From contig NW_026262581.1 of the NCBI RefSeq assembly GCF_021869535.1, forward strand, positions 16,678,001 through 16,742,000: 64,000 nt of DNA, given 5' to 3'. Source of the stretch: Mytilus californianus. Taxonomy: Eukaryota. This document shows, one piece after another, positions 1 to 64,000 of this stretch (position 1 is its first letter; the number at the start of each line of letters is the position of its first letter). Position numbers and translations under genes: made by a program. Under the pieces are notes generated by a model, which did no database searches, was not told the origin of the DNA, and worked only from the letters and a program-made list of their open reading frames with translations.

Positions 1-370
1 CCAATTGTGGACTTTCCATTTCTAGGTAGCAAATTCCATCAGCTGATATATTTCTAGTCGTCGTAACCACAGGCCCGTTCTCCTGTTCCCCGAATGTGAC
101 CTACCGATCTAGACTTATCACCGGTTGTGTACTTACATGAGCAATACGACTGGTGCCACATTGTAGCATGATCTACTAACCCTTCCGGGGCACCTGAGAT
201 CACCCCTGGTTTTTTTTTTGGTAGGGTTTGTGTTGCTCAGTGTTAAGTTTTCTATGTCGTGTTTTTTTTATATTATAGCTGTTGTTTGTCTTTGTCTTTT
301 TTTGCCATGGCTTTATTGGTTTATTTTCCACTTATGAGTTTTGATGTCTGGTATTCTTCGCTTCTCCTTT
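1..370 (+). mobile_element. Fragment of an abundant interspersed repeat; the first ~40 nt look like a decayed reverse-transcriptase C-terminus (PIVDFPFL...), probably a Penelope-like-derived non-autonomous element
   Basis: 1-36 reads PIVDFPFLGSKF, resembling the IVNFPFL.SNIP motif of bivalve RT elements. It is followed by the cccttccggggcacctgagatcacccc...gccatgg...ctggtattcttcgc tail, which recurs inverted at 9942-10070. Family assignment is from memory. Confidence 0.55.
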
Positions 371-461
371 ACAAGGCATGCGTGTTTAGGGCTATGAATT
401 GACTATGACTTTATATTTTAACAATTTAAGAAGATACTTAAAATGAGAAAACAAACTAATT

Positions 462-595
462 GCCTTTTATAGCAAACTATACGGTATGAGTTTTTTCATT
501 GTTGAAGGCCATTCGATGGTCTCTAAATACTTACACCCACTTCATTTTAACTGTTGTGGATAGTTGTCTCATTGGCAATCATACCACATCTCCCT
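462..595 (-). repeat. Copy of the highly abundant dispersed repeat (gatgtggtatgattgccaatgagacaac... family)
   Basis: Shares gttgtctcattggcaatcataccacatc and cattgttgaaggcc with copies at 13598-13881, 18045-18455, 29490-29600, 37843-38000, 43492-43655 and 47868-48225. Confidence 0.75.
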
Positions 596-3500
596 TTTTT
601 ATTATGGTTACTTATTATCTTAAAACGGATCTAGGCCAGATGATAAACAAACGCCTTCTGCTTTGTATGCATCACCAGGCAGGCGAATCCAGACTTGCTA
701 TTTGTCTAATTATTTTGCCTCTTAAGTGAAACAGGTTTAAATACGGAAGCGTATTAGCGCCACATAATTGATTTTTACATCGGATGACCGTGAGGGCATT
801 CCGGTGTATTGTTGCCACAGTCATTTCCACCCACGTGACTTTCTTTTTTGACTGATAACCGAACGCAAAATAACATTCCTTATTGCTTATTATATATCAA
901 TTTCATCAATAAATATTCATGAAAATATTTTTTTAGAACATAGATAAATGATATGAAAATGTTCTGTCGTGAGAAATATATATATATATAATATATATAT
1001 ATATCAATAACAAATCAAGAATACCGAAAATTTGTGTTAACGCATGCGGAAGAATATTTCAAGAAATTTTGCGGGAAAATATGATTGCCAACTCAAGTCC
1101 AATCTATTAGAAAAATCCAATTAATACAGAAGAGTGTCCACCATGCACTTGCACTACACTATTATTTGAATAGCAAAAAAGAATGATATACAAATGGATA
1201 AAAAATTATATATACAAATATTAATAAAATATAAAACAACACTAATTTGTATCCCTTCAATATAATAATTATTACGGTGAGGTTAAATACCCTGTCATTT
1301 ATTCATCATCCACGCACAAACTTGTCTCTATATATATGTACCTTAACCTCACTTTTTTCTGAGACACGACTTTTGTGCTTGTGACTATCCACGAGAACTT
1401 GCGGTCATCCGATGTTTAGTACTTCAGTACTTTGATTTTTTATAAAAAAGAATATGTGGTATGATTGCCAATGAGAAAACTTTTCACAAGAGACCAATTT
1501 TGTCTTGAGAATTATTTTAGCTACAACAATAATATTAACATTCTTAAAAAACTACGAAATGGTACATTGAAACTTAATGTTGAAGTTGGTCGCTTCTCTG
1601 ATATACCAAGAGAAATGCTTCCATGTATGTTGTAATATGCAATGTGTTGAGAATGCATTTCATTTTGTATTGGTATGTCCAGCATATAGGGCAATTAGAA
1701 TATTTTTTTCTGCCACACTATTATTGTTCATGGCCTAATATTTTTAAACTATCTTATTTGTTGAAAGCTAATTCTAGATCGCTAACAATTAAGCTCTGTA
1801 ACTATTTGAAGAATGCATGGAAAGCTAGATCTGATATTATTGGTTAGAAATGTTATTATTGTTTTGTTCTCTGTTATCAGTCTTTCGTCACATTGTGTAT
1901 ATATTATGTATTGCCATAGCATGTTCTATATGCTTTTGCAAATAAAATATTCATTCATTCATTCAATTGACACAGAAAGTAAAAGCTATATGTCACCGTA
2001 TGGCCTACAAAAATGAGCAAAGCCCATACCGCATAGTCGACTATAAAAGGTTCTGAAATGACAAATGTAAAACAATTCAAACGACCAAAGGTAATAACGC
2101 AATCATAGGAAGAAATATAATAAAAAATATGCGGCACTAATATGCTTCCGTACAAGCACATATTGAAATACAAATATACATTTAAAAAAAATTAAAAAAA
2201 GATGAGATGTGGTATGATTGCCAATACTAATTATAAATAGAGCTTTCTTACAATTTGACGAAAGGTACGTACGCTTGACGAATCATATGTTAGACTCGTT
2301 TTAAGGGATCCTTTATTTTGACATATTTATGTACATGTAATCTTAATTGAAGCGTCATGGAACTTCGATGATGTTTCATAATAGTGTTTGCAAGCCCCCC
2401 CAAAAAAATCTCTATACTAATGTACCATTGTTTGTAAAATAAAAATACCACCAGGGGGAAGGAGATTCATAATTCTACAAAATTTCCTATATATAGGCTC
2501 GTCAGGAAAAAAAATCCTATAAACAAAAGAAAGGTCCACAATTATTAGATGAAACAAATAAACGACGTGTAAAAGAATGTTCTGATCAACTGAAGATAAT
2601 GAATACTATTATTAAAATCTGCGGAATACTAAGGCAACGACCATTAACTTTGAAATGGGGAGGGGGGGGGGGGCTAAATATTTGTTCCGTTTCACTTTTG
2701 TTTTCTGCGATCGCAAGAGTCTCATTTTTTTTTAATATATAAGAGTAATATTAATAGAAAAAAACTTCATCTTCATCGCAAAATCTTTTTTCCACAGATT
2801 TAGTTCACACTACTTCAAAACATCGCAGAATCCTTGTCTTGCAAATCACGATGATCCGCGTTGACAATTTGATGATGGCATACTCATTTAAAATAAGTGT
2901 GAATCTTGTCGTTAAATTTAGAGTATCATACTTGAATAATTTCATTAAAATGTTAATTTTGAAAACAATTCCCGCGCAAATGTGTGTAATCGTGGTAAAC
3001 AATAGTAACGTATCGGACATAAGTGTATTTGAATTTTTTTCTTTAATTCAGATATCAAAAACGTGTTTTATTTGCAATATGCTTAAATTTTTAAAAACAT
3101 TCAAGTTTAATTCAGAAAAGAATGCTGTTTTACCGGATAAAAACACAGACACTCAGCATTATCGTAGAAATGTGTAATACATGCTCCCTTTACATTCGTT
3201 CGTTCCTTTCGTCAAAATGTAAGAAAGCTCTTATGAGACAACTATCCACTAGATTCGTAAGGATGTGGTCAACAGAGTTAAGCAAAAACTATACAGTCTT
3301 GTCTGAGCACGCATTTATTTCACGGTCAAGAATAACACGTTGTCTGAAAATTCTTTTTTAATCTTAAACTTTTCAGGTAAAATATTACATCCATGTACTA
3401 TGTGATACAAAACAAGATTTAGTTTCACATATAACATGATTTACTGAAATGAGTTTATTTTGAATCAAAACGTGTTTGTTTTTTTTTTTTCACATAAGGT

Positions 3501-4259
3501 TATGTGTCGCCTTTCGTGTTTTTCATCTATTCAGTGCACATTTAAAAAAAAAAGTTCACAACAAATGGACGTTTTTAACGACCTTGACTGGCTATATAGC
3601 CCTTGCACGGTCGGCCCTAGCTTGTGCCTTTTTTGGGCATTTAATAATTTAATTTTTACCATATGGTAATTGATATAATTTAGAATGACAAAAAAGGTTA
3701 GATATAAAGTAAAATAGAGTAAAAATTTGAATAATTAAATGAATGAATAAATTGATGAATAATTTAATAAATAAATAAAAGAAAAGAATATAAAAATAAA
3801 TAAAAGAAAAATATATAAAAATAAAAAAATATAAAAATACTTTTTTTTTATAGAAAATCAAAGATAAATAAAAAATATATACGTAAAAATAAATAATTGA
3901 TAAACACGGAGCCACCAAAAGTAGGAACAGGAGGAAAGCTAGGCCAAGCAAACAGCAGTGAGCGGCAGCAACGTTGTCCTGGTACACCAGCAGCCAAGTA
4001 AAGAGCGGATAATTTTGATATGCCAAATTGTGTAAGTAAATTTAGTTGCCAAATATTTTGTGTAAACCGAAATATGCCTAAATTTGTGTATGTGAGTTTT
4101 TGCAAAAATAATTAGTTAAATGTTTTGTATGTTTAAGAAAAAGCGAAGTAAATAAAATAAAATAAAATAAATAAAAAAACAAAGGATGTATGTATAATTT
4201 TGACTGCTTTGTGCTAGCCTACCGTAGTTGCAGGACTGTATAGTGCTGGTACACTGGAA

Positions 4260-4455
4260 CAGGGGCGGATCTAGGATTTCTTGTTTAGGGGGGCGCAAAG
4301 TTTTATATTCGGCGAGCGGAGCGAGGCGAAAATTTTTTTGAGGTTAAATTATTGAAATATTCTTCTGGGTGCAATGTAGATATCTCGGAACTATTGTGTG
4401 GTAAAATTAGCGAGAAATTAAAGTTTCAAGCTGCAACCGCCTAAATCCATCCCTG
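4260..4455. mobile_element. MITE-like element with imperfect terminal inverted repeats
   Basis: The left end caggggcggatctagg matches the reverse complement of the right end cctaaatccatccctg at 13/16. A better right-end match (cctaaatccgcccctg) lies at ~6088-6103. No clean target-site duplication. Confidence 0.55.
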
Positions 4456-6370
4456 ACAACAATCTACAATCACCACAATTAACAAGAAATCTGTGAGCTT
4501 CTATTCATTGAGACTACCGCAATATATTTCCCAGAAAACGGGACTGAAGACAACAAGGATAGAGATAGACCTCAATCCGGAGTACACAAGCTGACCCTCC
4601 ATATTAAAAAAAAATCTAGCGAATGTTATGTCAATGGTTGCTGGGAACACTGGTGTTGCATTCATATTAGTCAATCGAATATCTCCAGGGGGAAAATGCA
4701 ATAATGACGCAATAGATTTGTATCCGTCCTAGTGGATCCTCCGGACCAAATATCAAGTGACTGACTGACGGATGGACGGACAGAGGTAAAACAATATGTC
4801 CCTGTCCCGAGATGAACCTCCGAGTTATGATGGCAAGGTTTCCTACAACATGGAAAAATCTACAACAACCTCCTTACACCCCTAACTTACGCACTAAGGG
4901 ATTCATATTGCATATATGAGTTTATAAAGCTACAGTTATAAAGCTGCAGCCCCAAAAACAGAAGCTGAAGATCATGCGAACATTTTATTTTGATTCTGTG
5001 TTCCTATGCAAACCAATCTACAATCAAGACACAAGCACTTGTTGTAAAATTATCTATTTAGCAATATCAGGTAATATCTTAACTTAACCTTGAAAGACAT
5101 GGTGCTGGTATTTGTGACATAAAGAAATACAGGAATACCACCAAAAAAAAATTAACCCTTGTTTTGCACATCGTCAATGTGTCTTAGCCAATTGTACATG
5201 GTTTCAATAATGTGAAATGAAACCGGTTAACTTAAGAATTACTTTAACACTCCATAACACCAGCCCTGCCAAACATCAGACGATGGAAATGTGAAGAGTT
5301 GACAGATAGACGTGCGGACCGACGGACACAAAGTGAGACGAGACAGATCACATTAGCTCACCTGACCAATACCAGTATTAGATTTTGCAAACGAAAATTT
5401 CTACTTTTACCAGCGATTTTTAATTGTCCTTTCATAATATCTGTTTTCCCTTTTTTTATTTTCGGAGATCGTGCCAGACTTTATATATACTGTGTTCGCC
5501 ACAAACCACTAAAATCAAAATGAGATGCATTTACGAAGTTATGTTTATTTTCTGGGGATCCCATGCATGTAATACGGTACATAATTCGGCAAAATATTTA
5601 GGTTGCAAGTGAGAAATATATATAGTCACAGAGATACAAATTAATAAACTAACCTTTCGCTTGAAACAGTATTTCTATCTTTCATTAAGGATATTAAGAA
5701 AGAATCTCACCTGGACTGTTTTCTTGGCCGTGATGAAATTGTGAAAGTGAGTAAGGGATGTTTTGGAACTTCGATTATCAAAGAAATTAATATATAAAAA
5801 CCGCAAATACAATTTAACAATTGTTTTTACTTTAACTGCTAAAACCCTATTATATTTGTCATCAAACGCAGCTCCGCGTTTGACACCTTCCTTTGAAGTA
5901 TACAATATTTATAGAACTTAAATAAATCGTCAGTTGATTAGTAATCACGTTGATTTTGTTAAACTGACTGTTTTATATACTTTGAATGTTAAAAAAGATG
6001 GAATGGTCTCTTCTGATACTTAAATAATTTGAAGATAACCCATGTTTTGCAAATTTTAGGGAGGGGCGCACGCCCGCCACGTCCCCGCCTAAATCCGCCC
6101 CTGTTGGAACGCTATCTACAGGAAGGCAACGCCCCACGCTAATTAAAGCTGGGCTAACACAAACCAGATCTTGCGAAGTACCATTTTTTAAGTCTTCGAT
6201 TTGACTTGCGGCTTAATGATATCATAGGAACAATTTATATATAAGGACCAAATTAAAGTTAAACCATTTTGACAGACATATTTCCTTTTTTTTTTCTTAT
6301 GGTTTCCTCCTATTAATAATACAACGGATATTTTCTTAGAATTTGCCGTTAAATTGAATTTGATCGCTTG

Positions 6371-6699
6371 TTATAGTTAAGTTTTTGTGTTTTGGTCTGT
6401 ATTTACTTTACTGTATGCAATAGGTCTACTATATTTGGTGTATGGAATGATTTAAGGTGTACATGTCTAGCATGTAGTTCTTTGCTGAGTGTTAAGATTT
6501 TGTATTTTGGTCTGTTTTTCTTAAACTATAAGCAATTGGTCAACTAGATTTGTTGTATGGAAGGATTGTAAGCTGTACATATCTGCCTGGCATGGTTCAT
6601 CTGACCTTGACCTCATGTTCATGGTTCATTGGTCAATGTTTAGTTTTCTTGGTTAAGACTGTTTCTTAGAAACTATAAGCAATAGGTCAACTATATTTC
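6371..6699 (+). repeat. Fragment (~2 monomers) of the ~148-bp satellite carried by the HINE-like element at 26198-27410
   Basis: Near-identical gtttttgtgttttggtctg...catctgaccttgacctcat...catggttca blocks. Confidence 0.8.
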
Positions 6700-6760
6700 A
6701 ATGTCTCTTCAGTGATTCTCAAGGCCAAAATAAAATTGAAAATCCAAAGCTTATTAAAGA
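6700..6760 (-). mobile_element. Truncated fragment of the retrozyme-like repeat (half hammerhead only)
   Basis: atgtctcttcagtgattctcaaggccaaaata matches 14951-14982. The GAAA, stem III and cleavage-site half is missing. Confidence 0.65.
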
Positions 6761-8206
6761 CAAATCCCTCTATTGTTTATGCGCACATACAAGCGCAACA
6801 GTACTATGCCGTCAGCGGTTTATGACGTCGCGGTTTCCGCGAACTGGAAACGTATATGAGAGTTATTCCTCTTTGAGCCGAAGGAGAAGGTGACAATCGT
6901 TTTGATTTGCCGAGAAGAAAATCAAATTGTTTTTATAAATATAATAGATGTGTTCCTGAATTGGATATATAAATAAATTATGTGTATATTAATGTGAATT
7001 TAATGTAACTGAAACAAACAGCAAAACAGCAAATAATAAAAAAAATGGATAAAAAGAGAGTCAACTATATATATCTATATATATATGAAGCAATCTAACA
7101 ACAAAAAAACACACAAAAACGACTGTCAAGAAACGAAACCGAATCTGGATACTCGACAACAAGATGAGCCAATCAAATTATGATATACTAATAGTCTTAA
7201 TTTCCTACATGTATGGACTGATCTGTTCTTTAGAGTCAATCTCTTTAGTAGGTTTTTAATTGTTTTTATATTTCCACAAATCATTACGAAAGTACGAAAA
7301 TCATCAATCATGTCATCAAAATTCAATGTATCTATAGCAATAGGTACATTACGTACCTATATATTGATATTGCAAATTGCACTGACGTCTTTTGAATGTG
7401 TATGGCGCTTACATTTTTACACGAGTATAATAATAGATTTCGGATAAACGCCAACAAAACAGTAACCCAACGACGCATACGTGTAAAATAAAGTACTTCT
7501 AAAGAAGTCAACATAATTATGCGCAACTAACATTGTAGGTTCTTTTAATTGACCATTCTGTTCCGATTTGCTAAGTTTGAACGCCTGTGAATTTGAACTA
7601 GCAGGTACTAGGTGCGCAATTTTTGTATTAAAAAACATAATCGTGTCTGGGGTTAAAAGTTGTCGGAATGAAGATTTAAAGAGGAATGCATATGAAAAAA
7701 ACCCAATTAACAAGAGTTGATTTGAGAAAAGAGGCCGGACTAAGTTCCATTCATAATCACGGTATGACAGCTGTATGAGCATACTCAGATTGAAGTTCTA
7801 TAGCAAAATTACGGAATATTTCGATACTTGTGATTAATTCATAAATGCCTATGGATGAATGATCAAAACAGAAATTATTTTAATTAGACCCCGTTAACGC
7901 TTGCACGGAATTGAATCGACCTTTGATGAGCATCTCTCGTTTACGATCTTTTTAGAACTATAGTGCGTTTACATTTAGTATACATTGCAATATTAAAATA
8001 ATCGGTCTAACCATTTCGTTAACAAAAAATCGTAGAAAATAGAATAAGGAAATATTTGGTTAATTATATAAGTATCTGCATTTATTAATTATCTTTTTGA
8101 TTAACATGTCACAAGTCCTTAAACGAAAAAATGTCAGAATAATATTACTTATAACGGTCATTTCGTTTGAAGATGAGGAATTTGCAGAAAATAAATAAAA
8201 AATATT

Positions 8207-8360
8207 TAAGGAATGACTGTAATATTTTTTCTGTCTATGAAGAAATAACATAAAAAATGTGGTGCACACTGAATAACCCGCGTAGCGGGTTATGTAAAGT
8301 GTGCACCACATTTTTTATGTTATTTCGAATAGACAGAAAAAATATTACAGTCATTTCTTA
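8207..8360. repeat. Long near-perfect palindrome (~75-bp arms, 3-nt loop) inside a dispersed repeat
   Basis: The arm aaggaatgactgtaatatttttt...ggtgcacactgaataacccgc is followed by the loop gta (8282-8284) and the mirrored arm gcgggttat...tcatttctt, with few mismatches. Confidence 0.85.
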
Positions 8361-9941
8361 TAATTTAATTCTTAATTCCATTTTAAACCGGAGTAAATCA
8401 TGAAAAAACGTTGATGACGTCAAGGTCACATGACAAAATTATGTCTATGAGCTGATAAACAAAACAACGTCAGCCAATCGGAAGACGCGTTACATCCAAA
8501 ATTAAATTATAAATGAATAACTAAAATTGAAAAGATATTTTTTTTAAAAGGTGCACCTATTAACACACGTATTATAAGCGAATAAGGAACGAATAAGTAA
8601 CAGGGCATCAGTCGAGCACTGAAACGAGTATTCACACCTTAACCCTTTCGGCGCCAAAACGACATTTTTGTCGTTTACCGCTAGCACGCCAAAACGACAT
8701 TTTTGTCGCTTTTTAGGAGAACCCACAATCCATTAAAAACGTATGTAAAAATCATCATTTTACTGCCGAAACCATAATAGGTTTGAAGAAAAATAACTGA
8801 ATTTGTTCTGTTATACAAGAATAACCTTCAAAGTCCCAAAAATATATCGAATTTTCGTGGTTGAAAACAATTTCATTTAGAGGTATCGTGCAAATATTTA
8901 CACAAGCTATACTCCAATTATAAACTTTGTATGCCTTTATTTATCGAATTTACTTAGTGAAATTAGTTCAAATGGTTGACTGTGAAAAAAAACCAATTGT
9001 TATTTTATTTTTAAGTTGTAACGTTTATCCGAATGACGTCATCAAAACTGGTGCTGTATGTGACGTTTATGCGTATAAAAGTTGCAGGTACTTGAAATTA
9101 CTGGTAACGTTTTGCAGTAAAACCATATGAGTTTCTACCGATTTTCACAATGTGAAGTGTTACAGACTGCATATCTTTCGATATCGTTTCTGTATATATA
9201 TTCAATAAAAACTATTTGTTCAAATTTATAAGGCCGGCAGATAAAGTCGGTCGAAATCAGTTATATCTATTTTTGTATGCACTATTTTACCCAACATATT
9301 TCTTGAGAAACTTACCCATTTGCTGTTGGTGTAGACATTTTTTGACTTCATTAGTTTTAGAAATACCAAAATATTAAAGTTAATTATAAATTCGACAATG
9401 TCTTTTAAAATAATTTCTGCGAAGAGCCAATCATGCCCTGAATTTTTTATTCATCATTCTAATACTTGATCATGGCATACAATTTTCATACTCCGCCTTA
9501 ATTGTTCATGCGTCCCACTTTGTTTTCAAAAACATGTTCTATTTTTAGATAAGATCGTGTTTTGAATAATCTATCTTTTATTAATTTATTTACTTTTTGT
9601 CTTTTGTCAGTGTGTTAGGTTTTTTTTGGTGCTTGGTCCAATTTTTACAAGTCAAAATCTTTTCAAATGTTTTTTGCTACCGTATTTGTTCTAATGATAT
9701 ACGGGTACACGACACAGACAGTTCAAGTTTAGAAAAGGGGATCAGTGCTTACAAAAATATACTGAGCTTTTCCAAAGCCAAAGCCAGAAAGAATCCTTTG
9801 GCCAAGTGGTTGGCGTTATCACCCTTTATTTGTCATGTTTGGTTTTTTTTTATCCTTCAATGCTAAAAGCTTAAAATGTCGTAAACTTTCTCATTTAAAT
9901 TGTTTCACATTGAATTACATGATGGACAGTCTTGCATACAT

Positions 9942-10070
9942 AAAAGAGAGGCAAAAGATACCAAAGGGATAGTCAAACTTATGAATCGAAATCACACTGA
10001 CAATGCCATTGCAAAACACGAAAACCAACTAAAAAGACTGAACATCACGAACCCAACCAAAAACTGGGGA
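9942..10070 (-). repeat. Inverted fragment of the family at 1-370
   Basis: aaaagagaggcaaaagataccaaaggg...gacaatgccat...aaaaactgggg is the reverse complement of the 190-370 segment type. Confidence 0.6.
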
Positions 10071-11865
10071 AATCATATATCCCAAACTATTGTTGAAGGC
10101 AACTAAGACGACCCGTAGCGTACAGTCTTGTCCTGATGTCTTTAGTGGCTATTGGTGTCTCAGTTGTAACCATACCAAATATCCTGACTTTCATATTATA
10201 ACGGACTCTTTCCAAATAATACTGGTGCAAAAGAAAATTCTGAATTGTTTATTTTTCACAACCAAAATTGTTTAACAGTAGCTAAAGAAAAACAATATAT
10301 AAACACGGACGGCAGTGCTTGATTCTATGCAAAAGTTAAACTGATACTAATATTGAAAATTCAAATCCAACACACAACATTGATATACGAACTTGTTTTT
10401 ATACATAATTTTTTAACAGCATGTAGAGTTTTTCAGTTCATCTGATCCATTAAAACTATTAAACTTTTGTCAGCATTTTGAATCGTTTTTTTTTGTTTTT
10501 GTTTTTTTTTGTTTTGTAAGGAGGAAAAATTAAACAAGACTCTAATCTAACTACTTCGTATGACTATATATGAAAAAGATTAAGATATATTCAATAGAGC
10601 TAAGGAAAAGAGATACTAGTATATCAAAATATAATGAGGCCTTTCTTGTCATTCCGAGACCACAGTGTTGTAAGAAATGTTTCCGTTTGGCTTTAAAAAA
10701 ATCCAAATCTCGAGGGAGCGACCATTCGCTGCGCCATGTCCTCATCGTGATCATCTAGTCCAATAGTTTATTTTTAAATTTTATGTGAAAAGCTTTCCTT
10801 TTTGTTGGAACCTGAATATTGCATATAACAAAGCATTTTTTACAGTTTTAAGAACATACAAGAAAGGGTTGATTAATTCATGTAATTTGAAAATGTCCAT
10901 TCTTGTAAAGAGTTTATTTCAAATTTTTCGACTGGAAAATAAAAGGTCGACGTCTAAAATTGTCTATTCTTCACACAATCTAACTTTATCGTTATAGAAT
11001 GGATGGGATATGAGAACTATTTCAACCCGGCACCATTTATCTGTGTCAGTCAACGGCGGTTGATTTCACTCATGTCAGAGTTGATTTATTGTCCCAGTCG
11101 TTGTTTTCGTTAATATTTGAGTGTTTCTTTTATTGTCCAAGCAGTTGTGTATTTTAGGAAATGAATAATGAAGCCAAATTTTAGTAATCTCTGATAATTT
11201 ATTCACAGACTATGTATACTTTATCCTTTTAATGTTTGAAATATTGTATAATGTCCGACTATCTTTTAAGACTTAAGTTGACCTCTATATATCTTTGTTA
11301 ATTGTTTGAGTCCTGGAGTTAAAGTCTCATTTATATCGAATCCGCATCTCTGTTAAAAGTTGGAGAAGGTTTTGTGAAGAAACCAGATTGCGATTATGTT
11401 TGTGCATGTAACAATCTAATTCAAAAACTTAAAGAATTAACCACAGACAAAAGGAAAGTACGTCGTCCGTAATTTATAATGTTTGGGTTAAACTATTGGT
11501 ACCAACGTTTACCTCTTTTATTTCGTATTTCAAACTAACCATGTAATTGTTTTGAAAAATAGAAACAATATCATAAAGTAGCATGAGTAGGAAGCAATGA
11601 AAAAAAATGGTTACAGCATTTGGGACCATATCGATTTTACCGAAATTCCTAAACGAACTCTTGCTGAAAGGGTCAAGACAGTTTGGACCACAGATACACA
11701 TTAAATTAAGACATTAAATGTTCCATAAAAAGTACAGATTTAGCGAAATTAATGGAACTTCGAATGCCTTTGACATGTAAAATATTGACTTGAGTACCAA
11801 AAAAAAAAAACCGATCAGTTAAGCCTATATAAAAAAAGCAAAATTGATGCTAAAAGTTCACAACT

Positions 11866-12509
11866 ACTAGCAGTCAGTAATTTTTATTTACTTGAAGAAG
11901 TAATATTAATATACTTATATAAGTAAATTTGTAGGAAACTTATACTAGTGTATTTTGTTTACTTGTATAGGTAAAAAAAATTGGCTTAGTTATGTCCCTT
12001 AGACATTCAGATTTTTTTACTTATATAAGTGAAAAAGTCATCCTATCTTCTTTTCTAGAATTCTTAGGACTTCTTTGCTCTAATAGAATTTTAAATTGTC
12101 AGTCCTTTGCAGATGTCTTAACTTATCATTTAAGTGTAATTTCATGGACAATGACAATCTCATTTGTCTGTTATCTTCAGAACACTGCTCATTTACAAGC
12201 CCCCAAGGAGCAATGTTTGAAGGCCTTGCGCAAATATTTAAGATCTTTGCGCAATCAGTTTCTTTGTTGAATTAATGAGATGAAACATTGAACTCTAATA
12301 AGCTAACCTGGGAAAAATCATTAAAGGCATGTTTTTACATCTCAAAACTTGAGAATTTTTGTGGGATTTAAAAAAAATTTACAAGTGAATTTTTGAGAAA
12401 ATTAAGGGAAGATTATTCAAACATTATAATTAACTTATATAAGTATATTTTATTTACTTCTTCAAGTAAATAAAGATTACTTGTACAAGAAGTACCCCTG
12501 ACTGACTAG
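11866..12509. mobile_element. MITE-like element nested in the piggyBac-like element
   Basis: ~48-bp inverted repeat (11877-11924 vs 12433-12480), plus outer ctagcagtcag / ctgactgactag ends. Confidence 0.6.
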
Positions 12510-13291
12510 TTTAATCAGACAAGTGACATTTCTCAAAACCAAATCGGCAAAAGTAAACTTATTTCAGATTATACATTATCAGAAAAAAGATAAGAGTTGT
12601 GAAATATCATGAAATATTTGCCGCTGAACGCAGTTGTCATTCGATTTATTGATCAATCAGTTAAGACTTTATGGTTAAATCATAAGTCATTACAATGCTA
12701 TATACTAGTATCCCGATTTTTGTGGTGATGTATAGTACTAAGTGTTTAGTCGGACTCTTCATCGACGGTGCTTTAGAAAAAAAAAACAGACCTATGTCAC
12801 AACTATGAAGAAGCTGAGAACACTGCTCGTCTTTTGAATCCCTCGTATTAATATAAAATCTTGCATGCTTCTTTATATAAAAATACAGTGATTGAACTAT
12901 ATTTTCTTCAACATATCTTTATTGTTTGTAATATTTATCATATTATAAAAACCTTCATTTATTTCCATATTGTCGTGTTTTTTTTATAGTATTCTAGAAA
13001 AAAAATAGATATGTAATAAATTAATTTCGATTTCCAACCCAAAAATTTAAAAAATCACAGAATATACGCAAGGTCCGCTACGTGTACTAAAGTTTAAAGA
13101 TTAATCCCGAGGATGATGGAAATTTACCCGAATGTATGATATGTCAAATTAATCAATTAACGAGGATAACGTGCATGTGCTTGTCTATGTAAATGTGTTG
13201 ACGTTACGTTACGTATCGTTTTTAGTAACGTCATTCAAATATGTATGGCAACGTAACAATGTGAAAAAACAACGTCTCGGCGCTCAAAGGG

Positions 13292-13590
13292 TTAATAGGG
13301 TTATTTCACCTCTGAGAACCAATAGCACCAGAGGCAAGAAAAAATAGAAAAGATTGTTTTTAAAAGGTGCCATCTATAAGAACACACGTATTATAAGCGA
13401 ATAAGTAACAGGCATCATTCTAGCGCTGAAACGGGTACATACGCGCTAATAGGGTTATTTCACCTTTAAGAACCCATAGCCAACACCAGAAACAAGAAAA
13501 CAATTGAAAAGATTTTTTACTACAAGGTGCAATGTATTACAACATATAAGCGAATAAGTAACGGTATCAGTCGAGCGCTGAAACGGGTAC
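13292..13590. repeat. ~150-bp tandem repeat (two copies here, a third part at ~8525-8638) split by the piggyBac-like insertion
   Basis: taatagggttatttcacct occurs at 13293 and 13447. ataagcgaataag...agcgctgaaacgggtac occurs in both, and a homologue is at 8568-8630. Confidence 0.75.
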
Positions 13591-13597
13591 ACTGAGG

Positions 13598-13881
13598 CTC
13601 CTGTCCCAAGTCAAGAGCCTGTAATTCAGTGGTTGTCGTTTGTTGACGTGTTACATATTTGTTTTTAATTCATTTTTTTGTTTCATAAATTAAGCCGTTA
13701 TTTTCTCGTTTGAATTGTTTTTCATTTGTCATTTCGGGACCTTTTATAGCTGTATATGCGGTATGGGCTTTGCTCATTGTTGAAGGCCGTACGGTGACCT
13801 ATATTTGTTAATTTCCTGTGTCATTTGGTCTCTTGTGGAGAGTTGTCTCATTGGCAATCATACCACATCTTCTTTTTTATA
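13598..13881 (-). repeat. Near-full copy of the abundant gatgtggtatgattgccaatgagac family
   Basis: Continuous match to the other copies, from cctgtcccaagtca to ataccacatcttctttt. Confidence 0.8.
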
Positions 13882-14633
13882 TTAATCTTTTTAGAAGAAT
13901 GACGCAAAATGTCGAATATATTTATTTGTTTTTTATCTTCACGTTCTGTCAAATCATTTGAGAATATGGATGAAACACCGAAAGCAGTCATTTATAAGAA
14001 TATATATCAAACTGACCATGCGCAGATTTATTTTCATATCTACATAAAACATTTTAGAAAAATCGATCGCGATGGATCTAAGCTTTCACACTTGAAGAAA
14101 GATCGATTCATAACCACATTTGAGGTGGTCTTTTTTAGTCCGATTGAAGATCGATCTTTCCCATTTTTGCAATACTAAAGATCGGCGATCTCAGAAACTA
14201 TCGGTCTTAATTGTTAGTGCTAACAAACTTAGATTTCTATTAATTTTGAGTAATTTTCGTCAAAATGAAAAGGAATAACATTCTTAACCGAAATTTCTTT
14301 CAGATATACTTTCACTGAAGTATAAAATTCTACAAACATGCTAAATTTATATAATAAGATATTCAACAAACTCATAACAAATTTTGAAGAATCGTATTCA
14401 AAAACTATGTTAGGGTAGGCACTTAAAATAAGGGTAGGTAAGGTAAGCGAAACACGTGTACTATTTTTTATTGGCCTAGGCATATTAACTAGAGCTCATT
14501 CAAAAAGAATTTCAGCATACTATGTGATGTAATTCTTAAGACATTTTTTTTTTTAATTTCCTTTCACTGTCTTTATTGTCAATATTCACATATTCGTACT
14601 ACAATATCGCTGTTCATTCAATTATATAAAAAA

Positions 14634-15241
14634 ATGTCTTCACTATTTTAAGAGGATGAAGAGCTATAAACCAAAAAGGACAAAAATGTATGCCAAAGCC
14701 GGGCAAGGAATCAGAGCTTTGCACGAGGGAGATAAATTCCTTAATTTTAAATAATTTCGAAAATTTTGTAACAGCAAAATTAATTTTAATAACACAAAAT
14801 TTGTATTTTCATGCCAGTACCGAAGTATTGGCAGCTGGGATAGTGATACCCTCGGGGACTATCAGTCAACCAGCAGAGGCATCGAACCAGTGGTAGTAAT
14901 AACATAAACGGTACCAATTTGTCTGCACCAGATGCGCATTTCGACAACCAATGTCTCTTCAGTGATGCTCGAGGCCAAAATAATTTAAAATCCAAATTAA
15001 GCCTATTAAAAGAGCTATAAATCAAAAAGGACCAAAAAGAATACCAAAGTCGGACAAGGAATCAGAGCTTTGCATGAGGGAGATACGTACATTCCTTAAT
15101 TTTAAATTATTTCAAAAATTTTGTAACAGCAAATTTTAAAAACACAAAATCCATATTTTCAGGCCAGTACCGAAGTATTGGCTACTGGGATAGTGATACC
15201 CTAGGGGACTATCAGTCCACCAGCAAAGGCATCGGCCCAGT
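14634..15241 (-). mobile_element. Retrozyme-like tandem repeat, ~350-nt unit, ~1.7 copies
   Basis: gagctataaa at 14661 and 15012, and gccagtaccgaag at 14813 and 15163, give a period of 350-351. One hammerhead lies at the unit junction. ~350-nt type I hammerhead retrozymes are known from Mytilus. Confidence 0.8.
14925..14968 (-). ncRNA. Minimal type I hammerhead ribozyme with intact catalytic core
   Basis: The minus strand reads GCAUCA-CUGAAGA-GACA-uuggu-UGUC-GAAA-UGCGCAU-C-UGGUGC. Stem I is 6 bp (one G-U), stem II is 4 bp, and stem III is the palindrome AUGCGCAU. The AUC cleavage triplet gives a predicted cut between 14931 and 14930. Confidence 0.85.
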
Positions 15242-15253
15242 GAAAAGTCTTTT

Positions 15254-15463
15254 AGGGAGCAACCATTTAACAATTCAATTAATTTCTTCAACGCTATCAA
15301 TCAAATTATTTTGTTCAAAATTTAACACTTTAAATGGGGGAAATCAGGATTCAGAATATATATTTTTGTCCTCTGCTTGTTTTTCATCAGTTTGGGAATC
15401 AGAATATTATTTTATGAAAAAAAAACATATCCCCCCCCCCTTAAAGATAAATGATCGTCCCCT
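15254..15463. mobile_element. Short MITE-like element with imperfect TIRs; related ends at ~2632, ~16248 and 32890-33150
   Basis: Left end agggagcaaccattta vs reverse complement of the right end taaatgatcgtcccct, with the typical internal C-run and A-run. Confidence 0.45.
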
Positions 15464-16551
15464 TAGTAAAGTAACATTCTTGAAAAAGTCATTTTCATTT
15501 TCTAGTTGACGTGTTGTCCTATTTGTAATTACTGTGTTAAAATACGCGAGAAAAACTTCGCGCCTTCATTTTATTAGTGCTTTGACCCTTTATTTATGAT
15601 TTATTACACATTTTAGATTAGGAAGTTTAAATGTTATCCATCTGCAATAAGTATTAACCGAATTTCTTTCTGTATCACAGATGGTTGTCAGAATATTCTG
15701 AACTCATAAATTATAAATTTCTTGAGACATCGACCTTGTAATTTCTCCATCACTGGTTGATTGTACATTGTTAAAGGGGCAAAATTGAAAAAAAAAATAA
15801 TAAAGAAGAGACATGTAGCAAGATTACTAATACATATGTTAGAGTAGAAAATTGAGGTCATTTACGAATCTTTTCTCACGAGCTATCAAAGTGACATGTT
15901 AATGAGGTTAGATAAACCAGTTCACATGATTATCTCATGAAATATGATTTTACGATGCACATCACTGGATTGTTAGGAACAAACTTAAGACAGACCTATG
16001 AATTTGTTGATTTTCATATTTTTGTAATAAATACTTAGGCAGGTTTATGAGGTTAAAACCAATTTCATCATTTTGACAAACACTTGTTCTTACATTTTGA
16101 TTTGAGCAGATATGAATTATATAGGTTAAAACAATAAAAGAATATAAGGAAACTATTGATTTTGCGATCTACAATATAGTTCAGTATTTGATTCATAGGA
16201 AACTTTTAAGGTTTAGCATTTATTTTTAATTATTATTTTGATTAATAAAGGGAACGACCATTGAACCTCAAAAAAAGGGGGGTGGTATGTTTTTTTTAGT
16301 CCCCTACCGACGAAGTCGAAGGGGATTTTATGTTTTTTTCTCAAAAAATATTCTTATCCCCACTTTGCTGGGGAAAAGATTCAGGCCAAACAGATGACCA
16401 AAAAAATATATAACGAATCCAGATTTACTTCATACCTTATAGTGTTAAATATTACAAAAAAAAATTTTTATTGATAGCGCTGAAAAAGGTTAAAAAAAAT
16501 AGGTTCCCGTTTGGCGAAAAAAAGAAATCAAACAATTAAAGATACCCCTCC

Positions 16552-17222
16552 TTTTTAGCTCACTAGGCCCAAAGAGTTTTCTCATCACTTGGCGTCACTG
16601 AGTCGTCCGTTGTCGTCGTTAACTTTTTTTTCATTTTGAACTTCTTCTAGACAACCACTGAATGGAATGAAACCAAACATGGCATGAATGTTCCTTATGA
16701 GGTGTTGACTAAATGTTGTTACTTTGTAGCCGATCCATCATCCAAAATGGCCGCCAGCGGGGGACGTAGTTTAACATAGGACCCTATGGATAATCCATAC
16801 AAATGTCTTCTTTTAGAAAACCACTGAATGGAATGAAACCAAATATGGCATGAATATTCCTTATGGGGTTTTGACTAAATGTTGTTACTTTGTAGCCGAT
16901 CCATCATCCAAAATGGCCGCCAGCGGGGGACGTAGTTTAACATAGGACCCTATGGATAATACATACAAATGTCTTCTTTTAGAAAACCACTGAATGGAAT
17001 GAAACCAAACATGGCATGAATGTTCCTTATGAGGTGTTGACTAAATGTTGTTACTTTGTAGCCGATCCATCATCCAAAATGGCCGCCAGCGGGGGGACAT
17101 AGTATACTATAGGACCCTATGGGAAATACATACAAATGTATTCTTTTAGAGAACTACTAAATTGAATGATATAAAACATGATATGAATGTTCCTTATGAG
17201 GTGCTGACCAAGTGTTGCAACT
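16552..17222 (+). mobile_element. Helentron-associated (HINE-like) element, 3' truncated, with 166-bp tandem repeats (~3.4 copies)
   Basis: Starts tttttagctcac, then a gtcgtcc/gtcgtcgt microsatellite-like tract. accactgaatgg occurs at 16654, 16820 and 16986. Confidence 0.75.
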
Positions 17223-17409
17223 GTGTAGGCAAAAATGGCGTCGTTTAGTCTAAATGACATTAAAAAATTTATGAATGCAGATGTTTTTATGGTATGGCAG
17301 CCTTAGTAGGACATTCCTGTAGAACGATAAGCTGGATAAATATAAGAACTACACGGACAATAACAGTTAAAGGACGGCTATTTCATATTTTAGGAAGGGA
17401 TTTTGATTT

Positions 17410-17490
17410 ATTGGTGTTTAACGCTAGTTTCAACACTATTGGGCTATTCCGTTGTGGTCAGTTTAAATTTATAGATGAAGGATTGGGAAA
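17410..17490 (-). mobile_element. 3' fragment of the tRNA-derived SINE family seen at 48662-48908
   Basis: ttggtgtttaacgctagtttcaacactattgggctatt...ggtcagttt is the reverse complement of the tail at ~48840-48905. Confidence 0.55.
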
Positions 17491-18044
17491 GGAAGAGGGC
17501 ATTATTATTCATTTTAATCTGTCGCTAATCATGCCTATTTTTCAGATCTTACCAGGCAACCATATTCATATATAAAATTCTCCTGTCCCCCACCCCAAAA
17601 AATGAATAAATATCAAATAATTTTCATCTTATTTAACACATGTTTAAATTGATTGATTGTTTGCTGCTAATTTTTAACGCCCATTGACAAATATTTCATG
17701 CATTTTTATAAAAACACGAGTTTAAAGTCCGGTACTACTAGATGTGATATGATTGCTAATGAGGCAACTATCCACTGGAGTTCAAATATGAAGAAGATGT
17801 AAGCAATTTAGGCAACCGTAAGGCCTTCAACACAAATGACAAAACCGGATGATGTAGAGTCGTCTATAAAAGGCTCGATATGAAAAGTGTGAAACAATTC
17901 AAACGAAAAAAACTAACGGTCTAATTATACATAACAAAAACAATTTACAAAATATCAAATATGAGTCGAGACATGAACCACTTTATTAAAGGCTCCAGAC
18001 TTGGGACAGGCACATAAATAAATAGGGCAGGGTTGATATAAAAA

Positions 18045-18455
18045 CGGAAATGTGGCATGATTGCCAATGAGACAACTATCTACAAGAGACCAAATTACAC
18101 AGAAATTAACAGCTATAAGTCACCGTATGGCCTTCAACGATAAACACAGCCCATACCGCATAGTCAGCTTTAAAAGGCCCCGAAATCACAATTGTAAACC
18201 AATTCAAATGATTAAACTAACGGCCTAATTAATGTACAAAAAAATTAACGAACAACAAATGTGACACGTACACAACAACAAACGACAACCACGACAATCC
18301 TGACTTTGGACAGGCAAATACATACAGAATGTGGAGGGGGGTTAAACATGTTAGCGGGATCCCAACCAACCCCATAAAATGGGACAGTGGTGTAACAGTA
18401 CACCCTGTTTGTGAGCGCTCAACCCTCCCCGAAGCTGGGACAGTGGTTTAACAGT
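18045..18455 (+). repeat. Long copy of the abundant gatgtggtatgattgccaatgagac family; a second diverged copy lies at ~17740-18020
   Basis: Direct sequence match to the other copies. Confidence 0.75.
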
Positions 18456-19650
18456 ACAATACAAGAACAACCTGCACAAATCAGTTGCAATTAGATTAAC
18501 TCAAAAGATCGGTACGAGACACACACAAAAAAACTAACATTAAGACAATAGACACAAAGCACCGAAATATTGGTATTTGCAATTACTGGAAGTATGTTCA
18601 AAGCTAATTACAACTAGTACTGAAATAAATCTTGTTCTCCCGGACTGAAGTATCAATCAGTTAACAACCAACGAATTTATTAAATACAGAATAACATAGT
18701 CTGAGAAACGTCTGGTATACGTTGTATACTTGCATATAGATCCATGTACAATGAAAGTTTTTGAAATGAGGTTGATCCGAAGGTTTTGACCATCGAAATT
18801 TTGCAATAGTAATAGTTAGGACCAGAAGATTTTCTTCGAGAACCACAAGAGAAAATGATTCTGATAACTTTCCGATATCTTTACTTTATTCCAAAGTAAT
18901 CCAGTTTGGTTACTTAAAAACAAATTTGGATAGACACGATGTCCTTATTTATCATATTCAAGACAAACATTGACGAATTCGTATGCAGTTTATTATTCTT
19001 AAAAATCAATTAGTGGGGGTTTTAGCCTGATTTGTTTAGCAAAATTGAGTTATAGGAAAGCACAAAGAAAAATGTTACGAACACTTTTTACAGTCATGTC
19101 TACCGGACGTATCTTCATTTTCAAAATAAACACCGTAAACTTCATTTATGACATCCAAAATAACAAAAATCTGCTTATATTCGACGCGAACTAAATTTTT
19201 GTTTTATTGATCTACCGTAGAATATCTCCAGAGGAGGTACAGATTCTTTTTTTACTCTTCACTAGAAGACATTCCAGAGATGTGCAGAAGAGACCAATAA
19301 AACACGCCCCAGGTATCCTACACATACAATTATTGATTCATTGAAGATGATACAATTTTTTTTAAAATAATCATTTTCTGTTATCATTGCTTGTAATTAT
19401 AGGATGGGAAAGGTATACGTGTTTGCGGGGGATAGGGACGATGGTTTTTCTAGATTTGAACAAAATCAATAATAATAAAAATAATAAGCCAGTTTAATTA
19501 TTTTACTTTATTAAAATGATATCATACTGTCACCCCACTACCGAACCTCGTCCTGAAAATGTATGAAATATTTGTCATTGGACGAAAAACAAACAACATT
19601 CAACCAATCTCTGCATAACACGCACAAAACTTAATAAGCTGGTTGTTTTT

Positions 19651-19936
19651 TTATGCCCTACGATATCAGAGGGTCATTATGGTTATCGGTCTGTGCGTCC
19701 GTTCGTCCGTCTGTCCGTTCGTCTGTCTGTCCTGATCCAGGTTAAAATTTTGGTCAAGGTAGTTTTTGATGAAGTTGAAGTCCAATCAACTTAAAACTAA
19801 ATTCACATGTTCCCTATGATATGATTTTTCTAATTTGAATGCCAGATTAGAGTTTTGACCAACATTTCTCGGTCCACTGAACATAGAAAATGATAGTGTG
19901 CATGGGGCATCCATATACTATGGACACATTCTTGTT
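19651..19936 (+). mobile_element. Short HINE-like element
   Basis: 5' ttatgccc subterminal IR, a (gtcc/gtct)n tract at ~19695-19731, 3' gggcat (19905-19910), and a cttgttt end in a T-rich site. Confidence 0.6.
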
Positions 19937-21405
19937 TTTCGGATGTTTCCAAAGGCTCCCACTGAAAGTGTTTGAGCACCCTATAGCATGTTCCACATAT
20001 GTCTGATACCCAATCGGTAATTGCAAGTTTATATTTTTACATAATATTCTTTCTGCTCTTGTTCTACACGTAGCTCTCAGCTTATTGCGTCAATAGAGGA
20101 AAACGAACGGAGAACGCTAGCGGTATTTCTATTTTACCTACAATGACAAAATCCCGAGGATCTGTAATGTCATGCCTGGTCAATTAAAGGCAGTTTATCA
20201 ACCTGTAGAGCATCATCCTATAGTTATAGGAAACTACTGCGTGTAAACCTTATATGATACGTATTGTCCACAAAAACCTGCGTAGGTATGCAATGTCGGT
20301 ATCTGGAGGCTCTTTGTCTTGTCTGAAAACGGCACGAACATTGCTGTCAGTTACCGCTTACGTTTCGGGTATTTTATGCCACCCTTCTTGTAGTTGTTGA
20401 GGGTGCGCAACCGGTGAATAGCGAGTCACATTTTACAAAGAACCCTTGCAAGAGAATTAACAATTAAAGTTCAAACTTAGTTTGTTTCGTTTTTGTAAAG
20501 ACTTGGTTAGAGTTAAATAAAGTAAACAAAGAAAATACATGCTTTAGAGTGTGTATGACAGCAAGTATTGTTTGGAATGTTTGAAAGGCAGATCAAACGG
20601 GTTAGAAAATTACAGTCCTCAGAAATTACAGTGCGAAATGTTTTGAAACTTTGCAGGAATATGTTTAAGAGTCGGTTCTGCATTAAGTACAACCCGTCCA
20701 AAATTTTTGACCACGGATAAACACACCTGTAATTAAATGTCCGTCACTATTGAGTTCGAAAAAAAATAAAAATGTCAAGTTGGTTTAAATTCTAAGGGTT
20801 GGCGACGGCTTTTTTTTCTCTCTCATTACTCCTTCAAGGTTTCATATCCTTTCTGCTAAACCCTCGCCTCCTGTCAGTGTTCCAAAATGTAAAGAAGAAG
20901 AACTTTAAAGGGGTATATTATTTTTATTCTTCATGGAATAATTATTATGAAATGTCTGTTCCATAAGGAAAAATTATAAAGAAATTATACATGATAAAGT
21001 TTTCGAAGGGACGTTTGTTATAAGAAATCAATATACGCGAAGATTTAATTGATATACAGGTAATTTAAGTATTAGATGCAATATAAAGGTAACAAATAAA
21101 CAGGCCGGTAACAACCGTTGCGGGATAGTTTTTCTGTATGATTTTTATAAAAAAAAAAGAAGATGTGGTATAATTGCCAATTTTAGTCAGGTCAAGGTCT
21201 GGCCAGAAAAAAGTTGAAGAGCATTGAGAACACTAAAATTCCAAAAAGATGTGCCAAATACGGCTAAGGTAATATATGTCAGGGATACGAAAATCCTTAG
21301 TCTATTAATAATGCACCAATATTCATATGAAACTTTAGATGCAAAATTGAGAAAAAAAACCTAAAATGATGACATTTTCTTTTTGTACTAGTGAGTTGAA
21401 TTTAA

Positions 21406-22357
21406 TTATACCCCACGCAACGAAGTTGCGGAGGGTATAATGTATTGACCCGTCCGTCTGTCTTTCCGTCCGTCCGTCAGTCCGTCAGTCCTGTTTCTTG
21501 TCATCGCAACTCCTCTCAAACCACACAACAGAATTTCATGAAACCTTTTTAGATAATAAGGACATACTATGTAGTTGTGCATATCGACAGGAAATTACGA
21601 TTCAATTTTTTTTCTAGGAGTTACGCCCCTTTGAACTTATTTGCTTCAATGTACTACTGCAACAGTTTGTCTCGCAACTCCTCTGAAACCACACCACATA
21701 ATTTCATGAAACTTTGTAGATAATAAGGACATGCAATGTAGATGTGCATATGGACAGGAAATTACGATTCATTTTTTTTCTAGGAGTTACGCCCCTTTGA
21801 ACTTATTTGCTTCAATGTACTACTGCAACAGTTTGTCATCGCAACTCCTCTGAAACCACACCACAGAATTTCATGAAACTTTGTAGATAATAAGGACATA
21901 CTATGTAGATGTGCATATCGACAGGAAATTACGATTCAATTTTATTTCTAGGAGTTGCGCCCCTTTGAACTTATTTGCTTTAATGTACTACTGCAACAGT
22001 TTGTCATCGCAACTCCTCTGAAACCACACAACAGAATTTCATGAAACCTTTTTAGATAATAAGGACATACTATGTAGATGTGCATATCGACAGGAAATTA
22101 CGATTCAATTTTTTTTCTAGGAGTTACGCCCCTTTGAACTTATTTGCTTCAATGTACTTCTGCAACAGTTTGTCATCGCAACTCCTCTGAAACCACACAA
22201 CAGAATTTCATGAAACTTTGTAGATAATAAGGACATACTATGTAGATGTGCATATTGACAGGAAATTATGATTCAATTTTTTTCTTCTTACACTTATTTT
22301 ATTTCTCCAATGACAATGTTGACGTGGGGTATGTGAGCGCGCTCACTAAGGTTCTTT
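21406..22357 (+). mobile_element. Complete HINE-like (Helentron-associated) element with ~168-bp tandem repeats (~4.6 copies)
   Basis: Perfect 10-bp subterminal IR ataccccacg (21408-21417) / cgtggggtat (22323-22332), 5' hairpin cgcaacgaagttgcg, and a (gtcc)n tract. gcaactcctct occurs at 21506, 21674, 21841, 22009 and 22178. The 3' palindrome is gtgagcgcgctcac (22333-22346). Confidence 0.85.
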
Positions 22358-22674
22358 AATTTGTCACTGTATCGGTTATAATAAAGTTAAAGAAATAAAA
22401 TCGTGCATTCTTGATATCAATACATTGAATTTTTATTGTTAACAAATGATTATAATTCGTCAACCTATAAAGATTTAGTTATGACCAGGAAAAGGAGAGT
22501 AGATAATTAGCCTAATAATAAGATAACTTGCAAAATTGATATATAAAATGAGTGTTATTTATATAAATAAACTTATGACTATCCTAAGACCATCATAAGA
22601 CACCTCTCGTGTAGTCCTAACTGTATGACCAACTTTAAGAGATGTTCTAATTGAGGACAACTTTGTGAAATCAA

Positions 22675-22727
22675 CTTAGGACTTAGATATGTCTTAAGAC
22701 AATCCTAAGACATGTCTAAGTCCTAAG
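22675..22727. repeat. Hairpin (22-bp arms, 1 mismatch) in a probable MITE end
   Basis: cttaggacttagatatgtctta / taagacatgtctaagtcctaag, followed by ttttgaaactggcc, which resembles a DNA-transposon terminus. Confidence 0.55.
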
Positions 22728-22905
22728 ACAGCTTTTGAAACTGGCCGCAGATCAGACTAAATTGACATTACTTTTTTCGCAATTATATAAACCTAGTGAT
22801 GTCTGAGTTGAATGGAATGAACATGATATTTGTTATGCAAATGACAATAGTCAACCATTCTCGACCGTTAGCTAATTTGGCATTTTCAACTTTTTTTCTA
22901 TACCA

Positions 22906-22949
22906 GCGTCACTGGTGAGTCTTTTGTAGCCGAAACGCGCGTTTGGCGC
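22906..22949 (+). ncRNA. Degenerate type I hammerhead ribozyme of a second family (probably inactive)
   Basis: GCGUCA-CUGGUGA-GUCU-uuugu-AGCC-GAAA-CGCGCGU-U-UGGCGC. Stem I and the palindromic stem III are intact, but core A6 is G and stem II has a U-C mismatch. Confidence 0.7.
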
Positions 22950-23175
22950 ATTTACTAAATTTTAATCCTGTTATCTGGGATGAGTTTATTTCCAATCACA
23001 TTTTATACCAATCAAACGTACGTGTTTGTGACTGTTTTATAGAAATAATAACATTCCTTCACTTCTTTCATATCCCAACTATCACATCGGTTTGGCGTAA
23101 CGATCAAAGCTGATGCCTTGTATATAGTGAACGTGTAGCACTGTCCACGTATAAAAGAACACCCACAACATCCTT

Positions 23176-25537
23176 TGATAGAGTGTAAATAAGACAACTA
23201 GTATAACTCTTATCTGTTAAAGTCATTTATTTCATTCTTTTAACAATTCATTTTTGTATCGTAGTTCTCAGTAGTGTGTAATTTATCCGATTTCATAGAG
23301 GTCACAGCCTTTTAACATGTGTTAGTTTAAGTATAATTGTATTATGTATTAATAGGTTGGTGCATTTTTTGTGCATATTTGTTGGCAATTTAGGTCAGGT
23401 CAACAAGTAGAATTAATTAGATCAAATTCTTGGTGCATAGTTGGTGCATTCTTGGTGACAAATGTTTATACAAGGACTCTGTTTAGAGATGAAAGAATTG
23501 AAGGCGAGAACATGGAGAAGGAATAATACAATATGAAACGTTCGAACGGATTATGTTATTCTATGCAGATTTTGGCAGATATTGGGAGGACCATTATAGA
23601 TTCATAGAAAGGTTGTGCTACATTACTATTCATTTGTATTTAATTTTGTGTTTTTTTGTCCGCACAGTAAAGGACACTGTTGCATGATTTTTTTCTGCAT
23701 AGTATTGAACACTATGCGTGTTTTTATTTTTTGTGTACACCGTATCGGTCATTGTTGCCTAATTCTTTTATATACGGAATGTAACGAAATCCGTTTGTGG
23801 AAATTTGTGAAAGTAATGTGCCGTGAGTGCCTGACATTTTTCTATGTGAATCTTCGAATCATATATTTTGTAAACTGTATCTTATGTAAATATTCGCCTG
23901 GAATGGACTGATAATAAACAATAGATTAGTTGATTTACTAGTATATTTTCATTTAACATCTCTGAATTATCTGTCGTCAAATTGTCCGTTATTTCAATGT
24001 ACCCGGCCTGACGTGAAAGTTTTATGATACTCGACCGTCGTGGCATTTTTGCTGCCAAAAGTGGGATCCAACAAGAACAAACAGTGACTTTATATATTTC
24101 AAAATATGGATAACGAGATAGAAGACGTGTTTTAATAGAAGATTTAAACAGAAATAAAACTCAAGTGATAAAGTTAAAGTTTATTCCGATATATTGTTGA
24201 TGTTGAGAATATTGGTCTGGTTTCAATTGCGTAAGCAGATGATTTCAGTGTTACACCATGTAATTAAACAGAGGGACTTTCTGACGATCAGTTAACTGAT
24301 TTACTACACGAATTAAGATTTATTACTGAAGAGTTAGTGTCAGGAACTCCTCTTTAAAATACAAACTGTATTGCTGTTAGTGACAGTGAAGATGACAATT
24401 CTTCTCCAGAAGCTAAGGTGGTAGACACAACTACAAATACAGAGATTTTGACTCTGATGACAAGAATATTGCATACATGGATGGGAGTATGAAGACAACT
24501 AGAAACAGCACTGTCTCCTATTCAACAGGAATTGATCCAGAAACAATAGACTTTGAACATTTGGCAATAACTGTAATAGATTAAATTTCAAAACAATTGA
24601 AGAAACAGAACGTTCGTTATGCTTGTGCTAACACCTTATAGAACTTACTGTGATTTAGCGGAGATAATAACATTTGTTGCTGACAATTCATTTTGTGATT
24701 TACTTAGATAATTTTCTTTTTAGAATTATTTTTCATATAACTTGTTTTGACATTGCTTTGTTTTTGTTATCAAATTGTCAGTATGCGAACTTTAACGAGC
24801 TTTACATTTGTTTTATTATTTATTGAAATGTGTTATGATAATTTCCTGTGGTCAATTAAATCCACATGCTTATAGAAAAGATGGAATGACAGAGTGTAAA
24901 TAAGACAATATTACTTTTATCTGTTCAAGTAATTTTAAAAATTATTTTTGTATCGTAGTTATCAGTGGTGTGTAATGTATCCGATTTCCTAGAGGTCATA
25001 GCCTTTTAACATGTGATAGTTTAAGTAGAGTTTTACTAACTGTATTAATAGGTTAGTGCATTTTTGGTGCTTATTTGGTGGCAATTTAGGTCAGGTTAAC
25101 AAGCAGAATTTATGTCAAATTCTTTTTGCATAGTTGGTGCATTCTTGGTGACCAATGTGTTCATATGGACTCTGTTTTAGAGTTAAAAGAATTGAAGGCG
25201 AGAAGGAACAATACAATATGAAACGTTTTAAAGGATATTGTTATTCTATGCAGATTTTGGCAGATCTTAAGAGGACCCTTTTATTATTATTTTTTTGTGA
25301 AAGTAATGTACTGTGAGTGCCTAACATATGTTTATGTGAATCTTCGATTCATGTATTTTGTAAACTGTATATTATGTAAATATTCGCCTGGAATGGAATT
25401 CTAATTAAAAAATAGACTAGTCGATTTACTAGTATATTTTCATTTAACATCTCTGAATTATCTGTCGTCAAATTGTCCTTTATTTCAATGTACCCGGTCT
25501 GACCTGAAAGTTTTATGATACTCGACCGCCGTGGCGA
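23176..25537 (+). mobile_element. Internally deleted Ty3/Gypsy-like LTR retrotransposon (old insertion)
   Basis: Diverged direct repeats at 23176-24045 (TG...CA) and 24887-~25537. A PBS-like tgctgccaaaagtgggat (24050-24067) matches tggtgtcagaagtgggat, the complement of the tRNA-Leu 3' end, at 15/18. A purine tract agaaaagatggaa (24874-24886) abuts the second repeat. No TSD found. Confidence 0.7.
24106..24584 (+). pseudogene. Decayed acidic ORF directly after the PBS (gag position; identity unconfirmed)
   Basis: Starts ATG MDNEIEDV. Long stretches read in frame, e.g. TEGLSDDQLTDLLHELRFITEELVSGTPL*NTNCIAVSDSEDDNSSPEAKVVDTT and DFDSDDKNIAYMDGSMK...DFEHLAITVID*, broken by stops and frameshifts. 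Confidence 0.5.
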
Positions 25538-25804
25538 GGTCCTCATTGTTCCTTTTGATGGTATGTTGGACGGTGTTTTTTTTTCTCTTTTTTTCTATCA
25601 TGCTTGCATTTGCCAATGACAAACGAAAGACTAACATTTTTTCCAGGAAAGCAGTTTGTAGAACGAATCTTTGCCCTTCCTTCATTAATTTGCTTTTTCA
25701 TGCACATGAAATATTTGCCACTGAACAATAAACAAGCAACAACCAATCAATCATTAGCTAAGAAAATTAATAACAAGGCTAATTGATATATAAATATATC
25801 ACTT

Positions 25805-26109
25805 TTATCTGAATTCGGGGAAAAAATCTTGAATGGAACTCATATGTATAATTCATTTTATCTTCTTATCCGAATTCGGATAACAACCAAGACGAATTAA
25901 TATTAAATATAGATATACTTATCCCAATTTGGATAAGGATACTCATTGCATACTTAACTCTGTGAGGTAGGCAATCTATACTTCTTATCCGAATTTGGAT
26001 AAGAGCAGTTATTTCTCCTTGGTAATCTGTTTTATCTCTTTTATCCAAATTCGGATAACGCAAGTGTCGCCTACCAAAGTTCTTATATCAGAATTCTTGC
26101 TTATCCGAA
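25805..26109. repeat. Array of six 18-bp palindromes (consensus TTATCCGAATTCGGATAA) separated by unique 35-48 bp spacers
   Basis: Starts at 25805 (degenerate), 25866 (perfect), 25919, 25985, 26041 and 26101 (half copy). Confidence 0.8.
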
Positions 26110-26197
26110 ACACCCATTGACTTGAGCATATGGAAATGCTCAAAAGCAATTGGAAGCTGTTCAGTGCAATTTTAAATTTAGTACATGTGTAATAATT

Positions 26198-27410
26198 TAT
26201 GTCGAGCCTAAAGCTCGACATAGGGATAGTGATCCGGCGGCGGTGGCGTTAGCTAACTTCTTAAAAGCTTTATATTTTAGAAGGTAGAAGATCTGGATGC
26301 TTCATACTTTGTATATGGATGCCTCATGTTACGAAGTTTCTGTCAGTCACATGTCCAATGTCCTTGACTTCATTTTCATGGTTCAGTGACTACTTGAAAA
26401 AAAAGTTGATTTTTTGTAATGTTAAATTCTCTCTTATTATAAGTAATAGGATAACTATATTTGGTATGTGCGTACCTTGCAAGGTCCTCATGCCCGTCAG
26501 ACAGTTTTCACTTGACCTCGACCTCATTTCATGGATCAGTGAACAAGGTTAAGTTTTGGTGGTCAAGTCCATATCTCGGATACTTTAAGCAATAGGTCTA
26601 GTATATTCGATGTATGGAAGGACTGTAAGGTGTACATGTCCAACTGGCAGGTGTCATCTGACCTTGACCTCATTTTCATGGTTCAGTGGTTAAAGTTAAG
26701 TTTTTGTGTTTTGGTCTGTTTTTCTTATACTGTATGCAATAGGTCTACTATATTTGGTGTATGGAATGATTGTAAGGTGTACATGTCCAACTGGCAGGTG
26801 TCATCTGACCTTGACCTCATTTTCATGGTTCAGTGGTTATAGTTAAGTTTTTGTGTTTTGGTCTGTTTTTCTTATACTGTATGCAATAGGTCTACTACAT
26901 TTGGTGTATGGAATGATTGTAAGGTGTACATGTCTAGCTGGCAGGTGTCATCTGACCTTGACCTCATTTTCATGGTTCAGTGGTCAAAGTTAAGTTTTTG
27001 AGTTTTGGTCTTTTTTTCTAATACTATATATGCAATAGTTCAACTATATTTTGTGTATGGAAATATTTTATGATCTATATGTCAGTCACGCAGGTTTTAT
27101 TTGACCTTGATCTCATTTTCAAGGTTCATTGCTCAGTGTTAAGTTTTTGTGTTTTGGTCTGTTTTTCTTAAACTATAAGCAATAGGTCAACTATATTTGT
27201 TGTATGGAAGATTTGTTAGCTGTACAAGCCTGCCTTGCATGGTTTATTTGACCTTGACCTCATTTTCATGGTTCATTGGTCAATGTTTAGTTTACTTGGT
27301 TAATGTTAAGTTTATGTGGCAGTTGTAATAAAGCTTTATATTTAGGACTATCAACATAATATCAATGATTAGTAAAGAAGGCGAGATATTTCAGCGTGTG
27401 CACTCTTGTT
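26198..27410 (+). mobile_element. HINE-like element with ~147-149 bp tandem repeats (~6 copies)
   Basis: 5' perfect hairpin tatgtcgagc-ctaaa-gctcgacata and a ggc repeat. gtgtcatctgaccttgacct occurs at 26651, 26798 and 26945. The 3' end is aggcgaga...cttgttt. Confidence 0.8.
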
Positions 27411-27451
27411 TTTAGGAAAGTTTAGTATAACTGACTACTTTTATATTCCAG

Positions 27452-27502
27452 GTTAGCATCAGGTTTCCATTGGGTTACTTGCTGGGATAAAGCTGTTATA
27501 AG
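27452..27502 (+). CDS. Candidate 51-nt coding micro-exon of an unidentified gene (..LASGFHWVTCWDKAVI..)
   Basis: Branch-like ctgac, pyrimidine tract and ccAG acceptor, with an AAG|GTGAGA donor. Only one frame is open, and its phase-2 end joins 27841 in an open frame. Confidence 0.45.
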
Positions 27503-27840
27503 GTGAGAACTTATTCATCAACATACAACTTTAATGTGTTTATGTTATAGTGTGATGAATGTCACTAAATAGATTTCAATTAAAAAAAATAAGTATTCAA
27601 TCTTTTCATTTTAAAATAATGTACCCTTTAAAGCTGCTGAGTGAGATACTAGATCTGAAGAAGATATATGACGGGGAGATAACATAAAATCAGATATTTT
27701 TGATACTATATATTTTTGAGTAATCAATATAAGTAATAAACAAATTGTTTAACATACACTGATGTCTGTTTCTTTATTCCCGTTAGATTATTTTAAAATT
27801 AAGAATCAACAATTGAAATTTAACTTTGTTTCTTTTTCAG

Positions 27841-27892
27841 TCGAAAGAGTTGCTGTTGCTGCCTTCCTTGTATGGTAAAATCCTCGGACTAA
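27841..27892 (+). CDS. Candidate next exon encoding SRKSCCCCLPCM; it either splices at ATG|GTAAAA (27874) or reads on VKSSD* as a last exon
   Basis: Strong acceptor ttaactttgtttctttttcAG (27840), and the frame is compatible with 27452-27502. Confidence 0.45.
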
Positions 27893-28389
27893 GGCCTTAG
27901 GCCAAACACTAAAAGGGATTAAAACAAATCCCCTATTAAACAATTTAAGTACTGAGTTTTTGGTGCAATATGAACTTGAAATAAAAATGTTTAGTTAGAT
28001 GGTTTGTTTTGACTCTGCATTCTTTACATTCATACAAATTAATGGCTGTCAGTTTTATTTATTGGTTTTGTTTATATATCATAAATGCATTATTCAGCAT
28101 CTGAGACCACTCAAGTGAAAATAATTACATAGTTTTTGCAGTTTGTCATATTTTCTAATTTTTGTGTGATTGATTTCTATATTTTTTCTCATTTATGATT
28201 ATTTATATTTTAATGTTTGATTTTTGAGGCTTGTACTCAGCTTCTAAACAATGACCTCCCCCCTCCACATGTATAACCAGGATCCTGTAAAAGATGTTTT
28301 GATTTTGGAAGGATAGATGGATAATTAAAAATGCAAGATTTTTTTAATGTGCTAGTTCATAATGTAAAAGTCTACATCTAACCCTACCT

Positions 28390-28530
28390 GAACACATTAT
28401 TCTGACTTCCAGCTGACCAGTCTTTGCTCCTACTAATTGCTGAATGCTTAGCAGGGGAGCATCAAATACCAATTTTCAATTCTTTGATGTGACCCAGGGC
28501 AGGACCAAATCCCATGCCCATCTGCACTCA
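28390..28530 (-). mobile_element. Decayed, CpG-depleted copy of the SINE family at 59470-59793
   Basis: acacattattct...gaccagtc...tgcttagc...gcatcaaataccaatttt aligns with 59643-59765. Confidence 0.65.
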
Positions 28531-30539
28531 TGTTGAGCATAAAAAGGTTATATAAAGAAGATTTGTCTGTCTGTTTGTCCATCATCATCTCTCATCCACA
28601 GCTTATAAACTATTGGAAGGTTTTCTTTAAACTTTCAGATTATCTTCTGTATCTATTATGGCTGTGTGTATTTTATTTTATTATAATGAAATTTTGGGGT
28701 TCTCAATTGTAATGAATGGACCTCCTAAGTATTTGAAAAAAAAGGGAAAGAAGCTTCTCATACCACCATTTTATCATGTGAAGGATAGGTTGGTTTAAAT
28801 GTGTTTGTTTTTAATCATGTTTTTAGTAGTTGGATCTCATTATGACAAAATTTTAATGACTTAAATTCAAAACAAATTTGGGGTTCACACTGATATATAT
28901 TACCACTGTAGCTTTAATGTAAATTTTATAAGGCTTTGCTATAACAAGATTTGTGTTTTATCTGGTTTTATCTGATTTTAGTGGTTTTTATGTGATTTTA
29001 ATTATTTTTACTGTCAAATCTTGTTATACCAAGCCTTAGTATGATTGAGTTTATATATTTTGATTATACATGCAATTCAAAATATAAATTTACATAATGA
29101 GATCAGACATTTATTATACTTTTAACTCTTCTTAGTGGATAAAATAGAAAAATGAATGACCATAAATATTGAAGTGGTCGTTGAAGATTGACCAAATTAC
29201 AAGATTTATAAATGCAGAATCTTGCTCTAACTAAATCAATGTTCTTATTAGCTGAACCAACCTATCCTTCAATATGAGTAATAAAATTTTATAAATGGAA
29301 AAGTCCATTCTTCGATTGGGGAACCTTTGGATGTGAAAAAAATATACACAATGCCAACAGATACTGAAGATTATTTGAAAGTTTAGGCAAAAACAATTCA
29401 ATCCTTTAATTGTGATTGGAAGTTGTAGACGGATGAGCAAACAGATGATATACTTGCTTACTATGGCACATTTCCTAAAGGATATGGACTATGGGTATGG
29501 GTTTTGGTTGAAGGCTGTAGGTGACTGATAGTTGTTAAATTCTATGTCATTTGGTCTCTGGTGGAGAGTTGTCTCGTTGGTAATCATATCTCCTATTTTT
29601 ATTTTATATGAAATAATTACTTATTACTTCCTGGGCAAAAAGTTCTGGTTCCAAGAAAATAATAAAAAAAAATACTTATATCATACATGTATTGTTAAAT
29701 AACTATCCTACTTTTATATAAAGAATTGACTTTGGTTAGAAATTGGGAGGAATTATAAAGAAACTTTATATACAATATAAGAGCTTGGGGTTATAAATGT
29801 TTAATGAAATGCAGTTAACTATTTCCTTGGTGATCTAATCATTTTTGCACAGATCACGATATTAGTTTATTTAAATAACCCAGTAAATAAATTGAGTACA
29901 CCTCATAAATGAATTTGATTCATGTATTTTTATGCATTTTTTATCTTAGTATTTACCATTGTATTCCTTGTTATATTTGTAAATGCCTCTTCGTATGTGA
30001 CAAACTGAGGATTCATATATTTTATGGAATTATGTAAATTTATTTTAAGTTTGGTATTTAAAAGTATTGGAAAGCACCAAGTTTAATATTGAGCAAAAAA
30101 AATATTCCTTTAAGACCTAAGGATATTAAAATTTAAGACATGTATCTCAGAACAGAATTGATTTTCTAAATTCAATTTAAACAGCTAGTCTGGGAACTGG
30201 TATCAAGAAACTAAAAAGAATCCTCAGCTCTGTCAGTTATTTTGTATAATTGTAATATTTAACCAATGATACCTTACCCATGATGCAGATCCTTTTCCTC
30301 CTTTTACTTATAAAGGGACTAAAAACTTATTATTATTACTACAATTTCTTTGGTATTTGTACACACAGAATGGGTCTGGTTTCATTTGGGTATTTTATAT
30401 TATGATGCATGATAATGATATAAATAAAAAGGTAAATAAAAATTTAATTGAGAAAACCTATTTTATATTTTATTTGAGTCTGAATGACAAATAAAGGGGG
30501 AAGAGGTTTCTGTGGTCAAGAGTAACACACAGCTGATTT

Positions 30540-31290
30540 ATTGTATGGTATGGACAAAGTTGAAAAAGCGAGACTTGGTCATGCTTTTTCCATAAGCAGC
30601 AGCTTCAACAATGTATTTGATTGTGATAAGTTCAAGTTAAAGAAAACAACTAGTGGTAGGTCAATGATATTTGGTATGCAGTTATATAAGCATTGAAACA
30701 TCTTATTTCTAAGGAGATTATTTTGCTTCTCTCCCTCAGTCATAGTCGACTTAAAACTTTTAATTAGTTTACATGTATAAGTTTGTGATTAGGTCAATTG
30801 AAAGGGAACTATAAGTGGTATGTCAATGATATTTGGTATACAGATGTATAAGCATTGACAAATCTCAGTTCCGTAGAGATTGTTCAACTCCAGCCTCAGT
30901 CATGGTTTATTGACTGAATGTTTTGCATTATTTACATGTGATTTTTGATTAGATCAGTTTAAGATGAGTGACTAATATCTGATATTTGGTATGCAGTTGT
31001 ATTGGCATTTGCAAGTCTCATTTTCATAGAGATTATTTGGTCCCACTTCCTTATCATGGTTCATGGACTTTGAAACTTTCCGAGTTTAACAAGGAACCAA
31101 TTGATAAGTCAATGGTGTTGGGTATGCAGTTTTATAAGCATTAGCATTTCCATGGTGTTTTTATTTTGCCCTGAACCGTCAGTCATGGTTCATTGCATAG
31201 ATAACAAGTTTAAATATTGCAATTTAATTTCAACATTTGCATTATACCACCAAAAAACGCAAGACATATCTCTGTGTCAACAGTTTATAT
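30540..31290 (+). mobile_element. Old, degenerate HINE-like element with decayed ~130-160 bp repeats
   Basis: A tgatatttggtatgcag-like motif occurs at 30665, 30827, 30980 and 31113. Confidence 0.45.
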
Positions 31291-32039
31291 TTCCATCTCT
31301 TGGTATCTTTCAACATCATGTTTTGAGTTTTAAATATCACAGAAACTTCTTTGCTAGTTTAAACAAGACTTGACACAAATGATACTTAGGAATTACATGA
31401 CAGAAATGTTCATTGGACTTGCTGATTACCTGATTGGCTGCCAAGTCTTTAAATAGATCTAGAATTCTAAAATGATCTAGTTTATATAAAGGCTCATCAG
31501 ATACAAAACACAGGGACACAGATCTAGCAGTGGATGCTCCTGATATGAAACTTCATAATCCAGACTGTAGAAGAATGAGTTAATCAATATCTTGTATGCA
31601 GTTGCCTTATGGTCTGGTTTAATCTGGCATATGAACATTATCTTGATTCCATTTTTAAGGGTATGTGTACATTACTTGTTTTCAAATTAATTTGACAGTT
31701 TTTATGTGTAATTAGGACAATTAATTCTCTTATGGTTATTGCCTGTGATCTATTTCTCACATGAAGAGATATATTTTGTATCACATTGCATGGATTCGGA
31801 TAAGAAAAAGGTTTACAAAAAATTTGTTAATTTGAGTGGCTTATCCTGCACCATTTGGTCATCATTTAGGTTCCATGATTTGGTCTGTTCTCGGTCAGAT
31901 TCTCTAGGTCAACAATGTATGGTGTACAGAATGATTGTAATGTGAATATGATTGTCTGATGAGATACATCTGACCTTGGCCCTTTTTTTGAAGTGTTTTC
32001 AACATTAAGTTTTTATAGACTGCAAAACTTTTGCCTTTT

Positions 32040-32880
32040 TATAATGGTGTGGATATGTCGTCATTGTGGTCTGTAGACATATGTTTTCCAGCAATAACCT
32101 GAGTATAAGTGTATAGATCTCAAAGAAATAAAACCACAAGGTCCCATACCACAAAAGGAAGGTATGAATTTAATTTGGGGTTATTGTCCTAACAGTTTAG
32201 GAATAAAGGTTAAAAAAAAAAGATTTTCCGGGGTTTCCAGACCGTAACTTGAGACTAAATCTATGGATTTCTATGAAATTATTATACAAGATTTCAAACC
32301 AAAAAGGGAAAGTTGAAATTGATTTTGGTGATTATGGCCCAAACTGTTTATGAATTAGGAACCAAACAAACACCAATACTTTGTATACATTATTTGTTTC
32401 TTGACCAATTTCAATTTCGATGAGAATCATGTATTCTTTGGGTTCTTTAATATGCTGAATCTGTTACCATGTTTGTGTATTTCTGTTTTCGAATTGGTTC
32501 ACATTGAGGTCCAAAGGGTCCAAAATTAATCTAAGTTTGATTTAAACCTAAAATGGAATTCTTTGGGTTTTTTTATATAATCAAACTGTGTATTTAGATA
32601 TTGGGCCCATTATCAAATTGGTTCACATTGAGGTCCAAATGGTCCAAAATTAAACTTTGTTTGATTTAAACCAAAATTTTTAAAATTCTTCAAGTGTGGT
32701 TCTTTGATATGCTGAATCTGTATTTTAGATTTTGGATTTTTAGCCCTGTTAACAAACTAGTTCAAATTGAGGTCCAAAGGGTCCAAATCAAAAAATTAAA
32801 AATTGAATTTTTTGAGTTCTGTGAAATGCTGATTTCTTACTTATTTTAGATTTTGGATATTAGGGTATAGGTAAATGTAT
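32040..32880 (+). repeat. Degenerate tandem repeat region, probably another HINE-like remnant
   Basis: An attgaggtccaaagggtccaaa-like motif occurs three times (~32500, ~32625, ~32765) with similar flanks. Confidence 0.45.
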
Positions 32881-35177
32881 TTTTGAATTCTTAGACTATT
32901 GATTTTTTTGGGAAAAAAAGTTTGTTTCCAGTTTTTGGAGAAAAAAATAATTTGTTTATGACCCTGAGAAAAAATTTTTTTTTTGTTTCACCCTCGGCTG
33001 CCACTATATGTAATGCTAAAATTGAAAGAAAAAAATTGTTTTCGACTTGTCGCCAAAAAAATAGATTGTTTTTCGCCAAAGTTTGTCCGGAAAAAAGTTT
33101 GTCCGGAAAAAAATCCATAGCCTCCCCCCACCACTTCGTCCTCGGTTAAAATAATCTGAACAGGTCCATATATAACGTATTGACCTCGTCAAAAGTCCAT
33201 AATCGATAAATATTTCGGCAAATGACATCTGGAATATGATTAAACTACAAAAAAGTATTGGTTTGTCTCCCTTGCAATGCATATGTTATTATTCCTTAGA
33301 TCATAGTATTTTTTTCAAGTCTGCAACATTTTGTCATTGAAGCTGTAGCTTCGTCAACAGTTAACGTCAACGCTCCGTGTAAAATATCGACAAATATAAT
33401 GCCTACCCATGTTAAAATGAGCATAGAGCATGACATGAAGAAACTATTTCGTAAATAACTTTGTCAAAGTTCTCAAATTGTAAAGGGTCTAAATTAAAAT
33501 CAACAGAATTTTTTGATAATTTGCATAAATAAAGTTAATATCTTGCTTTATTCTTTTTTTTTTTTTATAATCTACAAGTTGTGTTAAAATTGTCAGAATT
33601 TGTATAGTTGATAAATGGAAAAAAAACAAACTTTGTGTGATAGACAGAACAATAAAATGTATAATTTTAAAACGAAATATGAGAAGATAATTCTAAAAAT
33701 TTGCTTAAAATGTGAGAAAATCAAAGTCATGGGATTTGATTACTTGCTACACATGATGTATATTTAACAAACGTGGTAAGTAAGTTTAAGTGACTTATCT
33801 CCCCTTATTAGGCTTAAGGTGCGTTTACACGGTACGATTTTCCATCCGATTTTCAATCCGATTTTATACCAACGCTCAGGTAAATCGTACAGCGTCCTGT
33901 TTACACGTTACGTTTTTCCATCCGATTTTGAACAGATTCGAACAAGTGCTTTTGCTTGATAATTGGATGTCAGTACAAGTTTCAATATCCTGTGGTTTTT
34001 TTTTTCTTTCTTTCTTTCTTAATTTGTAAACCTTTTTTTTCTGTTTCTTTTTCATTTTTGTGGAGAGTTTTTTTTTTTTTTTTTTGGGGGGGGGGGGGCG
34101 TAATTGTTTGATTTGTTCATTTGATTATTTCATACACAAGTAAAACAAAGGAAAATTCGAGAGGTGAAGAAAAGTATGAATATAGTTACATAATCGGCTA
34201 TCGTCAATAACATGAACGCCCCTTTAACTCTCCCCCACCCTCAAACACACATCTCCGACCGGCGGTAGAACCACGATGAAAAGCGAGTCCAAACATAAGA
34301 GACTGATGATATATGAATGTAAGTACACTCGCACTATATATATCTGCATGTAATAAAATGAAAAATAATTGCAGAACTGTTGAATGTTTAACAAAAACCC
34401 TCCATACTGAAGAGTTTCCTGCTAACTTTTTTAAAATACACAATTGTAATTTTGACAACAAAAAACAAAAAAAAACAGACAAACGTCACTGCATTCATTT
34501 TCTTTTTGTTTACTTGTATGTTGACAATACATCTATACATCTTTTGTATTGTGCACATTTTTACAGTATATTAGTACCGAAAAAAGTACTGAGTTTAATT
34601 TAGAGTTACCTCCCCCTTGACTAGTTGTTGATATGAAATAGAGAGCGGCCATGACAACCTTTGACATTGCATACTTGTAGAAAAAGTCCTCTAAAAAAAT
34701 TCAGTCAAGTTGAACATGAAGCAGAAGGGAGAAAAAAATCACATAATGAGAAAAATGATTTATTCGGTTGAAGTTTAAATGTGTGAATTGCCCTCACACC
34801 CCGCTCACAAAAAAGAAAGAATAAATAAAAAAAAAACCTATCACTTCCTTTATTCTTAGGTTGTATTTTAATCAAATATTATTTTTCAAGAATTTTAATC
34901 AGTTCAAAAAATTTGTGCGTGAAAGTAAAATGATATATCTTTAATATTTCCTTACTAAAAATAATTTTCCCAAAAGGCAACTGCATAAATGTTAGAAATA
35001 GTATACTCTTAAGGAATAAAATGAAGCAAAAAATGAAACATGATAATTTGAATGAAATTTTTTTTTAAAAGAACAGTGCAAAGTGAAGAGAAAAGAAAAG
35101 GGCAGCGTAGGGCTCAGCTATATTTAGTTTGATAACTGATGTACAACAATTGTAGATTCTTTTTGAACAAATTGGGT

Positions 35178-35193
35178 AGCCCTTAAAAGGGCT
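35178..35193 (-). terminator. Histone 3' stem-loop of the H1 pseudogene (intact)
   Basis: AGCCCT-TTTA-AGGGCT followed by ACCCA and a purine-rich AAAAAGAATC. Confidence 0.85.
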
Positions 35194-35234
35194 TTTGGTG
35201 GCTGAATAGCCTCTGCAGACTGAAGTGGAGCCGT

Positions 35235-35783
35235 TTACTTCTTCTTTGGTGTCTTCCTGGCTTTTGGTTTAGCTGCCTTCTTTTTAGCTGGTGACTTGGC
35301 TGCCTTCTTTGGCTTGGCTGCTTTCTTTGCTGCTGGTTTCTTAGGTGTGCTCTTTGCTTTTTTAGGCTTGGCGGCCTTAGGTTAAGCTGCTTTCTTTGCC
35401 TTTGCTGGCTTCTTTTTAGCATGTTTTGCCTCTCCAATGATTTCTGAACGATCCTGATGCTCCAGTTCCCTTGGACTACTTCAAACTGTTGTTCTTAACT
35501 CCGTAGGTGTGCTCTTTGCTTTTTTAGGCTTGGCGGCCTTAGGTTAAGCTGCTTTCTTTGCCTTTGCTGGCTTCTTTTTAGCATGTTTTGCCTCTCCAAT
35601 GATTTCTCAACGATCCTGATGCTCCAGTTCCCTTGGACTACTTCAAACTGTTGTTCTTAACTCCGGCTCTGAGTGCAAGTTTTAAATGAGCGTTTACTGA
35701 CTTGGCATCTTTTCCGACGTTGAAGTTGGCCATGATGTACTTCAAAAATGCTTGCCTTGAGGAACCCCCACGTTCTTTCAAAG
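35235..35783 (-). pseudogene. H1: Histone H1 pseudogene
   Basis: Compared with 39415-39975 it has a ~388-bp deletion removing the promoter, ATG and first ~39 codons. It also has a 162-bp tandem duplication (35342-35503 / 35504-35665), a 4-bp insertion and an AAA>TAA stop in both duplicated halves, and a 60-bp deletion. Confidence 0.92.
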
Positions 35784-38700
35784 GTTGGATAAACTGTGTA
35801 TTTTTCGATGAACACAGTAGAAAGATATTAATAGTTAAAGTAGAACCGACTGATTTGTCTTCGCAGGTATGTTGACAGAAAATTTACGAGTTTTTCTCAA
35901 TAGAAAAATATTCTACCGTCGTAAAATTGTGCAACGGAAGAAATATCAATTCTCTACAGGTTTCTTTCCGTTTTTATTCACTGGACGTATGTTACTAGTC
36001 GTAAGTAGTTTGTTTTCAGCTGGAGGGAAACACACAAAAAGTCCACGCGCCATTGTTTGGTTGCAAATTTTTACGAAAACTTCAAAAAACATTTTTATTC
36101 AACCTAAGCGAAATTTCACAGACATTATAGATTCGAATGAATAAAACCAATATCTAGAATATGTATTTGAAATGTCGTTTAATTTAATCTAGCTTTGGGA
36201 ACTTTTCAGACAGCGACTTTATGTTCAGTGGATCAGAGGCACTAGAAAACTGTGCTGTATGATGCGTCTCTGCTTTAATTTCCATTTGCATGTAAAATTT
36301 TAGAACTTCGTTGTCGAAAACTCGAATATGTCTTGTTGAATATATCATATTTTTCAAAAAATATGTGTAATTAATTTTATTATCAATAAACGATGGTCCG
36401 CGTGCTCGAACTGGCCACCTGAAAGTTTCAATACAAAAAAACCCAACCAAACCCAAGATTCTTGTATTTTCATAATTCAAAAGTTGTACACATCATTTGC
36501 ATCTAAATTAACAATTACAAAGGTTCATCTATCTTTTAAAAAAGGGGGATGTGTGTCACGGTGAAGACTCTGGCCATAAGTATGCATTTTACCTATATAG
36601 GCTAGGCAAGTATAAGACCAAAATCAGTACAGGGTGAAGCAGCATACACACGGACGATTCAAAAGAGACAGAAAGACAAAAATCACGTCTATGTTAACCA
36701 TTAGACTTGGGGCAAAAATAGTCTCCACTGCATTTAACTGAAGCCCCCCCCCCCCCCCCCCAAAAAAAAATCCCGAGGAAAGGGGGGGTATATATTTTCA
36801 AAGAATGATAGTTGGACTGAAATATTTGTTAACTATTGCAACATTAACAAGCAGATTTAATGTAAAAAGATGCCAAAACCAAGATTGAAACGAAGAAAAA
36901 GATATTCTCCGTTAAAAAAGTAAATAAATAGGGTTCTCTATTGTCTCGGTTGATTTCTGTGAAGGCCAATTAGCATGGCGTTTAATGGATGTCAGTACAA
37001 GTTTCAACATGCTGTGTTTATTTTTTTCTTTCTTACTTTGTAAACCTTTTTTCTGTTTCTTTTTCATTTTTGCTGAGTTTTTTTTTGTTTTTTTTAGGGG
37101 GGGGGGGGGGGGGGGGTAATTGTTTGACATGAAATTTAGTTGTTTATGAATAGAAAACACACTTTAGTATAAAATCAAAAGTACTATTTAGGTCGTCTTT
37201 TATTCCCAGCATGATGGAACTATTTTCTACATGTTAGGACCAACCCCATGGTGTTGACAACCAGTAGAAATTTAAAACTATTCTAGTTCTCTCTTAGTCG
37301 TATCAAATCCAGAAAAAAAATAAGAATCAATTTCTATCAAACGTGAATCCTAACCCTCTTTCCAGCTATAGTTAGAAACGTAAATAACAGGACAAGTTTG
37401 GCATGTTCCTTGGGACAGAAACCCAACAACACCAGATCGATAGATTTTACATTTTCAATAGAGGACTTAATCTATAATCAAATATTTCATTCTTGGGCTT
37501 TTTATTACTTTCTATCTCCTTTTTTATTTTCTTCTTTAAATGTTTTGTGAATTATCATATTTGAAGCTATTCTTTTCATATTGACATTAAATGCCTTTTC
37601 TCTATCTCAATATAAAGTATTTATCACAAATGAAGTGAAATATTTTGGCGAAAAGAGGTGTGTTTGGTGTCCGGGGGTTGGGGTAGTCTTAATTGAAAAC
37701 GGCAGCAACAAACGTTTCTCAATGTATACACAAATAAGCGCATTTAATACTGTCAGTCACACGTTGTCTGTATATACTAGTAGACTTTGTTTTTCTGTGT
37801 CGTTAAGTTGCTGTCATTTCAATATGAAAAATAAGGAGATGTGGTATGATTGCAAATGAGACAACTATCCACCAAAGTTCAAATGAATGGATGTAATTAA
37901 TTATATATAGGCAACCGTACGGCCTTCAACAATTAGAAAAACCGATAATGTATAGTCGGCTATAAAAGGCCCCAACATGAAAAATATGAAACAAATCTTC
38001 TGTTATATTCGAATCCTACCATTTCGTGCACAATCCTTTAAAATGCATGATACATGTTATCAAAAAAATAAACCCTTTTCTTACCTTTTGTACAAATGTC
38101 CGTCCATCCTTGTTTTAGTTCATAACAGTAGACATGCTCCGTATGTGACGTCACTGTATTGTTTCTGGTTTATTCATCTCGCGTGCTTTGAACAGATTAA
38201 AATGACATAACAAAGACACAGACAAGTCGTCAAAACACTAAAAACAGAGAGAAAAAAGAAGAGAAAACAAACAGGACAACCCATTTGAAAGAAACATAAA
38301 AGCAAGTATGTGCATTTATTTCATACACGAGTAAAACAAAGGAAAATTCGAGAGGTGAAGAAAAGTATAAATATGGTTACATAATCAGCTATCGTCAATA
38401 ACATGAACGCCCCTTTAACTCTCCCCCACCCTCAAACACACATCTCCGACCGGCGGTAGAACCACGATGAAAAGCGAGTCCAAACATAAAAGACTGATGA
38501 TACATGAATGTAAGTACACTCGCACTATATATAGCTGCATGTAATAAAATGAAAAATAATTGCAGAGCTATTAAATGTTTAACAAAAACCTCCATACTTT
38601 AGAGTTTCCTACTAATTTTTTAAAAATACACAATTGTAGTAATTTTGACCAAAAAAAAAACAAAAAATAAATAACAGACGAACGTCACTGCATTCATTTT

Positions 38701-39355
38701 CTTTTTGTTTACTTGTATGTTGACAATACATCTATACATCTTTTGAATTGTGCACATTTTTACAGTATATTAGTACCGAAAAAAGTACTGAGTTTAATTT
38801 AGAGTTACCTCCCCATTGACTAGTTTTGATATGAAATAGAGAGCGGCCATGGCAACCTTTGACATTGCATACTTGTAGAAAAAGTCCTCTAAATATTTCA
38901 GTCAAGTTGAGCATGAAGAAGAAGGGAGAAAAAAATCACATAATGAGAAAACTGATTTATTCGGTTGAAGTTTAAATGTGTGATCCCACCCCTCCAAAAA
39001 AAGAGAATAAATAAAAAAAACTATCACTTCCTTTATTCTTAGGTTGTATTTTAATCGAATATTGTTTTGAAAGAATTTTAATCAGTTCAAAAAATATGTG
39101 TGTGAAAGTAAAATGATGTATCTTTAATATTTCCTTACTAAAAATAATTTTCCCAAAAGGCAACTGCATAAATGTTAAAAATAGTATACTCGTTAGGAGT
39201 GAAATGAAGCAAAAAAAGGAAATAATTTGAGTGAAAAAAATTTTCAAAGAACAGTGCAAAGTGAAGAGAAAAGAAAAGGGCAGCGTAGGGCTCAGCTATA
39301 TTTAGTTTGATAACTGATGTACAACAATTGTAGATTCTTTTTGAACAAATTGGGT

Positions 39356-39371
39356 AGCCCTTAAAAGGGCT
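39356..39371 (-). terminator. Histone 3' stem-loop with downstream purine-rich element (39333-39342)
   Basis: AGCCCT-TTTA-AGGGCT-ACCCA lies 43 nt after the stop, followed by AAAAAGAATC. Confidence 0.9.
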
Positions 39372-39414
39372 TTTGGTGGCTGAATAGCCTCTGCAGACTG
39401 AAGTCTGAAACAGT

Positions 39415-39975
39415 TTACTTCTTCTTTGGTGTCTTCTTGGCTTTTGGTTTAGCTGCCTTCTTTTTAGCTGGTGACTTGGCTGCCTTCTTTGGCTTGGCTG
39501 CTTTCTTTGCTGCTGGTTTCTTAGCTTTAGGTTTGGCTGCCTTTTTCTCTCCAGCTGGTTTCTTTGCTGCCTTCATTTTCTTAGGTGTGCTCTTTGCCTT
39601 CTTAGGCTTGGCGGCCTTAGGTTTAGCTGCTTTCTTTGCCTTTGCTGGCTTCTTTTTAGCTTGTTTTGCCTCTCCAATTCTGAAAGATCCGGATGCGCCA
39701 GTTCCCTTGGACTGCTTCAAACTGTTGTTCTTAACTCCGGCTCTGAGTGCAAGTTTTAAATGAGCGTTTACTGACTTGGCATCTTTTCCGACGTTGAAGT
39801 TGGCCATGATGTACTTCAAAATTGCTTGCCTTGATGAACCTCCACGTTCTTTCAAAGCGGCGATGGCTTTCCCAATCATCTCGCTGTATTTAGGATGTGC
39901 TGAAGGCTTCTTTGGCTTGGCTGCTGCCTTTTTCTTTGGTGATTTAGCTGGTGCTGGTGCTGCTACGTCTGCCAT
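39415..39975 (-). CDS. H1: Linker histone H1, 186 aa, intronless
   Basis: Winged-helix globular domain (HPKYSEMI...GGSSRQAILKYI...QSKGTGASGSF) with a K/A/P-rich tail, stem-loop and TATA. It closely resembles Mytilus H1. Confidence 0.97.
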   Translation of the reverse strand: MADVAAPAPAKSPKKKAAAKPKKPSAHPKYSEMIGKAIAALKERGGSSRQAILKYIMANFNVGKDAKSVNAHLKLALRAGVKNNSLKQSKGTGASGSFRIGEAKQAKKKPAKAKKAAKPKAAKPKKAKSTPKKMKAAKKPAGEKKAAKPKAKKPAAKKAAKPKKAAKSPAKKKAAKPKAKKTPKKK

Positions 39976-40060
39976 TTTGAACGATTCAAAGTATTATCCT
40001 TTATGAAGTTTACACTACGAATAACGATTTGAAAATAACGCCATTTCAGGCCTCGTATAG

Positions 40061-40155
40061 TTTATAATAGACGAACGCGGACCTCGACGAAGACACCCTT
40101 AAAATAACTTGTAAAATCCATTACACGATCTCGGTAAAATGATTATGTGCTTCTT
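40061..40155 (-). promoter_or_regulatory. H1 promoter: TATA, H4-box-like and H1-box-like elements
   Basis: TATAAAA at 40061-40067. TCGTCGAGGTCC at 40080-40091 resembles the H4 box TCANNNNGGTCC. AAGAAGCACA at 40146-40155 resembles the H1 box AAGAAACACA. All three are conserved in the next unit. Confidence 0.7.
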
Positions 40156-40522
40156 CGAAGACTTTTATCATAATTTTTAGTATAATTCTATCAAAAACAT
40201 TCACATATAGCATATCAAATTGCTCAACAGTCATTAATCTTGCAGGTTAGATAAACTGTGTATTTTTCAATGAACACAGTAGAAAGATATTAATAGTTAA
40301 AGTAGAACCGACTGATTTGTCTTCAAAGGTATGTTGACAGAAAATTTACGAGTTTTTCTCAATAGAAAACTATTCTACCGTCGTAAAATTGTGCAACGGA
40401 AGAACTATCAATTCTCTATAGGTTTCTTTCCGTTTTTATTCACTGGACGTATGTTACTCGTCGTAATAAGTTTGTTTTCAGCTGGAGGGAAACACACAAA
40501 AAGTTCACGCGCCATTGTTTGG

Positions 40523-42407
40523 TTGCAAATTTTTACGAAAACTTCAAAAAACATTTTAATTCAACCTGAGCGAAATTTCACAGACATTCTAGATTCGAAT
40601 GAATAAAACCAATATCTAGAATATGTATTTGAAATGTCGTTTAATTTAATCTAGCTTTGGGAACTGTTCAGAGAGCGACTTTATGTTCAGTGGATCAGAG
40701 GCACTAGAAAACTGTGCTGTATGATGCGTCTCTGCTTTTATTTCCATTTGCATGTAAAATTTTAGCACTTCGTTGTCGAAAACTCGTATATGTCTTGTTG
40801 AATATATCATATTTTTCAAAAAATATGTGTAATTAATTTTATTATCAATAAACGATGGTCCGTGCTCGAACTGGCCACCTGAAAGTTTCATGATACAAAA
40901 AAAAACAACCAAACCCAAGATTCTTGTATTTTCATAATTCAAAAGTTGTACACATCATTTGCATCTAAATTAACAATTACAAAGGTTCATCTATCTTTTA
41001 AAAAAGGGGGATGTGTGTCAGGTGAAGACTCTGGCCATATGTATGCATTTTACCTATACATAGGCTAGGCAAGTATAAGACCAAAATCAGTAGCGGGTGA
41101 AGCAGCAAACACACGGACGATTCAAAAGAGACAGAAAGACAAAAATCACGTCTATGTTAACCATTAGACTTTGGGCAAAAATAGTCTCCACTGTATTTAA
41201 CTGAACCCCACCCCCCCCCCCCCGAAAAAAAAATCCCGAGGAAAAGGGGGGGGGTATATATTTTCAAAGAATGATAGTTGGACTGAAATATTTGTTAACT
41301 ATTGCAACATTAACAAGCAGATTTAATGTAAAAAGAAGTCAAAACCAAGATTGAAACGAAGAACAAGATATTCTCCGTTAAAAAAGTAAATAAATAGGGT
41401 TCTCTATTGTCTCGGTTGATTTCTGTGAAGGCCAATTAGCATGCCGTTTAATGGATGTCAGTACAAGTTTCAACATGCTGTGTTTATTTTTTTCTTTCTT
41501 ACTTTGTAAACCTTTTTTCTGTTTCTTTTTCATTTTTGTGGAGTTTTTTTTTGTTTTTTTAGGGGGGGGAGGGTTATTGTTTGACATGAAATTTAGTTGT
41601 TTATGAATAGAAAACACACTTTAATATAAAATCCAAAGTACTATTTAGGTCGTCTTTTATTCCCAGCATGATGGAACTATTTTCTTCATGTTAGGACCAA
41701 TCCCATGGTGTTGACAACCAGTAGAAATTGCAAATGTTTACGAAAACTTCAAAAAACATTTTAATTCAACCTGAGCGAAATTTCACAGACATTCTAGATT
41801 CGAATGAATAAAACCAATATCTAGAATATGTATTTGAAATGTCGTTTAATTTAATCTAGCTTTGGGAACTTTTCAGAGAGCGACTTTATGTTCAGTGGAT
41901 CAGAGGCACTGGAAAACTGTGCTGTATGGTGCGTCTTTGCTTTTATTTCCATTTGCATGTAAAATTTTAGCACTTCGTTGTCGAAAACTCGAATATGTCT
42001 TGTTGAATATATCATATTTTTCAAAAAATATGTGTAATTAATTTTATTATCAATAAACGATGGTCCGTGCTCGAACTGGCCACCTGAAAGTTTCAATACA
42101 AAAAAACCCAACCAAACCCAAGATTCTTGTATTTTCATAATTCAAAAGTTGTACACATCATTTGCATCTAAATTAACAATTACAAAGGTTCATCTATCTT
42201 TTAAAAAAGGGGGATGTGTGTCACGGTGAAGACTCTGGCCATAAGTATGCACTTTACCTATATAGGCTAGGCAAGTATAAGACCAAAATCAGTAGCAGGT
42301 GAAGCAGCATACACACGGACGATTCAAAAGAGACAGAAAGACAAAAATCACGTCTAGGTTAACCATTAGACTTGGGGCAAAAATAGTCTCCACTGTATTT
42401 AACTGAA

Positions 42408-42438
<31 letters not shown>

Positions 42439-42930
42439 CCGAGGAAAGGGGGGGTATATATTTTCAAAGAATGATAGTTGGACTGAAATATTTGTTAACT
42501 ATTACAACATTAACAAGCAGATTTAATTTAAAAAAAAAGCCAAAACCAAGATTGAAACGAAGAAAAAGATATTCTCCGTTAAAAAAGTAAATAAATAGGG
42601 TTCTCTATTGTCTCGGTTGATTTCTGTGAAGGCCAATTAGCATGGCGTTTAATGGATGTCAGTACAAGTTTCAACATGCTGTGTTTATTTTTTCTTTCTT
42701 ACTTTGTAAACCTTTTTTCTGTTTTTTTTTCATTTTTGTGGAGTTTTTTTTTGTTTTTTTTAGGGGGGGGGTGGTAATTGTTTGACATGAAATTTAGTTG
42801 TTTATGAATAGAAAACACACTTTAATATAAAATCCAAAGTACTATTTAGGTCGTCTTTTATTCCCAGCATGATGGAACTATTTTCTACATGTTAGGACCA
42901 ACCCCATGGTGTTGACAACCAGTAGAAATT
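40523..42930. repeat. ~1205-bp tandem duplication within the H1 spacer
   Basis: ttgcaaat...tacgaaaacttc occurs at 40523 and 41728. Both copies end gttgacaaccagtagaaatt (41729, 42930). The junction has a TT microhomology. Confidence 0.9.
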
Positions 42931-45022
42931 TAAAACTATTCTAGTTCTCTCTTAGTCGTATCAAATCCAGAAAAAAAAAGAAGAATCAATTTCTATCAAA
43001 CGTGAATCCTAACCCTCTTTCCAGCTATAGTTAGAAACGTAAATAACAGGACAAGTTTGGCATGTTCCTTGGGACAGAAACCCAACAACACCAGATCGAT
43101 AGATTTTACATTTTCAATAGAGGACTTAATCTATAATCAAATATTTCATTCTTGGGCTTTTTATTACTTTCTATCTCCTTTTTTATTTTCTTCTTTAAAT
43201 GTTTTTGTGAATTATCATATTTGAAGCTATTCTTTTCATATTGACATTAAACGCCTTTTCTCTATCTCAATATAAAGTATTTATCACAAATGAAGTGAAA
43301 TATTTTGGCGAAAAGAGGTGTGTTTGGTGTCCGGGTGTTGGGGTAGTCTTAATTGAAAACAGCAGCAACAAGCGTTTCTCAATGTATACACAAATTAGCG
43401 CATTTAATACTGTCAGTCAAACGTTGAATGTATATACTAGTAGACTATGTTTTTCTGTGTCGTTAAGTTGCTGTCATTTCAATATGAAAATAAGGAGATG
43501 TGGTATGATTGCAAATGAGACAACTATCCACCAAAGTTCAAATGAATGGATGTAATAAATTATATATAGGCAACCGTACGCCTTCAACAATGAGAAAAAC
43601 CGATAATGTATAGTCGGCTATAAAAGGCCCCAACATGAAAAATATGAAACAAATCTTCTGTTATATTCGAATCCTACAATTTCGTGCACAATCCTTTAAA
43701 ATGCATGATACATGTTATCAAAAAAATAAACCTTTTTCTTGCCTTTTCTACAAATGTCCGTCCATCCTTGTTTTAGTTCATAACAGTAGACATGCTCCGT
43801 ATGTGACGTCACTGTATTGTTTCTGGTTTATTCATCTCGCGTGCTTTAAACAGATTAAAATGACATAACAAAGACACAGACAAGTCGTCAAAACACTAAA
43901 AACAGAGAGAAAAAAAGAAGAGAAAAACAAACAGGACAACCCATTTGAAAGAAACATAAAAGCAAGTAGGTGCATTTATTTCATACACGAGTAAAACAAA
44001 GGAAAATTCGAGAGGTGAAGAAAAGTATAAATATGGTTACATAATCAGCTATCGTCACTGATAACATGAACGCCCCTTTAACTCTCCCCCACCCCCAAAC
44101 ACACATCTTAGACCGGCGGTAGAACCACGACGAAAAGCGAGTCCAAACATAAAAGACTGATGATACATGAATGTAAGTACACTCGCACTATATATAGCTG
44201 CATGTAATAAAATGAAAAATAATTGCAGAACTGTTAAATGTTTAACAAAAACCTCCATACTTTAGAGTTTCCTGCTAACTTTTTTAAAATACACAATTGT
44301 AGTAATTTTGACCAAAAAAAAAAATAAAAAAATAACAGGCAAACATCACTGCATTCATTTTCTTTTTTTGTTTACTTGTATGTTGACAATACATCTATAC
44401 ATCTTTTGTATTGTGCACATTTTTACAGTATATTAGTGCCGAAAAAAGTACTGAGTTTAATTTAGAGTTGCCTCCCCATTGACTAGTTTTGATATGAAAT
44501 AGAGAGCGGCCATGGCAACCTTTGACATTGCATACTTGTAGAAAAAGTCCTCTAAATATTTCAGTCAAGTTGAGCATGAAGAAGAAGGGAGAAAAAAATC
44601 ACATAATGAGAAAACTGATTTATTCGGTTGAAATTTAAATGTGTGATTCCCACCCCCCCTCCAAAAAGAGAATAAATAAAAAAAAAACTATCACTTCCTT
44701 TATTCTTAGGTTGTATTTTAATCGAATATTGTTTTGAAAGAATTTTAATCAGTTCAAAAAATATGTGTGTGAAAGTAAAATGATGTATCTTTAATATTTC
44801 CTTACTAAAAATAATTTTCCCAAAAGGCAACTGCATAAATGTTAGAAATAGTATACTCTTAAGGAGTGAAATGAAGCAAAAAAAGGAAATAATTTGACTG
44901 AAAAAAATTTTCAAAGAACAGTGCAAAGTGAAGAGAAAAGAAAAGGGCAGCGTAGGGCTCAGCTATATTTAGTTTGATAACTGATGTACAACAATTGTAG
45001 ATTCTTTTTGAACAAATTGGGT

Positions 45023-45038
45023 AGCCCTTAAAAGGGCT
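45023..45038 (-). terminator. Histone 3' stem-loop
   Basis: Identical to 39356-39371. Confidence 0.9.
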
Positions 45039-45081
45039 TTTGGTGGCTGAATAGCCTCTGCAGACTGAAGTCTGGAACAGT

Positions 45082-45642
45082 TTACTTCTTCTTTGGTGTC
45101 TTCTTGGCTTTTGGTTTAGCTGCCTTCTTTTTAGCTGGTGACTTGGCTGCCTTCTTTGGCTTGGCTGCTTTCTTTGCTGCTGGTTTCTTAGCTTTAGGTT
45201 TGGCTGCCTTTTTCTCTCCAGCTGGTTTCTTTGCTGCCTTCTTTTTCTTAGGTGTGCTCTTTGCCTTCTTAGGCTTGGCTGCCTTAGGTTTAGCTGTTTT
45301 CTTTGCCTTTGCTGGCTTCTTTTTAGCTTGTTTTGCCTCTCCAATTCTGAAAGATCCGGATGCGCCAGTTCCCTTGGACTGCTTCAAACTGTTGTTCTTA
45401 ACTCCGGCTCTGAGTGCAAGTTTTAAATGAGCGTTTACTGACTTGGCATTTTTTCCGACGTTGAAGTTGGCCATGATGTACTTCAAAATTGCTTGCCTTG
45501 AGGAACCTCCACGTTCTTTCAAAGCGGCGATGGCTTTCCCAATCATCTCGCTGTATTTAGGATGTGCTGAAGGCTTCTTTGGCTTGGCTGCTGCCTTTTT
45601 CTTTGGTGATTTAGCTGGTGCTGGTGCTGCTACGTCTGCCAT
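45082..45642 (-). CDS. H1: Linker histone H1, 186 aa, intronless (second intact copy)
   Basis: Differs from 39415-39975 at 5 nt by my count: D>N, A>T, M>K and two silent changes. Confidence 0.97.
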   Translation of the reverse strand: MADVAAPAPAKSPKKKAAAKPKKPSAHPKYSEMIGKAIAALKERGGSSRQAILKYIMANFNVGKNAKSVNAHLKLALRAGVKNNSLKQSKGTGASGSFRIGEAKQAKKKPAKAKKTAKPKAAKPKKAKSTPKKKKAAKKPAGEKKAAKPKAKKPAAKKAAKPKKAAKSPAKKKAAKPKAKKTPKKK

Positions 45643-45727
45643 TTTGAACGATTCAAAGTATTATCCTTTACGAAGTTTATACTACGAATAACGATTTGAA
45701 AATAACGCCATTTCAGGCCTCGTTTAG

Positions 45728-45822
45728 TTTATAATAGACGAACGCGGACCTCGACGAAGACACCCTTAAAATAACTTGTAAAATCCATTACACGATCTCG
45801 GTAAAATGATTATGTGCTTCTT
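45728..45822 (-). promoter_or_regulatory. H1 promoter: TATA, H4-box-like and H1-box-like elements
   Basis: TATAAA at 45728-45733, TCGTCGAGGTCC at 45746-45757 and AAGAAGCACA at 45813-45822. Confidence 0.7.
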
Positions 45823-47867
45823 CGAAGACTTTTATCATAATTTTTAGTATAATTCTATCAAAAACATTCACATATAGCATATCAAATTGCTCAACAGTCA
45901 TTAATCTTGCAGGTTAGATAAACTGTGTATTTTTCAATGAACACAGTAGAAAGATATTAATAGTTAAAGTAGAACCGACTGATTTGTCTTCAAAGGTATG
46001 TTGACAGAAAACTTACGAGTTTTTCTCAATAGAAAAATATTCTACCGTCGTTAAATTGTGCAGCGGAAGAAATATCATTTCTCTACAGGTTTTTTTCCGT
46101 TTTTATTCACTGGACGTATGTTACTCGTCGTAATAAGTTTGTTTTCAGCTGGAGGGAAACACACAAAAAGTTCACGCGCCATTGTTTGGTTGCAAATTTT
46201 TACGAAAACTTCAAAAAACATTTTTATTCAACCTAAGCGAAATTTCACAGACATTCTAGATTCGAATGAATAAAACCAATATCTAGAATATGTATTTGAA
46301 ATGTCGTTTAATTTAATCTAGCTTTGGGAACTTTTCAGAGAGCGACTTTATGTTCAGTGGATCTGAGGCACTACTCGGAAAACTGTGATGTATGCATGTA
46401 AAATTTGAGCACTTCGTTGTCGAAAACTCGAATATGTCTTTTTGAATATATCATATTTTTCAAAAAATATGTGTCAATAATTTTATTATCAAAAAACGAT
46501 GGTCCGTGCTCGAACTGGCCTCCTGAAAGTTTCAATACAAAAAATACCAACCAAACCCAAGATTCTTGTATTTTTATAATTCGAAAGTTGTACACATCAT
46601 TTGCATCTAAATTAACAATTACAAAGGTTCATCTATCTCATAAAAAGGGGGGGATGTCATGGTGTAGACTCTGGCCATAAGTATGCATTTTACCTATATA
46701 GGCTATAGAGGCAAGCAAGACTATAATCGGTACCGTTTGAAGCAGCATACACACGGACGATTAAAAAGAGATAGAAAGACAAAAGTCACATCTATGTTAA
46801 CCATTGGACTTGGGGCAAAAATAGTCTCCACTGTATTTAACTGAACCCCTCCCCCCAAAACAAAATCCCGAGGAAAAAGGGGGGGGGGGCGGGGTGGTGG
46901 TATATATTTTCAATGAATGATAGTTAGGCTGAAATATTTGTTAACTATTGCAACATTAACAAGCAGATTTATGTAAAAAGAATCCAAAACCAAGACTGAA
47001 ACGAAGAAAAAGATATTCTCCGTTAAAAAAGTAAATAAATAGGGTTCTCTATTGTCTCTGAAACGCAAGTTCAATACACCGAAAATTTTGTACTTGCCCC
47101 AGCGCAGACCCCCTTAATTTGCCTCAATTCCTTTAGGGCTGCTCTATGGCCATGGTAAAAGTACTCGGAAGTTATAAACATTTCGGTATAACTTACGAAG
47201 ACTTTTTAATCGGTTTTTTTTTTGGTGAGGAGATTCGCTGGCCCGGCTTCTGAAGTCCAATTAACACATGCTGGGTCCATGATACATGATTTTCCAATGC
47301 CAATCACAGAGCCATATACCACAAAATTTGATCGGACGTGGCAGCTCAGCTCAGCATTCATTTAAAAAGAACGTTACTTTCCAAAGGCAATCATCTAGTC
47401 GGAATTTAATACATCAATAATAATGAACAATCACGGTCCTCGACAAAGAAAAATAAGTGATAGCCAGTGTAGACTTATTTTTGTAATTGTTCTCATGGTT
47501 ATAACTTGGGTATTAATTGCGTTATAAATATGAAATTCTTCAAGCAATATTTCTTAAAAATAAAAGGATGTTCGCTACTCCTGTTTCTGACTTCTTGTCA
47601 GATATACGGAATCCTCTAGCTTTATCTATGTAGTGCCATTAAACATTTTGCCCGCTAACCCCCACTTTTCTTTTCATAATTTTGTATGAAAAATCTAGAG
47701 AGAATCATTTCTTGCCAAATTTTCAATTGCTAATATCTCAAAAACAAGAACATGGACCTGCTTTCTATGTTCCATTATTTATATACTAATCAATTTCAAA
47801 AAACCTTTTAAAGGCTTGTTATTTTTAAAAAAAAGGAGCGAACATCTTGTTTCAACAGTTTGTTCTT

Positions 47868-48225
47868 ATGTTGTGCTATTGCACCACTGTCCCAGGTTAG
47901 GGGATGATTGAGCGCTCACAAACATGTTTAAGACCACCACATTCTTTATGTTCCTGCCCCAAGTCAGGAGCCTGTAGGTCAGTAGTTGTCATTGGTTCAT
48001 GTCTGTCATTTTTGTTTTTCGTAAATTGTTTTTCTATAAATTAGGCCGTTGGTTTTCTCGTTTGAATTGTAAAGTTTACATTTTTTTCATGTCGGGGCCT
48101 TTTATACACGACTAGACAGAATGGGATTTTCTCATTTTTTAAGGCTGTACGGTTGACAATTATGGCTTTCATAACTTCATTTGAACTCTGGTGGATAGTT
48201 GTCTCATTGGCAATTATACCACATA
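47868..48225 (-). repeat. Long copy of the abundant gatgtggtatgattgccaatgagac family
   Basis: Reverse complement match to 18045-18455. Confidence 0.75.
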
Positions 48226-48661
48226 CATTTGTAGTTGTTTAAAACTTAAAAGCCAATGTTTGTTTGTTTGTTTTGGTTTTTTTATCAGCTTCAGATATGC
48301 AGATACTGGGACCAATATATAAAGGGACTAAGGACTAAAGTAACTAAGATTATTTTTTTCAATTTCACTGCCCCGCAAAAATTTATCTGTAAATGGCTGT
48401 TTTGGGGGACATTTCTCTGTTCAAACGTCGATTTATTATTTTTCTTAATATCCTCTTAAGTTAGGATTGCATTTTTAACTAGCGCATATTTTCTAAATCT
48501 AACCTCTTTTGCGTTTGTGCAATAAAACATCATTAAAATTTTAACATCTGCGATAAATTCACCACCATAAAACGTAATAAAGAGTAACTTCAAAATGCCG
48601 AAATCTTAAGCATATACTTATTCGGAATCATTGAACCTCCGAAATTAATAACTATCGGGGA

Positions 48662-48908
48662 GGGGCCACGAAGACCGAGTGGTCTAAGTAGTCCAACTAC
48701 TGTATCACTAGCCTGTCAACACTGATGTTGTGAGTTGGAACCCTGCAAGTGGCAGGTGTGCCCGACTCAAATCTTAATTGACTAGAATTGTCAGTTTTCC
48801 TGCCGAAGGTCGATGATTCTCTCAGAGCACTCCGACTTCCTCAACCAATAAAAACTGACCGCAACAAAATAGCCAATAGTGCTGAAAGTGGCGTTCACAT
48901 CAATCAAC
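48662..48908 (+). mobile_element. tRNA-derived SINE
   Basis: A-box-like gaccgagtggtctaag, B-box-like gagttggaaccc, and tail ccaataaaaactgaccgc...gaaagtggcgtt. Confidence 0.7.
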
Positions 48909-49659
48909 CTATCGGGGATATATAGTAATTGTTATTTCCGTCTGGTCGGTCGTCCAGTCGCACTTTGTATCCACAACTACTCCTTATTTAACCAGTAACT
49001 TGATTTCATTGAAGGTTAATTTTCTAATGATCCTTGCATGCCTCTTATTTATTTGGAATTTCGCCGATTACATAGAAACGTCTACATATTCACAAAAAAA
49101 TGGTTTAGGCATCTTTTATTAGCAATTTATACTTTTACTAATATAAACCGCTGACTCGACTTACATACATATTCCAAAGAGTCTTTCATACCAAATTACA
49201 TTGTACATCTTCAATCCTATTTTTATCCAATTATTTTTTCACATAATTGGAGTAGCGGTGTATCAGTGTGTGGGCTGAGATCACAGTTTTTCTGCATTTC
49301 TCTTTGTAATAAAATTTGAGAAGTTCTTAAAAGACTATTCTTCTCCTTTACTCTGCGTCATGATAGATTTTATAATGAATCTATACATTAGATCAAACTA
49401 CCAAAACTTTGTATTTTACCACATACAACTTTCCTTTGACCTCAAATCCATGAATTAAGGTTGTTAGAAAGGATAAACTACCTTTGTCCTACTAAACATT
49501 TTAATCACAGTTGACTGTACCATTCCCACTTTTTAGCAAAACTACTCGTTTAACAGGGACATCAAAAATTTTAATTGCCCATTTGTTTTTCCTTGACCTG
49601 TTAAACTCGTTTTCTAATATCGAAATCTTTGTTAGACAAGAATCGGTTCACCACAAAAA

Positions 49660-49779
49660 TCACGTGAAACTAATGAATATTCAACAAAATGTCTATTTTT
49701 ACCTGTGTGTTTATATAATACCAGGTAGTTGTAAAAGTTTCAAGCTCAATCGATTTAAAGCATCATACGAATCATGTGA
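49660..49779 (+). promoter_or_regulatory. MiT/TFE-type E-boxes upstream of fucosidase copy 1
   Basis: TCACGTGA (49660-49667, CLEAR core) and TCATGTGA (49772-49779, M-box core). The latter is conserved upstream of copy 2. Confidence 0.4.
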
Positions 49780-49800
49780 TATAGCTTTTTTATTTTCATA

Positions 49801-50147
49801 ATGGCTACGATCGTTTATTTATTAATTTGCTTTCTCTTCGAGCACAAAGGAATAACAGCAAAGTATTCTCCTGACTGGGACTCATTAGATTCAAGACCGT
49901 TACCAGATTGGTATGACAAAGCCAAATTTGGAATCTTCCTTCATTGGGGAGTATTTTCTGTTCCAAGTTTTCATAATGAATGGTTTTGGCCACAATGGAA
50001 GTCGAGGCACCCAGCTCCTGATATAGTCAACTTCATGAAACATAATTACCGACCTGATTTTACCTATGCTGACTTTGCTGCAGATTTCACAGCAGAATTC
50101 TTTAATCCAGATGAATGGGCAGATATATTTAAAGCCTCGGGAGCAGG
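49801..50147 (+). CDS. FUCA: Fucosidase copy 1 exon 1
   Basis: MATIV...KASGAG, donor GTAAGT at 50148. Confidence 0.95.
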
Positions 50148-53100
50148 GTAAGTTTACATATTTTAATATCGCACACATGGAACTGTGGAAGGAGAACCTG
50201 ATCAATGTCCGTCTGTTCACCAGATTGTTAAGTTTAAGTATATTTTTGGCATATCAGTGCATGCTATATATATAATACTTAACCACTGCAGTCTTCTCGT
50301 ATAATATAACACAATTCTCGATGGTCAACTCAAGTTTTTGATAGATTTTATTGATGTTGCTTGCTATATGTCAAGCGAAAAATATTTCACAAATCTCCGG
50401 GATAAGAACAAATTAACAATAAATTAATTGATAGGTTCGACAGGTGGACACGTTCTGCCGATGAAGAGCGAAAAAAATGTTGACTGCTATTTTGATTTGA
50501 TTATGTAATTTGCTATTCGTAGTCATTCCTTAGAGCCTCTTATGCATATAGATATGTAAGCAACATCTCAGTTATGACCAACATCTTCGACTTGATTGAC
50601 TACAAGCTTGATTACGTTTATTTCTGAGAAACTCATGTGTGTTGTATGAATTAGTTTACATTGATATATACAATCACAATTGTTACAAAGACATTGGTTC
50701 TTCTTGAACTATATATCTCTTGTTACGTCTTGCTTAGAAAATATATATTTACAGATGCATTTGCAACACTTTTTAGATATGTTGTCCTGACCAGTAAACA
50801 CGGCGAAGGCTTTCCAAACTGGCCATCCAGCCATTCTTTCAACTGGAATGCAAAAGCAGTCGGACCTAACAGGGACCTTGTTGGTTAGTACATGTGCTAA
50901 GGATGAATCATTGGATTCCTTTTTCCAATATAACCTTTCATATACTTGGATTTGGACAATAGAAAAAAGATTGTATTCAGTTCATTAAAAAATAAATTGA
51001 AGTTGTCCTTATAGTTGATAAAACAGAAAATATGCTGTAGTTTATCCGTTTTGGTAGATAGAGTGAACATGCGAGCTTTTGACTAACATTTTGTAGATAG
51101 AGTGAACATGCGAGCTTTTGACTAACATTTGGTAGATAGAGTGAACATACCAGCTTTTGACAAACATTTTGTAGATAGAGTGAACATGCGATCTTTTGAC
51201 TAACATTTTGGTAGATAAAGTGAACATACGAGCTTTTGACTAACATTTTGGTAGATGGAGTGAACATGCGAGCTTTTGACTAACATTTTGGTAGATAGAG
51301 TGAACATGCGAGCTTTTGACTAACATTTTGGTAGATGGAGTGAACATGCGAGCTTTTGACTAACATTTTGGTAGATAGAGTGAACATGCGAGCTTTTGAC
51401 TAACATTTTGGTAGATAGAGTGAACATGCGATCTTTTGACTAACATTGTGGTAGATAGAGTGAACATGCGATCTTTTGACTAACATTTTGGTAGATAGAG
51501 TGAACATGCGAGCTTTTGACTAACATTTTTGGTAGATAGAGTGAACATGCGAGCTTTTAACTAACATTTTTGGTAGATAGAGTGAACATGCGAGCTTTTA
51601 ACTAACATTTTTGGTAGATAGAGTGAACATGCGAGCTTTTGACTAACATTTTGGTAGATAGAGTGAAAATGCGAGCTTTTGACAACATTTAAAACAATAC
51701 TTTTATTATATTAGCATTTATATATTTTAGTTTGATATTAACTATACAATCATTTTAGGAGACCTAGCTAATGCTATAAGGAATAAAACGGATATAAAGT
51801 TTGGTACATACTACTGTATATCCGAATGGCTTCATCCCTTGTATATGAAAGATAAGGCGAACAACTTCACTACACAAAGCTTTGTATTGGTAAGTTACGT
51901 AGTCTTAGTATTAATATAGTCATGTCCATAAACCGATTGGATGTACGTCATTGTGACAGCACGAAGACCAGAAGGACATCTAGAGGTCAACATACGGTAG
52001 TCAACAATAGACAAGTGTCTATACAATATATATAAAGCACAAAATCTCCTCAAGTCTAGAAACTGTCATCATCACCAAATTCTTTACAACACAAAAACAA
52101 ACTTTAGATATAAATAAAATAAAAAAGCATGATAGTTTATCACGTAAAACTTGAAAATCCATTGGCGTTTTAATTCTTATAATTTAGTTCATTAAAGGTT
52201 GCAAATAATTAAAAATTGTTTGTTAGTGCACATCTACGAGAAATTTTATGTATTCATCAAATTATAAATACCTTCTTTTCCGTTAAGACAAAGGCTTTAC
52301 CTGAACTATATGAACTTGTAAACAAGTACAAACCGGAGATATTATGGGCAGATCTGGCCGATGGTCAAGGACCAGCTTCTTACTACAAGTCTAAAGAATT
52401 CCTTGCCTGGTTGTATAATGACAGGTAAGGATTCAAAGCTGACCAATGATGTTGATGTTAAAACCAAACTGATTACCTGGCAATATGGAATTTAGAAATA
52501 TTTCAAATCTCAGTGGCACATTTTTCGACAGCAACTTGCCCATATGCGGTTCACGACCACCAATTATTCGCCAAAACCAATCTTAATTTTTCTCAATCTG
52601 ATTAAAATACATAGCATGGATACGCGCTTCGCTTACAAGAGATTTACAGAAAGTCTCGGTACCGACTATTTACACCAACTTCAACAGGAAAAATGAGTAA
52701 ACGATTTGCATTTCAAGGTAAAAGTTGCAAATACCTGTTAGAATAAAACAATAAACTGTCAAATACAATTTCACAAATCGTATCCCCCTTTTGTTAGCTC
52801 ATTGGGTCAATGGTATGTGAGTTAATGTCATGATCACTAGGCATCCGTTGTTGTCCGTTGTCTTTTCAGGCTTAAAAAGTATTTGAACCAAACTTAGTGT
52901 AAATGCCATTTAAAAAAACAATTCAGTACACCTATGCTAAAATTTGTATTTCTAATGAAAAACGTAGTTGTAAATATTTAAATGACAAATTGAAGCATTT
53001 ATGAGTCTTTAACTCAATAAACACGATTTATATCCATTTATATGAGATTAAAATATAATATTTAAGTAAGTTTTATACGTAATTTATGTGCATGCATGCA

Positions 53101-56100
53101 GTGTCAAGGTAACAAATTTCATATTATATTTTTTTGCTGGTTTTCTGATTGCCTTGAAATCTGCAAAATTAACTTTTTATACGCCCGTCAAATTTTTGAC
53201 GGGACGTATTATGGTATACAAATGACCGGCGTCCGTCCGTCTGTCTGTCCGTCTGTCCGTCTGTCTGTCCGGCGTAAACATGTCGCACCGTAACTTGAGA
53301 ACGACTTATCCAAATTTCATGAAACTTAACATAGTTGTTTCTCATGATGGTCAAACGATCTGTTTACTTTTTGGTGAAAATAAGATTAAAACTTTTTGAG
53401 TTACAGGACTTAGTAACTAAAACAGGTGTGTGTTTTTTTTCACATGTCGCGCCGTATCTCAAAAACAATTTTATGATTATTGCTTAAAACTTTACACACT
53501 TCTTAGTTATATTGACCTTAAGATCTGTATACTTTTTGGTGATGATTCAAAATTTTATTTTTGAGTTATTGAGTATTTTGTAAAAAAAGGGGGAGGGGTT
53601 TTTCACATGTCGCGCCGTATCTCAAAAACGATTTATGATTATTGCTTAAAATTTTACACACTTCTTAGTTATATTAATCTAAAGATCTGTATACTTTTTG
53701 GTTTTGATTCAAAATTTTATTTAAGAGATATTGAGTTTTTTGTAAAAAAAAAAGGGGGGGTTTTCGCATGTCACGCCGTATGTCAGAAACTATTTATGCT
53801 TATTGCATAAAAATTCACACACAATACGACGGGCGTATCATGCGCTCATGGCGCAGCTGTTTATTTAGAATGTTTATATTAACTCTAATGACAAATCACA
53901 GTTACTTTATTATTCTATGTAACACGTTTTTTTTAAACTAATTTCAATCGACGTTGATGAAATGCATGTCTATCTTCTTCTTCTTCTTCTTCCGGAAGTA
54001 GACTCCTAGGTAGGAGTGTTAAGCTTCCTGTAACCAATACTAGATCAACCGGTAAATTATTTCTTCTTTTGGATATGAAGCCTTTCAGTAATGATTTAAA
54101 AGCACAAAGATCCTAAAAATTGTGCACGGCACTTTTCTTTCATCACAGTGTAGAGAAAAAAATTCAAAAGCTCGAGTAAAAAATAAGTGCGTACCCTTTT
54201 GTCATGTCTATGCTGTTGCCAACAAATTTATAAATGACAACAATATTACACTTGTAAAAAGTGCAAATACATGTTGGAAACCAAGCCAGCAGAAGAAAAA
54301 CGTTATCACTGCAACAAATGGAGTATAATCATTTCACAACAGCATTCATAAATACAGAAATTTGTCTATATTGTTACTGTCTATCATGTTACGTTAGTTT
54401 AAGTAACAAGATAGACAACATAAAGAGGAGGGTTTAAAAATTGCAATTTCGACATTTTTTTTAAATGACCAAATTAGGAATGCTCTTTATCTGGTTCACT
54501 ACAAAATTTATATCTGACAGCTCTATCCAATTTAAAAAATGGCCACCAAAGCCTTTGAGCGGTCGACAAAAACTACGAATTAGATGGTAGAAATGTTTCT
54601 GGAATGATCATCACACATTTCGCAAATAGACACATGAAATAAGTAATTTTCATAGATGTGGTCAGGGGTAATATAAAAAAAACCAAATTACATGTCGTAT
54701 CTCAGCAGATAATGGACTGATTTAAACAATAGGAAACTGAGAAGAATTCACAGCATATTCAGACTTCGACAGAAAATGAACAAATACAAGTACATGTATA
54801 TAATATGATCCTTTCAAGTTTTATTAAAAAGTAAATTTTGTCACTTTTATCTCCGATTACAAACCATTGAAGAAATAATTACAAGTTTCATGTGCTTTTA
54901 ACCAGTTCCTTTTAATTTATTTAGATTACAATATTTTGACTCCAAAATTCATGTGTACGCCCGGTCGTTTTGACGTAAACGTAGCTACGCGCCTGTGCCC
55001 GTAAATTCACATTTGAGATAACTCGAATAATTCTGCGCCCTCTAGCGGCCTATAGCCTATCGGTTAATGTAGCAATCGGAGATTAGTCGGAGATCGGCGG
55101 AATATAACGACTGACATTATTCGGGTTACATTTGAGACGACCCCTTTCATTTACCTGTCAAAGTCAGTGTCAACAGTCGGTACCGAGACTTTAGGCGAGG
55201 CGAAGCGTTGGGACAGGATCTGTATTTTAATCAGATTGAATTTTTCTCGGTTGTAGTCCGAGTTGTGCCATCATTATTTAATCGCTTTCATTGAGATATA
55301 TCTAGTTCGATCAGTGATTAAGATGATGGTAAGCGTTTCCAACAGGGTCCTGCGAGTAAGATAGAAATGATATTCTTGGATTTTTTATTAGCAACAAAAT
55401 TACAGAATAATCATTATATGATCATCTATGCTTGGATTATAATGCCAATGCATTGGCTTCCAATGAAAAACTACTTCCTCTTTCAAAATGTTGCTTATCC
55501 ATCTTGACTGCCAAAAGAGTTAAGTGATTGTTCTTATTTATGCTAAATAAGTGAGCTCCCATACAAATTATTTAAAATATTTGTTAAAAACTTTGAAAAA
55601 AACGACGATCGTTTTGTTTACATTATTAGAACGTGTAAATATCGAATACATATAGTTACTAGTATACGTTTTTTTTTTTATAATTTGCGACGAAAATTAC
55701 ATCTACTGTGGAAATCAATGTGATATTATTCAAATTAAGGACCTTCACATATACTTTCATTGCAGTCCTGTGAAAGACAGTGTTGTCACAAATGACCGCT
55801 GGTGTCATGAATGTTTCTGTAAACATGGGGGATACAAGACCTGCAGAGATAAATGGAATCCTGGTTAGTAATGGAGAATTTTATAACATACTGTTAATTT
55901 TATAAAAGTTTAATGTACGTCAATTACACACATTTTTTTGGTCTTCAGAAAAGAAAGATTAGGCGGTCGAGGGTTATGGAGATTTAATCTAATGAATAGA
56001 GCAATGAATCCTCGATTCTATTAGAACATAGATGTTAACATGGTTAAGATAATGCTAAAGTTGAAATGTAAAAAAACGTTGGTGAGATATCAGATGTCTA

Positions 56101-58104
56101 TAGACTTGGTGGGACTAATTTGAGGAATATTGCCGGCATCAGTTTTGTTGTCGAGTTGTTTTGAAGCATGTTCCTACACTATATTTGCCATGGGTTAAAT
56201 TGATTTTATATATAATTGATCGGTGTTACATCAAAATTTTCGTGTCTTGAAATTGAATGAACATAAATATTTTTTGTTTGAAGGTAAACTGCAGAAATTT
56301 AAATGGGAAGATTGTATGTCGGTGGACAGGCATTCCTGGGGATACCGTAGAAATGCTCCTCTTGATTCATATCTAGATATAAACCAAATCATCTCAACGT
56401 TCGCATCAACAATCAGGTAAATACAAAATTGCAAATGACAAACAAAAGATTTGAAATTGAGGTTAAGTGTTAAAACTTTACCTAATCTCACCATATAGTA
56501 ATGCGCCTTGTCAAAACAAACCAGGAATATCGCCAGTCTTTAACCATATTTTATTTGTTTTGGGTTTTTTTTTGTCGATTGCCACTGATAAAAAACTTTT
56601 GTTCAGTACTTTTCTAGACTGGCGATTACGAGCTTGACAAATTAACTAGACATGTCTTTTGTTGACTGCTAGAGATCTTTTGACTCGTTTTTGTTTTTAG
56701 TTTGTTGTCTCATTGAAGTTTGATCCAACATCCCCCACATCTCCTTTTATTTACATTTTTTTAATTTGTATTTCATTTTGAATATATTGGAAAATCATGA
56801 GAAATTGATAAAAATTAGGATTTGTATTTTGATATGACTTTTATATTGGAAACATTCTATTTGTTCGGACTCGAGTCATCATAATTACATATCATTTCCA
56901 TATTTATACCCATGTTAGAAAAGAATGCTGACTGCAGTGGAAACATGCCAATGGTAGTCAAACGTTGTATTGCTATGCATACTGACTATGTATACTGACC
57001 ATGTTTACTGACCATGTTTACTGACTATGCTCGATTTTTTTTCAGTTGTGGTGGCAATATGCTGATGAATATTGGTCCAACGAAGGAGGGAACAATTATT
57101 CCAGTATTTGCGGAAAGATTACGACAGTTTGGAAGTTGGTTAAAAATAAATGGAGAAGGTGTTTACGGATCAGTACCTTGGAGCCACCAAAATGATTTCA
57201 CTACAAAAAATGTCTGGTAATGGTTTATATATTGCAAGAGTTTACCTGGTTTCTTGACCTATGTGTCATTTGAATATTTGTTTCAGTAGATTCAGGGTAA
57301 CATCATTGTTGAATTAAGAATGATATTAAAATATCACTTTTTATTTCTTTTTCAATATATACAGACTACCTTGGTTGTCTCACGGAAGCGTGTTGGCCTC
57401 AAGCACGGGAGGTCCTTTGTTCGATCCATTGCAGTGCCAAACCAAAAACTAAAATATTGGTATTTGCTGCTTCTCTGTCAAGCACACATCATTCGGGAGT
57501 AAGAGCAAAAACTAGCCAGCTCTGAGAAATAGGAGTCCGAGTATAAAGACATGTCTTCCTGCAGATTGATACCTTGTGATCTATCATGTTAAAAATTCGA
57601 CAATGACAGCGTGTCGGTCTAGGACAAATCATGGTTCATATTCACATTAACAGACATGAAATATTTGCCACTGGACATTGAACACATCCGTCATCACCTC
57701 ATCATCATCGTACAATTTTAATCTTCTATATTACTAATATTAGATTTTTTTTAATCGATTTTAACAATTATATTTAAAATTAAACTTATATATCAAAGAA
57801 TAAGTAAATATATTTTGTGATATACTGTCATATTTTGTAAAGGTACACGAAAAAGAAAACAGAAAATGATGGTACCATGGTATATGCAATAATGCTTACA
57901 TGGCCAGACGATTCTGTATTGGTATTGGGAGCACCAATACCTTCTCAATCTACACAAGTCACTATGCTTGGATATGAGGGAACAGTCAACTGGATATCAG
58001 GACCTGGTGGACAAGGGATGAATATTACCCTACAAAATATACCATGGAATAAGCTGCCTTCTCCATGGGCATGGGTGTTTAAGTTGACTTATATAACGAA
58101 CTAG
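49801..58104 (+). CDS. FUCA: Alpha-L-fucosidase-like (GH29) gene, 8 exons, 1386 nt, 461 aa, with signal peptide
   Basis: join(49801..50147,50777..50883,51759..51889,52288..52424,55766..55863,56284..56416,57046..57216,57843..58104). All introns are GT-AG and phases are compatible. Motifs: [57 protein letters not shown]. Co-orthologous to vertebrate FUCA1/FUCA2 (inference). Confidence 0.95.
50777..50883 (+). CDS. FUCA: Fucosidase copy 1 exon 2
   Basis: [17 protein letters not shown]...GPNRDLV, ttttAG acceptor and GTTAGT donor. Confidence 0.95.
51049..51690. repeat. 40-bp minisatellite, 16 copies, in intron 2
   Basis: Unit ttttggtagatagagtgaacatgcgagcttttgactaaca. Confidence 0.95.
51759..51889 (+). 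CDS. FUCA: Fucosidase copy 1 exon 3
   Basis: [28 protein letters not shown]...QSFVL, ttttAG acceptor and GTAAGT donor. Confidence 0.93.
52288..52424 (+). CDS. FUCA: Fucosidase copy 1 exon 4 (nucleophile Asp codon 52351-52353)
   Basis: [26 protein letters not shown]...FLAWLYND, donor GTAAGG. Confidence 0.93.
53177..53862 (+). mobile_element. Complete HINE-like element with ~162-bp repeats in intron 4
   Basis: Perfect subterminal IR atacgcccgtc (53179-53189) / gacgggcgtat (53828-53838), a (gtcy)n tract, repeats at 53441, 53604 and 53765, and the 3' hairpin tgcgc-tcatg-gcgca. Confidence 0.85.
55035..55048 (-). promoter_or_regulatory. CTCF-consensus motif in a CpG-rich intronic island (~54950-55370)
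   Basis: The minus strand reads CCGCTAGAGGGCGC, close to the CCRSYAGRKGGCRS core. Confidence 0.4.
55766..55863 (+). CDS. FUCA: Fucosidase copy 1 exon 5
   Basis: [32 protein letters not shown], ttgcAG acceptor and GTTAGT donor. Confidence 0.93.
56284..56416 (+). CDS. FUCA: Fucosidase copy 1 exon 6
   Basis: [24 protein letters not shown]...FASTI, donor GTAAAT. Confidence 0.92.
57046..57216 (+). CDS. FUCA: Fucosidase copy 1 exon 7
   Basis: [15 protein letters not shown]...[15 protein letters not shown]...NV, tttcAG acceptor and GTAATG donor. Confidence 0.94.
57385..57690 (+). mobile_element. tRNA-derived SINE in intron 7
   Basis: Head ...ggaggtcctttgttcgatcc, core ggtatttgctgcttctct...gagtaagagcaaa, and tail gaaatatttgccactggac. 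Same family as 59470-59793. Confidence 0.7.
57843..58104 (+). CDS. FUCA: Fucosidase copy 1 exon 8 (terminal)
   Basis: YTKKK...VYAIMLTWP...LGAP...VTMLGY...[12 protein letters not shown]. Confidence 0.93.
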
Positions 58105-59469
58105 GCTGTATGTTATGCATGATATATATATATATGCCCGGTATACCAGAAAGAGATTTGTCTAGTCTAGATGTTAAAGGCACACCATCATTCCAAAAAC
58201 ACTACAAGAAAGAGATTAATCTATATGTTAAAGGCACATAACATTCTCCAATGAAAATTATAATACGACAAACACACCTGTGTATTGCTCGACTGATAAA
58301 AGCATCATGTTTTTGCAATGTTTGAATTGTTTTGATTTTAGAACTATGTATTCATAAATTATGACTTAGATAAATATTTAAACAGTATTTCAAAAGGTGA
58401 TAGATTTGTCTTTATAATTGTTCAATGAACACATATTATGCATTGTGATTGTATCTCTGTATATATATATATATATATATATCTTTTTTTCCCTTACTTA
58501 TGAAAATATTTATGTGTATTTTTTTACTTTTTTATCAACATCTATTTATCTTCTATTTTCTTTATTTTATATTTACTATTGTTGTTACAGGAATAAACAA
58601 ATGAAACTTTTGATGAAAATACACAAAAAGTGCTCTCTACATATTTCATTGTAATTGATATGACTACTATTATTATTTATTTGTGGCAAAGATGGACATG
58701 AGACAACAACGTCAAGAAATAATTGGAAATAATTCAATAACAAAACAGATCTGTTAAAGGTGTTTAATATCCCGACAGCGTTCTAACGTCTGTAACTCAT
58801 TAGCTCACTGTCGGACGACAGAAAATACTGTCAACACAGACTACATGTTTGGCAGTGTTAAACCCATGCTGAGTGTGTGTGGGTGGTTCACTTGGTTTTG
58901 CGGTTTTATTAATATGCAGCCGCGTACATTCAGAATGGGGACGTTTAATTCCATGCCTTGTGTATCGAGAGAACCTCTCCATGTTACAAACCTTTGTTCA
59001 AACACTGAGGGATGTGCAGGCCTTTTGCAAAGCAAGTTTTCTGCATGTTTCTTTTTTTTCTAGTGATTGTCCAATTTCCAACCCTTCATCTCAGACGACC
59101 CAATTGGAAAAACCCTAAAATGTTCATATTTATCGATAATTTGTTGCTGTCCTGAATTATCCTTTGATACTTGCCACTGGACTAGAAGCAAGTAAAAATC
59201 GACCATCTTATCAACCTAGGGTTGATTTTCCACGAGATAGCAACCCATCAACACATATCTCCCAAAAATAGACACATAAAGGTAACTGTGTAGTCCGGCC
59301 ATACGAGTCAATAAACAAATTTATAATCTCCTCAATTCCAGGCAAGTTACGGGTTCAAAAGAGACAAAATGTATACAATAATTCTAAAAAAAATGGACAA
59401 ATAAGAAAAAGACACCGTGAATTATTTCAATGCACAATACTAGGATGCAGAAAATTGAAGAAGATGGAT

Positions 59470-59793
59470 GGCTGAATGAATGGTTGTTTAACGTCCAGTG
59501 GCAAATTAAATATTCGAGACCAGAACATGTTTGTGCGATATGAATTGAACCTTGCTTTATACTAGACCGACACGCTATGTCGGATTTTTAACGTACTAGT
59601 TCACAAGGTAACAGTCCACAGGAGGACATGTCGACCTACCCGGACACATTATTCTAACTCTGAGCCGACCAGTCCAAACTCTATCTCCTTAATGCGGCGT
59701 GCTTAGAGGAGAAGCAGCAAATACCAATTTTACAGTCTTTGGTTTGGCCCGGCCGGGGTTCGAACCAACAACCTCCCGTACAAGAGGCAAACA
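59470..59793 (-). mobile_element. tRNA-derived SINE
   Basis: Minus strand B-box ggttcgaacc, core attggtatttgctgcttctcctctaagcacgccgcattaagg, and tail ccactggacgttaaacaacc. Confidence 0.75.
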
Positions 59794-61157
59794 CACTACC
59801 ACCGATTGAAAAAGAAGAGAATTGCTTGTGATATATTAGCTCTTTTTTAGACTCATATGTTGCCTCTTCCAATGTAAATAGTAGGAGGTGTGGGGATTGT
59901 GGGCATGCGTCAATGAGACAGCAACCCAAATGAAACAAAAACAAAAGTAATCGATGTCAACAATGAACACAATATGTCAAAATCTCCCCTGGTCTAAACA
60001 AGATCTATTGTTTACTCAAATTTACATATTTGAAATGAAGGTAGATGTGGGGTATACATCAATGAGACAGTAATCCAATGATAACAACAATACAACTAGA
60101 AGGCAGTCTTCAACAATAGACGGGTGTCTTTACAATATGTAAAGCTGTACTGAATTCGTTCCGTTTCTATATAAAAAAATGAGAATAACACTTTTATAGA
60201 TTTGATGCATCCGATGTGCTTTTATAGATTTATAAAATTGTGAATAGATTTAATAGGATCAATTAAATATCTGCTCATACACTCAATTCTCCAAATAACT
60301 AAAACAGTTAGAGCGACTGACATGGTTCCTAGTTTGGAACATGCATGTTAAAATGTAGCGGGGTTAAAATATTTTTTTAGAGACCATCACATATTTTAAT
60401 CTCGACAAGAACATTAATTCACAAAACGTACACAAATATTAAACATACAAGAAAGATCAGTACAAGAAAAGCACTTCAATCTAAAATAACGGTATAATAG
60501 ATAACGCAATCAATAACAAAGTTTAACGTTTTAAACAATGCATACCGTTTTGAAATATGATTGTAGTGTAGTTACTACAAGCAATTGCAAGACCATAGGA
60601 CATCTTTACCAGGTCAAAGAAAAAATTATAAGTTTAAAGAAAGGACTCTTTTACAGGGACATGCATCTTTGAACTGATAATTGCTCAATTGTGTTTTGTT
60701 TTTTCTTTGACTTGTTAAACTCGTTTTCTAATTTCGAAATCTGCATTTGTTTGACAATAATCGCCGTGCATGCATAGGTGCGGATTAAGCCCCCCCCCCC
60801 CCTTTCACGAAACCAGACAGAAAGAAATGTAATTTACTGGTAAAATAATAGAAATAATAGTCATTATTTCTGTCAAAATACGGTCCCCTAATTCCTTTTG
60901 ATTTTGCCATTTTGATAAGGGACTTTCCGTTGTGAATTTCCTTGGAGTTCGGTATTTTTGTTATTTTACTAATTCTCAGGACCCATGTCACATGGTTGTA
61001 TTAAATAAAAATACAGTGAAACCAATGAGTATTCAATTGAACAAAATGCCTATTTATATCATCAGGTAGCTGTATTGCTTCGGTGCACAATCGATTTTAA
61101 AGCCTATAGAGCATATTTCTATACAAATCATGTGATACTGTTTTGATATTTTTCATA

Positions 61158-61498
61158 ATGGCCACGCTTCTTTATTTATTACTCTGTTATCTTTTCGTGT
61201 ACAAAGGAATAACAGCAAAGTATACTCCTGACTGGAACTCAATAGATTCAAGACCATTACCAGACTGGTATGACAAAGCTAAATTTGGAATCTTTATCAC
61301 TTGGGGTGTTTTTTCTGTTCCAAGTTTTCATAATGAATGGTTTTGGCCAAATTGGAAGCGAAGAGCTCCAGATATAGTCAACTTTATGAGACATAATTAC
61401 CGACCTGATTTTACCTATGCTGACTTTGCTGCAGATTTTACAGCAGAATTCTTTAATCCTGATGAATGGGCAGATATATTTAAAGCATCAGGAGCAGG
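61158..61498 (+). CDS. FUCA: Fucosidase-like copy 2 exon 1 (gene incomplete at window end)
   Basis: [13 protein letters not shown]...[23 protein letters not shown]...KASGAG, colinear with copy 1 except a 2-aa deletion. Donor GTAAGT at 61499. Confidence 0.93.
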
Positions 61499-61900
61499 GT
61501 AAGTTGCTTATTTTCATATCGCACCCGTGGAAGGCGAACCATATATATTGTTGTATGTGATATTGTCCGTAGGTTCAACAGATTGTTAATGTTTAGTTTT
61601 AAGTTATCGAGCCACAGTATGTTTGGCATGATATTAGTGCATGATATATAGTACTTCACAACTGCTGTCTTCTCGTATAGTATAACATAATTCTCCAAGT
61701 CTAAGTTTTTGATAGATTTTCTTGATGTTAAATTGTTGGTATGCCCAGTAACACATAAAAGTAAAGCGACGGGGATAAAGAGCGAAAAATGTGGACAGCC
61801 ATTTTAATTTGGTAAATCGGTTTTTGTGTTCATTCGAAAGAACCTCACATTCATATATTACTCGACTTACGAAAGCTATACTAGTATTTGTATAGCCTTG

Positions 61901-62316
61901 TTGGCCGAGTGGTGCACAGCACTGGTCATAATGCAGGCGGTAATTCCACGATGTCACAGAAGCAGGGGGATTTGAATCCCGCTTAGGGAAGAACAAAAAA
62001 TTTATTAACGCAAAGGGGGTATGTTTAGGGCCCTTTTCGACCTACAAAACTGAAGTATTACAAAAATAGGTAATTTTAGCTTTAAAATAATCGCTAAGTA
62101 TTTTTTTAAGAGTAATATATTTGAAATATCATAAATATTTACAGCGATTTTAGTGTGAAGATATCAAAATTTCAATATTTTTTTCCAAACGATACAACAT
62201 TCATATATTTTTCACACTTATTTGTTGGCCGAGTGGTCTTTGGCAGTGGTCATAGTGCAGGTGGTGTTGCCACGATGTCACAGAAGCTGGGCTTTGAATC
62301 CCACTGAGGGAAGAAC
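61901..62316 (+). mobile_element. Two tRNA-derived SINE heads (61901-62002, 62225-62316) in intron 1 of copy 2
   Basis: An A-box tggccgagtgg and a B-box-like tttgaatccc are each followed by a gggaagaac motif. No cloverleaf. Confidence 0.6.
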
Positions 62317-62381
62317 GACCCTCGCTACGTATTACTTAGAAGAAACATATTTAAACATATACATTCTCCAATACTTTTTAG

Positions 62382-62488
62382 ATATGTTGTCCTGACCACT
62401 AAACACGGTGAGGGCTATACAAACTGGCCATCGAGTCATTCATTCAACTGGAATTCAAAAGCAGTTGCACCTAACAGGGACCTTGTGG
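62382..62488 (+). CDS. FUCA: Fucosidase-like copy 2 exon 2
   Basis: [17 protein letters not shown]...APNRDLV, with the same length (107 nt) and splice sites as copy 1 exon 2. Confidence 0.93.
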
Positions 62489-62539
62489 GTTAGTACAGGT
62501 GCTTATGATGAATTACAACTTGATTCTTTTTTTTCACTG

Positions 62540-64000
62540 AACATCTAAATAACACCCAATACTCATGTAACATCCAAATAACATCCAATACTCATGTTAC
62601 ATCCAAATAACATCCAAACATCCTATACTCATATTACATCCAAATTACATCCAAACATCCAATACTCATGTTACATCCAAATAACATCCAATACTCATGT
62701 TACATCCAAATAACATCCAAAACTCATGTTACATCCCAATAACATAAAAACATCCAATACTCCTGTTACATCCAAATTACATCCAATATTCATGTTACAT
62801 CCAAATAACATCCAAACATCCTACACTCATGTTACATCCAAATAACATCCAATACTCATGTTACACCAAAATAACATCCAATACTCATGTTACATCCAAA
62901 TAACATCCAATACTCATGTTACATGCAAATAACATCCAAACATCCAATACTCATGTTACATCCAAATAACATCAAAACATCCAATACTCATGTTACATCC
63001 AAATTACATCAAAAACTCATGTTACATCCAAATAACTTCCAAACATCCAATACTCCTGTTACATCCAAATTACATCCAATACTCATGTTACATCCAAATA
63101 ACATTCAAACATGCAATACTCCTGGTACATCCAAATTGCATCCAATACTCATATTACATCCAAATAACATCCAATACTCATGTTACATCAAAATAACATC
63201 CAATACTCATGTTACATCCAAATAACATCCAAACATCCAATACTCATGTTACATCCAAATAAAATCCAAACACTCAATTCTCATGTTACATCCAAATAAC
63301 ATCCAAACATCCAATACTCCTGTTACATCCAAATTACATCCAATACTCATGTGACATCCAAATTACATCCAATACTCATGTTACATCCAAATTACATCCA
63401 ATACTCATGTTACATCCAAATAACATCCAAACATGCAATACTCCTATTACATCCAAATTGCATCCAATACTCATGTTACATCCAAATAACATCCAATACT
63501 CATGTTACATCCAAATAACATCTAATACTCATGTTACATCCAAATAACATCCAAACATCCAATACTCATGTTACATCCAAATAACATCCAAACATCCAAT
63601 ACTCATGTTACATCCAAATTACATCAAAAACTCATGTTACATCCAAATAACATCAAAACATCCAATACTCCTGTTACATTCAAATTACATCCAATACTCA
63701 TGTTACATCCAAATTACATCCAATACTCATGTTACATTCAAATAACATCCAAACATGCAAATCTCCTGTTACATCCAAATTGCATCCAATACTCATGTTA
63801 CATCCAAATAACATCCAATACTCATGTTACATCAAAATAACATCCAATACTCATGTAACATCCAAATAACATCCAATACTCATGTAACATCAAAATAACA
63901 TCCAATACTCATGTTAAATCCAAATAACATGCAATACTCCTGTTACATCCAAATTGCATCCAATATTCATGTTACATCCAAATAACATCCAATACTCATG
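62540..64000. repeat. 29/37-bp minisatellite in intron 2 of copy 2, running past the window end
   Basis: Unit catccaatactcatgttacatccaaataa with an optional extra catccaaa. The top strand is nearly G-free. Confidence 0.95.

Follow-up and report, generated by a model that had tools for sequence, protein, structure and literature searches.

The fucose pocket of GH29 enzymes is usually treated as fixed, and structural papers list a His-His pair among its conserved ligands. The human FucA1 gene has eight coding exons, the same number as the mussel gene described here as copy 1, and the two proteins share 53% identity. In FucA1 (PDB 7PLS/7PM4), which belongs to GH29 subfamily A, Asp276 is the true acid/base and Glu289 braces its loop (PMC9548408). 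An assignment of Glu289 as the human acid/base was dropped, since the cryo-EM work shows Asp276 (PMC9548408). The second His of the pair is the hydrogen-bond partner of O2 (table in PMC11796335; PMC7718225).

A remodelled -1 pocket of the GH29 fold that alters the accepted L-sugar has a precedent in BpGH29 (7LNP, an exo-alpha-L-galactosidase) and ClAgl29A/B (7XSF and 7XSH, alpha-L-glucosidases). These proteins are among the structural matches of copy 1, but they are bacterial, have 23-28% identity, and their changes are at C6/C4 and not at O2. BpGH29 also retains the HH pair, unlike copy 1. In the nematode KHV/KHC paralogs (Toxocara canis P0087, Plectus sambesii P0270, Ditylenchus destructor P0110) the His was lost independently and the catalytic residues are kept, and P. 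sambesii P0270 has YYC as in copy 1. However, the replacement residue is a different one, there is no loop insertion and the lineages are distant. The canonical KHH paralogs (Pecten maximus P0225; M. californianus P0327 and P0424) are of the same family and length, with about 58-65% identity. They retain KHH, YHS and WSD-GDW, unlike the KHG clade to which copy 1 belongs. P0424 and its orthologs lie within the same gene cluster as the KHG clade.

A complete and expressed GH29 gene

The window, i.e. the whole stretch of Mytilus californianus DNA that was analysed (64,000 nucleotides), had been described in a sequence-only reading as holding tandem GH29 paralogs. Both copies share KHGEG, but only exons 1-2 of copy 2 are inside the window, and its exons 3-6 are found past the window end (64000), see Table 1.

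Table 1. Location of the two gene copies, their active-site codons and the adjacent satellite
Feature	Position	Strand	Remarks
Copy 1, GH29-A alpha-L-fucosidase-like gene, complete	49801..58104	+	461 aa, 8 coding exons
Copy 1 exons 1-4	49801-50147, 50777-50883, 51759-51889, 52288-52424	+	
Copy 1 exons 5-8	55766-55863, 56284-56416, 57046-57216, 57843-58104	+	stop included
His48 of LHWG	49942..49944	+	retained in copy 1; the O4 ligand, human His58
His124-Gly125 (KHGEG)	50799..50804	+	CAC GGC; Gly in place of the O2-binding His (human His134, Thermotoga His129)
Cys171 of YYC	51815..51817	+	replaces the YHS Ser, near-invariant where His134 is kept
Asp217, catalytic nucleophile (WAD)	52351..52353	+	followed by the remodelled loop LADGQ, one-residue insertion
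Asp269 (CRDK)	55848..55850	+	aligns with human acid/base Asp276 (CEDK of 7PLS)
Glu282 (KWE)	56307..56309	+	aligns with human Glu289, brace of the acid/base loop
Copy 2 exon 1	61158..61498	+	6-nt in-frame deletion relative to copy 1
Copy 2 Thr48, in place of the HWG His	61299-61301	+	
Copy 2 exon 2, KHGEG	62382..62488	+	CAC GGT at 62404-62409, Gly codon GGT 62407-62409
29-bp satellite	62541..64000	none	higher-order period about 293-322 bp; fills copy 2 intron 2 and continues past the window

Copy 1 is a real, spliced and expressed gene. In the spliced model every junction is GT/AG, and the exon peptides match, in order, positions 11-345 of PF01120 and then positions 11-88 of PF16757, with best E-values of 1.8e-36 and 8.3e-20; the catalytic and the C-terminal domain profiles of GH29 are thus both present. 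The protein is 100% identical to P0374, which is RefSeq XP_052059637.1 of M. californianus. Junctions 2-3, 3-4, 4-5 and 5-6 are found in raw RNA reads and also in RNA contigs from three further runs, and the reads over 50799..50804 show no alternative letter.

The AF2 model of copy 1 has a pLDDT of 90 and a pTM of 0.89, and the acid/base loop is its least confident part (pLDDT 70-74). It consists of a (beta/alpha)8 barrel and a C-terminal beta-sandwich. The best structural match is human FucA1 (7PLS), with a TM-score of 0.90/0.96 and an rmsd of 1.7 A.

Active-site residues

We scored ten ligands of the -1 subsite, in human numbering His58, His133, His134, Glu70, Trp71, Tyr177, Trp223, Trp299, Phe56 and Arg259. 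Copy 1 retains nine out of ten, and the set is incomplete at His134, which is Gly125. The retained Trp61 (human Trp71) is a second O2 contact. Further differences from FucA1 are His178-Ser179 to Tyr-Cys and Ser224 to Ala. Past the nucleophile, the loop has one additional residue and is without the Trp of GEW. In comparison with six mollusc GH29 proteins, copy 1 has WADLADG for WSD-GDWE, again with one additional residue. NDRWC replaces NDRWG and YYC replaces YHS relative to both these proteins and FucA1.

The catalytic residues Asp225, Asp276 and Glu289 of FucA1 are common to copy 1, which therefore has the animal-type acid/base Asp with its bracing Glu. In an alignment of 60 sequences that includes the clade, all have the nucleophile Asp, and conservation reaches at least 90% for both the acid/base Asp and the Glu that braces its loop.

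The residue-level statements of the sequence-only reading are confirmed. Reading the codons confirmed KHGEG in both copies (Gly codons GGC at 50802-50804 and GGT at 62407-62409). The Asp residues of WAD at 52351 and CRDK at 55848 are retained in the spliced model, and the pairing of the latter with the human acid/base agrees with the published Asp276 (PMC9548408). The contact of the second His with O2 is borne out by the papers cited above, and the loop, NDRWC and YYC differences were all seen again.

Rarity and repeated loss of the O2 ligand

In one alignment, 192 out of 203 full-length animal GH29 proteins have KHH/HH. The insect query P0051 returned only generic animal FUCA and served as an unbiased background; among the proteins from this search and a few cluster mates, 137 out of 138 motif matches are KHH. 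Exon 1 alone as a query gave mostly single-exon fragments, with about 40 proteins extending to the motif, and a profile from an alignment with two full-length rows brought Mytilus relatives among the top matches. KHG is rare in animal GH29, but replacement of this His is no peculiarity of the two copies: it characterises an entire Mytilus clade, and Cys, Ala or Val is found at the position in other molluscs and nematodes.

A tree of 255 proteins places at least seven losses of the His among animal GH29 proteins, and these fall in molluscs and nematodes. The Ser of YHS is also lost in five out of seven independent pairs and the reverse is seen in none (five informative pairs, sign test p = 0.06). 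Since the same His and the same Ser are lost repeatedly, this looks like directed remodelling.

The Mytilus clade and selection

The KHG subtypes and the sister KHC paralog form a Mytilus-specific, tandemly expanded clade. The group of P0296 (KHC), P0293, copy 1/P0286 and P0290/P0291 has an SH-aLRT of 99. All four paralog types share a contig or chromosome in each of M. trossulus, M. galloprovincialis, M. edulis and M. coruscus; the KHC type of M. californianus is P0411, a tentative placement.

A mollusc phylogeny with dN/dS was a check proposed with the sequence-only reading. Among the copy 1 orthologs of M. californianus, M. galloprovincialis and M. trossulus, dN/dS is 0.058-0.094 at a dS of 0.19-0.28, and 13 out of 13 active-site positions are identical in the three species. 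The Gly codon varies between GGC and GGT, while the Gly itself is constant, and it is retained across about 27% protein divergence between subtypes. Judged by these substitution patterns, the His to Gly change in copy 1 is maintained under strong purifying selection. The earlier claim that the change is maintained in the pair stands for copy 1 (dN/dS 0.06-0.09 and both Gly codons across species), but not for copy 2, which has a frameshift and is a probable pseudogene.

An ordinary fucosidase would be an alternative explanation: the His to Gly change and those that accompany it would be compensated, a silent drift in a redundant multigene family, and these paralogs would cleave unmodified alpha-L-fucosides just as canonical FUCA does. 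The retained Trp61 also hydrogen-bonds O2 and a water could likewise compensate; the remaining listed pocket and catalytic residues are all in place, canonical KHH paralogs in Mytilus provide the redundancy, and the variety of residues observed (G, C, A, V, F) indicates a tolerant position. We consider this doubtful, although a real possibility, as silent drift agrees poorly with a Gly held over the divergence of the subtypes, a dN/dS below 0.1, the repeated joint loss of His and Ser, and a His that is otherwise nearly invariant in animals.

Other ligands are missing in the sister subtypes. Besides the O2 ligand, the P0290 type has lost the O4 ligand (His58 to Thr), and P0385/P0395 the O3 ligand (Glu70 to Ala). 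The P0290 type reads KHGGG and TWG, and the P0385 type GAWFW. Both catalytic Asp residues are retained in every Mytilus paralog examined. The losses of the O4 or O3 ligand suggest that the paralogs, as a set, are adapted to fucose with different decorations. They would also fit a pseudoenzyme, i.e. a non-catalytic fucose binder or a repurposed protein, for example lectin-like as proposed for bivalve and ascidian sperm fucosidases; a sugar-binding ligand is gone in copy 1 too, and roles of fucosidases in mollusc gamete interaction are cited in PMC6718869. Such a protein is very improbable here, given the conservation of the nucleophile, the acid/base Asp and the Glu across the 60 sequences, and both Asp residues throughout the Mytilus paralogs. 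Fewer binding contacts are, moreover, the opposite of what a lectin requires.

The second copy

Copy 2 has neither of two ligands, His58 (Thr) and His134 (Gly). The Gly is common to both copies by descent from the duplication and is not an independent change. A 1-bp deletion in exon 5, beyond the window, shifts the frame. In the M. coruscus ortholog, exon 6 has independently lost 11 bp, and the gene is annotated as two separate models. No gene is called at copy 2 in the annotation of the M. californianus assembly, and the gene calls of M. trossulus and M. galloprovincialis include no copy 2 on the downstream side of their copy 1 orthologs. From these lesions copy 2 is probably a pseudogene, a decaying copy.

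Each lesion is known from one assembly, so that an assembly error is possible, and the exon 5 lesion concerns one G out of five consecutive ones. Copy 2 is also transcribed, with exons 3-4 correctly spliced in RNA, and its dN/dS of 0.20-0.25 between M. californianus and M. coruscus (exons 1-4) is not neutral. RNA contig 10 of X16 does not have the exon 5 gap and has three differences, but it matches the letters of copy 2 poorly. Two intact and functional tandem genes, with the frameshift as an error in the G homopolymer, are therefore a serious alternative, yet an unlikely one, as neither the missing gene calls in the three species nor the separate lesion in M. coruscus would be expected.

The satellite region that follows exon 2 of copy 2 shows a strong negative GC skew.

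Possible function and significance

Beyond the observed gene structure, expression, residue states, clade membership, selective constraint and fold, we infer with moderate confidence that copy 1 is a functional GH29-A fucosidase, active and with a changed substrate, whose pocket is altered around fucose C2. It would be a retaining alpha-L-fucosidase, secreted or lysosomal, of a Mytilus-specific tandem clade. The double-displacement machinery (Asp217, Asp269 and Glu282) is intact, and the C6 pocket, the ligands of O3/O4 and the other listed pocket residues are kept as well, while the -1 pocket would have been rebuilt at C2 by the change of the O2 His to Gly and its partner Ser to Cys, the additional loop residue and the loss of a Trp. 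The most likely consequence would be a wider and less polar space at O2, with a specificity that is relaxed or shifted there. A changed specificity at fucose C2, for O-methyl or O-sulfate, is plausible. Copy 2 would be a younger duplicate of copy 1 in which the O4-binding His was also lost, transcribed yet disrupted in frame.

Fucose with O-methyl or O-sulfate groups is known from the glycans of bivalves and nematodes and from algal fucans. A bolder and rather unlikely idea is that the fucosidases of the KHG clade serve as a toolkit for decorated fucose, in which every subtype is without the partner of a different hydroxyl and so has room for O-methyl or O-sulfate. The copy 1 type would be without the O2 partner, the P0290 type and copy 2 without those of O2 and O4, and P0385/P0395 without those of O2 and O3. 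Mussels might then trim their own methylated-fucose glycans or sulfated fucans from an algal diet. The same loss of His134 and Ser179 would have arisen independently in other molluscs and in nematodes, including Toxocara, which makes 2-O-methyl-fucose. In one survey (PMC8492980), Toxocara canis and T. cati were the only animals with this sugar, and it is reported separately for C. elegans.

In the literature on Mytilus GH29, or on 2-O-methyl-fucose with fucosidase, we found no description of this variant, and likewise no biochemical report on the KHG clade and no glycosidase described for O-methylated or O-sulfated fucose. The clade is a constrained, expressed and lineage-expanded animal group without the O2 ligand, with relatives without the O4 or O3 ligand, that has kept the catalytic machinery. 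If the enzymes are ordinary, this His would be dispensable. Should O-methylated or O-sulfated fucose be their substrate, they would close a gap and may become useful tools for glycan analysis, and a toolkit for decorated fucose would be the first GH29 specificity set by a substituent on the fucose ring.

Gene structure and expression of copy 1

The eight exons of copy 1 were derived from stop-to-stop translation and GT/AG boundaries. Their peptides match, in order, positions 11-345 of Pfam Alpha_L_fucos followed by Fucosidase_C, and the spliced product of 461 aa is 100% identical to XP_052059637.1 (P0374 in our protein set), the M. californianus 'alpha-L-fucosidase-like', i.e. the gene model obtained here is the RefSeq model. 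The sequence-only reading had placed the His-Gly codon pairs of both copies exactly, and its WAD and CRDK positions in copy 1 match the spliced model.

Features of the two GH29 copies, in window coordinates
Feature	Position	Strand	Basis or remark
Copy 1 exon 1	49801-50147	+	translation, GT/AG
Copy 1 exon 2	50777-50883	+	translation, GT/AG
Copy 1 exon 3	51759-51889	+	translation, GT/AG
Copy 1 exon 4	52288-52424	+	translation, GT/AG
Copy 1 exon 5	55766-55863	+	translation, GT/AG
Copy 1 exon 6	56284-56416	+	translation, GT/AG
Copy 1 exon 7	57046-57216	+	translation, GT/AG
Copy 1 exon 8	57843-58104	+	translation, GT/AG
Copy 1 His-Gly of K-H-G-E-G	50799-50804		CAC GGC
Copy 1 Asp217 (WAD)	starts 52351	+	spliced model
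Copy 1 Asp269 (CRDK)	starts 55848	+	spliced model
Copy 2 exon 1	61158-61498	+	inside window
Copy 2 exon 2	62382-62488	+	inside window
Copy 2 Thr at HWG His position	61299-61301		
Copy 2 His-Gly of K-H-G-E-G	62404-62409		CAC GGT
29-bp satellite	62541-64000, on to about 64600		copy 2 intron 2; L001 to about 24800
Copy 2 exon 5	about 66556-66652		beyond window; L001 26756-26852

Four RNA runs, one consisting of raw stranded RNA-seq reads, were compared with 50700-56699. Depth is confined to exons, except in intron 4, where dispersed repeats at 53100-53900 and ~54900-55300 are covered too. The junctions 50883/51759, 51889/52288, 52424/55766 and 55863/56284, joining exons 2-6, are each covered by 10-24 raw reads and are also present in contigs of two or three other runs, while loose RNA ends reach on into exons 1 and 7. 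No alternative letters were reported in exon 2 in these runs, so the transcripts carry the Gly codon of the genomic sequence. At 53100-53900 the depth is hundreds to thousands in all four runs, against 10-90 on exons, with many variant letters and loose ends; this stretch looks like a dispersed repeat that is transcribed (a SINE or another transposable element) and not like a part of the gene.

Active site and selection

In human FucA1 numbering (PDB 7PLS), the second His of the KHH motif, His134 (His129 in Thermotoga), forms the O2 hydrogen bond, the first, His133, binds O4/O3, the HWG His58 binds O4, Glu70 binds O3 and Trp71 both O2 and O3 (PMC11796335). The AlfC structure gives His88 the same O2 role as His134 (PMC7718225). 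According to the FucA1 cryo-EM structure, the real acid/base is Asp276 in C-E-D-K, and Glu289 merely braces the loop (PMC9548408). The CRDK Asp of copy 1 aligns with Asp276 in the HMMER alignment of exon 5 with 7PLS. Among the listed residues the only difference is the O2 ligand, His134 in FucA1 but Gly125 in copy 1; all others are common to both. The AlphaFold2 model of copy 1 has a mean pLDDT of 90 and superposes on 7PLS with TM-scores of 0.90/0.96 and an rmsd of 1.7 Å. The best reading of copy 1 from its sequence is a predicted active enzyme of GH29-A whose O2 region has been remodelled; alternatively, catalysis may have been lost.

The exchange of His for Gly may also be silent compensated drift. 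The loci of M. galloprovincialis and M. trossulus were used to rebuild the ortholog coding sequences (translations identical to P0378 and P0286). The copy 1 orthologs show dN/dS of 0.058-0.094 at dS 0.19-0.28. The three species agree at all 13 active-site positions, with Gly encoded by GGC in one of them and by GGT in the other two. The earlier argument from synonymous codons, that the glycine is maintained, therefore holds on better data, given the low dN/dS and the GGC/GGT variation.

Frequency of the histidine loss

KHH is found in 137 of 138 motif matches among proteins retrieved with an insect query and a few cluster mates, and the HH pair in 192 of 203 full-length sequences of one alignment. 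The choice of queries biases such protein surveys. The rarity of KHG, which was to be judged by alignment, is borne out: KHG is uncommon and, among the surveyed proteins with a taxon name, occurs only in Mytilus. The other exceptions are KHC (other Mytilus paralogs, Haliotis, Aplysia, Ditylenchus), KHA (one relative), KHV (Plectus; Toxocara/Ascaris) and KHF (Macrobrachium). A tree of 255 proteins shows at least seven losses of the His. An oyster paralog (P0441, Saccostrea echinata) has both histidines replaced, ITKQPEGF.

At position 171 (copy 1 numbering), 214 of the 215 proteins with His134 carry the Ser of Y-H-S, and 36 of the 38 without His134 have another residue there, the replacements being Cys or Val. 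Ser is lost with His in five of seven phylogenetically independent contrasts and the reverse occurs in none (sign test p = 0.06, the best reachable with five informative pairs). We infer from these sequences that this Ser and His134 act as a unit, and the pocket would turn less polar when Ser and His are lost.

Mytilus paralogs

In the maximum-likelihood tree, copy 1 groups with the ortholog from M. trossulus, to which it is 94% identical. Both nest in a Mytilus-only group (SH-aLRT 99, the tree being rooted on a non-monophyletic outgroup) that also contains one KHG Logan protein, the P0290/P0291 type and, as the sister paralog of its KHG members, P0296 with KHC. According to cluster look-ups, every type has orthologs in M. 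edulis, M. galloprovincialis, M. trossulus, M. californianus and M. coruscus, and the paralog types share one contig or chromosome in most of the five. In M. coruscus at least three genes of the copy 1 type stand in tandem, with a rhodanese gene after them.

The pocket differs among the KHG subtypes, and both catalytic Asp are kept in all of them. Besides the copy 1 type and a WADMVDD type, there is a subtype with Glu70 also changed to Ala (P0385 from M. trossulus, P0395 from M. galloprovincialis), in which SEWFW has become GAWFW, replacing the O3-binding Glu, and NDRW has become NDRF. In the P0290 type, KHGGG with many copies, Thr replaces the O4-binding His58. Ligands of different hydroxyls are thus lost in different paralogs.

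Copy 2

Exons 1-2 of copy 2 share 86% protein identity with copy 1. Intron 2 is filled by a satellite of 29-bp units with the consensus AACATCCAATACTCATGTTACATCCAAAT and a higher-order period of 293-322 bp; the satellite is the cause of the strongly negative GC skew at the window end. Exons 3-6 were found downstream in L001, the longer M. californianus locus. Exon 5 is 97 nt against 98, one G being gone from a run of five (CATGGGGGATAC), and the frame shifts just ahead of the acid/base Asp; this lesion may be an assembly error. The M. coruscus ortholog has independently lost 11 bp in exon 6 (L004 22930-23051), and the annotation splits it into two gene models of 298 and 156 aa. Over exons 1-4, dN/dS of copy 2 is 0.20-0.25. 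Of the proposed tandem GH29 pair, KHGEG stands in both copies, but the frame of copy 2 is disrupted and the M. californianus assembly has no called gene there. From its sequence, copy 2 is read as a duplicate that was disabled not long ago.

Where RNA reads differ from copy 1 in exon 4 (52323, 52326, 52335, 52356, 52366), their letters are exactly those of copy 2 in all five cases, showing that copy 2 is transcribed. With a threshold of 95%, its reads align to copy 1 (window 51838 and 52323-52366), where they could pass for alleles or editing.

Possible substrate of copy 1

The literature searched on Mytilus GH29 and 2-O-methyl-fucose fucosidases contained no description of the KHG variant. 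In two oyster species about a quarter of the fucose is 3-O- or 4-O-methylated (PMC10301044). Among animals, one survey lists 2-O-methyl-fucose in Toxocara canis and T. cati only, and another report adds C. elegans (PMC8492980); Toxocara is one lineage that has lost the same His as copy 1. Because of these literature correlations, the O-methylated fucose of oysters and the 2-O-methyl-fucose of Toxocara, O-substituted fucose would be a reasonable candidate substrate of copy 1.
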